A DNA stretch of 64,000 nucleotides, taken from positions 18,662,001 through 18,726,000 of the forward strand of contig OX597836.1 of assembly GCA_951406725.2 (NCBI GenBank). The letters are read 5' to 3'. The notes beneath the pieces are model-generated. The model saw nothing but the letters and a program-made list of their open reading frames with translations. It did no database searches and was not told the DNA's origin. Made by a program: the position numbers and the translations under genes. Below are positions 1 through 64,000 of this stretch, in pieces (position 1 is the stretch's first letter; every line of letters starts with the position of its first letter). The stretch is from Octopus vulgaris (taxonomy: Eukaryota).

Positions 1-160
1 AGTAGTAGTAGTAGCAGTAGCAGCAGTAGCAGTAGTAGTAGTAGTAGTAGTAGTTGTAGTAGTAGTAGTTATTATCGTTGGTGGTGTTGTAGCAGTTATT
101 TTTCACGTACTTGTTACTGATTTTAATCTCACAGTTCTTTGTGACTGTCGTGTTTCTCGC

Positions 161-202
<42 letters not shown>

Positions 203-241
203 CAGCAGCAGTAGCAGCAGTGGCAGCAGCAGCAGCAGTAA

Positions 242-298
<57 letters not shown>

Positions 299-306
299 CA
301 GCAGTG

Positions 307-371
<65 letters not shown>

Positions 372-430
372 CGTTGTTGTTGTTGTTGGTGGTGGTGGTG
401 GTGGTGCTGGTGGTTGTGGTGCGATCATTA
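1..430. repeat. (TAG/CAG)n and (TGG/TGT)n trinucleotide microsatellite tracts
   Basis: Direct reading; the poly-S/V/T ORFs here are repeat translations. Confidence 0.95.
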
Positions 431-629
431 TTGATAATATAGTTAATGTCATTAACGGTGATATCTCAATCAGTTTTGGACTTTAAGTAGATTCATCAAC
501 TGAAAAAAAAAAGGTGCATCACAACGTTTCGTTCCTTCTTTTATTTAGCCCTTCCCTCTTCCTCCTCCCCTTCTTCTCTCCCTCTCATTCTTTTATCAAA
601 ATTTCTTTCTCTAACTCTCAGTATCTTCA

Positions 630-1071
630 CTTTCTCTCTCTCTCTCTCTCCTATCTTCTATCTCTCTCTCTTTCTCTCGCTCTTTCTCTCTCTCTCTCCC
701 CTATCTTTTCTCTCTCTCTCTTCTCTCGCTCTTTCTCTCTCTCTCCCCTATCTTCTCTCTCTTTCTCTCCCTCTTTCTCTCTCTCTCTCTCTGTCTCTCA
801 TACACACACACACAGAGTTTCGATCTCTCTCAAAATCTACTCTTCCCGGTCTCTCCCTCTAATTTTACTCCTTATCACACGTGCTCTACTCTCTTTTCTC
901 TCTCTCTTTTTGTCTGTCTGTCTCTCTCTCTCTCTCACACACACACACGCACACACACACACACACACACACATTTTCGATCTCTCTCAAAATCTACTCT
1001 TCACGGTCTGTCTCTAATTCTGCTCCTTATCACACGCGATCTACTGGTCTCTCTCTCTCTCTCTCTCAGTC

Positions 1072-1120
<49 letters not shown>

Positions 1121-1350
1121 TTCTATCCCGCATCACTACTCTCACGGTCTCTCTCTGCAACTCTCCTCCTTGTCACACTCATTTTATCCTCTCTTTCTGT
1201 TTCCCTCTCTCTATATCTATCTATCTATCTATCTATCTATCTCTGTCTCTCATTCTCTCTCAATCTTCTGCCGTCCTTATCCCTCTCAGTCTTTCTCCCA
1301 ACTACTATCCCCTCATCACTTACCTCACGGTCTCTCTCTCTCTCTCTTTC
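630..1350. repeat. CT-rich microsatellite region containing a degenerate ~155-bp tandem duplication
   Basis: ttcgatctctctcaaaatctactctt...ctccttatcacacg at ~819 and ~976; more degenerate tatccc.catcact..ctcacggtctctc units at ~1123 and ~1306. Confidence 0.85.
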
Positions 1351-1600
1351 CTCCTTTTTAAATTATACACGCTATTTCAACAAGCCATAGATGTTATAAT
1401 ATCGCGTCGTCAGCTATTCATCACCGAATCATTTCCACACTTCGCTCTTCTGTATTAAAGAGAAAAAAATTAATCCAACAAAAAAGAGATTAAAATAAGT
1501 GACAAGCAAAAAGAATAAGAAAAATTTTGTATAACAATATAATCAAAATTCAAAATTCAATATATTTTTTATTAAATCATAACTTCGCCAAATGTAATCA

Positions 1601-1770
<170 letters not shown>

Positions 1771-1857
1771 GTATGTATGGGTATGTTTATGCATACAGAG
1801 GGAAAAGTTTGTGAATACATAAAAATATATTTATACACACGCGAAGTTAACTACTCT

Positions 1858-1909
<52 letters not shown>

Positions 1910-2084
1910 CAAATATATATATACACATAAATACTCACACACACACTCACACACACACACATGTATATATGAATGTGTGTGTGTGCGTGTGTATGATATA
2001 GAGAAACAGCTATATTCAATGTTTTACAGAACAAACATGCATGCAATACTTTCTATAAACAGAGGTATAATCACGAATAGATGG

Positions 2085-2116
<32 letters not shown>

Positions 2117-2595
2117 GCTTGCCTACAAAGGAGCATACATACAAATATACATATATGGATACAGATACAAACACAAACGCACACACACATATATATATAT
2201 ATAAACACCATTGCACACAAAACCATTCAGACATACCTATTTATGCATGTGTGTATATATATATATATACACACATGCATAAATACATACACATACTTAC
2301 ACACTACTTACATATGCACACATATAAACGCGCACATACATACTGTGTACGGACATCCATACATACACATTTGCACACACCCATATATATATATACACAG
2401 AGACATATTTGCAAACAGAAGTGCATCCTTATGTACAGACATACATAGTATTACATAACATATCTTCCACAAATGATTCGATGTATATCAATAGAGACAG
2501 TTTAGCAAGGCCTTCACCTCCACAACCGCCTTCCTATTTCGATGTTTGCTTATTATCTTTACTTCCAAAAAAAAAGAAAAAAGGGATTGGTTGCA

Positions 2596-2992
2596 TCTCT
2601 CTCTATATAAACGGCAGTTTGTCTGTCTGCGTGTCTGTGTGTCTGTTAGGTTGTACCCTCACCCTGACCATGGCTTTCAACCGATTCTGATGAAACTTGG
2701 CACACACATAGCCCAATGTCATAATTCAAAACTAACGCAGCGAAAATTTAGAAAAGTTCCCCCAGTTCTGAAAAAAATCGATAAATTCGACATGGGGTCG
2801 AGAATCAGAAACACAAACCACAGACTGTCTAGGGGATGCAACTCGACCTTTTTAACTCTCAAAAAAAATTACCATCATTTTTTCCCATTTTTAATGCATT
2901 TTTTTGCTATTATATAAGGGAAGTAACTCTCTAAAAATGCTTATATAGTTATTTCCCTTACAAACCCCAGCAACGCCGGGCGATACTGCTAG
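2596..2992 (+). mobile_element. Non-autonomous Helitron (family H1)
   Basis: A|TC 5' end (tctctctctatataaa), 3' GC hairpin ccccagcaacgccggg followed by CTAG|T at 2989-2993, no TSD; second copy at 13369-13742. Confidence 0.88.
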
Positions 2993-3276
2993 TACTATAT
3001 ATTTGGGGGCTCAAATTCCAGAGTGGTGCTAGTAACAGACTTAATTTTCGACAATGCGTGTCTTTGCCCTTTCAGCTTTACTCGTACTGCAGTATTAGTT
3101 ATTATCTTTGCAGCGTATCCACATGTCAAAGGCCCCTGCCTTTTGCTGCGTACACTGTCCAAGTGTCTGCGGTCGTAGAAGACAATTAGCATAATATAAC
3201 AACTTGCTAACCTCCATTTTAGATGCGGCTCTATGTATTTTGAAGTGATGATCTTTATCATTCTTCTAACTGTTGT

Positions 3277-3812
3277 TTATCTTTTATTTGTTTCAGTAAC
3301 TAGCAGTATCGCCCAGCGTTGCTCGGGTTTGTTTTGAGCCTTTAGAATTGAAATTTTTGAGAAGTAAAAATGTTGCATTATGTAGCTTGTTATTCTCTTC
3401 AAGTGAACATTTTTCTGGTTGAAATACATCGCAAAATGGCGACACAGCAGTCAAAAAATCGTAAAAAATAGGGATTTTCATAGAAAAAAAAAATAAGCAT
3501 CATTTAAAAAATAAAATATGTAAAAAAATAAATAATCTTTAGTGTTGACATGATCTGATTTTAATTTTTTCTTCTACGGAAGGAAGAGCAAGCCTTCTTC
3601 TATCACACTCTCAATTTTGGTCAACTTGTGCCGCAGGGTCTCGGAGGAGAAAATGTTAGATGAAGGCTACCAAACCTGCTATACAGAGACAACTTCAGCT
3701 TTATATATAGAGATATATTTGGCTGCGGCCATGCTGAGGCACGGACTTGAAGGATTTTTTTCCAACAAATCTACCTTGTCCTTATATTTTTAATGCCTAG
3801 TATTTATTCCAT
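3277..3812 (-). mobile_element. 3' fragment of SINE family B, split by a Helitron insertion
   Basis: cttttatttgtttcagt (3281-3297) resumes as atttggctgcggccatgctg at ~3717, matching the B 3' end on the minus strand. Confidence 0.65.
3300..3713 (-). mobile_element. Non-autonomous Helitron (family H2; same termini as H1, different interior)
   Basis: Minus strand starts A|TCTCTATATATAAAG and ends cccgagcaacgctgggcgatactg CTAG|T. Confidence 0.85.
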
Positions 3813-4390
3813 CGGCGGATTTGAACTCAGAACGTAACGACAGACGAAATACCTATTTCTTTACTACCCACAAGGGGCTAAACACAGAGGGGACAAACAA
3901 GGACAGACAAACGGATTAAGTCGATTAAGTCGACCCCAGTGCGTAATTGGTCCTTAATTTATCGACCCCCGAAAGGATGAAAGGCAAAGTCGACCTCGGC
4001 GGAATTTGAACTCAGAACGTAGCAGCAGACGAAATACCTATTTCTTTATTACCCACAAGGGGCTAAACACAGTCGTTCTCTCCCTCTCTCTCCTAACCCC
4101 TTTCCCACACTCTCTCCCTCTCTCTCCCACTCTCTTTCTCTCTTTCTCTCCATCCCCCCTATCTCTCTCACACACATATATACTAAACATAGAGGGGACA
4201 AACAAGGACAGACATAGATATTAAGTCGATTACATCGACCCCAGTGCGTAACTGGTCCTTAATTTATCGACCCCGAAAGGATGAAAGGCAAAGTCGACCT
4301 TGGCGGAATTTGAACTCAGAACGTAACGGCAGACGAAATACGGCTACGCATTTCGCCCGGCGTGCTAACATATCTGCCGGCTCACCGTCT
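3813..4390 (-). mobile_element. SINE family D (tRNA head plus Meta-domain-like core), head-to-tail multimer of ~2.2 units
   Basis: Core gtcgactttgcctttcatcctttcggggtcgataaattaag resembles the MetaSINE domain; units at ~185-bp period joined at ggtatttcgtctg. Confidence 0.85.
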
Positions 4391-4523
4391 TTTCGGTGTT
4401 TCTAATAACCATTGCCTTTGCGTTCTGTGCGGTTGAATTTGAGGCTTTTGGTCCCCATGCTCTTTACAACATCAACGGCTTCTTGTAATTTCTCATCGTT
4501 TTCCATCAATAAACATCTGCAAT

Positions 4524-4848
4524 TTTAAAGACTCCGCCGGTTACGACGACGAGGGTCCCAGCTGATACAATCAACGGAACAGCTTGCTCGTGAAATTAAC
4601 GTGCAAATGGCTGAGCATTCCACAGACACGTGTACCCTTAACGTAGTTCTCGGGGATAATCAGCGTGACACAGAGAGTGACAAGGCTGACCTTTTGAAAT
4701 ACAAGTACAACTCATTTTTGCCAGCTGAGTGGACTGGAGCAACGTGAAATAAAGTGTCTTGCTCAAGGACACAACGCGTCGCCGGGAATCGAACTCACAA
4801 CCTTACGATCATGAGCCGAATGCCCTAACCACTCAGCCACGCGCCCTC
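4524..4848 (-). mobile_element. tRNA-derived SINE with CORE-like body and family-A 3' tail
   Basis: Pol III A/B boxes (tggctgagtgg, gttcgattcc), tgtgtccttgagcaagacacttt CORE-like motif; perfect 13-bp TSD aaacatctgcaat (4511-4523, 4849-4861). Confidence 0.9.
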
Positions 4849-5497
4849 AAACATCTGCAATAACAAACAACAACAACATACAGCAAATAACTCACATCTC
4901 ACAACATCACTAGCAACATACACACACACACATGCACACACACACATGTACTCTCTCACATGCACTCGCCACTACATGCCTCTCTAATTATTCAAAAATT
5001 ACATCAACGTTTCAAACATGATTTTTACACTAGTTAATGATTTTTTTTTCTATACCCACCAGAATATTTTTTATATGATATTTACTTTTCTGTTATTGAT
5101 ACAGCTAGTTGTATAATAATTATGTTACTTTCGAGATTAAAAAAAAAAAAAAAATCGATTTCATAAAATATTCTATCACTTTTAATTTTAATTACCTTCA
5201 ACCCCGCAATTATGCATTCCTCAACAGATATAGATCATAGGTTTCCGTACCGGGGGAAATTTAACTTACATAGTCTTCTGATTCGATTTAAATACTTCTG
5301 CTGTTCGGAATTCCTACTGTCTTTTAATTCTAATTCGTATCGATAATCGTGAGCTCTTTGATCAGCGTTCGATATTTCTCCGCTACAAATACATCATTAT
5401 TTCACGTTTAGATTCTTTTAACTTCTATTTATAAATCATTACTACTTACGTTTATATCTAAATTTACTGCCATTTATTTATCTATCTTTACATCTTT

Positions 5498-5529
<32 letters not shown>

Positions 5530-5637
5530 TGTATGTATGTATGTATGCATGTATGTATGTATTATCCATCCCAAAAGTAAAGACAACACCCATGTATACA
5601 TGTATAAACATATTTATATACATACATTCATGCATAC

Positions 5638-5704
<67 letters not shown>

Positions 5705-6026
5705 CATATATACATAATACATATATATATATAAATACATGGTGGCTGTCCCCTCGTTATCGAGTATGGCCATTGCACGAAGCTTAATCAATGTTGTTAT
5801 CGTGCAATGTCTGTGCAAGAAGATTTTTTTAAAGTGAGGAAAGGCTGTGCCCTGAGTCAATCCCACTCACTAAGCAACAGCAGCCATAATCCGAAAAGAA
5901 GAACAAGTCAACATCATCGGTAACCACTGAGCCGCAGGTTTTATGACGGAGTTATCCCAGTTTCCTGAGTTACTTTCTCCTAGAAGGATGCCCTAACAAA
6001 CACTAGGAGTCCTTCACTCCCAATGG

Positions 6027-6058
<32 letters not shown>

Positions 6059-6351
6059 CATACATACATACATACATACATACATACACATATATGTAAT
6101 GAGGAGTATCTGTTTATTTTTAAGATGTCTATATACACGAGTGTGCATATGTTGTGTATGAACATTCATCTTAGTCAGCACTAAATATTTATCTTCTAGC
6201 TTTTTAAGCCAGGCACTAAACGAGTGATTAATCACCAATGCTTCGGAAATGCAGATTCCTTACGTTATAAATATACGTACTGACAGCTTCCTAACTGGAA
6301 AACGTCACATGATTTTGCATTTTAAATTAATTCAACTACAATTCCTATCCC

Positions 6352-6463
6352 TTGTCATTTGACTTAATCTAGTGCCCCCTCTTGCCGAACCGCTAGGTTA
6401 CGGGGATGGAAAAGCACATCAACGTCGGTTGTCAAGTGATGGTGGGGAACAAACGCAGAAACA

Positions 6464-6480
<17 letters not shown>
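6352..6480 (-). mobile_element. SINE family B partial copy
   Basis: ttgccgaaccgctaggttacgggga...cggttgtcaag matches B interior. Confidence 0.75.
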
Positions 6481-6557
<77 letters not shown>

Positions 6558-6562
<5 letters not shown>

Positions 6563-6757
6563 AGATCGTTAGCCACTACACGCATTATTTTCTCTCCTTC
6601 TTACTCTCTTTGTTTTTTTCTGTGTCCCTTTCTGTAGAAGAGCGTAGGCTCGAAACGTAAAAGACTTTTTCTATTCCTGAGCGTTATACTAATACATCTG
6701 TTTGTTTTGTACACCACCTGTTTTCGTCTTTTGTTGTTTTTTTTCGTAAATTCTCCC
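6558..6757 (+). mobile_element. Family E: ~200-bp hammerhead-bearing element (Penelope-like pLTR or retrozyme-like), next to (TA)n
   Basis: Same ~200-bp unit occurs 8 times in the window; contains cttt-CTGTAGA-a-gagc gtag gctc-GAA-ACGT-A-aaag at 6628-6663. Confidence 0.75.
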
Positions 6758-7189
6758 AATACATATATAATACGACGAGCTTCTTTCAGTTTCTATGTAT
6801 GAGTATTTTCTATGTTTGTGTATTTTCTGTGTATGTTTGCATGTATGTAAGATACATATAGATATGAAAATAAACAGATCAACATGCAGAAAGATAGGTA
6901 CACAGGTTATGTGAACAGACAAGCACACATACGCGAATGGAGACTGAAACACATGACCATATATATACATACACACTTTACTCCACACAATGACACATAT
7001 GGAGACACGGGTCCACACATATAGAGATGCACATCCATAATACAAACATGGTACATAGTTGCAAAACACACACACAAACACACAGACATGCATACACAAG
7101 GAGACAGAGGTGCATACATATACAAACACACGCTCACACACACATACATAGAAAATACACAAACACAGACATGCAAGCACATGAATATA

Positions 7190-7740
7190 CAGAATACATA
7201 CATACAGATGCACACACATACATACATATATACATATGCATACACACACATGTATACATACACACCCATGCATACATACATACATACATACATACATACA
7301 TACATGCATACATACATACATACATACAGATGCACACGCATACATATATACTTATGCATACACACACATGTATACATACACACCCATGCATACATACATA
7401 CATACATACATACACACCCATGCATACATGCATACATAAATACATACATACATACATGCATACATACATACATAGATACATACATACATACATACAGATG
7501 CACACGCATACATATATACTTATGCATACACACACATGTATACATACACACCCATGCATACATACATACATACATACATACATACATACACACCCATGCA
7601 TACATGCATGCATACATACATACATACATACATACAGATGCACACACATACATATATACTTATGCATACACACACATGTATACATACACACCAATGCATA
7701 CATACATACGCACATAAATGCATACGTACATGCATGCATG
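7190..7740. repeat. Higher-order minisatellite built from (ATAC)n/(CA)n
   Basis: Unit cagatgcacac.catacatatatac.tatgcatacacacacatgtatacatacacacc recurs at ~7205, 7327, 7495, 7635. Confidence 0.85.
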
Positions 7741-7869
7741 CATAGGCACACACACACACACACACACTGACCCACACACATGCGCACAAACAAACAAAAA
7801 GGAACGCAGTGTAAATAACGGACAGAGTCAAGACAAATCGTTACATGCTCTGATCTTCAATTTTTACAA

Positions 7870-9300
7870 ATGTCAATGTAATTCATAATTACTTTGTTGT
7901 CGATCTGAAGAATTATACTAAAAGGGTTACTGATATTAATAACATGTCAGTGGAGGCGCAATGGCTCAGTGGTTAGGGCAGCGGACTCGCGGTCATAAGA
8001 TCGCGGTTTCGATTCCCAGACCGGGCATTGTGAGTGTTTATTGAGCGAAAACACCTAAAGCTCCATGAGGCTCCGGCAGAGGATGGTGGTGATCCCTGCT
8101 GTACTCTTTCACCACAACTTTCTCTCACTCTTACTTCCTGTTTCTGTTGTACCTGTATTTCAAAAGGGCCGGCCTTGTCACTCTCTGTGTCACGCTGAAT
8201 ATCCCCGAGAACTACGTTTAGGGTACACGTGTCTGTGGAGTGCTCAGCCACTTACACGTTAATTTCACGCGAGCAGGCTGTTCCGTTGATCGGATCAACC
8301 GGAACCCTCGTCGTCGTAACCGACGGAGTGCTTCCTCCAGTAACATGTTCAGCTGATATAGGCTTGGAATTTAGTCAAAAGAAATGTTCATATTTGGTTA
8401 TAGAACTAGGAAAGTCAGTCCCCCAAACACAAAACCTGTACATCAATGGTCTCTCTGTCTCCTCCGTTCCGCAAAAAGAATGTTACAAGTACCTAGGCAT
8501 AGACGAAAATGTTTCATATGAAGGCATTGTGAATAAAGATAGAGTGACCCGAGAATATTACACCAGACTTAGGAAAATATGGCACTCGGAACTCTCCTCT
8601 TACAACAAAACGATATCCCACGATGCATTTGCAATACCAGTGCTGGTCCCAACATTTGGGATGCTTGATTGGTCTGTAAAGGAAATCAACTTCATAGATA
8701 TCAAAATCCGCAAAATCCCAACAACAACTGGGAACTTCCACAGAAACAGTGATGTTGACAGACTCTACCTAAGAAGAAATGGAGGTGGTAGAAGCCTGAG
8801 ATGAGTGCAGACGGCCTTCGAATGTCGTATGGGCTCACTCAGGCTGCATCTGCTAAACAACAGCTGCAAAAATACATATATTAATGCAGTGCTGAAAAGT
8901 GTTTGGGACAGAGGGGCAAAGTTATGTACCATCATAAAGCTTTGCTGTCCTGCAGATATAAATATCTCTTTGAAAATCAAAGAAAAAGCGGGTATCTATG
9001 GACAACTGTTTCGAAACCTCCAGCTTCTATATCCAGACTATGAATTCATATTCTTACCAATAATAATTGGAACATTAGGCTTTGTTAGTAAATGCTTAAA
9101 GGAGAATCTGGATAAACTGGGATTTTCATATGAGAAATTGACCGGCTAATTCGTACATTACAAGTCCAATCTGTGAGTGGAACAGTAAAAATATGCAAGA
9201 CTTTTCTCAAGTTCCAAATGTCTGTATTAACTACATCCCATGGATGGAGCCTTGTATCTTTGTTGGAAACCGGCACCCTCAGTAGAAGATTTGTAATAAT
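7870..9300 (+). mobile_element. Decayed R4/Dong-clade (RLE-type) non-LTR retrotransposon: RT C-terminus plus restriction-like endonuclease, internally deleted
   Basis: HNYFVVDLK (degenerate YxDD region, ~7885), SADIGLEF..KC, YKYLGI, RKIWHSELSSYNK, HRNSDVDRLYLRRNGGGR, then CPADINI..KEK..Y..L and LPIIIGTLG; stops and frameshifts; CCHC knuckle region missing. Confidence 0.85.
7951..8340 (+). mobile_element. SINE family A (tRNA-derived), full length, inserted in the LINE RT
   Basis: A box tggctcagtgg, B box gtttcgattcc; TSD taacatgtcag / taacatgttcag (7940-7950, 8341-8352). Confidence 0.92.
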
Positions 9301-9311
9301 TAAAAAATAGA

Positions 9312-9690
9312 GGAGTGGCTGTCTGGTAAGTGGCTTGCTTACCAACCACATGGTTCCATGTTCAGTCCCACTGCGTGGCACCTTGGGCAAGTGTCTTCTA
9401 CTATAGCCTCGGGCCGACCAAACCCTTGTGAGTGGATTTGGTATACGGAAACTGAAAGAAGCCCGTCGTATATATATATATATATATTTGTGTATGTTTG
9501 TGTGTCTATGTTTGTCCCCCTAGCATTGCTTGACAACCGATGCTGGTGTGTTTATGTCCCCGCGGTTCGGCAAAAGAGACCGATAGAATAAGTACTGGGC
9601 TTACAAAGAATAAGTCCCGGGGTCGAGTTGCTCGACTAAAGGTGGTGCCCCAGCATGGCCGCAGTCAACTGACTGAAACAAATAAAAGAG
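9312..9690 (+). mobile_element. SINE family B (tRNA head, CORE-like ccttgggcaagt, internal TA/TG microsatellite, taaaagag tail)
   Basis: Full-length copy flanked by taaaaaataga duplication (9301-9311, 9691-9701). Confidence 0.92.
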
Positions 9691-10257
9691 TAAAAAATAG
9701 AAGAGACACATACACACATCCATGCATTCCAACTACCACCAAATCAATGTTAATGAATGCGAGACTTTAGAAGACATTTTCCCAATCACCTCTCGCCCTG
9801 AATTTAAATCGTACCCGAAAGCAAAGCGCGTATAATATGAATTTCCCCCATCAACATAACCATCATCAGATTTTCTAATTTACACGCATTTTTTCTTTCT
9901 TTCAATGTAATTTCAAGGCGAAATGATGAAACTATTAACAAAAGTTGCAAATCATTTCTACCGATAAGTGTTAGTTATTTTTTTAATGTTTACTTCTTTA
10001 TTGTTTCTTTTTTTTTTTTTCAGTATTATATCATTTAAAGTTCATTCTAATGAATAAATAAATAAATAAATATATAAGTGTCTATCACTTAAAATAAAAA
10101 AGATTCAATGAATTGTCTCTGTTTGATGTACGACGTCTGATTACATGGTGTAACCGTACACTGCTTACTGCTTGTGCGTATGTGTGTGTATATATATATA
10201 CATATATACATACATACATATGTGTGTATGCATGCGTATGTGTGTATTTATACATAA

Positions 10258-10302
<45 letters not shown>

Positions 10303-10318
10303 TCCATGCATATATATA

Positions 10319-10384
<66 letters not shown>

Positions 10385-10483
10385 ACTACATGTGTGTGTG
10401 CGTGTGTGTGAGTGTATGTATGTGCGTAAACATTATTGAAATTGAATCTTTATCTTGTGATTCGAGTTTCACCTATATGTGTA

Positions 10484-10549
<66 letters not shown>

Positions 10550-10742
10550 TGTGTGTGTAATATATACGTATACATGTATATGGTTATGCTTATGTGCATA
10601 TATGTGTGTGTTTATGCGTATACGCATGTGTGCGTGGATGAGTGGAAATATTTTTTCATTTTATTTTATTTCGTTGTTAAAGGAAGAATGCCAGCAAGCA
10701 TGACCTTTCATTAGAGCCTTACACACACACACACACATACAC

Positions 10743-10780
<38 letters not shown>

Positions 10781-10940
10781 CATTCAAAGTTATTGGTGTT
10801 TACACGAACAAAATTAGAATATTCATGACATATAGATCTGGAGATGTTCGTAAAAATATATAGTCGCTTGTTCTTAAATAAATATACATTGTAGTTTCAA
10901 GTAATGTGTGTGTATGTATATATATATATATGTATATATT

Positions 10941-11095
10941 CTTTTATTTGTTTCAGTCATTTGACTGTGGCCATGCTAAAGCACAACCTTTAGTCGAACA
11001 AATCGACCCCAGCACATATTCTTTGTAATCCTAGTACTTATTCTGTGGGTATGTAAACATACATCGGTTGTCAAGCTAACAGACACACAAACATA
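10941..11095 (-). mobile_element. SINE family B 3' half
   Basis: gtttcagtcatttgactgtggccatgct...gtcgaacaaatcgacccc. Confidence 0.85.
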
Positions 11096-11150
11096 TGCAC
11101 CCACGCACACACACATATATATATATATATACATATATATATATTTATAC

Positions 11151-11570
11151 GAGTGGCTGTGTTGTACGTAGCTTGCTTACCAACCATATGGTTTCGGGTT
11201 AGTCCGACTGCGTGGCACATATATATATAATGTGTCTTCTACTATAGCCTCGGGCCGACTAAAGCCTTGTGAGTGGATTTGGTACACGGAAACTGAAGGA
11301 ATCCCGTCGTATATATATATATATATATATGCGCATGTGTGTACGTGTGTGTGCGCATATGTTTGTGTGTCTGTGTTTACTTCCCAACATTGCTTGACAA
11401 CTTATGCTAGTGTGTTTCCGTGCTTGCAACTAGCGGTTCGGTAAAAGGGTCCGGTAGAATAAGTACTAGGCTTACAAAAGATAAGTCTTGGGGTCGATTT
11501 GCTCGGCTAAAGGCGGTGCTCCAGCATGGCGGCACTCAAATGACACAGACAAATAAAGAATAAAAGAATA
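11151..11570 (+). mobile_element. SINE family B, near full length; CORE motif replaced by a short (TA)n
   Basis: Alignment by eye to the 9312 copy. Confidence 0.88.
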
Positions 11571-11602
11571 CATATAAATACATACATACATACATACATA
11601 CA

Positions 11603-11638
<36 letters not shown>

Positions 11639-12615
11639 TATGTGTGTGTGTGTATGTATTTAAGCTTATAGCAATCATTTTAAAAGTTCAACTGGTTTTT
11701 AATGTGTTGGCGGCATATATGGGTTTCTTGTGCAAAACTTGTAGGAGCATAACTCATATAAAATATTAAAGGTGAGATAGTACCCTCGAGGGCAGTACAC
11801 TATTTACGTATGAGGCGAATGGGATAAACCGATTCCTATATGGAAATTATTGTGGAAAAAATGTCACAACGCTGTAGGTTTAAGAGTATAATTGCATCAG
11901 GCGTGTCTACATATTTTAAGCGTTATAAATGTTGAGGCTGATACAGAGTATATGGTTGTTTCAGGGGAATTATTAAGCGTTGGAACAATCTGCCGTATGG
12001 AAATGAGCATGAAGAAATAAAGATTTGGAAATATCCGAAGGCGTGTAGTTATAAATATCAGATGCATCTGTTCATAGATTTAAATGGAAGAGGAATATAT
12101 TAATGGAATGTGTGATTGATTTTTGTAAATAGTTAAATATTGTTGTTTGTATTACGTGGTTCCAAAAGGTTCTCGCGTCATTTAGTGAACATTTCAGATC
12201 TGATATTTGTAGATTAATTCATTTTCACGAGTTTAAGGCTCTTCTCAGCTGTTATACCGCGTGAAAAATTATGGCACATTTCTGTTTTGTCTGGAGAGGA
12301 TCTCATGGATCATCTACTTTATCTTGACGTAGAATTTTATATCAAACTCCAGACATTATTGGATATTTTTCTGTAATTTATTTTCTCTGTATTTCTAAAA
12401 GTTGAAAAGGATGGAAATATCGTTCTTTAAATTAACCTTCCAGCATATTATTTACGTATAATGTTTGGGTTTAGTTTAGTGAAAGTAACCTCCGATTCAT
12501 ATATAAACGTTTCAGGATTGTATGATTGGTTAAGGGATATAAATTTCTGTTTCTTGCATGTCCAGTTAGTTTCTGTTAACTTAGTTGGTTGTCATACCAT
12601 CAAGCTTTACGTACA

Positions 12616-12835
12616 GGCAGAAACGTTAGCACGATGGGCGAAATGCGTAGCCGTATGTCGTCTGCCGTTACGTTCTGAGTTCAAATTCCGCCGAGGTCGA
12701 CTTTGCCTTTCATCCTTTCGGGGTCGATAAATTAAGTACCAGTTACGCACTGGGGTCGATGTAATCGACTTAATCCGTTTATCTGTCCTTGTTTGTCCCT
12801 TCTGTGTTTGACCCCTTGTGGGTAGTAAAGAAATA
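12616..12835 (+). mobile_element. SINE family D
   Basis: ggcagaaacgttagcacg...gagttcaaattccgccgaggtcgactttgcc...gtaaagaaata. Confidence 0.9.
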
Positions 12836-13368
12836 AGTACAACTCTTACACAGTTTAAGGTTGTTTCACTTAAATAGATTTCAGTATAGATGGTTAACTA
12901 GGAAATGCATTTTTTTTCTTTTAAAACTTCTATAGGGGTGGGAACACCTTCACTTCGTTCCCCTCCCTTTTAATCATTTCCTTGAATTTACTTAATTCCT
13001 CCAGCCTCGTATCTTCGCTTTTTTTCTTTCGTCGCCTCTGCATAATTCTTTGTCGTCATTACTTCATCAATTTTCTTCAAGATTCTAACCAAATCTTCCT
13101 CAGACGACGTAAAGTCTGAAGAAGAATAATTCAAATTTTCACAACTCGTCACACGACGCCCCTCCATTAAACAAGAGCGAAAACGTCGCACCGCTAAGAC
13201 AACAAAAACACGTGTGTTACAAACAAAGACATCAGTTGAACTAATCAATAAGATAAACCGGAAGCAAACTTATTAGCACACAGCCAATCCTGCACCTATG
13301 TGTATAATTATATTTCTATATGAATGTTTGTATGTGTATGTATATACGGATATAGGCGATTGTATATA

Positions 13369-13742
13369 TCTCTCTCTATATATAAACAGCAGTTTGTCTG
13401 TGCGTGTTTCTGTGTGTCTGTTTGCTTGTACCCTCACCCTGACCACGGCTTTCAACCGATTCTGATGAAACTTGACACACACATAGCCCAATGTCATAAT
13501 TCAAAACTAACGCAGCGAAAATTTTGAAAAGTTCCCCCAGTTCTGAAAAAAATCGATAAATTCGACATGGGGTCGAGAATCAGAAACACAAACCACAGAC
13601 TGTCTAGGGGACGCACATCGACCTTTTAAACTAAAAAAAAAATTTACCATCATTTTTTTCCCATTTTTTGGCTATAACTCTCTAAAAATGCTTTATAGTT
13701 ATTTCCCTTACAAACCCGAGCAACGCCGGGTGATACTGCTAG
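13369..13742 (+). mobile_element. Non-autonomous Helitron (family H1)
   Basis: Near-identical to 2596-2992; A|TC start, cccgagcaacgccggg hairpin, CTAG|T end. Confidence 0.88.
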
Positions 13743-14918
13743 TAGGCGATAAATTACAAATTGGAAAGGATGTCGTTCGTACGTTTAATTATAAATATCT
13801 GAATGTTTATGCGAGTATGCGTTTGCGTGTATACATGTTCCTATTTGTGCGAGTATGTCTCTATGTGTGCATGTGTGTATATATGTGTGTGCGTACGCGC
13901 GTGTATGTGTGTGAGTGCGTATGTGCACGTCATTGAATGTAAGAGTGTGTACGAAGGTGTGGTGTGTTTGTGTGTTTGTGTGTTTCTTTACGAAACAGAG
14001 AGAAACTTCGCGTGGGTGTCTCTCTCTGCCTCGTCTATGTACTGTGTAGATCTGTGTGTAAATGAGTATATGTATGTGTGTATGTATATATTTTCGAATG
14101 TGCATCTGCGTCAATTCATCTGTGTGTGTGAGTGTGTGTACGTTTCATGTATATGTTCTTGCGTGAGTATGTACGCTCACATATATGCGTGTGTGTGTAT
14201 CTGTGAATCTGTGTGTTTCTGAGAATGTCTACATCCGTGTGCTTCTGTGTCTATTTCAATATATAGGTGAGGGGGGGGGGGGCTATGTATATTCATGTGA
14301 ACGTGTATACGAGTGTGTGTGTGTGTGTGTGTGAGTGCACGAGCGCGCGTATTAGTGTGTATAACGATGTGGTGTATGAGAGGGATATAGACAGAGAGAG
14401 ACTTTGAGTTGGTGTCCATATGTGTATCCTTCTATGTATGTATGCATGTATGTACGCATGTATGTATGTATATATGTATGTATGTATGTATGTACGTACG
14501 AATGTATGTATGTATGTATGTACGTACGAATGTATTTATGTATGTATGTACGTACGAACGTATGTATGTACGTACGTACGCATGTATGTATGTATGTATG
14601 TATGTATGTATGTATGTATGTATGTATGTATGTATGTATGTATATATGTATGTATGTACGTACGTATGTATATATGTATGTATGTACGTACGTACGTATG
14701 TATGTATGTATGAAATATATATAATTAAATGTACACGTGTCTTTATATACAGTGAACTTTGTGTAAATTAAACTGATTATATATGTCTTGAGTGTGTGTG
14801 TGTGTGTGTGTGTACATATGTGTGTGTGTATACGAGTATGTATGTGTGTAAATGGTCGTGTACACGTACATGCATGCACGTGCGTGTTTACGTACGTGTA
14901 TGTGCGTGCATGTGTGCA

Positions 14919-14952
<34 letters not shown>

Positions 14953-15482
14953 CGTTTTTGAGTGTGTGTGTGTGTGTAAAGGTTAGTTGCGATGCAACAG
15001 AAGCAAGGCTGGATTGAGATGTTTCGATGATTTATCGATCAATATCGATCGATCGACTACCAACAGATTTATGGTTTCAGACACTTGTCGACATTGATGC
15101 CGCAATCGACAGGTTTTTTTGTTTTGTTTTTTTTTGCTTGTTTGTTTTTGTTTTTTGTGCGTGTCTTTGAACACGTACATCTATACGCACTGTCATATAT
15201 ACACGCATAATTGTATGAATAAATGTGTAGGTATGTATGAACTATATATATATATACACAGATATGTATGTGTGTGTGTGTATGTATGCATGTATGTATG
15301 TATGTATGTATGTATGTATGTATGTATGCATGCATGTATGTATGTATATACGTACGTATGCATGTTTGTATGTATGTACGTACATATGTATATGTGTATG
15401 CATGTATGTATATATGTGTATATGTGCTTGGTTTCACAAAAGCGAGTAGAAGTTAACACAGCGTTTGTATATACGTATCTAG

Positions 15483-15519
<37 letters not shown>

Positions 15520-15617
15520 CATGTGTGTGTCTGTGAGTCCGTCTGTCTGTATACATTCATACATACATACAAAGATATATATATATATACTCACACACAC
15601 ACATACACACATACACA

Positions 15618-15696
<79 letters not shown>

Positions 15697-16238
15697 GCAT
15701 ACGTAGATGTGTATTATTTGGTCATCAGAAGTACTCAGATGAAAGAAAATCACTGATCTACCTTCTACCCTACTATATTAAGCTTGCACAATCGCCCTCC
15801 CCTGGAAGCACACACACACACACATACACATACAAACACACACGCACACACATATACGTGCGCATACAATGAACACACCCTTGTGAATAGTTTGGTTGCT
15901 GCTTCATAAATGTCACTTGTTTATTGTGTGACAGTTTTCCAATATGGCAGCCACATACAGCTAAATCACATGACATTCAGGTTTTATTAATTCAGCTGTG
16001 TAAAGCTAAGTCTATCTTTCTCTTCCCTCTCTCTTTTTCAATGTGTGTGTACGTGTGTGTGCACTTGTGTGTGTGCTAGTGTATGTGCACATACATGTAT
16101 TTTATGCACTTACAGACACAAGTGCACACTCGCACACACTCATACACACACATCAGTTTCATAATCTGTATCGTAAACTTAGCACGTCTTGTGTGTTTAT
16201 TACCTCTTGTTCTTCGCACTATATGCATGTGTTCGTGG

Positions 16239-16286
<48 letters not shown>

Positions 16287-16288
<2 letters not shown>

Positions 16289-16428
16289 GATGGGCTTCCT
16301 CATAGTTTCCCGTTGCCAAATTCACTCGAAAGGCATTGGTCGGCCCGGGGTTGCCGCAATTTAGGACTGACTCAGAAATCATGCGGCTGCAAAGCTACCT
16401 TCTTATTCACACAGCGATGCCTGTGCTC
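16287..16428 (-). mobile_element. Diverged SINE family B 5' part
   Basis: tacgatgggcttc...ggtcggcccggg...cacacagcgatgcc. Confidence 0.6.
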
Positions 16429-16484
16429 ATATACATAGAGAGAAGCCATTTTTTAGCTCGCGTTTTATAAAAAAATATTCCTAA

Positions 16485-16564
<80 letters not shown>

Positions 16565-16669
16565 CATGTATGTATGTATGTATGTATGTATGTATGTATG
16601 TATGTATGTATATTTTATATGCTGGTCACTGATAAAATTTTTAATGATTTTATCGTTTAATTATATTTG

Positions 16670-16870
16670 TATATGTCTGTGTGTTTTTGTGCCTGTCTTA
16701 GTCCCCAACATCGCCTGACAACTACTGTTGGTCTGTTTACGTCCTCGTATGTTAGCAGTTAGTCAAGAGTGAGCGATAGAATAAGTACCACTCCTAGGGT
16801 CGGTTTATTCGACTAAAACCCTTCAAGGTGGTGCTGCAGCATGACCACAGTCAAATGACTGAAACAAGGA
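16670..16870 (+). mobile_element. Diverged SINE family B 3' half
   Basis: gatagaataagtac...cagcatgaccacagtcaaatgactgaaacaag. Confidence 0.8.
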
Positions 16871-16875
16871 GAAGG

Positions 16876-17226
<351 letters not shown>

Positions 17227-17769
17227 GAGGGAGAGAGAGAGACAGACAGATCAGAAAAGCCAGCTCCCGATACCATTTCTCAGAAGATTTCTTGAAGGGG
17301 TCTTAACGCTGAAATATTGAAATACAACGTAAAAGTACAAACCATTGACCCGTGTTATTACTGTGCATGTGCGTGTGTGTGTTTTGTGTGCATGTATATA
17401 TATTTGGAGGAATCGACAATATGTGGAAACAGATTAGATAGTGAGAAGTACAACATCATGGAATTACAAAAGGAAACGAATTTATTTGACAGAAAGTGTA
17501 GAAATGTTCATGGAGAGAAAAAAAGAGAGAGAGAGAGAGAGATGTGAGGCGAGTGAAAGCAATGGTAAAAAGACATAAAGGTGAAGGAAATGGGGGAGAG
17601 AGAGTGAGTGAAGTGTAAAGCAGAGGTACCAAGTGATATGGTATGGGTAAGTCACAAGATTTTTACTTCCGTGTCAGAATTCTTTCATATGATTATAATT
17701 TGAAAAAATATACTAAGAGAAGTGTGGAGCTTAGAATGTATGGAAGCCTAGATGTGAGCATAATCTTTC

Positions 17770-18197
17770 TTTTATCTTTTATGTTTCGCTTCTTTCAATC
17801 TTTGATTGAAGCCATGCTGTGGCACCCGTCGTAAAAGAGTTTTGGTCGAATAAATGGAACCCAGTACTTCGTTTTTCGTTTTAAGTGTGGTACTTTTGCT
17901 ATCGGCCTCATCTGCCGAACCACTAAATCACAGAGATGTAAACGTGCCAATACTTGTTGTAAAGCGATGGCGGGTGGAGAAAGAGAAACACAAGGACACA
18001 CACATGCTCACAGAATCGCGCGTGCGCGTACAAGCATATATTTATAACGGGCCTCCGTCTAACAGACTTACAAGGTATTGGTTTCGGCCCGTGGGTGTAG
18101 TATAAAACACTTGCCCAATGTACAATGCAGTGGGACTGAACCCGAAGCCACGTGGTTGAAAAGTGACCTTCTTCACCACACTGCCGTCTCTGCGCCT
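17770..18197 (-). mobile_element. Old, diverged SINE family B copy
   Basis: cacttgcccaa...cagtgggactgaaccc...caccacactgcc head on the minus strand plus a degenerate 3' half. Confidence 0.75.
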
Positions 18198-18850
18198 AAA
18201 TGGTAAGCAAAATATCGGAGTAGAACAATAAAAGAAATATTGATATTTAGTTCAATTATCGTGTATTCAGCTGAGGTTTGCAGATTGTAGTTTGTATATT
18301 TGGGCTTCCATACATTCTGGTTGTTGCCTTGGCCAAGAATGTCTGTATTTTTCTCTCATAATCCCGTTCATGAAATGCCGTGACACTAAAACTGACTTTT
18401 GTTGTCATTCCCTTTACCTCTTATCTCTCGTGCTTACTCCATCTTTTTCCCCTTGCCCTTTCGCTCTCCTCTCTCTCTCTCTCTCTTTATATATCCCCCT
18501 CTTTCTCCCACCCTCTCTCTCTCTCTCTCTCATCAACCTATTTACCTAGGCCACAGGAGAGAAGCTACGCTGTCGAGCCAGAAACTCATGTCTGCGACTG
18601 TCCTCTTATTTCACGGCAATAAGCTTGTCTGTCTCCTTAATACTTTGTCAGTTTGGAAAAAAGTCTTGGTTCTTGAGATTCTCTTCCTCTCTTACGCGGA
18701 CCTGGTCTTAATTGCTATTTGGTGATCTCTGCTTCAAGAGGTAGAAATGATATTAATAAATCAAGAATTTACGTTTTGTCCTGTACTGTCCATAATGTTT
18801 TTCTTAATGTAAACTCTCGTGGTTAATAAAGAAATCATCATTATTATTAT

Positions 18851-19049
18851 TACGGAGATATACTTGCATAGCAAGTGACTTGATCTGAGATCGTGTGCTG
18901 AAACGAAAACCATTGCAGCGTGGAAGGTGTTTATAAGCCATTTAAGAAACAAACAAAAACCGTTAGATTCACTTCAACATTTAAATTTAATTTGTCAAAA
19001 TATTTTCGTCGCTTTGAGACCACGACCTGTTCACTGACAAAATTCCGTG

Positions 19050-19050
<1 letters not shown>
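18851..19050 (-). mobile_element. Family F1: short non-coding Penelope-like/retrozyme-like element abutting (ATC)n/(ATT)n
   Basis: Single copy here; carries a well-formed hammerhead fold; flanked by trinucleotide microsatellites; extent approximate. Confidence 0.55.
18991..19041 (-). ncRNA. Minimal type I hammerhead ribozyme with G3-C8 core covariation
   Basis: Minus strand: tttgtca GTGAACA g gtcgt-ggtctcaaa-gcgac GAA AATATT T tgacaaa (7-bp stem I, 5-bp stem II, palindromic helix III). Confidence 0.72.
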
Positions 19051-19100
<50 letters not shown>

Positions 19101-19102
19101 GA

Positions 19103-19136
<34 letters not shown>

Positions 19137-19159
19137 CATTATTATTATTATTATTATTA

Positions 19160-19348
19160 AGGCGGACAGCAGTCACAATCGTTACCACGCCGGGCGAAAT
19201 GCTTAGCGACGTTTGATCCATTTTTTACGTTCTGAGTTCCTATTCCCCCGATGTTGGCTTTGCTTTTCATCCTTTCACCCTTTCATCCAGTTGAGCAGAG
19301 AGATCGATGTAATTGAAATTCCTATCCCTGTGCCAAAATTTGAAACCA
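19160..19348 (+). mobile_element. Diverged SINE family D with alternative tail (tgtgccaaaatttgaaacca)
   Basis: cacgccgggcgaaatgcttagc...ctttgcttttcatccttt. Confidence 0.75.
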
Positions 19349-19516
19349 TTTTTGTTTTATTTTAATTTTCATTATCCTTTTCTTTTTTTTCGGAATGCCA
19401 TTATCATATCTCTTCAGTATTCTCATTTGCGATGTCCTCTGATATTTTTATTCACACTTGATTAGTATCTGCTTTGTTACCAGTGCTGGAATGTTTTTTA
19501 TTATTAGCCTAGCATA

Positions 19517-19690
19517 AGGCTGCGAGCCAGTAGAATCGTCAGCGCCCCGGGCGAAATGCTTAGCAGCGTTTCGTCAGTCTTTACATTCTACGTTTATATT
19601 CTGCCAAGGTTTATTTCGTCTTTCATCTTTTGGGAATCTTTCAAATAAGTACCAGTTCGACACTGGGGTTGATGTAATCGACGTACCCTC
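19517..19690 (+). mobile_element. Diverged SINE family D
   Basis: ccgggcgaaatgcttagc...aagtaccagttcgacactggggttgatgtaatcgac. Confidence 0.75.
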
Positions 19691-20265
19691 TTCCTTTTCT
19701 TTGCTTCTTTTTCCCTTTTTCTCCAGCTTCACCTTTTTTCTTTTTCTCTTTTCTTCTGCTTCTAATCCTATCTACATTTGATTGGCTATTACTAAGCAAC
19801 ATACAAGGCTTGACAAACGCACAACGTAAAAGCGCCCCTTTTGATGCAAGTCTAAGTTCCACACTTCTGATTAAAATGGCAAATATTACATAACTTTTCA
19901 CATGAACATTTTGCATACAATGGCCTTAAAAACAATTGTTCCTGTCAAAGATATGCTAAGGTGTTTTTTGTCAGCAAATTCTACTCTTCGCTGGATCCAC
20001 TTAGCCTGGATTTTATCTGCAGCACTCCCAAAATTTTGGATTTTTATTCGCATTCATAGCAGCTCAGGCTGCTATCTATGAACTATAAAAATTATTTTAG
20101 CCCCTTCTATAGGTGAAAAGCCTACAACCACCGACACCAATGAATTATTATTGTTCCTGAACGTTGTTTGTTATACCTACCACGGACTGATCGAAGGTTA
20201 CTAACTCCCTACACTTAGATCCTTAGATCTTACAATTACACATACATAAACACACACACACACAC

Positions 20266-20348
<83 letters not shown>

Positions 20349-20351
<3 letters not shown>

Positions 20352-20566
20352 GAGAGTTTACGAAAAAAACAACGAAAGACGAAGGCAGTTGGTGTACAAA
20401 ACAAACAGATGTATTAGTATAACGCTCAGGAATAGAAAAAGTATTTTACATTTCGAGCCTACGCTCTTCTACAGAAAAGGACACAGAAAACAAGGAGAGA
20501 GAAAAGGAGAGGAAAAAGGGAGAGAAAAAAGGAGAGAAAAACGTGTGTAGTGGTTAGCGATCTATC

Positions 20567-20568
<2 letters not shown>
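20349..20568 (-). mobile_element. Family E hammerhead-bearing element within (TA)n
   Basis: tttcgagcctacgctcttctacagaaa (reverse complement of the motif; helix III has a C>T change). Confidence 0.75.
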
Positions 20569-20604
<36 letters not shown>

Positions 20605-20622
20605 CATACATACATACATACA

Positions 20623-20656
<34 letters not shown>

Positions 20657-21139
20657 CCAACTCACTTTTTCTTATAATCCTTATAATCTTTCTGTGTCGA
20701 CCATATTAATTATTGAATGTCCAAATGTTTACATTTAAATCTATGTCTGTGTTTGAGCGTGTGTATGCACATGCATATACCTTTGTGTACATGTACTTAT
20801 ACGTGTATGAACATGCATACATACATATATATGTGTGTGTGTGTGTGTGTGTGAGTGTGGAGGGATGATGGATCTCGCCCAATTATTTATCTAAAATTAA
20901 TCAAGTATGATTATCTCCTATTTGAATCAGTTCAAAGTTGTCACTCCATTTTCTCACTGCTCTTCAGTTTACCCCTCCCTCTCTCCCTCTCTCCCTCTCT
21001 CTTCCTCCTACTTCCTCCCATTACCACACTGGCTCAGGATTTAGCGGTTAATTATCTTTCAGTCCAATACTACCTAACCTAGTCACCAAACAGTCTGATC
21101 TGATCTGTCTTCACACACACACACACAGACACAGACACA

Positions 21140-21201
<62 letters not shown>

Positions 21202-21369
21202 TACACGAACATATAGATATATATTGGTTTTCTACTATTTTCCTTCATTTTCACGGCTTCCATATTTGTGCTTTCTGATTCATACTTCATTTTATCTTGT
21301 TCACTTTTATCTTTAGTTGATTTTTTTTTCTACCTTTAAATTTACTTACTATCTTTCATTTTCTTGTTA

Positions 21370-21713
21370 CTGTTGCTGTTGCTGTTGAGCGAACAGTCTT
21401 CGTCCCAGAGCTCGCAAGATGGGAGAAGTACGAAACGTGGTCCTTTGCTATTCGTAAGACCCGCAGAAGAGAAAGCAGGTCAACCCCCGACACCGAGAGC
21501 ATCGACGGATGGATGAATGCGCATCCAGGCTCAGCGGTTGCGTAGGAAGTCGGAGACAAGAAACAGGAAGAAAGAGTGAGAGAAAGTTGGGGCGAAAGAG
21601 TACAACAGGGGTCGCCACCACCACCTGCCGGAGCTTCGTGGAACTTTAGGTGTTTTCGCTCAATAAACACACACAACGCCCGGTCTGGGAATCGAAAGTG
21701 CGATCCTCCGACC
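21370..21713 (-). mobile_element. SINE with family-A 5' body but a different 3' tail ending in (AACAGC)n
   Basis: 21557-21713 matches the A body; 21390-21556 is unrelated to the A tail. Confidence 0.8.
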
Positions 21714-21819
21714 CCTCCTCCACTGCAGTTGATATTGTAAGACTTTGCCGCCGTCGTTGTAGTGTAATGAGAGTTATAGTAGTGTAGAAAATAACTGTAT
21801 ATGTAGTGGTGGTGGTGGT

Positions 21820-22085
21820 GCTCAGTGGTTAGGGCAGTGGACTCGCGTTCATAGGATCGCGGTTTCGATTCCCAGACCGGGTGCTGTGGGTGTTTATTGA
21901 GCGAAAACACCTAAATCTCCACGAGGCTCCGGCGAGGTTGGGGGGGGACCCTGTTGTACTATTTCACCACAACTTTCTCTCATTCTTTCTTCTTGTTTCT
22001 GCTGTACCTGTGTTTCAAAGGGCCAGCCTGGTCACACTCTGTGTCACGCTGAATCTCCCCGAGAGCTACGTTAAGGGTACACGTA
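21820..22085 (+). mobile_element. SINE family A, 3'-truncated at a (TA)n/family E junction
   Basis: gctcagtggttagggcagtggactcgc...gttaagggtacacgt. Confidence 0.88.
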
Positions 22086-22095
22086 TATATATATA

Positions 22096-22305
22096 ACGGG
22101 AAGCTTTATATGAAAATAAACAAAAGACGAAGGCAGGTGGAATACAAACAAACAATTGTATTAGTATGGCGCTCAGGAATATAAATAAAACAAGTCTTTT
22201 ACGTTTCGAGCCTACGCTCTTCAACAGAAAGATACACAGAAAAGAAACACAGAAAGAAACAAGGAGAGAACTAAAATGCGTGCAGAGGCTAGCGAATCAA
22301 CATGA
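22096..22305 (-). mobile_element. Family E hammerhead-bearing element
   Basis: Minus strand tcttt-CTGTTGA-a-gagcgtaggctc-GAAACGTA-aaaga. Confidence 0.78.
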
Positions 22306-22792
22306 TATATATATATAAACTCCTAAGATATTTTATCTATTTTAGCTTCTGATGTATTTTAACTAGTAAAGACAAATTCACAGCACTTACCGAAGAGAAA
22401 ATATTCTCATTTATAGTAAATGGTATTAAAATACCAGCATTGCAAATAACCACAACTATGAAACGTACGTAAGCAACAAATAGCACAAACTTTTGCTACC
22501 ATAGTTTCTCCTCTATATATTTTTGAATGTGTGTGCCTGTGTTTGTGTGTGTCTGTGTGTCTAAGCATCTAAGTGTGAGTGTGTGTGTGAGTAATTCTAC
22601 GTGCGTATTTTTACGTATATCTTTATATATATTCACATGATTTTTACCCTTTTACAGAACGGAATCAAAAATATTAACTGCCGTATCAAATACCAGATAA
22701 TACCAAATGCAATAAATCACACTTAATCAAAACTACAGATCAACTTATGCAATAGATATGCCTCTGTATATATCATCCTTTTTTCGTTGCAC

Positions 22793-22920
<128 letters not shown>

Positions 22921-23058
22921 GCTGTTTGATGAAGATGCATGATGCCATAACTCACATAAATTTCCATAAAAGAGATTATATAAAACGGCTTGTTTGCATG
23001 TGTATTTGCGAAAAATGTTTTGTGTGTGCGCGTGTACATTGATGCTGCAGTGTGTCTG

Positions 23059-23132
<74 letters not shown>

Positions 23133-23490
23133 GCGAGTGTGTGTGTTTGTGTATTTGCGCCCGCGCGTGTGTGTTTGTTTTCGTGGAAATAAATCATGTT
23201 TTTGCCATTAGACAAGTGGAATCGGCGATAAATAATCAAATATTGGAAACCAAATTAATTGAACGTATGTGACAACGTGGCGTATATACTGTTTTTATAT
23301 GTTTAAATAAAAACAAATGACTATATTAAATGATTAAATGTACACATAGAGATTGTGAGTGGGTATAAACAAGACCATCGGCATATACACCCACACACAT
23401 CATACACACACTAACCAAGGCTCAAAACTCAAAACATATATATATTTGTATTGCATATGTGTATGAGTGTGCCTATTTATTTATATATGT

Positions 23491-23533
<43 letters not shown>

Positions 23534-23976
23534 CACACAAAAAGATTTAATATGTAATAATGCTTTATATATATATGTGTGTGTGGATGTGATTGTGAGC
23601 GTTTGTGCAAATTTATGCGTGTACATACATGAATAAAATATGCATATATACTTATAAGCACACACATATTAGTGTATTTACACATATGCATAGACACACA
23701 TGCACATACATGCATACGAATACCCGTCACATCTGAACTCACTGACAGTCGCAATTTTGCATAACATATACCTGCTTTCATATATGTATATATGTATATA
23801 TATATATATACACACGTACACAACTCAAAGACGCACAGATGCATGCGTATATAGAAACGTGCACGCATACACACATGACTATGAGTATCTTTATTCACTA
23901 TATAAATATTTATACATGTATACATATACACAAACAAACACACACACATACATACACACATACATACATACATACA

Positions 23977-24010
<34 letters not shown>

Positions 24011-24332
24011 CATACATGCATACATACATACACACTATACTCCCTACATGTCTGTCTGCGTAAGCATATGCATGCACAAATATGTACGCACTTTGGCTAT
24101 GTTAGACGAATATATGTGAATGCATACGTTCAGGGACACACACACCCTCACACATATACTCACACACACTCATATACACTCACACAATCATATATATAAA
24201 TATACTCATATATATATATATATATATATATTGATATATATATGTATGTATATATATCAATATATATATATACATATATATATATTCATATATGTATATA
24301 TATTCATATATATATATTCATATATATATATA

Positions 24333-24382
<50 letters not shown>

Positions 24383-24397
24383 TCAAGAAAAGAAGGG

Positions 24398-24833
24398 TCA
24401 GTCGCCATGATAGATCGTTAGCTACTACACACATTTTTTCTCTCCTTGATTTTTCTCTGTCCCTTCTGTAGAAGAGCGTAGGCTCGAAACGTAAAAGATT
24501 TTTTTTCTATTCCTGAGCGTTATACTAATACATCTGTTTGTTTTATACACCACCTGTCTTCGTCGTTTGTTTTTTTCGTAAACTCTCCCTAACCCCTACT
24601 TTCCTTCTCCCGTCTGACCATTCTGTCCGAGTCAGACGCCATGATAGATCGTTAGCCACTACACACATTTTTTCTCTCCTTGTTTCTCTCCTTGTTTTTT
24701 CTGTGTACCTTTCTGTAGAAGAGCGTAGGCTTGAAACGTAAAATACTTTTTCTATTCCTGAGCGCTATACTAATACATCTGTTTGTTTTGTACACCCCTG
24801 TCTTCGCCTTTGGTTTTTTTCGTAAACTTTCCC
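24398..24833 (+). mobile_element. Tandem dimer of family E (two hammerhead motifs 247 nt apart)
   Basis: CTGTAGA cores start at 24466 and 24713; ~45-bp spacer; flanked by (TA)n. Confidence 0.8.
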
Positions 24834-24853
24834 TATATATATATATATATATA

Positions 24854-25404
24854 CGAGCAAAACACCACCCATCAATGGACCGTGCTGAGATGTCAAACAT
24901 TTACACAAAATTTTCTCAAAACCACTTGTCCGACCGTTACAGCGGTCTCCATTTTGAGAAACACTGATTTGACCAAAATTTGAGACACCAGCAAAAGAAG
25001 TAATAAAGATAGATTTTTTTCTATTAAAAAAAAAAACGATTTTATTCACACAAATATGCAACCGAAGAGTTTAAAGTACCAGTAATAATAAGGCTGTTGA
25101 CTGGGAGAACACAAACATGGTTTAAACAGTAAGCTTGGCAGGAAAGAAACGTGTCTTTACGCAGTACAAAAACAGCAAAAAATGGAAGGTGCAGTTATGT
25201 ACAGGTTGACGGAAGAAAAGCAGGACAAAAACGGCTTTATCGATCGCATTCTCACCTGGAATCGATTTTTGTAATTTTTTCAAGACTTATACACGTCCTG
25301 ATACCGTCGGTATCTACGTATTAAATTTGAGTGCAATTGGATCGAGGATGCCCGAGATCCTTGAAGGCACACACACACACACAGAACGGATTTTATATAA
25401 GAGA
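24854..25404 (-). mobile_element. Non-autonomous Helitron (family H3)
   Basis: Minus strand starts A|TCTCTTATATAAAA followed by (TG)n; degenerate 3' end CTCG|T with a weak hairpin. Confidence 0.6.
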
Positions 25405-25438
25405 TATGTATATGTATATATACATATATACATATATG

Positions 25439-26370
25439 CTAGCAGAAACACCCGTTGTTGACTGGATTAAAAAAATGCTGATGATCTCTCGTATTTCAGT
25501 CTATAAATAAAGCAAATATCGCACAAACTTTCGCTTATGAAATATGATTTTGGGGAAAACTAAAAAATATATTTAAAAATTTATTACAACAAAAATACAA
25601 GTAACTTTTCTCAGATGTGTATAGTGGAAGCACTCCGTCGGTTACGACGATGAGGGTTCCGGTTGATCCGAATCAACGGAACAGCCTGCTCGTGAAATTA
25701 ACGTGTAAGTGGCTGAGCACTCCACAGACACGTGCACCCTTAACGTAGTTCTCGGGTATATTCAGCGTGACACAGAATGACAAGGCCGGCCCCTTGAAAT
25801 ACAGGTACAACAGAAACAGGAAGTAAGAGTGAGAGAAAGTTGTGGTGAAAGAGTACAGCAGGGATCACCACCATCCCCTGCCGGAGCCTCGTGGAACTTT
25901 TAGGTGTTTTCGCTCAATAAACACTTACAACGCCCGGTCTGGGAATCGAAACCGCGATCCTATGACCGCGAGTTCGCTGCCCTAACCACTGGGCCATTGC
26001 GCCTCCTAAGACGTGTATAGTATGACGTTGACAATACCAATTCAAAAGTTATTATTCATTCTGCAAATTTGAGTTTGTTGATCTCATGCTAAAGACTTCC
26101 TTATGGACAATGTTTCGCTTTCACCAGCAGTAGCGAAAATGAAAAGATTCTTCTTGCTCCCCACTCTGGACGCCCCAAAATATAACTGACCGCGCGAAAA
26201 CCAGTCCTCTTCTATTTGTAAACTACCAACTTCCAAAATCTTACCTTGGGATTTATTAATGGACATCGCAAAGTGTTAAAGGCAAGCGAGGAATAAAAAC
26301 ATTTTCGCCTTTTCCACAGACAGAAATTATTATGGCCTCTATGAAACTTCACGTTAATGGATCCATAACT
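25439..26370 (-). mobile_element. 3' remnant of an autonomous Helitron (PIF1-like helicase C-terminus plus CTAG terminus)
   Basis: IEAIIISVCGKGENVFIPRLPL then FAMSINKSQG...FSRGQLYFGASRVGSKKNL (C-terminal helicase motifs, ORF 26084-26266); CTAG at 25439-25442 next to a hairpin-like cccgttgttgactgg. Confidence 0.85.
25626..26008 (-). mobile_element. SINE family A, full length, nested in the Helitron 3' region
   Basis: 13-bp TSD agatgtgtatagt / agacgtgtatagt (25613-25625, 26009-26021). Confidence 0.92.
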
Positions 26371-26474
26371 AACGTCTCGGCTATAACCATGGAGCCTTTA
26401 GTAATCCGTTATAGCACTTACCTAACGTACCTAACCGTTTAGATCACCTGTGAGCTAAACTCCCGTCCTTTGCA

Positions 26475-26703
26475 TATGTGTGTGTGTGTCTATGTGTGGG
26501 TGTCTTTGCTTCTGTGTTTGTCCATCTACCACCGCTTGACAACCGTTCTTAGTGTGTTCATATCCCAGTAACACAGAGTTTCGGCGTAGGAAACCGAAGG
26601 AATAAACACTAGGCTTTCAAAACAATATTCCTTGCAAGGCGGTGCCCTAACATGGCCGGAGTCAAATAATTGAAACAATTATAAGATAAAAGATAAGATA
26701 AAA
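26475..26703 (+). mobile_element. Diverged SINE family B 3' half with (ataaaag)n tail
   Basis: cgcttgacaaccg...aaggcggtgccctaacatggcc. Confidence 0.75.
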
Positions 26704-27879
26704 GTTTCGATGAAACTTTTTGGACAATTTAGGCAATATTTGGTCAAAAGGTAAAACCAACAAGCATGTTTTGGCTTTATGAGAACTCATCGGCGAAACA
26801 TATTTATTCAGTCGGTAAAACTATGAGTGACCAATATAGATGTGGCGTAATGTAATGATGCTGATGATGACTAGCAACAGTATGGCCGGGAGAAAGCACC
26901 AGTGCGGAAGGAACATACGGGACTGGAAAGAATCATACGTAACACAAGAATTGTTCTGCAAAGAATTACATTAATTAGCCATTGCAATGCACTGATTGTT
27001 AATTAAGGAATTGAGAACGCATTCGAAAAAGACCTGGTGGCTATCTAAACTGACTCGACGCACCTAAAATCCGTATATACGACTCTATGCGTATGCACAG
27101 ACAATATATACGAATACCAATGTACGTGCATATATATATATATATATATATACATACACATACATGTATTTAATCATATATGTACAGACATACATGCATG
27201 TATATATATATATATATATATGTCTGTATACATGTATGCGTGTATGTATGTACATATATATGTGTGTGTATGTGTATATTAGCATACATACGCATATACA
27301 CATGCACATACATATACACAGAAATATGCACATGTATGTTGTTCTACAGTTATATAGGTTGTCTGCTAGGGTATATAAGGTGTGTGTACTATTATACACA
27401 CTCATACATATGTGTATATATGTGTGTGTGTGTGTGTGCAAATATATATATATATGTGTATATATATATATGGGTATATATATGTATATATATATATATA
27501 TATATGAGTGTGTATATATATATATATGTGTGTGTGTGTGTTCATATATGTGTATATGTAAATATGTGTGTATGTATGCATGTATGTATATATGTATGCA
27601 TGTACACACAGGTAGATATCGAACAGTGAGAATGAGTGCTCAAGACCTCATTGGTGTGTAAGTATTCTTTGTTTTTCGGTTAACCAGGCTACCGTTGCTT
27701 CCGTGTTAAGAGAGATACACTTCTTAATAATTATCGAGCCATTGAGTTAGAATAACATGAACGAAAAAGCACAATGATGATGATGAGGATGGCGTTGACG
27801 ATGAGGTGCAGGACGAAGAGAGGAAGACGATAGCAATAGTCTTTATTTTTACTGTTTTTGAAAGGGTTTGGTACTGCTC

Positions 27880-27956
27880 TTGCTACTACTACTACTACAA
27901 CTACAACTACTACAACTACAACTACTACTACTACAACTACTACTACTACTACAACA

Positions 27957-28012
<56 letters not shown>

Positions 28013-28062
28013 AACTACTACTACTACTACTACTACTATTACTACTACTATTACTACTACTA
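27880..28062. repeat. (ACT/ACA)n microsatellite
   Basis: Direct reading. Confidence 0.95.
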
Positions 28063-28125
28063 CATAAGTGTGTGCGTACGTGTATATATGTGTTGAGTAC
28101 ACTTCTTTCGTTTGTCCACTCTCTC

Positions 28126-28214
<89 letters not shown>

Positions 28215-28428
28215 CGTATACATATATTTATATATACCTATGCATATAGATATATACACGTATACATATATATATATATACACAAATATACATATACATA
28301 TATGCACGAATATATGTATATATGTGCATATAAATATATGTGCACATATACATATAGATTATATACATATATATGTTCGTAAATATGCATGTTTATATAT
28401 ATATACATATGTATGTTTGTATGTATAT

Positions 28429-28491
<63 letters not shown>

Positions 28492-28636
28492 TATATATGT
28501 ATATACATATGTATATATGTATATAGGTGGATATATGGCTGGTGGGCGGCCATATGTATGTATGTGTTTATATATATATATATTTATATAAACACGCTCA
28601 TACATACATACATACATACATACATACATACATACA

Positions 28637-28667
<31 letters not shown>

Positions 28668-29078
28668 GGCGGCCCACTAACCATCCCCTCCACCTGTCCA
28701 ACAGAAGCAGTAGTGATAATCATTAGATTTCTATACAAGTCAAAACAGCTCTCGGGTATAAAACATCTGATAGATTTATTTGTTAAATTATACCTCGACA
28801 GAACATTCTCGAAAATTGTTCTTTACTCCATCAATTCAAGTGATTTCTCTTGTAAATTGTATAGATCTATGTGGATGTGTGAAGGAGGAGCATTTGGGTG
28901 GAGTGTGGCGGAACGTTCCGAAATGTGGCGGAGTATGGCGGAGAGTAGTAGAGTGTGGCGCAATATAACAGGGTGTTTAGCATTTTATTCCGACATTGGA
29001 TTTTTGTTTGTCTTTTATTTCTATATATAAATGTTTGTCTTTATTTCATCTTGATAATTTATTGTGAATGTTGCTGTT

Positions 29079-29117
<39 letters not shown>

Positions 29118-29319
29118 CGGATTATTACTTTTGGTTTCCTTTTGGTTATGTGTGTTGTATTATCTGGATTTATTAATACTTTTTTCAATATTATATGTAT
29201 AAGTATGATTTATAAATATATTATTTTTGTATACGTATGTATATGTATATGTGTGTACATGTATGTATATATCTATGCATGTATACATATGTATAAGCAC
29301 ACGTATATATGTATGTATG

Positions 29320-29371
<52 letters not shown>

Positions 29372-29442
29372 CATATAGATGTGTATATATACATATATAT
29401 GTATATATAAATATATAAATATATATATATATATACACACAC

Positions 29443-29528
<86 letters not shown>

Positions 29529-29665
29529 AGATATATATGCGTATTTATACACATAAATGTGTATGTATATATATATGATTCTGTGAGTGCAGTGTGTATG
29601 TAAAACGTCTTAAATTATTTATAAACACATTATATATGCATATATATTTGAATATTTACACACAC

Positions 29666-29701
<36 letters not shown>

Positions 29702-30426
29702 CAACAATCATATCCGTGTGTGTGGGTGAGTGGGAGGGGTACTGCATTGCATTGTATCAAATTATATTTACTTTAGTTTGTTTGTAGGTCTTTTTAAATA
29801 GATCGGATATAAGCTACTCTGTTGCTACTTGAAATGAATATTAAAAATTGTTGCAATTCAATACCTTGTTATATACGTGCTTTGTTTTTGTTACCAGAGG
29901 ATATCTGTGTGTATACACGTGTATGCATGTGTATTTTTCTCTGCGTGTGTGTGTGTGTATATGTGTGTGTATATATATGTAGGTGTATGTATTTTCTCTG
30001 AACGTAACGCACAAGCCATTCAAGTTTTCGTGTGTGTGTGCGTGCGCACGCCCGCTCGCGCGTGTATATGTGTGTTTGAAATGAGAGAGAACACATATAA
30101 ATACTTCTATATTCATGCATAAACGAGACACAGGGAACGTTAGTTGGAGACATACATATTTAATGTATGTTTGTGTGTGTGCGTATGTGCGGAGCAAACG
30201 AGCGAGCGAGAGAGAGAGAGAGAGAGAGAGAGAGTGAGAGAGGGGGGACACTTGTGTACAGAAATACAATAAGAGACAGCAAGAGAAAGAGGGCTGAAAG
30301 GGATAATGAACGAGAAAGAGAGAAAGAGAGACAGTCGTGATAAGACACTGGGTTAGATATGTTTATATGTAAGTGTCTATATTTTCATTTCCACCTCAAT
30401 ACATATATATGTCTGCAAATATGCAT

Positions 30427-30499
<73 letters not shown>

Positions 30500-30608
30500 C
30501 ATACATACAAACACACGTATGTATAATTATATATATGTTTATATATCTATATATATACATACATACATTATACACACTCACACGCACATACACACACATA
30601 CACCCACA

Positions 30609-30645
<37 letters not shown>

Positions 30646-31595
30646 ACGTATTAAGTACTCCGTTTCCGGTCTTATGTGCCCGAAAGATTAATGCTCAGAG
30701 TAGCAACTGGTATATAATCTGCTTTCAATCTTTGTTATTACATTCCACCATTTTGAATACGTTTTTCGATTAATTTATTTCCAGTCAATACGAAGCCACA
30801 AACGTCTATACACACACACACACACATACCATTCACTGAAGATTTAAATGTATGTGTGTGTGTGTGTGTATGTATGTGTGCGTGTATGTATGGGAAAATT
30901 TCATTTCGTAATAATTTTTGTTGCTACACAGTGTTCGCTAGAGAAAAGCAAAGTGTTAAAGTGTTCTTTAAAGCTACATATCGTGTATTAAGTGCTGCTG
31001 TACATCTTCAATTAAAGGTTATATTCATTACATATGTTTATATGTTTATTCCTTTACGAAATCCATAACAGCAACATGTATAACTACACCAACAACAAAA
31101 AACAAAAAGTCTGAGAGCTTCAGAACGAAAAAGGAAGTAATATCAATGAATTCTAAAGAACTAAACACGAGTAAGAAATGGCTTTTAGAATTATCTGTAT
31201 ACGGTATTTGTTTTCATAAATTATTACTTCTCAGACGTGTATAATATTTGTAATAGAGTTTATATAATATCATAATATAAAATTTTATGTCGTGTTTATT
31301 AATATAACGTAGGTGTTGGTTAATAATTTTTAATAAATTCTTTGCATGATGTATGAATGGTTGGCTTAATGCGTTCAAAATCATATTTATTGAATAGATC
31401 AGCGAATGGAAGAGGGAAAAAGATGTGTGGCATGTAAGGACGAGCATATACGCAAGCACATATACACATGAATGCATAAACAAACAGGTGCACATATACA
31501 TATACACACACACATATATACACACATACACGCACGTATATTTTGGTAAATTTGGTATAATGAATTTGGTATAGAAAATCCAATACATAAGGTAG

Positions 31596-31638
<43 letters not shown>

Positions 31639-31871
31639 TTGGTTTGAAATATTTTATAGAATTCAAAGCACATCAACACGTACGACACTGAAAAGAGCAG
31701 GTACAATAACATAAAGCTCATAGACAGGTAAACAACATTTAATACCTCAGGTGTTACTAAGATACTGTAGATATGCAGGTACCAATTCCAGTTCAAGCCG
31801 TAGTTCCGACTCTGGTGTTGGTTCTTGATGTGAAGTAGTTATAAAAGTGAACACAAATGCCGTTTAAAATT

Positions 31872-31928
<57 letters not shown>

Positions 31929-32040
31929 TGTACATATATGATGGACTCGCCCGTCGAAGACAATGTATGAGTGTTCAGCTTTTGCTGGATGATTTGCACT
32001 AATGATTTGTTTACAGTAATCAAAGATACGTATTGTACGT

Positions 32041-32197
32041 AGGAGTGGCTGTGTGGTAAGTAGCTTGGTTACCAACCACATGGTTCCGGGTTCACTCCCA
32101 CTGCGTAGTACCTTGGGCAAGTGTCTTCTGCTATAGCCTCGGGCTGACCAAAGCCTTGTGAGTGGATTTGGTAGATGGAAACTGAAAGAAGCCCCTC

Positions 32198-32232
<35 letters not shown>

Positions 32233-32455
32233 TGCGTGTATGTGTTTGTGTGTCTGTGTTTGTCCCCACCCTCCAACATCGCTTGACTAACCGATGCTGG
32301 TGTGTTTACGTCCCCGTAACTTAGCGGTTCGGCAAAAGAGTCCGATAGAATAAGTACTAAAGCTTACAAAGAATAAGTCCTGGGGTCGGTTTGGTCGACT
32401 AAAGGCGATGCTCCAGCATGGCCACAGTCAAATGACTGAAACAAGTAAAAGAGTA
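32041..32455 (+). mobile_element. SINE family B, full length
   Basis: aggagtggctgtgtggtaag...actgaaacaagtaaaagag. Confidence 0.92.
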
Positions 32456-33892
32456 ACTCATTATCTTCATCAAATCGTCGTTTTATGAACAGGTGTATGA
32501 CATAGCACACATCAGGTGTCAAAGTGATCACAGAGCAATGTGAGATGAAGAGTTTTGCTCAACAAAACAACGCGTCAACGGGTCTACGAATTGAAATCAC
32601 GATCTCCCAATCGTGAGTGCCACCCATTGACCATTAGGCCATATGTCCTCTCTCAAACACACACACACACATCATTATGTTTATAAACATAAATAGCGTT
32701 TAAATCTATAAGTTTTAAATGCCATTAGTGTCTTCTTTTATCTTTCTCTCTCTCTCTTTCTGTATATATATATATAGAGAGAGAGAGAGCGGAAGGTCGG
32801 GAGGGAGAGAGTGGGAGAGAGGTGCATACACACGCACACATACGCACGCACACACACACACTCACTCACATAATATATACACACACACAGTACACACAAA
32901 CACACTCACCCATATACCTATACATGTCCACGTGAACGTATATATGTATATATAGCCCAATTACATGCTAGAAGGTGAAGCATGCGCAATGATATTCCTT
33001 TCAGGATTTCGACTCCAAAATACTCGTATCCAATAAATCGGTTCATTGCAGCTGTCAAGTTAAGCCATTGATACTTTGAATCTAGGTTCAACGATTGCAT
33101 TTGAAACTCAAGTTCAATGTTGAAACTCAAGCTCAACTCTGAACTTTGAAACGTGATACAAAACTCAAACCAACAATTTATCCTAATGTGTTAACGATTA
33201 GAGGTCTTTAAGATATGGTTGTCTACCCCTCTACATTCGAATGATGAGGACAAGTCGCGAGAGATTATGTACAGTTGAAAAAAAAGGACTAAAATTGAAT
33301 AACATTCAGCATTTCAGGCATATATCTCTACAATATTATTGAGTACTCTATTGCTGTTCATTTAATTTAATTTCAATATAAATATACATAAATATATACA
33401 GAATTTGACTTAACTATCAGCAACAGAGTGATAGCACTGATGTGCTTTAATTTCAAGCAACATTGATTTGCCTGTATAATACCCTCGTTCGCTATGGGGC
33501 GGTTAACTCCCCCGTCAGTGTATAGACTTGTGTTATGTTTCTGGCTATGAGGATCTTTGACGCATATTTCTAGCAATATAGGTGCTACCATGCACCCTTA
33601 GTCACTATTAGTAACAATTGAACATTTCCCTTTTGGTTTTATAATGTGTTTAGCTACCTTTATTATTTTATGCTAAGATCTTACATACTCTTTGTATCTA
33701 AAGAGGTTTTTAACAAAGTATTTACAAGCCACCAATTCAAACCCTATTTGTTTCGAGACCAACCATTTCAGTACATATATATACATGTATACACATGTAT
33801 GTATATAATATAAATATAATAAACATATGAACTGGAAAGCAAGCCTGACAGACACAGATGAATAGATGGATAGATACTGCCTAAAACTAAAC

Positions 33893-33946
<54 letters not shown>

Positions 33947-34036
33947 AGTACCTGTATGCAAACAGATGCAAACACACACACATTCTTATATACATATCTA
34001 CATAATTTTGTATCCTAATTTTTATGTATATATATG

Positions 34037-34105
<69 letters not shown>

Positions 34106-34187
34106 AGTGTGTATGTGTGTGTATTTGTACGTGTTTGTGTACGTATGTATGTAAACATCTCTGTTATGGTCCTATTTGTTTAGCAAT

Positions 34188-34240
<53 letters not shown>

Positions 34241-35096
34241 AATGTATGGGTGTGTATTTAAGCCCGTTTTTGAAGCAATTAAACTTCTATGCGCCTCTTT
34301 TCCACACCGTATTCCATAATGACGTATTTAATCGTCACATTCAATGGTTTTACCATATTTACAGCGTAAGTCTTTTAATCTTCTCAACACACCTCCTTCA
34401 GTTCCTTGTACATCATTCTTATTAAAAATACGCAGCAGTGAGTGTGGATATGAAGGGGAGGTAATTAGCTTAGCAGTTGTTTGTTTTGATGCATTCAGAA
34501 CTGGAGGTGTGTTGGTGACGAACGCCATCGTTTTAGCCGCGTATTTGTTTATATTCCTTTTCTCTTTTTCCATGTATGTGTGTGTGTGCCCGCTCACACG
34601 TGTGTGTGTATATAAATGGATGGATGTACACATTTATGAATATATTATATATATATATATATGAACAGGCACCAATAATTACAATCATAGCAGAATGATC
34701 AATTTAGTTTTGCAGATACTGTCATAGATTACCATACATAAATATTTACATATGCATGCATGTATAAAGGTATGGTTATACCTATTCACAGGCGCGCACC
34801 AACACACACACACACATATTAATATGTATGACGTACGCGCGCGCGAGAGTGTGTGTTTGTGCGTGTGTGTGAGTTCACACGCTGACACTTGCTTCGCAAT
34901 CCATGTTTGCATATATGTAATCACACACGTGTATACACAGATTTGCCAGAATATTTTTATGGAATGCATTTTTCTAAACACGATTTCAAATAATGAAAGA
35001 GAGCATACACATACACACACATACATGTATATATAGAAGTTTAAAAACGCAGGTCCTTCCTTACGGGATGACTTCAAATGAAGTAGAACAGACTAT

Positions 35097-36011
35097 GGAT
35101 CTTTTCAATATCGTGGCCAGGACCCCAGATCTTTCTAGTTAACTAAATAATTTGAAACTTCGTGTACTCATAGAGTGTCTCAAAACAAATCGCCAGTTGG
35201 AACTAGTTTATTTGAGAAAAATCTATTTTATGACTTTAATCGTAGATTAAAACTGCGAATTGTAACCAATGAGATTGCTTGTTTTCATATCTAAAACGTT
35301 ACTGCGATCTGTTAGTGTGACGTTGAAAGCAGTTTTGTGACGTAGTCTGGTTATTTTCTTATGTTGAAGACGGCTTATAAGCACGTGTGTTGTCTGTTTT
35401 TCAACGTAACGGCAGACGAAATACGGCTACGCATTTCGCCCGGCGTGCTAACGTTTCTGCCAGCTCTTTGCTTTTTTAATATTAAATTTCTTGCCTTTTG
35501 CACAAATAAATACAATAAGTGAAATGAAACGCATTAGCTTAGAAACGAAATCTTGTTAGAAGCCTCGTCACTGAGATGCCACTTCTTAATAGCAAACGAA
35601 AGCAAGTACTAACAGAATGGAAACATTTTCAATTTAATACATGTGGCTTATTAACTAGTTTTAAATATTGTTATTAGAAGGTGGCTGACTATAGGATCCT
35701 GGAAACATGAGTACGTTAAATAATAAGAAGGAGATTTCACGGATACATGCGGTTTGTTTACATTTAAGATGTTTAATACGTCACCAAATTGGTGGTCGAG
35801 ACGGAGTAAATAAAATAAAGCCGAATGACGGAATATCATTGGTTAAAATTCTAATTATTAAACAACGTTAAACTTAGAAGTTACAATTCCGTTTTCATTC
35901 TGGTTTACAATTAAATTTACTTTTGACACATTCTACCAGTATACGAAGTTTCAAATTGTTTGGTTCAGTAGGAAAAATTTGAAAAAACTGGCTTCAGAAT
36001 TGAAAAGATCC
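35097..36011. mobile_element. Non-autonomous DNA transposon (MITE) with long diverged TIRs and 8-bp TSD
   Basis: Perfect terminal GGATCTTTTCAAT / ATTGAAAAGATCC, imperfect IR for ~100 bp (aatttgaaacttcgt / acgaagtttcaaatt); TSD cagactat at 35089-35096 and 36012-36019; contains a D-SINE fragment at ~35401-35465. Confidence 0.8.
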
Positions 36012-36162
36012 CAGACTATATACACACACACAGGTAGAATGAAATGGAAAGAGAAATAAAGTGAAATATCCGTTTCTATTTCATTCCTATGTATTTATAT
36101 ATATGTATAAGTATTCCTCTACGCATTAGTATATATACTAGGCAATAGCAGTGGTTAGAGCC

Positions 36163-36445
36163 GACTTACAAAGAATAAGTCCTGGGGTCAGTTTGGTATC
36201 CGAGAAACTACTTAGGTGCACGTGTCTGTGGAGTGCTCAGCCACTTACACGTTAATTTCACGAGCAGGCTGTTCCGTTGCTTCGGATCAACCGGAACCGT
36301 CGTCGTCGTAACCGACGGAGTGCTTCCAAGTATATAGACTAGGCTTACAAAGAATAAGTCCTGGGTCGGTTTGGTCGACTTAAGGTGGTGCTCCAGCATG
36401 GCCACAGTCAAATAACTGAAACAAGTAAAAGAGTAAAAGAGTAAC
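36163..36445 (+). mobile_element. Composite: SINE B 3' end interrupted by a SINE A 3' tail fragment
   Basis: A tail at ~36198-36326, flanked by duplicated cttacaaagaataagtcctggg.tc.gtttggt. Confidence 0.75.
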
Positions 36446-36473
36446 TCATTCTCTCCATCAAATCGACGTTGTA

Positions 36474-36530
<57 letters not shown>

Positions 36531-36534
<4 letters not shown>

Positions 36535-36690
36535 GAAAATAATATAAAAGGGAAGCGATAAACGCAGGTGGAATATAAACAAACAATTGTATTAGTATGG
36601 CGCTCAGGAATATAAATAAAACAAGCCTTTTACGTTTCGAGCCTACGCTCTTCAACAGAAAGATACACAGAAAAGAAACACGGAGAGATA
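36531..36690 (-). mobile_element. Family E hammerhead-bearing element (partial)
   Basis: ttttacgtttcgagcctacgctcttcaacagaaag; adjacent to (TA)n. Confidence 0.75.
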
Positions 36691-36848
36691 CAGAGAGAGG
36701 GAGGGAGAGAGAGAGAGAAAATAGATAGAAAGAGCGAGAGATAATGTAAAAAAAAGTATGTATGTGGGCTTAGATATATTCCATTTCACAATCTCAGAAA
36801 TCTCTCTCCCTCTCTGTCACTTTTTCTTTATCTCTCTCTCTCTCTGTG

Positions 36849-37016
<168 letters not shown>

Positions 37017-37460
37017 TGTATGTATGTATACCAATATGCATGAGCGTCTGTGTGTACGTGTGAGGGTCTGAGAGTGTGAATATGTGCTCTTCAACTTTAC
37101 TTTATGTGTATATAATTTGGAAAGGTATTTATCTACAGTAATTTTCGTTAAGCTTAAATCTTTAATTTCTAATTCTTCTTAAAACAATTCAGGCAAAGAA
37201 TATTTTTGCTTTCGATTTTGTTGTGTGTGAATGTGTGTATGTGTGTGTGTGTGTGACTGTGTTCGTGTGTGTACGTATGTATTTACGTATGTATGATGTA
37301 TGTATGTATAAGTACATATATGTGTGTGTGTGTGTGTGTGTGTGTAAGTATGTATGTATCTATACATATGTATGTATACCTATAAACATATATATGATTG
37401 TACGTATGCATACTTATATATATGTATACATATGTATATATATGTATGTAACTATATAAG

Positions 37461-37503
<43 letters not shown>

Positions 37504-37534
37504 ATATTTATGTATGTTTTTATATAAATATATA

Positions 37535-38085
37535 CTCTTTACTCTTTTACTTGTTTCAATCATTTGACTGCAGCCATGCTAAAGCACAGCCTTTAGTCGA
37601 GCAAATCAACACTAGAGCTTATTCTTTGTACGCCTAGTACTTATTCTATCGGTTTCTTTTACCGAACCGCTATGTTACGTGACGTAAACACACCAGCATC
37701 GGTTAACAAGCGACACAGACACACAAACATATACATACACGTACATATACATATATATATACATATACGACGGGTTTTTTCAGTTTCCGTCTTCCAAATC
37801 CACTCATAAGTCCTGATTTAGGACGAATGTTGTTGTAATTTAGCCCCAGGAGACATTGTCTCCAGCTGACTATACGACACGATCTGTGTCCTTATATTTT
37901 CGAAGAAGGGAATCTAGCATCCCCACTTGGCTCAAAACAATATCTGTGTATCGCAATTTCCGGGTTATTTCCTTTCATCAGCACAGAATAATTGTCTGGC
38001 CCGAAGCTATAGTAGAAGACACTTGCCCAAGGTGCTGCACAGTGGAACTGAAACCCAGGACCATGTGGTTGGTAAGCAAGCTACT
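37535..38085 (-). mobile_element. SINE family B interrupted by a ~185-bp unrelated insert (~37810-37995)
   Basis: 3' half 37535-37810; head ggcccgaagctatagtagaagacacttgcccaagg resumes at ~37998. Confidence 0.8.
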
Positions 38086-38103
38086 TTATTTCATAATATT
38101 TGC

Positions 38104-38413
38104 AGACTTGGGAACTCTCCCATTCTACTGCCAATTGGCGTAAACTCCGGACAGCAGGTGCCCGAACAAGTGTGGCATACTTTTAGAGAATTCATATAAT
38201 TTTTATAGAATTCATAAGGCAGACCATCGAGACCCGGCGATTTCTCCCCGGGGCATTCGCCTAGCACCTCGATTACATCCTAGGCTGTGATTGTCCCTTC
38301 ACAGCACCCAGCCTCTCCTGCCGAAAGACGCGGGCCGCCAGACAGGAAGTCTCTAAGGGCCTCACCATGATCCAGCTTCCCGATCCTCCCGAACAACTCG
38401 GCAAAGTTCTGTA
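38104..38413 (-). mobile_element. L1/Tx1-clade LINE ORF2 fragment (pre-RT region), pseudogenised
   Basis: Manual translation: FAELFG...LRDFLSGGPRLSAGEAGCCEGTITA*DVIEVLGECPGEKSPGLDGLPYEFYK...PHLFGHLLSGVYANWQ*NGRVPKS; KSPGxDGLxxEFY motif. Confidence 0.85.
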
Positions 38414-38834
38414 AAGCCCCTCACATATCTCGTCTCGTATGTATTGAATCCTATTTTGTATTAAATCTAAATTTGATTCAACATTTTTTCCTCCTCCATT
38501 TTTCTTCTATAACGATATTTTTCAACTATATACATACATATTTACGCTTTATATCTCGTTACATAAATACACATATGTTTATAAATAAATGGCGTGTTTA
38601 AACACATACACACACACACACATAAACGTATATATATTTGTATATGCTCTATATACATATATTAATTTTATTTCCTTAGAGCTTTTGTCTCATGCCTTTT
38701 TTAATTACTGTTTAGTCATCATTTTTAATATTTTTTTTCATTAATTCATTTAATCTTTTTCTCTCGGTATGTCGTGGGTGTGAACTCTAAGTGCCGCGAG
38801 TGTTGTTTAATTAGTTCTACGTATTATATAAATA

Positions 38835-38890
<56 letters not shown>

Positions 38891-38894
38891 ATAC

Positions 38895-38991
<97 letters not shown>

Positions 38992-39364
38992 ATATATTTG
39001 CAACACACACACACACTATACACGCTCTGATTTCTTATAAACATATACAATGGTTGTTTCTCAATCACTATATAACTCACGTTGTCATGTGAAATGAGGC
39101 AATGTAAGCTTTACAATGTGTGACTACTCCGCCATTTTGTACCGCATGTATTATCATACCTTAACAGATATGCCTACGTTCATTTCTTTCTTCCTTTCTG
39201 CGTTGGACTGTCTTAGCAAACATCTAGCGGTGTTGTGAGTATACAGCATAATTGTTCAAATAACTTAAATTATTTTTTCACGAAGGAAGCTTCCTTCGTG
39301 AGAAAATGGTGTGGACGTACGCAGTTATTGCGATGGGAAGTAGGATAGATGGCCCTACCGATGA

Positions 39365-39620
39365 CTCTTTTATTATCGTTTATCTTTCACTCGCTTCAGT
39401 CATTAGACTGCTGCCATGCTGAGGCCCAACCTTGGGGAAATTTGTAATCGAAAGAAAGACCCCAGTACTTTTTTCAGCCTAGTCCTTATTCAGCCAATTA
39501 CCTTTTGCACCGGTCGCGAAGTACTTGGAACAGGGACAAACGCAAGCACGAAGACACTCACAGACATGTGTGTGAGTGTGTGTATCTGTGTGTGTGTGCG
39601 CGTGTGTGTGTGTATCTGTG

Positions 39621-39673
<53 letters not shown>

Positions 39674-40013
39674 TCTGTTTCTTTTATTCTTTTACTTGAC
39701 TGCGGCTATGCTGGACCACCGCCTTGAAGGGTTTTACTCGAAAAATAGAACCCAGGATCTTTATTATTTTTAAGCCTAGTACCTATTTTATCGGTCTCTT
39801 TTGCTGAACCGCTATGTTACGGAACCTAAACACACCAACACCGGTTATCAAGCGGTGATGGGGTGGGAAAAGCACCGACAGAATGACACACGCACAAAGG
39901 TATATATACAAACATATATATATATATATATATATACATGACACAGGGTGGGACTGAACCGAGAACCATGTGGTTGGGAAGCAAGTTTCTTACCACACAG
40001 CCACGCCAGCGCC
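39365..40013 (-). mobile_element. Two diverged SINE family B copies separated by (TG)n
   Basis: B 3' ends at ~39385 and ~39682; head gggactgaaccgagaaccatgtggttgg at ~39950. Confidence 0.75.
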
Positions 40014-40835
40014 TATATCTGAATCTCTAAAGACTTCGGCATAACCAATCGTATTCAAGATTTGCACTTTCTTATAAGGATCATTAGACTGTTACGGCCA
40101 CGCTAGGGTCCTATCTACTCGTGTAGGACCACCTACCTCGACCGTCGGGCATATACTATAGACTGATGCTTAATTGTTTGGGGTCCTAAAAAGACGGGAA
40201 ACGTAGAAGGGTTCGAGGCGCGATTTGCAGCTAGAACGTAAAAGAAGAAACCAAGTCACACAAGGTATTTCTTGTGGTACTCTATCGTGACAATGATGAG
40301 GATTTTGACGATGATGATCACAACGACAATGATGATAATGGCGACGACAACAATGATGATGATGATGATGATGATGATATTGTTGATGATGATGATGATG
40401 ATGTTACGTTACAATTGAATCATGATCCAGCAGACCTGTGCCGAGTATTTCGAACATAATGTATCTAGGTCTACATTTGCTAATGTGTGTTTCCACGTTT
40501 TGGGTTGTTTTTCTTTTTGAGGGGATTTCATTTGGGTTTCTTTTTCCTAAAACAGTAATGTGCGTAAATTTGCCATTTAAATATAGCTAACCCCTAAGGG
40601 TGGATGCTACTGTAGTTTGTAGTCCAAGGAGGACACCTCCTCCAGCTGGCTTTAGACACACTTTCTATGCCTTATCAGTGTTTGCAAAGGGAAGCCATCC
40701 TTCCCGTCTTCAACTTATGATACACACAGACTCGAGTTTCTGCGTTTTATTAGAAATTTGGCCGCAACAGAGGTGGTCGTTCTTTCCCCAACTATCCCAA
40801 TGTTACCATCATTGTTTTGAGCCGTTTATGTTTAA

Positions 40836-41060
40836 CCTTTTCGTTACCGTATTTATTTTGAGATGCTCTATGTTTCTTTCAATTATTCTGAATATAACAA
40901 AGAATTTGGTAAAATAACTTAGCAATAATTAAGCTGGTGTTAGGAACATAAATTGCGACTAAGGTTTGGTGGAAGATTTTAATTCAAAACTTATGAAAAA
41001 AAACTAGACATTTGTACTACAGAACCAGAGCCGGTTTTGGCCGGGTTGGTAATGAAAGAG
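40836..41060. mobile_element. Probable piggyBac-type MITE
   Basis: TTAA|ccttttcgttacc ... ggtaatgaaagag|tcag: imperfect 13-bp TIRs, left TTAA intact, right degenerate. Confidence 0.5.
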
Positions 41061-41442
41061 TCAGTGGGATCTTATTGTGTGATCACCTGAACATTTAAGA
41101 CAGCCGCTGCGACCGGTGAATGCTATTATGCCAACATGTATTAACAAACTCCTACACAAACGACAAGTTGATCTACGTTCTTAATGCATGCATAGTTATC
41201 AGAATCTAAGCTTTTATGTGTTTTTTTATTGTTTTCCTTTTTCTTTAATCGGAAGAAGCTTTGCTTTTTCTACATCACAGAGCCGTATACATCATCCCTT
41301 CAATATAAATGCCTCAAAACCGAAATGAAAGCGGAAACTCGCGAAACTAACAGAAAAACACGAAGCAAAACCAGGAAAAATATGAAAGAAAACAGTTTTG
41401 CTTCTGGTGTTCTTTGAATGAAATGAAGCTGTTTAAAGGCCT

Positions 41443-41493
<51 letters not shown>

Positions 41494-42296
41494 CATATAT
41501 AAAGTGAGAGAGAGAAGCAGGTGGATACATGCGTGTGCATATATGTGCGTGTATGTATCCTCACGCGATAATCGTATACATGCGTGTATGTGGCGATGTG
41601 CGCGTTTGTATGTGCATGTGGCACGTCTGTGTATATAAATATATGTGCGAATATACATTCATGTTCATGCGTACATATATAGCTATACACACACATATAT
41701 ATATATATATAGACTGATACATGCATCTATGTCGTTATTTTTATGCCAACATTTAAATGTTACCAAAACACTGCGAATATGCTAACAATAAATGACTGAA
41801 AGTGCTCAGTAACAGAATAAAAGTGTTCAAGTGAGCATGCGCATACTTGTGCATAGGTGTATATGGTTACAAAAATAAATGTGTGCTTGTGTGTATACAT
41901 ACGTATTACATACATTAGCATACACACATGCACACGTATGCCAATATATACGCTATATATGTACATAAACACAAGTGAAGATACGCAATAAAAATGTTTA
42001 CTTTCACACAAACGTGTATATAGTAATATAAAAACATATGTATAAGTATATATATATGTATATATATATACACATATATATACATATATGTATGTATATT
42101 ATATATATAGGTATAGACACTTATGTGCATATATATGTGGGTGTAGAGGTGGGTGTGGTTAGGTATGTGGATGTGTGGAGGGGATGTATTTATATTCATA
42201 TACATATACACACAGCGATATATATGTGTATATATATATAGATATATACAGTGATGTATATACGTATATGCACTTCTGTGTGTGTATATATATATA

Positions 42297-42340
<44 letters not shown>

Positions 42341-43388
42341 TGTGTGTGTGTGATGTGTGTGCGTACGTGTGTGTGTGTATATCTGAGCGTATGTATGTTG
42401 ATGTATATATACATAAATATTTCTATATACTTCAGTGGATGTGCGTATATGTATAGATAAACTACCCATTTTTCTATTCGTATAATCTACACACTTACTC
42501 ACATACACACGCACTGAGGTTCGTGTTTGTTAAATATTCACGTGTACGTATACTTATTGGTGCATGCGCGTATGAGGATGTCTGGAGACTATGTGTCTAC
42601 GTGTGCGTTAGACATCATGTGTATCTGTGTGGGATTATGTTTGGGTACCGATGTGACATGTGTGTGTGTGTGTGTGTGAGTGTGTGTGTGTGTGTGTTTG
42701 TGCGTGCGTGCGTTGCTGCGTACGTGTTTATACACTCCAGTACGGATAATATCATAGCTCACTCTTCTCTAATGTTCCGTGAAAAAATGCCATCGACATC
42801 CAGCTTTCAACAATTGCCGCCATTAAGGGAAACATGGAAGATATCCTTCTACATTAGAGTCATCAGAACATTTGATCTCATTTGAAACCGCCCTTTTTCT
42901 CATTTCTGTCCCAACACAAACCACTATACAGGAAATGTGCTCACAGCAGCAACGTTACTTCATCTTCCACATACATAAACGACACACACAAGCAAACGAA
43001 ACACGCACATACACAAACAAATAAACGCACACGAAGAAATTTAGATACGTTTACTCACTTAGGCTCATGTATAGGTTTGCAACTACGTAGCTTTAGGTTC
43101 AAACCCTCTCGGCGTGTCATCCTGGGCAAGTATCTTCTACTCTCACCTTATAAGTGAATTTGCTAGACGGATGTCCATCGTACGAAGAGGTCTATTTTAA
43201 CAACGTGATCGAAAAGAGAACAATATGTAATGAGTGTATATACACATCTCAGGAGTTCTTGCTCTTTCTTCAGTACCATATCCAACACATTAACTACCCA
43301 TTAAATACATTGCTTAGCGGTGTAATAGTATTGAATAAACCTATTTACGTATTAAACATATTCCTTGCAACGGATACGGATATATAAA

Positions 43389-43617
43389 GGCGGCGAGCTG
43401 GCAGAATCGTTAGCACGCCGGGCGAAATGCTTAGCGGTATTTCGTCTGCCGCTACGTCCTGGGTTCAAATTCCGCCGAGGTCGACTTTGCCTTTCATCCT
43501 CTCGGGGTCGATAAATTAAGTACCAGTTGCACATTGGGGTCGATATAATCGACTTAATCCGTTTGTTTGTCCTTGTTTGTCCCCTCTGTGTTTAGCCCCT
43601 TGTGGGTAGTAAAGAAA
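43389..43617 (+). mobile_element. SINE family D, full length
   Basis: ggcggcgagctggcagaatcgttagcacgcc...gtaaagaaata. Confidence 0.92.
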
Positions 43618-43980
43618 TATATATATATTGCTGGTAGGGACACCGTATTTCATTTTCCAACCATAATATACTTGAAGTATATTGAAAGTTTATACAGAGA
43701 CCATACTTTTGTGTTAGCAGTGCGAGATAATCATTTCAAGTTTATCGTTCAAATTTTTTTATAAAGGTTAGGGATAGCATATACACCCATTACGAAATTT
43801 TCTATCTTCGATCGCATTGATGTATATGCATTCAAAACATCATAACTTTCACTGCTGATTCTAAATTCAATAGAGAATCTGAAAATTGGGTTCAGTGTTC
43901 TGCAACATATTTTCCACTCAAAACAAATTTATGCACACCAATTTATAGGATTCTCGGAAATTTTGTGCGATCATATTCCC

Positions 43981-44180
43981 ATTTCTTTACTACCCACAAG
44001 GGGCTAAACACAGAGGGGACAAACAAGGACGGACAAACGAATTAAGTCGATTATATCGACCCCAGTGCGTAACTGGTTCGACCCCGAAAGGATGAAAGGC
44101 AAAGTCGACCTCGGCGGAATTTGAACTCAAAACGTAACGGCAGACGAAATACTGCTAAGCATTTCTGCCAGCTCGCCGCC
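43981..44180 (-). mobile_element. SINE family D, inverted relative to the 43389 copy
   Basis: atttctttactacccacaagggg...ctgccagctcgccgcc. Confidence 0.9.
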
Positions 44181-44247
44181 TTTGTACGATCATATTCCGT
44201 AACACGTTGCATTCTGCCTTATATATAAAAAATAAGTTTTCGCCTTG

Positions 44248-44650
44248 TGGTTGTGTGGTAAGTAGCTTGTTTACCAACCACATGGTTCCGGGTTCAGTCC
44301 CACTGCGTGCCACCTTGGGCAAGTGTCTTTTACTATAGCCTCGGGCCGACCAAAGCCTTGTGAGTGGATTTGGTATACAGAAACTGAAAGAAGCCCGTCG
44401 TATATATGTATATATATATATATATGCCTGTGTGTGTTTGTGTGTCTGTGTTTGTCCCCCTAGCATTGCTTGACAACCGATGCTGGTGTGTTTATGTCCC
44501 CGTAACTTAGCGGTTCGGCAAAAGAGACCGATAGAATAAGTACTGGGCTTACAAAGAATAAGTCCCGGGCTCGAGTTGCTCGATCAAAAGCGGTGCTCCA
44601 GCATGGCCGCAGTCAAATGACTGAAACAAGTAATAGAGTAATAGAGTAAT
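44248..44650 (+). mobile_element. SINE family B, full length
   Basis: Alignment to other B copies; (taatagag)n tail. Confidence 0.92.
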
Positions 44651-44659
44651 ATATAATGA

Positions 44660-44946
44660 AAACGAATGACCAAAGGGTTGCACATAAAAGGTTCCCTCCC
44701 AGGAACAAATCCAGGCACGGTTGCTTGTTAAAAACCAACGGTCGTCCATCCATGCCAGTCGCCCCTCTCCACCTATGCTGTCCAAGGAAAAAGGCCGACA
44801 CAGCTTCGCTACAAGTGAGTAAACTGGGACAACGTGAAACAAAGCGTCTAACACAAGAACACAACACACAGTACGGTTCGGGAATCGAACTGGCAATCTC
44901 TCGATTATAAACCCTACACTCTGACCACTGAGCCATGCGCCTACAC
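44660..44946 (-). mobile_element. tRNA/CORE-type SINE with a third, distinct 3' tail
   Basis: Head and CORE-like body resemble 4720-4848; tail 44660-44810 unrelated to the A or B tails. Confidence 0.7.
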
Positions 44947-45058
44947 TATAAAGAAATACATATAAAAGATTCATACATATACATATGGACATATGTATAC
45001 ATACACACGCGCGCGCACACACACATGTACACATATACATACATATATAATATATATA

Positions 45059-45401
<343 letters not shown>

Positions 45402-45541
45402 GCACACACACTTATAGACAAATGTATGAATGAGAAAGAATGCGCGCGCGTGCAAGTGTGTGTGTGTGATGACACCGTGACCGTATGAAGGGTATTCAAG
45501 AGTAAGTAATAGTAGATGTGAATAAGGGAGAACGAGAGAGG

Positions 45542-45579
<38 letters not shown>

Positions 45580-45890
45580 GGTGAAAGAAATTTGGATTTT
45601 AACAATTTTGGTATAGTAGAATATGCAAAGAATCAAAGATGCATGGCTGTGGATTCAACAGGTAATTAATATGCAAATCTATTCATAGTACGAAATATCT
45701 TTTCATCGTGTGAATAGCATTAACTCGCTCTTTTCCCCACTTTCCCTTTCTCTCCTTCTCTCCTTCTCTCTCTCTCCCTCTTCCTTTCACTCTCTCTCTC
45801 TCTTCCTTTCTCTCTCCCTCTCTCTTCCTTTCTCTCTCTCTCTCTTCCTTTCTCTCTCTTTTTCTCTCTCTTCCTTTTTCTCTCTCTCTC

Positions 45891-45961
<71 letters not shown>

Positions 45962-45993
45962 CTCTGCTGCTGTGACTTCTCATGTATTTATAA

Positions 45994-46051
<58 letters not shown>

Positions 46052-46633
46052 GTGTGTGTGTGTGTGTGTACATATATGTGTATATATATATATATATATA
46101 CGCATACACACACATATATATGCATATGTATATATGTATGTGTATGTACATACGTACTTACATACATATGTATGTGTTGTGGGATACGTGTGCGCGGGTT
46201 TGTAAATAATTGGAGACGTGACCGAGAGACGGAGAGAGAGAGGAAGTAGAGGTGTAGATAGAAAAGCAACGCTTTTAACTCATTTTGATAGAATGCTATA
46301 TGTACAGCGTTAAAATTATGTTGGTATGGATTCTGTAGGTGATTAATATGCAAATTTATTCATAGTACGAAATATCAGCAATCTTTTCATCGTGTGACGA
46401 CCATCCTTCCTTAATTCTCCGTCTCTCTCTCTCTCTCTCTCTCTTCGTTCTTTCATTCATTATTTCTCCCTTTCTCTCTCTCTCCCTCCATTTCTCTCCC
46501 GTTCTCTCTCTCTCACTCTCTAAACATATATATATATACGCACACACGTGTATGTTTATGTGTGTACATAATAGATATATTATGTATACCGTATATATGT
46601 GTGTGTGTGTGCGTATATGTATATATATATGTA

Positions 46634-46726
<93 letters not shown>

Positions 46727-46787
46727 AGGTTTTGATGACGCAAACGGGAAAATAGAACCCAAAACGCAAGTGTGCAGACTTATATTT

Positions 46788-46998
<211 letters not shown>

Positions 46999-47194
46999 TT
47001 TCTTTGTTAACCAGAAAGTGTTTACATTAAAAAAATATTGTGCAACCACAGGACAAATAGAACGTGGAGTTAAATGAAAGTCGTGAAAACAATGAAAAAC
47101 AATTCGTTCTTTCACTACTCCTGAAATTCTTTTCAGATCAGATCCATCCCATTCTTATGAAAATAATAACTCTGTCCAAATTGGTGTGCTAAAC

Positions 47195-48200
47195 AAAAAT
47201 TGTCTTTTCCGTAGAGCTTTAAAATTTTTCAAATGAACCAAATGGTATGTGCTGCTCAGTGGAGGCACAATGGCCCGGTGGTTAGAGCAGCGGACTCGCG
47301 GTCATAGGATCGCGGTTTCGATTCCCAGACCGGGCGTTGTGAGTGTTTATTGAGCAAAAACACCTAAAAGCACCACGAGGCTCCGGCAGCGGATGGTGGT
47401 GATCCCTGCTGTACTCTTTCACCACAACTTTCTCTCACTCTTACTTCCTGTTTCTGTTGTACCTGTATTTCAAAGGGCCGGCCTTGTCACTCTCTGTGTC
47501 ACGCTGAATATCCCCGAGAACTACGTTAAGGGTACACGTGTCTGTGGAGTGCTCAGCCACTTACACATTAATTTCACGAGCAGGCTGTTCCGTTGATCGG
47601 ATCAACCGGAACCCTCATCGTCGTAACCGACGGAGTGCTTCCATGTGCTGCTCAGGCGGTCTGGTAACATTGCCAGCACTACCAGCTCCTTCTCAACCTC
47701 TTAATGGATCTTCTACAAGGCACTTCCATCCAGTCAAAGAATTTTCTGAACAATATCACATAATACAACTCTGCAAATGACATCGTTTGGTGCATCTAAG
47801 AAGATAGACAAACATGAATTTACGCCGACGTCAAAGTTCAAGGGCAAGTAAGTCTATCACCTGATTAGTTCCCTGTTACCTACAAATGAACTACCACAGT
47901 TCCTTCAAATTTACTTTATGAGCGATGCGGGACAACAAACCCGAAGGATGTGTCAACATTTCAGATGATTGGACAGCTTTTCAGTGCTTTCAAAAATCCC
48001 ATAACCCCCCACAGTTGGGGCGTGAAATACTCCAAACGATTGCATAGCATGTTGCTTAGTCGATTTAGCCCATCATTTATTCCACAAATGTTTTGTTCTC
48101 AGTGCTGCATTTTCCCATATCACCTGTTTCAGCATAACTGTAATATATCATATACAAACTATACCATTTTAATCCGAGCAACGCCGGGTATCTCTGCTAA
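47195..48200 (+). mobile_element. Internally deleted autonomous Helitron remnant (Rep N-terminal Cys-rich region plus 3' terminus)
   Basis: EPNGMCCSGGLVTLPALPAP...SKNFLNNI..YNS, QMTSFGA, KVQGQV/YHLISSLLP...PQFLQIYF across frameshifts; ends ccgagcaacgccggg...CTAA at 48197-48200; 5' end not located. Confidence 0.85.
47260..47642 (+). mobile_element. SINE family A, full length, nested in the Helitron ORF
   Basis: Perfect 13-bp TSD atgtgctgctcag (47247-47259, 47643-47655). Confidence 0.94.
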
Positions 48201-48239
48201 GATATATATATATATATATATATATATCTTTTTCTCTTT

Positions 48240-48640
48240 TTCTCTCTTACTTGTTTCAGTCATTTGACTGCGGCCATATGAGAGCACCGCCTTTAATCGA
48301 GCAACTCGACCCCGGGACTTATTCTTTGTAAGCCCAGTACTTATTCTATCGGTCTCTATTGCCGAACCGTTAAGTGACGGGGACATAAACACACCAGCAT
48401 CGGTTGTCAAACAATGGTAGGGGGACAAACACAGACACACAAACACACACACACATACATATATATATATACATATATGCGACGGGCTTCTTTCAGTTTC
48501 CGTCTACCAAATCCACTCACAAGGTTTTGGTCGGCCCGAGGCTATAGTAGAAGACACTTGCCCAAGGTGCCACGCAGTGGAACTGAACCCGGAACCATGT
48601 GGTTGGTAAACAAGCTACTTACCACACAGCCACTCCTGCG

Positions 48641-48642
<2 letters not shown>
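48240..48642 (-). mobile_element. SINE family B, full length
   Basis: Ends cacagccactcctgcgcc (5' head on the minus strand). Confidence 0.92.
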
Positions 48643-48679
<37 letters not shown>

Positions 48680-48915
48680 ATACAAAAAGATATTAAAATA
48701 GTTATTTTGATAAAGTTATGTATTCGCCCATCACGAACTTTTGACATGTTACTGTAAGTTACCTCAACCAATCATAGCTTTCACACGTGACTGCGTTAAA
48801 TGAAAATTTCCACCATTTTCTATTAAATCTTTTTCTCTCATTTCCTTATATGAATTTGCGCATGACTAGCATATCACTACAGCTTATTGTTACTGTTGTT
48901 GCTGCTATATTTGGG

Positions 48916-48979
<64 letters not shown>

Positions 48980-49739
48980 GTGTGTGTATGTGTATCTACG
49001 TGTGTGTGTCTGCATGTCTGCCTGTGCGCGTGTGTTTAAATATGTGTTCGCTTTTTTTGTGAGAGCTTGCAGGAAATATATGCGATCTTGATGGTAGTAA
49101 ATATGTATTTTTGTGCCTTATAAAAAGGCGGGGATAAAATCGCGCCCGCTTTTGTTTTTGCATGTTTGTGCATCTGAGAATGTGCATGTGTGTGTGTGTG
49201 TGTATGCGTGTGTGTGTTTGTCACTGTGTGTCAGTGTGTGTGTGTGTCTCCGTTTGTATGCTTGTTTGTATGAAGCTGTGTATATATGCATATTTCCAGT
49301 TATATAGATATATATCTGTATATATATATGTATATATATATTTATATATATATATATACATTCATGTATATATAAATGCATCCATACATATATATGTGTT
49401 TAGACTTATATACACTAATACATGCAAATATATATATATATATATATATGCATCATATGTATAAGTATATAGGAACATACACATCTGTATATCTCTCCTC
49501 TCTCTCCTTCTTCCTCTGTATATATATATATACACGCACATTTGTGTAGATGCACCCATAAATGTGCGTATGTGTATATATAGAGAGAGAGAGAGAAAAG
49601 AGGAGGAGAGAGAGTGGGAGGGAGGGAACCAGAGATTTATAAATAGATTATGTATGTGTGTGTCTACATGCATATATACTTGTACATTTATGGATGCAAG
49701 TACATACATTTATACATACATATACATACGTATACATAC

Positions 49740-49836
<97 letters not shown>

Positions 49837-50083
49837 AACACATGCACATTCACACAGGGTTCATGAATTGGTAATATCGCTACAGTGTAAAAGCAGATTT
49901 TTAGCAAAACTTTGACATCATCTGTCCCTTTTTCTAATGATTTAATTAAAATCGAAGACTTTGCTCTAAGGACCGAGTCATTTTCTTGAGTTATTGTTTA
50001 CCTGATTTTGGATTTTGATGATTCAATTTCTTAAACACGCAATAATTACTCTAATTAAAATATACACATACATGGATGCATAT

Positions 50084-50166
<83 letters not shown>

Positions 50167-50175
50167 GTATATATA

Positions 50176-50378
50176 AAGTTAACCAAACAAGAAAGCACCA
50201 AAAAACACAACAACGCGAGGACGTGGAACAAATATAGTATTATTGGACGCTCAGGAAAGAAGGAAAGAAGGAGGGTTTAACGTTCGAGCGGAGCTCTTCG
50301 TCGAAGGATAGGAGAAGGAAAGATCCAGAGAAGGGAAGACAGAGGAAAAAAAATCGCCAACGGTAAACACGAGGTCAC

Positions 50379-50422
<44 letters not shown>

Positions 50423-50439
50423 ACCTCGTGTGTACCGTT
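50176..50439 (-). mobile_element. Family E-related element with degenerate hammerhead and a short inverted terminal copy
   Basis: Shares cgctcaggaa with E; minus strand tcgacga-a-gagc tcc gctc-gaacgtt; 22-bp inverted copy at 50418-50439. Confidence 0.6.
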
Positions 50440-50450
50440 ATATATATATA

Positions 50451-50870
50451 TGTTAGAAGGTTTGGAGATGATGTACAGCTATTTTATATTAGAAGAAATG
50501 AGGTACTCAGAAATCTGGATGGTTTTTATATTTACAGATATTTATTAGTATGTTACATGTTTTTTTATTAATCATACATCATCTATTTAGCGCTTTCGTC
50601 CACTCTAGTGGAGTTGTCAAATTGAACTTTTGCAGGAATTTTATCTCTTTTTATAGTATTATTGTGTGTGTGTAGGGATGGGGGAGAGGTATTAGATACT
50701 ACAAGAGGGTGCGGAATGGGGAGAAAGTGAGAGAGAGAGTGTGTGTGTGTACGTGCATTGTGTGTGTGTGCGTGTGTTTGTATCTGAAGGAAGTGTTAAA
50801 GAAAAAGAGAAGGAAAGGAAGAAGAAGGAGAGTATGTAGCAAATAAAGGATATATACAAAGCTTCTCTCT
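50451..50870 (-). mobile_element. Family F3: putative Penelope-like remnant with degenerate hammerhead at ~50582-50626
   Basis: Minus strand TTGACAA c tccac taga gtgga c GAA AGCGCT A; downstream aataaa; flanked by TA/CT microsatellites. Confidence 0.45.
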
Positions 50871-50872
50871 CA

Positions 50873-50929
<57 letters not shown>

Positions 50930-51042
50930 TAGATAGATAGATAGATAGTGCGTGTATATATATATATATATACAGAGAAAGAACGAGAGAAGAGATGTAC
51001 AAATGTGTATGTTCCTATACACTTATACATATGATGCATGTG

Positions 51043-51210
<168 letters not shown>

Positions 51211-51972
51211 TTTATAGGTGTATGTACACACACACACATACACAAAAGTTCGCATTACACGCATTGATAGCCATTTATTGCTTAACTTGGATCCAATCTA
51301 TGTCTTCTTTATAAGGCGGCCATTGTTTCAACGTCGCCACTTAACTGAATACGTATTTGTCTCTGTCTCTGTATGTTCGTGTCTGTTTAACCAAATATCT
51401 GGCTGGTTGGCTGTCTATATACATTTATGTTAATCTTTTATTCTTCTCGTTTTATATACCTGCCTAAATATCTTTATTTCTGCCAATCTATTTACGTGTC
51501 TGTCAATCATTATGCCTGTCTTTTCAGAAATCCGTTTATCAATCTCTCCCCATCATATTGTCTGATGTTTCTATAACATATTGAGCTATTACGAAATAAG
51601 CGAAAAACAAATATATGAAGATTTTCTTCCTCTTTTATGTGTGCGTGTGTATAAGTAAGTATGTGTGTGTGTGTGTGTGTGTGTGTGTTTGTGTATAAAC
51701 GGCATAGCTATGGCCAAAGACGACTCATCAACGATGAAGTGGTGATAATATATTTTTCGTACATTTGTGTACAGGTATGTACAAAACTGCATCTGTACTA
51801 ACGTGTGTGTATTTGCGTGTGTGTGTGTGTATGTGTGTATGTGTGCGTGTGTTTGTGTGTGTGTGTGTGGAGAGAGAGAGATATAAGGAGAGAGATAGGG
51901 AGAGAGGGAGCCATACATGTGCATATATACAGATATATATATTTATATATTTATGTATATATGCATGTATGT

Positions 51973-52036
<64 letters not shown>

Positions 52037-52840
52037 GTAGGCCTGATGCTGAGTAAATTTTGTATATAGATATATGAATGTATGAATTTTTTGAATATAT
52101 ACCTACACATACACATATAGATCGACATAGATAGACACAGACAGATAGCCAGATACTTGCATACACACACACACACATATATATATATATACAAAATTCA
52201 TATAGAATATATTTATGTATGCATATGAATATATATATGTGTGTATATGTATATGTGTGTATATATAAATGTATGTGTGTGTGTGTGTGTAAATATGTAT
52301 ATAAGTATGTATGTGTGTATGTATGTATGTATGTATACACCTCTGCATCATTTTGTGCACATGTGACTACAATAGCGATATAGATTACTCATCCAGTAAA
52401 GCGGATTATTCGAACAACAACAAAAAAACACAAGCAACAACAGTTTCAATGAAACATAAAGTCGGTTTAATATTGATCCGAGAAGCTTTGATGTATTGAG
52501 GTGTTACGTAAATTCATATTCCAAATGAACAGAGTGAGAATAACATAGCATAAACTGGAATAGCAGAATAGCAGAACAGTGGAATAACAAAATATATATA
52601 TATATATAACAGAAGGAAATAGCAATATAACGCATTAATTTCTGCCGGCTTCTAATCTTTTATCAGAGAATCGCAGCTGGCTGATATTGATAAGGTGCTC
52701 ATCGATATCATTGCCAATATCTTCGAAGGTGGTGTAAACAATCGTAAATAACCACGAGCTAAATACAGCAACATCTACCTGGACGTCTGGTGCGCTAGAA
52801 CTAGCAACAGTGTCCTTTGCAAATTAGATTCTGCTAGTTA

Positions 52841-53077
52841 CAGGCGTTGTTGTGTGGTTCTGGGTTCAATCCCTCTACGTGGAACTTTCAGCAAATGTCT
52901 TCTACTATAATCGCGGGCCAACCAAAACCTTGCGAGTAGATTTGGTACACGGAAACTGAAAGAAGCCCACTGCGTATATATATATATATACATGCGTGCG
53001 TGATAGAGAGAGAGAGAGATGTGTGTGTATGTGTGTGTGTGTGTGTGTGTGGGGTGGGTGGGTGTGTGGGTGGGTGG

Positions 53078-53108
<31 letters not shown>

Positions 53109-53378
53109 TGTTTGCCCACTTCAACTGTTTGACAACCAATGTGGATTTGGTTACGCCCTCATAAATTAGCGGTTCGGCATAAGATATCGATAGAATAAGT
53201 GCCAAATTTTAAAATAAAGGCGCAGGTGTGCCTGTGTGGTGAGAGGTTTGCTTCCCAACCACATGGTTTCGGGTTCAGTCCCACTGTATATCACCTTAGA
53301 CAAGTGTCTTCTACTAAGCCCTCGGGTCGACTGAAGCATCATGGGTGGATTTGGTAGATGGAAACTGAAAGAAGTCTG

Positions 53379-53453
<75 letters not shown>

Positions 53454-53605
53454 TTTGTCCCCCATCGCCGCTTGACAACTGGTATTGGTGCGTTTACGTC
53501 TCCGTAACTTAGCTGTTTGGCAAAACAGATTAAGTACCAGGTTTAAATAAGCTTTTGGTGTCGATTCATTCGGCTAAAAATTCCTCAAGGCATTGCCCCA
53601 GCGTG
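52841..53605 (+). mobile_element. Two diverged SINE family B copies in tandem (52841-53205, 53219-53605)
   Basis: Each has ggaaactgaaagaag followed by an expanded (TG)n and a B 3' half. Confidence 0.82.
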
Positions 53606-54254
53606 GTAATGGAAATGATGACCTTTAAAAATATTGAGATACTCAGTGATGTAGTCGTAGATACACGTTGTCTGAGAATTGTCTTGCATGAAATATCTTT
53701 GTTCATGTAAACGTATGTGGGCGAGGAAAGGTGGCGGGGCTAACGATTAAAATACTTCCATTATTTCCCCATACTGTTCGGTCAATGACCATAAGTATAA
53801 TGATTACTATTACGGCTACCAAAGCCCCTAATCTTGTTCACGTCAGCTCATGTCTGGTAGAAGTGGTCTCGCATTCTTTTCCACTCTTTTTCTTTTCGTT
53901 TTTCTCACACTTTCTTGCTTTTCTCTTTTTTCTATCACTATCTACTTTTCTTTTCCACACCCTTTTTTTTCTCTCGTACTTTTTCTGTTAAATTCTAACG
54001 CTTTTTACTCTATATCTCAAAATTTCTCTCTCTTTCTCTCTCTCCTCTCTCTCTCTCCTCTCTCTCTCTCCTCTCTCTCTCTCCTCTCTCTCTCCCTCTA
54101 TATCCCTCTTTTCGCTCCTTTTTCTCTTGCTCTATGCTTTACTCTATCTCACTAAGTTTTCCTCTCTCTATCACTCACTTTGGATAAATACCTATGAAAT
54201 ATCAAAGAAGATTGAAACAAACCCGTCTTCCATTTGTTTTCTACAACGGTGACA

Positions 54255-54287
<33 letters not shown>

Positions 54288-54310
54288 CATTATTATTATT
54301 ATTATTATTA

Positions 54311-54395
<85 letters not shown>

Positions 54396-54504
54396 CATTA
54401 TTATCATCATTATTATTATTATCATCATTATTATTATTATTATTATCATTATTATTATTATTATCATTATTATTATTATTATCATTATCATTATATTATT
54501 ATTA

Positions 54505-54541
<37 letters not shown>

Positions 54542-54555
54542 CATCATTATTATTA

Positions 54556-54589
<34 letters not shown>

Positions 54590-54732
54590 CATTATTATTA
54601 TTATTATCATTATTATTATTATTATTATCATTATTATTATTATTATCATTATTATTATCATTATTATTATTATTATTATCATTATTATTATTATTATCAT
54701 TATTATCATCATCATTATCATTATTATTATTA

Positions 54733-54775
<43 letters not shown>

Positions 54776-54858
54776 CATCATCATCATTATTATTATTATT
54801 ATTATTATTATCATCATCATTATCATTATTATTATTATCATTATTATTATTATAATTA

Positions 54859-54904
<46 letters not shown>

Positions 54905-55082
54905 CATTATTATTATTATTATCATTATTATTATTATTATCATTATCATTATTATTATTATTATCATTATTATTATTATCATTATTATTATTATCATTAT
55001 TATTATTATTATTATCATTATTATTATTATTATCATTATCATTATTATTATTATCATTATTATTATTATTATTATTATTATC

Positions 55083-55114
<32 letters not shown>

Positions 55115-55120
55115 TTTATT
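54255..55120. repeat. Very long (ATT/ATC)n microsatellite (~860 bp)
   Basis: Direct reading; source of the spurious 370-aa and 303-aa ORFs. Confidence 0.97.
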
Positions 55121-55827
55121 ATTATTAATACTACTACTGCTATAACTACTACTACTACTGCTACTACTGCTGCTACTACTGCTTCTACTACTGCTTCTAC
55201 TACTGCTACTACTACTACTACCACTACTATAGCTATTATTATCACCATCATTATATGTCACAGCAGCAAATCCAGCTGTTGTTGTCGTTGTTGTCGTTGT
55301 TGTTGATGATGTCACATAAGTTCATTATCGTGGCTTTGTGCTGCCTTTTGTTTGTTCTCATCCTTATCTTTTGTTTATGCGTCTATCAAGATGTCTGCGC
55401 TTGTTACAAAACACATCACAAGGTGCCAAAGTAGTTACGAAAATAATAAAAAAACAAAAACACCACGGAATTACATAAGTCAATGCACATCTCTAAATGC
55501 TACCTTTATCTACTGACACTCTCTCTTTGCCTCTCTCTTTCTCTCTCTCACTCTCAAGACTATAAACAACAACACAGTCAACAGTCACGAACCAGATCGT
55601 GTAGCACGTACTAACGATTTCTTATTTGACTATCATAAATAAACAGGAAAAAAACAAACTCAGAAACAATAAAAAAACAAAAAACAAAACCAGCATCAGA
55701 GATAACTCTATTGGATAATTTTATCTCTTGATATCATTAACAATGGAATCTACCTCATTATTATCATTATTATTATTATTATCATTTTTATTAGTAGTAG
55801 TAGTATTCAGTTTTTTTCATTTATTCA

Positions 55828-56211
55828 TTTACTTGTTTCAGTCATTTGACTGCGGCCATGCTGGAGTACCGCCTTTTAGTCGAGCAAATCGACCCCAGGA
55901 CTTATTCTTTGTAAGCCTAGTACTTATTCTAACACTCTTTTTTGCCGAACCGCTAAGTTACGGGGACGCAAACACACCAGCATCGGTTGTCAAGCGATGT
56001 TGGGGAAGGGGGGGGGCAAACGCAACACACAAACATACACACACATATATACAGATATACGACGGGCTTCTTTCAGTTTCCGTCTACCAAATCCACTCAC
56101 AAGGCTTTGGTTAGCCCGAGGCTATAGCAGAAGATACTTGCCCAAGGTGCCACGCAGTGGGACAGAACCCGGAACCATGCAGTTCGTAAGCAAGCTACTT
56201 ACCACACAGCC
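55828..56211 (-). mobile_element. SINE family B, near full length
   Basis: Alignment to other B copies. Confidence 0.92.
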
Positions 56212-56242
56212 ATTCTATTATTATTATTATTATTATTATTAA

Positions 56243-56400
56243 GTTAGCACGCTTCACGGAATGTTTAGCGGTATTACGCCCATCGCTACGTTGTGAGTTC
56301 AAACTCCGCCATGGTCCACTTTGCTTTTCATCCTTTCGCTAGCGGTAAGATAAATAGCAGTCGAGTACCGGGGTCGATGTAATCGACTAACCCCCTCCCC
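56243..56400 (+). mobile_element. Diverged SINE family D
   Basis: gttagcacgc...gagttcaaactccgcc...ggggtcgatgtaatcgactaa. Confidence 0.75.
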
Positions 56401-56559
56401 CAAGTATATATATATATATATACTGTGGTTGAATATTCTTTGTGTCAACATGTTTCTCCTTGCAACAATGTAGCCTTTAATCTAATCAAGATATCCTTGG
56501 ACTGAAGAGTAACCGGCGATATACACCTCACTTGGATTTTACCACTTCTGAGGTTCCAC

Positions 56560-56880
56560 TCTCCGTGAAACATATGTAGCCCGGATTTTTGCTACTCCTA
56601 TATTTTTCCTACTCTTGTATTCTTTTCCGCACACTCGGCAACCCAGCTGCAGCTTTTCATATGGAATTTTAGGCCCTCCCAAATCGTCTTGGAAAATATG
56701 ATATACACAAGTTAAACCCTCTGACATGATACGCAGTGTTTTCCGGCATACCAGCCGGCGTAGTATTTACTGAAAACGTGCGAACATTCAAACATAGCAC
56801 TTCTTTCTCCACATCGTTCTTCGATGAAGAAAAATAATCTGCGGCCTTCCGTCTCAATAAACCATAATTGTTCCTCAAAG
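56560..56880 (-). pseudogene. Possible decayed piggyBac-type transposase C-terminus
   Basis: SYFP..., then in another frame LGCRVCGKEYKSRK, resembling the HFP...CRVC..RK start of the piggyBac cysteine-rich domain; weak. Confidence 0.35.
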
Positions 56881-56975
56881 CTGTTTTTTTTTTTTTATAT
56901 TTACTACGGATTGCGCGAAGCTAACTTTCTTCCTACACCTCGATCCCTGGATCTTACACACACACACACACATAA

Positions 56976-57024
<49 letters not shown>

Positions 57025-57136
57025 CACATATGTATATATTCATGTGTACATACATGTATATACACCATTATACACCATGTTTCTATATACATACATTTCT
57101 TTCTTTCTATTTTCACACACATACACACACACACAC

Positions 57137-57548
<412 letters not shown>

Positions 57549-59129
57549 TATATAATCGTCGTGGACAGGCAAAATTTCGATCATGTGTTAGGTTCCATCA
57601 GCACCTGAGTTCAAATATCTACTGGTATATTGTGCTATGAGCACTTAATTACTAAGAACTTTAGTATATACTGGGTCGATTCATTTGCTTATATTTGGGC
57701 ACATAGTATACTTTGCATTTGACCACAAAAATCCTGTATATCAAAATACGATGCTTACATCTGTCCATTAAAGTGTCAGCTTTAATCTGCAGATTGTGTC
57801 TAATGTGCTAAAATAATTGCATATGTTGAAGCTGCACATTCTCAACACACTAGTAATATACACTTGCATGTATATATACATGCATGTGTATACATAGGCA
57901 TGTATGTATGTATATACATACATGCGTATATTTAATAGTTTCAGTCATTGGACTGCGGTCATTATGGGATACCAACTTGTATATATGTGTGTTTGTGTGC
58001 GTGTGTGTGTGTGTGGTGTGTGTGTGTATGGTGTGTGTGTGTGGTGTGTGTATGGTGTGTGTGTGTGTGGTGTGTGTTTGTGTGTGTGTGTGTGTGGTGT
58101 GTGTGTGTGTGTATGTATGTGCACACACTCCTACACACATCCCCTACACACACAGACTCATTAACAGCGTATGTGTTTGTGTACGTGAGACAGAGAGAGA
58201 GAGAGAGAGAGGGGGGGAGAAAGGAAAAGATAAAGAAAGAATAAAAGAGATGAAATATGTAGAAGAAAAGAAATTACTCGGAAGTCTCTTTGTTTCATTT
58301 TTCATTTTTCTTTTTCTTTTCCTTTTTCTTTTTCTTTTCTTTTTCTTTTTCTTTTTCCAAAACATCTGAACTTTATATAAGATTCATTATAGACACCGGA
58401 ATCTATTTTGGTAAACACCATCGCATCATTTTTTTTTTTTACAAACTTACAAACAACCACACACACATACACACGCACACACGCACACACACACACACAC
58501 ACACACATGCACACAAATACACTTCTGTCTACAAACACAACCCCACTTTTGTTTTTTATTATTTAACTGATACCGTGATCAGTTCGATTTTGGTGAGTGG
58601 GAGTGCAATGTGGAGTGGTGGGATTAAATATTGAAAATAACCATTGATCTGTCTGCTGTGTCCAAGAGATTTTGATGTTTTTGTTTGTTTTTATTGCTAT
58701 AATTATTTTGTGTTTTCTATTGTTGTCTTTTGTTTTTGTTTTTTTGCTTTTCCCCCGTCCAAATCGATACGATATCCGATTGACCGATACTTGTCGATTT
58801 CGAGGTGAAGTTAGGAGGGGGCTTGGACTTGTTTTTTTTTTTCTTTTTTATTCTACCATATAAATCATTCCTTTGTAGGTATATAGGGAGAGAGTGGGGG
58901 AAGGGAGGTTGGTAGAATCAAGTGACACCTTGCGCATGCGTTGTCTTACCGCTGTTCCCTATGCAGGGAGAACAAAGAAGGAAGGAATATGCTTTCATCT
59001 CCGATTTATTTCTTCATTCCCCGCCACCATCACCACAGGGTCCAACTGTGTGTAGCCAATAAGAAAGAGGGAGAGGAAGAGAGTGAGAAAGACGGAAAGA
59101 GAGGAGGAGACTGATAGATAGAGTTTGTG

Positions 59130-59360
59130 AGGCGGCGAGCTGGCAGAAACGTTAGCACGCCGGGCGAAATGCTTAGCGGTATTTCGTCTGTCGTTACGTT
59201 CTGAGTTCAAATTCCGCCGAGGTCGACTTTGCCTTTCATCCTTTCGGGGTCAATAAATAAAATACCAGTTTCGCACTGAATCAATGTAATCGACTTAATC
59301 CGTTTGTCTGTCCTTGTTTGTCCCCCCTCTATGTTTAGCCCCTTGTGGGCAATAAAGAAA
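59130..59360 (+). mobile_element. SINE family D, full length
   Basis: ggcggcgagctggcagaaacgttagcacgccgggcg... Confidence 0.92.
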
Positions 59361-59376
59361 CAGATATATAGAGTTT

Positions 59377-59770
59377 GCGCAGGCGTGGCTGTTTGGTTAA
59401 GAAGCTTGCTTCCGATCCATGTGGTATTGGGTTCAGTCCCACTGCACACCATCATAGGGCAAGTATCTTCTATTATAGTCCCAGGAAAATCAAGCCTTGT
59501 GAATGGATTTGCTCCGTCGTACATAAGTGCGTGTGTGCCTCTGTCTGCGTGTCTCTTTGTTTATGCGTGTGAGTGTTTGTTTGTCCGCTATCACTGCTTC
59601 ACAACCGATATTGGTTGGTTTATAATCCTGTAACTTTGAGGGTCAGTAAAACAGACCGATAGAGTAAGTGCCAGACTTGCAAATAAGTCCTGTGGGTCGT
59701 TTGTTCGACTAAACCATTCAAGGAGGTACCTCAGCATCGCCGAAATCTGATAACCGAAGCAAATAAAAGA
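59377..59770 (+). mobile_element. Diverged SINE family B
   Basis: gcgcaggcgtggctgtttggttaag...gggcaagtatcttct...aagcaaataaaaga. Confidence 0.8.
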
Positions 59771-59960
59771 TATATTGTAGTCTGATCAATACATATCCGG
59801 ACTGTTACCATAGGTTGATAATTGGCAATTTTACAACCTAACAATACTGGTGCTGATTACCACACAGTCACGCTTGTGTCTATGTTAGAATTGAGTCCTT
59901 TGTGAGTCGTAAGGTTTTGGAACAAGTTGATTGAACCATGACGGCCAGAAAGAGAGGAAC

Positions 59961-60715
<755 letters not shown>

Positions 60716-61363
60716 ACTAGTTAAGTAAATCGATAGAATGGAAATATAAGAGCGACGAAAGGTGGAATTAAAAAAGAACAATAATAATGAATAATAATAA
60801 TAATAATAATAAATTTTATCTTTTAATTTTTATTTTATTTTATTTTATTTTTATTTTAATGAATTGACAGGAGATTTGAAGTTTAACATTTTCAATATAC
60901 GAGAACGAGGCATGATTATTCTTTTCGAGGCTACTTGAAGTCATTACGAGGCTTGGTATTCATTAGTGGAGATTGTCTTAAACGTCGGCAGATATCTCCT
61001 TCAGTTTAATAGAAAGTGAATATAGATTGATATCGCATTTCAAAAGCCATTAGGATAGAAACACAAGAGGCTTGCATCGATGTAAGTTGAAATGCTAGGC
61101 ACCACCACCACCACCACCACCACCACTAACATCCCGCACACACATACATACACACATACACACACTCTTTCCACGTCACAACACCATCTCAAAGTGTTAC
61201 TACCAACAACAGCAGCAACATTAACAGGAAGAACGTTATTGCCATCCCCGCTATTGCCATCCACCGGCTATTGTAATCACTACTCGCCACTGCTCACACG
61301 AAAACAAAAGGATTCACTATGATTTTATATTAAGCCGCCCACCTTTTCCACTAAGTCGAACAT

Positions 61364-61429
<66 letters not shown>

Positions 61430-61448
61430 GTTAGATAGATAGATAGAA

Positions 61449-61480
<32 letters not shown>

Positions 61481-61499
61481 GTATATAAATATATATATG

Positions 61500-61622
<123 letters not shown>

Positions 61623-61713
61623 GTACGTACAGTGCTAAGCTAACGCATATATATGTATACACGTACATACTAATACATATGTCTGTATATAAATCTGAAT
61701 ACACGTACACGTG

Positions 61714-61772
<59 letters not shown>

Positions 61773-61914
61773 ATATATAAACACACACATATATATATAT
61801 AATTGCTCACAAATACATAGATATATCCTCAAGCAAACTGTCTGAGTTGTATACGCTCTCCATTGTGCGCGCACTCAAAACCAATTTACACACCCAACAC
61901 TTAACAACCATCTA

Positions 61915-61997
<83 letters not shown>

Positions 61998-62411
61998 GAT
62001 GAATCATACATGTACGCACATATATGCGCATACATACTTATATGTGTGTATGTGTACATGTCTTGTAATTTACGTATGCATATATATATGCGTCACGAGT
62101 GGTCGGCCATCATCATATATATATATATATATATGCATTTAAAGATACATTTGGATATAATTATACTCTCATACACACTCACATATACAGGCATGTATGT
62201 TATTCAGACTTACACGATACCCATACGTTCACTCAAACTTTCATGACTGGAAACGCCACCCAGCGGCGTTTTATCGGCTTTAACACGATATGTCAACTTG
62301 TACAGAAAAGACCTACTTAACTTTTATATAACCATTTATGCTGAAGTCATCTTTACTTAGTTTTTCTCTTCTATTATTCAATTTTTACTCGTCAATATTA
62401 TATTTCGGCTT

Positions 62412-62610
62412 AAGGCGGTGAGGTGAGAGAGTCGTCAACACGTCGGGCAAAATGCTTAGTGACATTCCGTCGAACTTTACGTTCCGAGTCCAAATGCCGC
62501 CGAGGTCGACTTAGCCTTTCATCTTTTATGGGTTCAGTACTGGGGTCGATGTGATCGACTTAGCCCCTTCTCCGAAACTACTGGTGTTGTGCCAATATGT
62601 AAAACCAATA
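62412..62610 (+). mobile_element. Diverged SINE family D with alternative tail; inverted D fragment at ~62790-62854
   Basis: gccgaggtcgacttagcctttcatc...tgtgccaatatgtaaaacca. Confidence 0.75.
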
Positions 62611-62950
62611 TTATATTTCAGGGACCAGGGTGTTGAAGCACGTGATGACAAGATGGATAAGTGGAAGCCGGAATATATGAGTTGTAGTATTTAGTTTCAG
62701 GTGTCTAGGCCTAGATTTCGATAACCACCCAAGTCGTCTTTGACTTATTCTGCCGAGTGGTGCGGACAAAGAGGGTAGTAATTTTCTATACTCAGAACGT
62801 AACGACAGACGAAATACCGCTAAGCATCTCGCCCGGCGTGCTAACGTTTCTGCCATGTATATATATGTATATGTACATATATGTATGTATACGTATATAT
62901 GTATATGCATGTATGTATATATGTATATACGTACATACACACACACACGC

Positions 62951-63087
<137 letters not shown>

Positions 63088-63239
63088 TGTATCAACCAGA
63101 ATATCTGTTGTTGTTATACACTGCTGGTCACAATGCACTTTCTCACATTGTTGTATCTTTTAAATGACCCCCACCCCGCTGCCTAGGTGAGCAGGCCAAC
63201 ATCCCCTCCCCCCATGAAAGGAATGCCAGCAGCCCATTG

Positions 63240-63376
63240 CAGCTTACCTATTTACAGCTGAGAGATCTGGAGTAACCCGAAATACGGTGCTTTGCTCATG
63301 AAAATAACGCACAACCTGTCTGGGAAACGAAACCTCGGTCGCATGACTGCGGGTAAAACGCGTTCACAGGCTAGCC
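63240..63376 (-). mobile_element. Highly diverged tRNA/CORE-type SINE fragment
   Basis: cagctgag...ctggagtaacccgaaatacggtgctttgctcatg resembles 4722-4770. Confidence 0.5.
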
Positions 63377-63594
63377 AGGTAGACAAACAGACAGACCGAT
63401 ACATTTTAAAAGGGTTTGCAAAATACTTGATACTGTCACACTATAAGAGGACAGATTTTCTACCTCATACCACATGTGTTTAAAACGAAAGTGTTCCTTC
63501 ACACATAAGGAAAATTTCATTCTAAAACGTTCGTGTCATTCTCGTTTCCTAAGAGATTATTCGAAATAACTAATAACATTTAAAGAAATCTTCC

Positions 63595-63641
<47 letters not shown>

Positions 63642-63824
63642 ATATAGGCAGAGGTGTGTGTGTGTGGATATACAGAAATGTGTAAAAAGTAATTATAGGA
63701 GTCGTATAACAATGACTTTTTCAATGCGTTTCTATTCGTGATGGCGGCCGTCGGCCCGAAATAATCAGTTAAGGAAATGGAATTTAAGGCTTTTCTTACA
63801 ACATATATGTGTGTATGTATATGA

Positions 63825-63893
<69 letters not shown>

Positions 63894-64000
63894 TGTCTGT
63901 GTAACTCGTCCTGTTCAAAAGGTGGTATTATATGTTATATGAAAAGTAATTTTCAAGTGATAATTATTATTGTTTTGCTGTCTTATAACCTCAACTCTCT

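What the first reader, a model, noticed from the sequence alone, without database searches (positions are those of the whole stretch)
18991..19041. Intact hammerhead fold with a swapped G3-C8 catalytic-core pair
Seen: the minus strand reads tttgtca|GTGAACA|g|gtcgt..gcgac|GAA|AATATT|T|tgacaaa. That gives a perfect 7-bp stem I, a 5-bp stem II, GAAA and a self-complementary helix III. Known: the canonical core is CUGANGA, C3 pairs with G8, and minimal type I hammerheads with palindromic helix III occur in Penelope-like elements and are thought to cleave as dimers. Here both positions 3 and 8 have changed so the pair is kept (G3-C8). Inference: this argues for selection on ribozyme function, and standard CUGANGA motif searches would miss the family.
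Basis: partly seen in the sequence, partly recalled or inferred. Interest (0 to 1): 0.8.

Follow-up and report, generated by a model that had tools for sequence, protein, structure and literature searches.

The report
Swapped-core hammerhead in Penelope retrotransposon
This is one of about 7,000 copies of the end repeat of a Penelope-type jumping gene, and it carries a hammerhead-shaped RNA in which two paired core letters are swapped (G3-C8 instead of C3-G8); related elements keep the pair as C-G or U-A, so the pairing is likely under selection and the RNA likely still cuts itself, though cutting is untested.

Summary
Observation confirmed. The minus strand at 18991-19041 has the layout of a minimal type I hammerhead, with G3-C8 in place of C3-G8; 100 shuffled windows gave no comparable hit. 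It sits in a 200-bp fragment of the pseudo-LTR of a Penelope-like element (PLE). Longer copies carry an RT plus GIY-YIG ORF, and one tandem copy places the motif about 55 nt upstream of the start codon. The swap is a family trait: 6,842 of 7,476 pattern matches are G3-C8 and none is C3-G8. Related PLEs have C3-G8 or U3-A8 at the same place, including a second family with a copy in this window. The 3-8 pair is kept in all 10 aligned motifs, some of them picked by eye. Lab mutants of this swap are partly active. Cleavage is not shown here: 0 of 30 sampled copies start at the cut site, and G3 is predicted to pair with U17. My literature searches found natural U3-A8 but no natural G3-C8; key papers were unavailable. 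This scan noted G3-C8 before in phages and protist PLEs (unchecked notes). Verdict: new variant of a known kind.

The parts
18851..19050 (-). 5'-truncated pseudo-LTR fragment of a Penelope-like element, inserted between simple repeats (5' junction ambiguous, 19050-19053)
   Evidence: 40 scored genomic matches of 191-200 bp at 94-100% identity, from 1,380 candidates; shared ends in 60 loci; continuity with an RT/EN ORF in long copies
19035..19041 (-). Stem I, 5' strand
   Evidence: pairs with 18991-18997
19028..19034 (-). Core box G3 U4 G5 A6 A7 C8 A9 (G3 at 19034, C8 at 19029)
   Evidence: family state in 6,842 of 7,476 pattern matches
19027..19027 (-). Extra unpaired G between A9 and G10.1
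   Evidence: an extra base here is described for PLE hammerheads (PMC4209133), although their consensus letter is H, not G (supplement); G also in 7 of the 9 other aligned motifs
19008..19026 (-). Stem II (5 bp, one U-G wobble) and 9-nt loop II; the loop differs between subfamilies
18998..19007 (-). G12 A13 A14, palindromic helix III 6-mer (A15.1...U16.1) and U17; predicted cut 3' of 18998
   Evidence: dimer pairing is predicted, not shown
18991..18997 (-). Stem I, 3' strand
   Evidence: its one common variant (A to G, 16 of 86 rows) keeps a U-G pair
18852..18941 (-). Start codon (18941-18939) and first 30 codons of the element's ORF; the frame runs on into the RT ORF in tandem copy L156
18851..18911 (-). 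About 60-bp 'tail' between the two alternative 3' ends of the family
   Evidence: two end points among 30 loci; a tail is a PLE signature in 10.1101/2021.04.23.441226 (30-40 bp there) and PMC11167929
19050..19159 (.). Flanking trinucleotide microsatellites (host DNA or slippage at the junction), not part of the element

Best explanation
The motif is the hammerhead-type RNA in the pseudo-LTR of a high-copy Penelope-like retrotransposon, fixed for G3-C8 instead of C3-G8, and it likely still self-cleaves slowly as a dimer. Shown: its place in the element (5' UTR, about 55 nt before the ATG, repeated at both ends of a roughly 4.3-kb tandem unit), its fixation in the family, and C-G or U-A at the same positions in related PLEs. 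Inferred: two motifs, for instance the 5' and 3' pseudo-LTR copies of one read-through transcript, pair through the palindromic helix III and exchange stem I strands. G12 acts as base, and the 2'-OH of nucleotide 8, held by the swapped pair, acts as acid, cutting after U17 to release unit-length RNA. Also inferred: activity is lower than canonical and may need the element's protein, and U17 (rather than C17) may have allowed the swap by weakening the inactive G3-N17 pairing. The window copy is a solitary truncated insertion made from uncut RNA and probably does nothing itself.
For: PLE identity: 530-aa frame with RT motif, CX3CX2C linker and Pfam GIY-YIG (E 9e-5) upstream of the repeat. 29 of 30 loci picked by the endonuclease carry the G3-C8 motif within 1.5 kb downstream. 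A 1,025-codon open frame exists. L156 has two 1.1-kb direct repeats, 98% alike, around the ORF. Fixation: 6,842 of 7,476; both positions changed in 21, none C3-G8; 79 of 86 rows chosen without regard to the core are G3-C8. Covariation: 10 of 10 aligned motifs pair 3 with 8 (C-G 5, U-A 4, G-C 1); whole-structure covariation score 0.90 against 0.25 in shuffles (0 of 500) and at most 0.25 for slid controls. Between subfamilies, 1 of 41 ribozyme columns against 13 of 74 loop/flank/UTR columns has a variant at 10% or more, and that one keeps a wobble pair. Published mutants: the C-G to G-C swap was the only strong rescue in this motif in a complete double-mutant scan (PMC9901934), and it partly restores a PLE hammerhead that needs its protein (PMC11167929).
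Against: No cleavage data. 0 of 30 copies picked by a downstream motif begin at the cut site, 25 of 30 reach upstream of it, and 15 of 30 start about 20 nt before the core (some rows are two arms of one insertion). G3 is predicted to pair with U17 and extend stem I (p 0.82 in the window copy, 0.67 in the young subfamily; 0 in the five C3/U3 relatives folded). Engineered rescue is only partial, and cleavage was dispensable for insertion in vitro in the anole PLE (PMC11167929). The subfamily test is weak: p 0.018 treats columns as independent, and 6 of the 13 variable columns are one loop II replacement. Four of the ten motifs were picked by eye, and the scanner required a pairable 3-8. G-C rests on a single lineage. 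Three relatives look damaged or weak (L160, L161, L169).
Confidence: 0.68

Rival explanations
1. The hammerhead fold is kept by selection but not for cutting: it is a binding or folding element for the PLE protein, or a translation or transcription signal in the 5' UTR, and cleavage is negligible.
For: Copies come from uncut RNA. Cleavage is dispensable in vitro and no reads end at the cut site in the anole PLE (PMC11167929). Naiad PLEs thrive without hammerheads (10.1101/2021.04.23.441226). PMC4209133 reports low activity and leaves other functions open. The G3-U17 trap is predicted.
Against: The 3-8 pair forms in the catalytically arranged core, and three different Watson-Crick versions are kept across relatives. 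All other catalytic positions (U4 G5 A6 A9 G12 A13 A14, A15.1-U16.1, H17) are intact in the family.
Confidence: 0.22
2. A dead relic: two chance changes in a founder element happened to be complementary and were amplified by hitch-hiking, with no selection on the motif.
For: The family descends from few masters, so fixation alone proves nothing. C8 is the most often changed core base (7% of 86 rows; 423 matches with G3 and a non-C8). Two transversions are needed, through an unpaired intermediate that was not found as a lineage.
Against: Subfamily-level changes avoid core and stems while loop II was replaced. Copies whose endonuclease is only 61-66% identical to the young one sit beside the same G3 repeat (both have a changed base 8). 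Given two changes, a complementary outcome is 1 of several possibilities, and relatives independently keep the pair.
Confidence: 0.09
3. A chance resemblance in AT-rich repeat DNA.
For: Folding z only -1.9; no Rfam hit.
Against: 0 of 100 shuffled windows give a comparable motif. Canonical C3-G8 hammerheads lie at the same position, before a similar N-terminal peptide, in related PLEs.
Confidence: 0.01

Closest known systems
Minimal type I hammerheads (min-HHR) of metazoan Penelope-like elements (Cervera and de la Pena 2014, PMC4209133; review PMC6765202)
   Same: Located in the pseudo-LTR; type I topology; extra base after A9; G10.1-C11.1; palindromic helix III; U-rich 5' and AU-rich 3' flanks; mostly solitary truncated copies.
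   Different: G3-C8 rather than C3-G8 (or the U3-A8 reported for Schistosoma Cercyon); extra base G where their consensus has H; stem I 7 bp, longer than the 4-5 bp given for Schistosoma.
Natural U3-A8 hammerheads (Perreault et al. 2011, PMC3088659; PMC4209133)
   Same: Compensated change of the 3-8 pair in nature.
   Different: U3-A8 needs two transitions and keeps pyrimidine-3/purine-8; G3-C8 needs two transversions and reverses the polarity.
Engineered C3G/G8C double mutants (PMC9901934; PMC11167929; PMC8495972; PMC3884650)
   Same: Identical base swap, partly active in vitro, including in a PLE hammerhead.
   Different: Laboratory constructs; here the swap is the natural, fixed state of a family with thousands of copies, in a U17 background.
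C-terminal EN+ PLEs with a CX2-5CxxC linker, Neptune/Nematis clades (Craig et al., 10.1101/2021.04.23.441226)
   Same: Single ORF, RT then linker then GIY-YIG; pseudo-LTRs, 5' inversions, one-sided tail, (TA)n insertion bias.
   Different: DKS where the paper names DKG; tail about 60 bp rather than 30-40; which of the two clades was not tested (no named references in my tree).

Membership tests
Hammerhead ribozyme | Three-helix junction with core U4 G5 A6, A9, G12 A13 A14, A15.1-U16.1 and H17 | tested here: met
   conserved in 86 family rows
Hammerhead ribozyme | Literal consensus C3 and G8 | tested here: not met
   G3 and C8; 0 C3-G8 among 7,476 pattern matches
Hammerhead ribozyme | Watson-Crick pair between positions 3 and 8 | tested here: met
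   G-C here; 10 of 10 aligned motifs pair
Hammerhead ribozyme | Site-specific self-cleavage after H17 | not testable with these tools
   no raw RNA reads available; 0 of 30 genomic 5' ends at the site
Hammerhead ribozyme | Match to an Rfam hammerhead model | tested here: not met
   the canonical PLE motifs were not run as a control, so this may reflect Rfam's coverage of minimal PLE hammerheads
PLE minimal type I hammerhead | Extra nucleotide between 9 and 10.1, G10.1-C11.1, palindromic helix III | tested here: met
   PMC4209133; the extra base is G, against H in their consensus
PLE minimal type I hammerhead | Located in the pseudo-LTR of a PLE | tested here: met
   L156 tandem; 29 of 30 endonuclease-picked loci
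PLE minimal type I hammerhead | Cleaves as a dimer | not testable with these tools
   modelled only; the active dimer lies 4-7 kcal/mol above the best fold, against 4-16 for five relatives
Penelope-like element (EN+) | Single ORF with RT and C-terminal GIY-YIG | tested here: met
   Pfam found GIY-YIG only, the RT was read from motifs and from homologues named as RT-domain proteins
Penelope-like element (EN+) | Pseudo-LTRs, 5' truncation with inversions, one-sided tail | tested here: met
Penelope-like element (EN+) | Spliceosomal intron in the pseudo-LTR | tested here: inconclusive
   a branch-point/acceptor-like stretch precedes the short copies' 5' end in 538 copies, but the one guessed spliced junction was in none of the held loci and no such joint was seen
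Neptune/Nematis clades | CX2-5CxxC linker between RT and EN | tested here: met
   definition
Neptune/Nematis clades | RT phylogeny with named clade members | not tested
   the tree holds no named references
Non-LTR retrozyme | Short non-coding tandem repeats, each with a type I hammerhead | tested here: not met
   copies are dispersed singles or inverted pairs and end inside a PLE ORF

The most novel reading that the evidence does not exclude
This is an undescribed natural, catalytically active G3-C8 hammerhead, fixed in a recently active animal retrotransposon. Its clade has used three Watson-Crick versions of the 3-8 pair (C-G, U-A, G-C). That would be evolutionary evidence that PLE hammerheads are selected for catalysis in vivo, and would mean that thousands of ribozyme copies per genome, and whole families, are invisible to CUGANGA searches.
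Probability: 0.45. Interest if true: 0.62.

Novelty: new variant of a known kind. Interest (0 to 1): 0.47.

Why it matters
The role of hammerheads in Penelope-like elements is unsettled: they cut poorly in vitro, were dispensable for insertion in one reconstituted system, and are absent from some successful clades. A family with near-intact ORFs that reversed a catalytic-core pair while keeping it paired, next to relatives with C-G and U-A, is a natural compensatory experiment pointing to selection on the active-site geometry. It also gives a ready test set (three natural pair states, one U17 background) and shows that search descriptors should allow any Watson-Crick 3-8 pair. It does not reveal new chemistry: the swap is known to work partly in the lab.

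Tried and rejected
Rfam: no hit at gathering score or among weak matches. Coding constraint on the motif: rejected, because the ORF starts 55 nt downstream and the young subfamily has a 1-nt shorter loop II. A surviving G3-G8 or U3-G8 intermediate lineage: not found; the 14 aligned G8 rows selected by state are spread over several subfamilies and share no diagnostic changes. Retrozyme-type tandem array: not seen. Expression and cleavage in vivo: no RNA holder listed on record and only contigs were available, so nothing can be said; loose-end consensus in runs of three other coded organisms shows the same G3...C8 core, and no core position was among the 40 difference rows shown (34 rows not shown). 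Splicing: not shown. The careful tree did not finish; only the quick tree is reported. Pfam PF26215 is not in the library. Four key papers were not held (Lunse 2017, Przybilski and Hammann 2007, Martick and Scott 2006, Hammann 2012).

Full report
Observation. The motif is present as described: 7-bp stem I, core G3 U4 G5 A6 A7 C8 A9, one extra G, 5-bp stem II with one wobble, GAA, a palindromic 6-mer and U17, with the predicted cut between 18998 and 18997. A descriptor with positions 3 and 8 free finds 2 hits in the window. In 100 shuffles it finds 1 hit in all, and none with stems this long. Folding energy alone is unremarkable (z -1.9), and Rfam does not see it.

What it belongs to. The genome G000 has 2.8 Gb in 227 contigs. 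It is probably an octopus; this is an inference from its size and from the nearest named homologue, an Octopus vulgaris protein. The 200 bp at 18851-19050 are a dispersed repeat. An exact 19-mer over the core occurs 6,842 times (control 0), and a 21-mer at the downstream start codon 10,936 times; inverted partial copies inflate both counts. Copies have two alternative 3' ends about 60 bp apart, frequent inverted partial copies at the 5' side, and AT-repeat neighbours. These are features described for Penelope-like elements (10.1101/2021.04.23.441226, passages).

Link to the ORF. A motif just upstream of the short copies (538 matches) led to long copies. These carry an ORF with an RT motif, a CX3CX2C linker and a GIY-YIG domain (Pfam E 9e-5). 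Many endonuclease copies are 94-97% identical, with open frames up to 1,025 codons, so the family was recently active (inference). In 29 of 30 loci picked by the endonuclease, the G3-C8 motif lies within 1.5 kb downstream; the other has an expanded microsatellite. L156 is a tandem: two 1.1-kb direct repeats, 98% alike, flank an ORF that carries a stop and frameshifts in this copy. The first repeat runs through the hammerhead into the ORF's N-terminus. The window copy is therefore a pseudo-LTR end: hammerhead, about 55 nt of UTR, ATG at 18941 and 30 codons.

The swap is the family state. With 3 and 8 free there are 7,476 matches, of which 6,842 are G3-C8. Both positions differ in 21: A-U 8, U-G 4, A-G 4, A-A 2, U-U 2, U-A 1, C-G 0. 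Of 96 copies chosen without regard to the core (86 distinct rows), 79 are G3-C8. Variants at 10% or more occur in 1 of 41 ribozyme columns against 13 of 74 loop II, flank and UTR columns (Fisher p 0.018), and the one in a stem gives a U-G pair. This test is weak, because six of the 13 columns are one loop replacement and the young subfamily is over-represented. Loci chosen by the core (L031-60, L102-122, L224-253) or by likeness to the window (L001-30) were left out of it.

Relatives. A scan of metagenome contigs with an alignment of the ORF and 23 homologues gave 14 loci. Eight show a hammerhead-like motif: four found by scanner (L162, L165, L167, L172, all C3-G8) and four by eye (L161 C3-G8; L160, L166, L169 U3-A8). 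L160, L161 and L169 look damaged or weak, and for L172 the full copy is the one on the minus strand. In L161 and L162 the motif precedes an N-terminal peptide resembling ours. A second family in the own genome, with a copy at window 57414-57458, has the same layout with U3-A8: 5,258 matches, 93 of the first 100 U3-A8. It has a similar N-terminal peptide, and one locus holds an endonuclease region 48% identical to ours. In the 10-row alignment the 3-8 pair is kept in all rows (C-G 5, U-A 4, G-C 1). The covariation score for this pair plus stem II is 0.90 against 0.25 in shuffles (0 of 500), and slid controls reach at most 0.25; stems I and III did not align well enough to be counted. A quick tree (the careful one did not finish) nests our ORF among these relatives, sister to P0006 (SH-aLRT 96). 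G3-C8 is thus probably derived, but no ancestral-state test was run.

Mechanism. From established hammerhead chemistry, the 2'-OH of nucleotide 8 acts as acid and G12 as base (PMC6155905, passage), and the 3-8 pair positions nucleotide 8. In a complete double-mutant scan the C-G to G-C swap was the only strong rescue in this motif (PMC9901934, passages). It partly restores an anole PLE hammerhead that cuts only with the element's protein (PMC11167929, passages; also PMC8495972, one passage). I infer slow dimer cleavage. The modelled active dimer lies 7 kcal/mol (window) or 4 (young subfamily) above the best fold, against 4-16 for five relatives, so it is no worse than they are. One cost is specific to G3: it can pair with base 17 and extend stem I (p 0.82 with U17, 0.99 with C17, 0 with A17). 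PMC3884650 (Discussion read) reports a G3-C8 variant as more active away from C17. None of the ten aligned motifs has C17, which may have permitted the swap (inference).

Against activity. Of 30 copies picked by the start-codon motif, 15 begin about 20 nt before the core, 25 reach upstream of the cut and none begins within 5 nt of it. Inserted RNAs were therefore uncut, as reported for the anole element. No run on record as RNA was listed and only contigs could be laid, so expression and cleavage are untested.

Novelty. Natural U3-A8 is in print (PMC3088659, section 8 read; PMC4209133, parts 1-3 of 4 read; supplement searched except file 1). Searches for G3-C8, G3C8, C8-G3, A3-U8, GUGANCA, C3G plus G8C, natural variant, octopus and Terminon returned no report of a natural G3-C8; the hits I opened were engineered cases, and one (PMC7618777) I saw only as a listing. 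Also seen: PMC6765202 (passages, part of section 11), 10.64898/2026.07.22.740005 (part 1 of 5), PMC10085705 (passages), PMC11014351 (term search, no hits). Lunse 2017, Przybilski and Hammann 2007, Martick and Scott 2006 and Hammann 2012 were not held; Lunse's large PLE collection could already contain G3-C8. Earlier notes of this scan report G3-C8 in phages and protist PLEs; they are unchecked, and none is from this genome.

Verdict. A real, well-placed new variant of a known ribozyme in a known class of element. Covariation supports selection on the pair; cleavage is unproven. Interest 0.47.

Noticed in passing
window 57414-57458, minus strand (N3 at 57451; repeat about 57260-57458): Second PLE pseudo-LTR family with a U3-A8 minimal hammerhead (extra G, 4-nt palindrome); 5,258 pattern matches, 93 of the first 100 U3-A8; linked to an endonuclease region in L269.
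   Followed up: yes
G000, position 8 of the core: Among the first 100 of 423 matches with G3 and a non-C8, 39 have G8, 45 U8 and 16 A8. The C-to-G share is high for a transversion, yet the aligned G8 copies form no lineage. Unexplained hotspot.
   Followed up: partly
5' ends of short copies, just upstream of window 19053: The base before the common start is G in 15 of 28 short copies where long copies have C or T. This would fit a reverse-transcribed cap and a transcription start about 20 nt before the core; a splice acceptor is the alternative.
   Followed up: partly
L165:4583-4633: Related PLE hammerhead with C3-G8 but U15.1-A16.1 in place of A15.1-U16.1.
   Followed up: no
L041:2750, L100:1164, L157:5773 (all minus): Canonical C3-G8 minimal hammerheads of other families in the same genome.
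   Followed up: no
L097:927-3365; L091:9050-9499 minus: A different RT plus GIY-YIG element lies next to copies of this family.
   Followed up: no
window 8199-8804, plus strand: A 201-codon frame that reads like a fragment of a non-LTR reverse transcriptase (label from recall, not tested).
   Followed up: no
L098:6040-7092 minus; L158:1-870 minus: A Tc1/mariner-like transposase and a C2H2 zinc-finger array in flanks of fetched copies (labels from recall).
   Followed up: no
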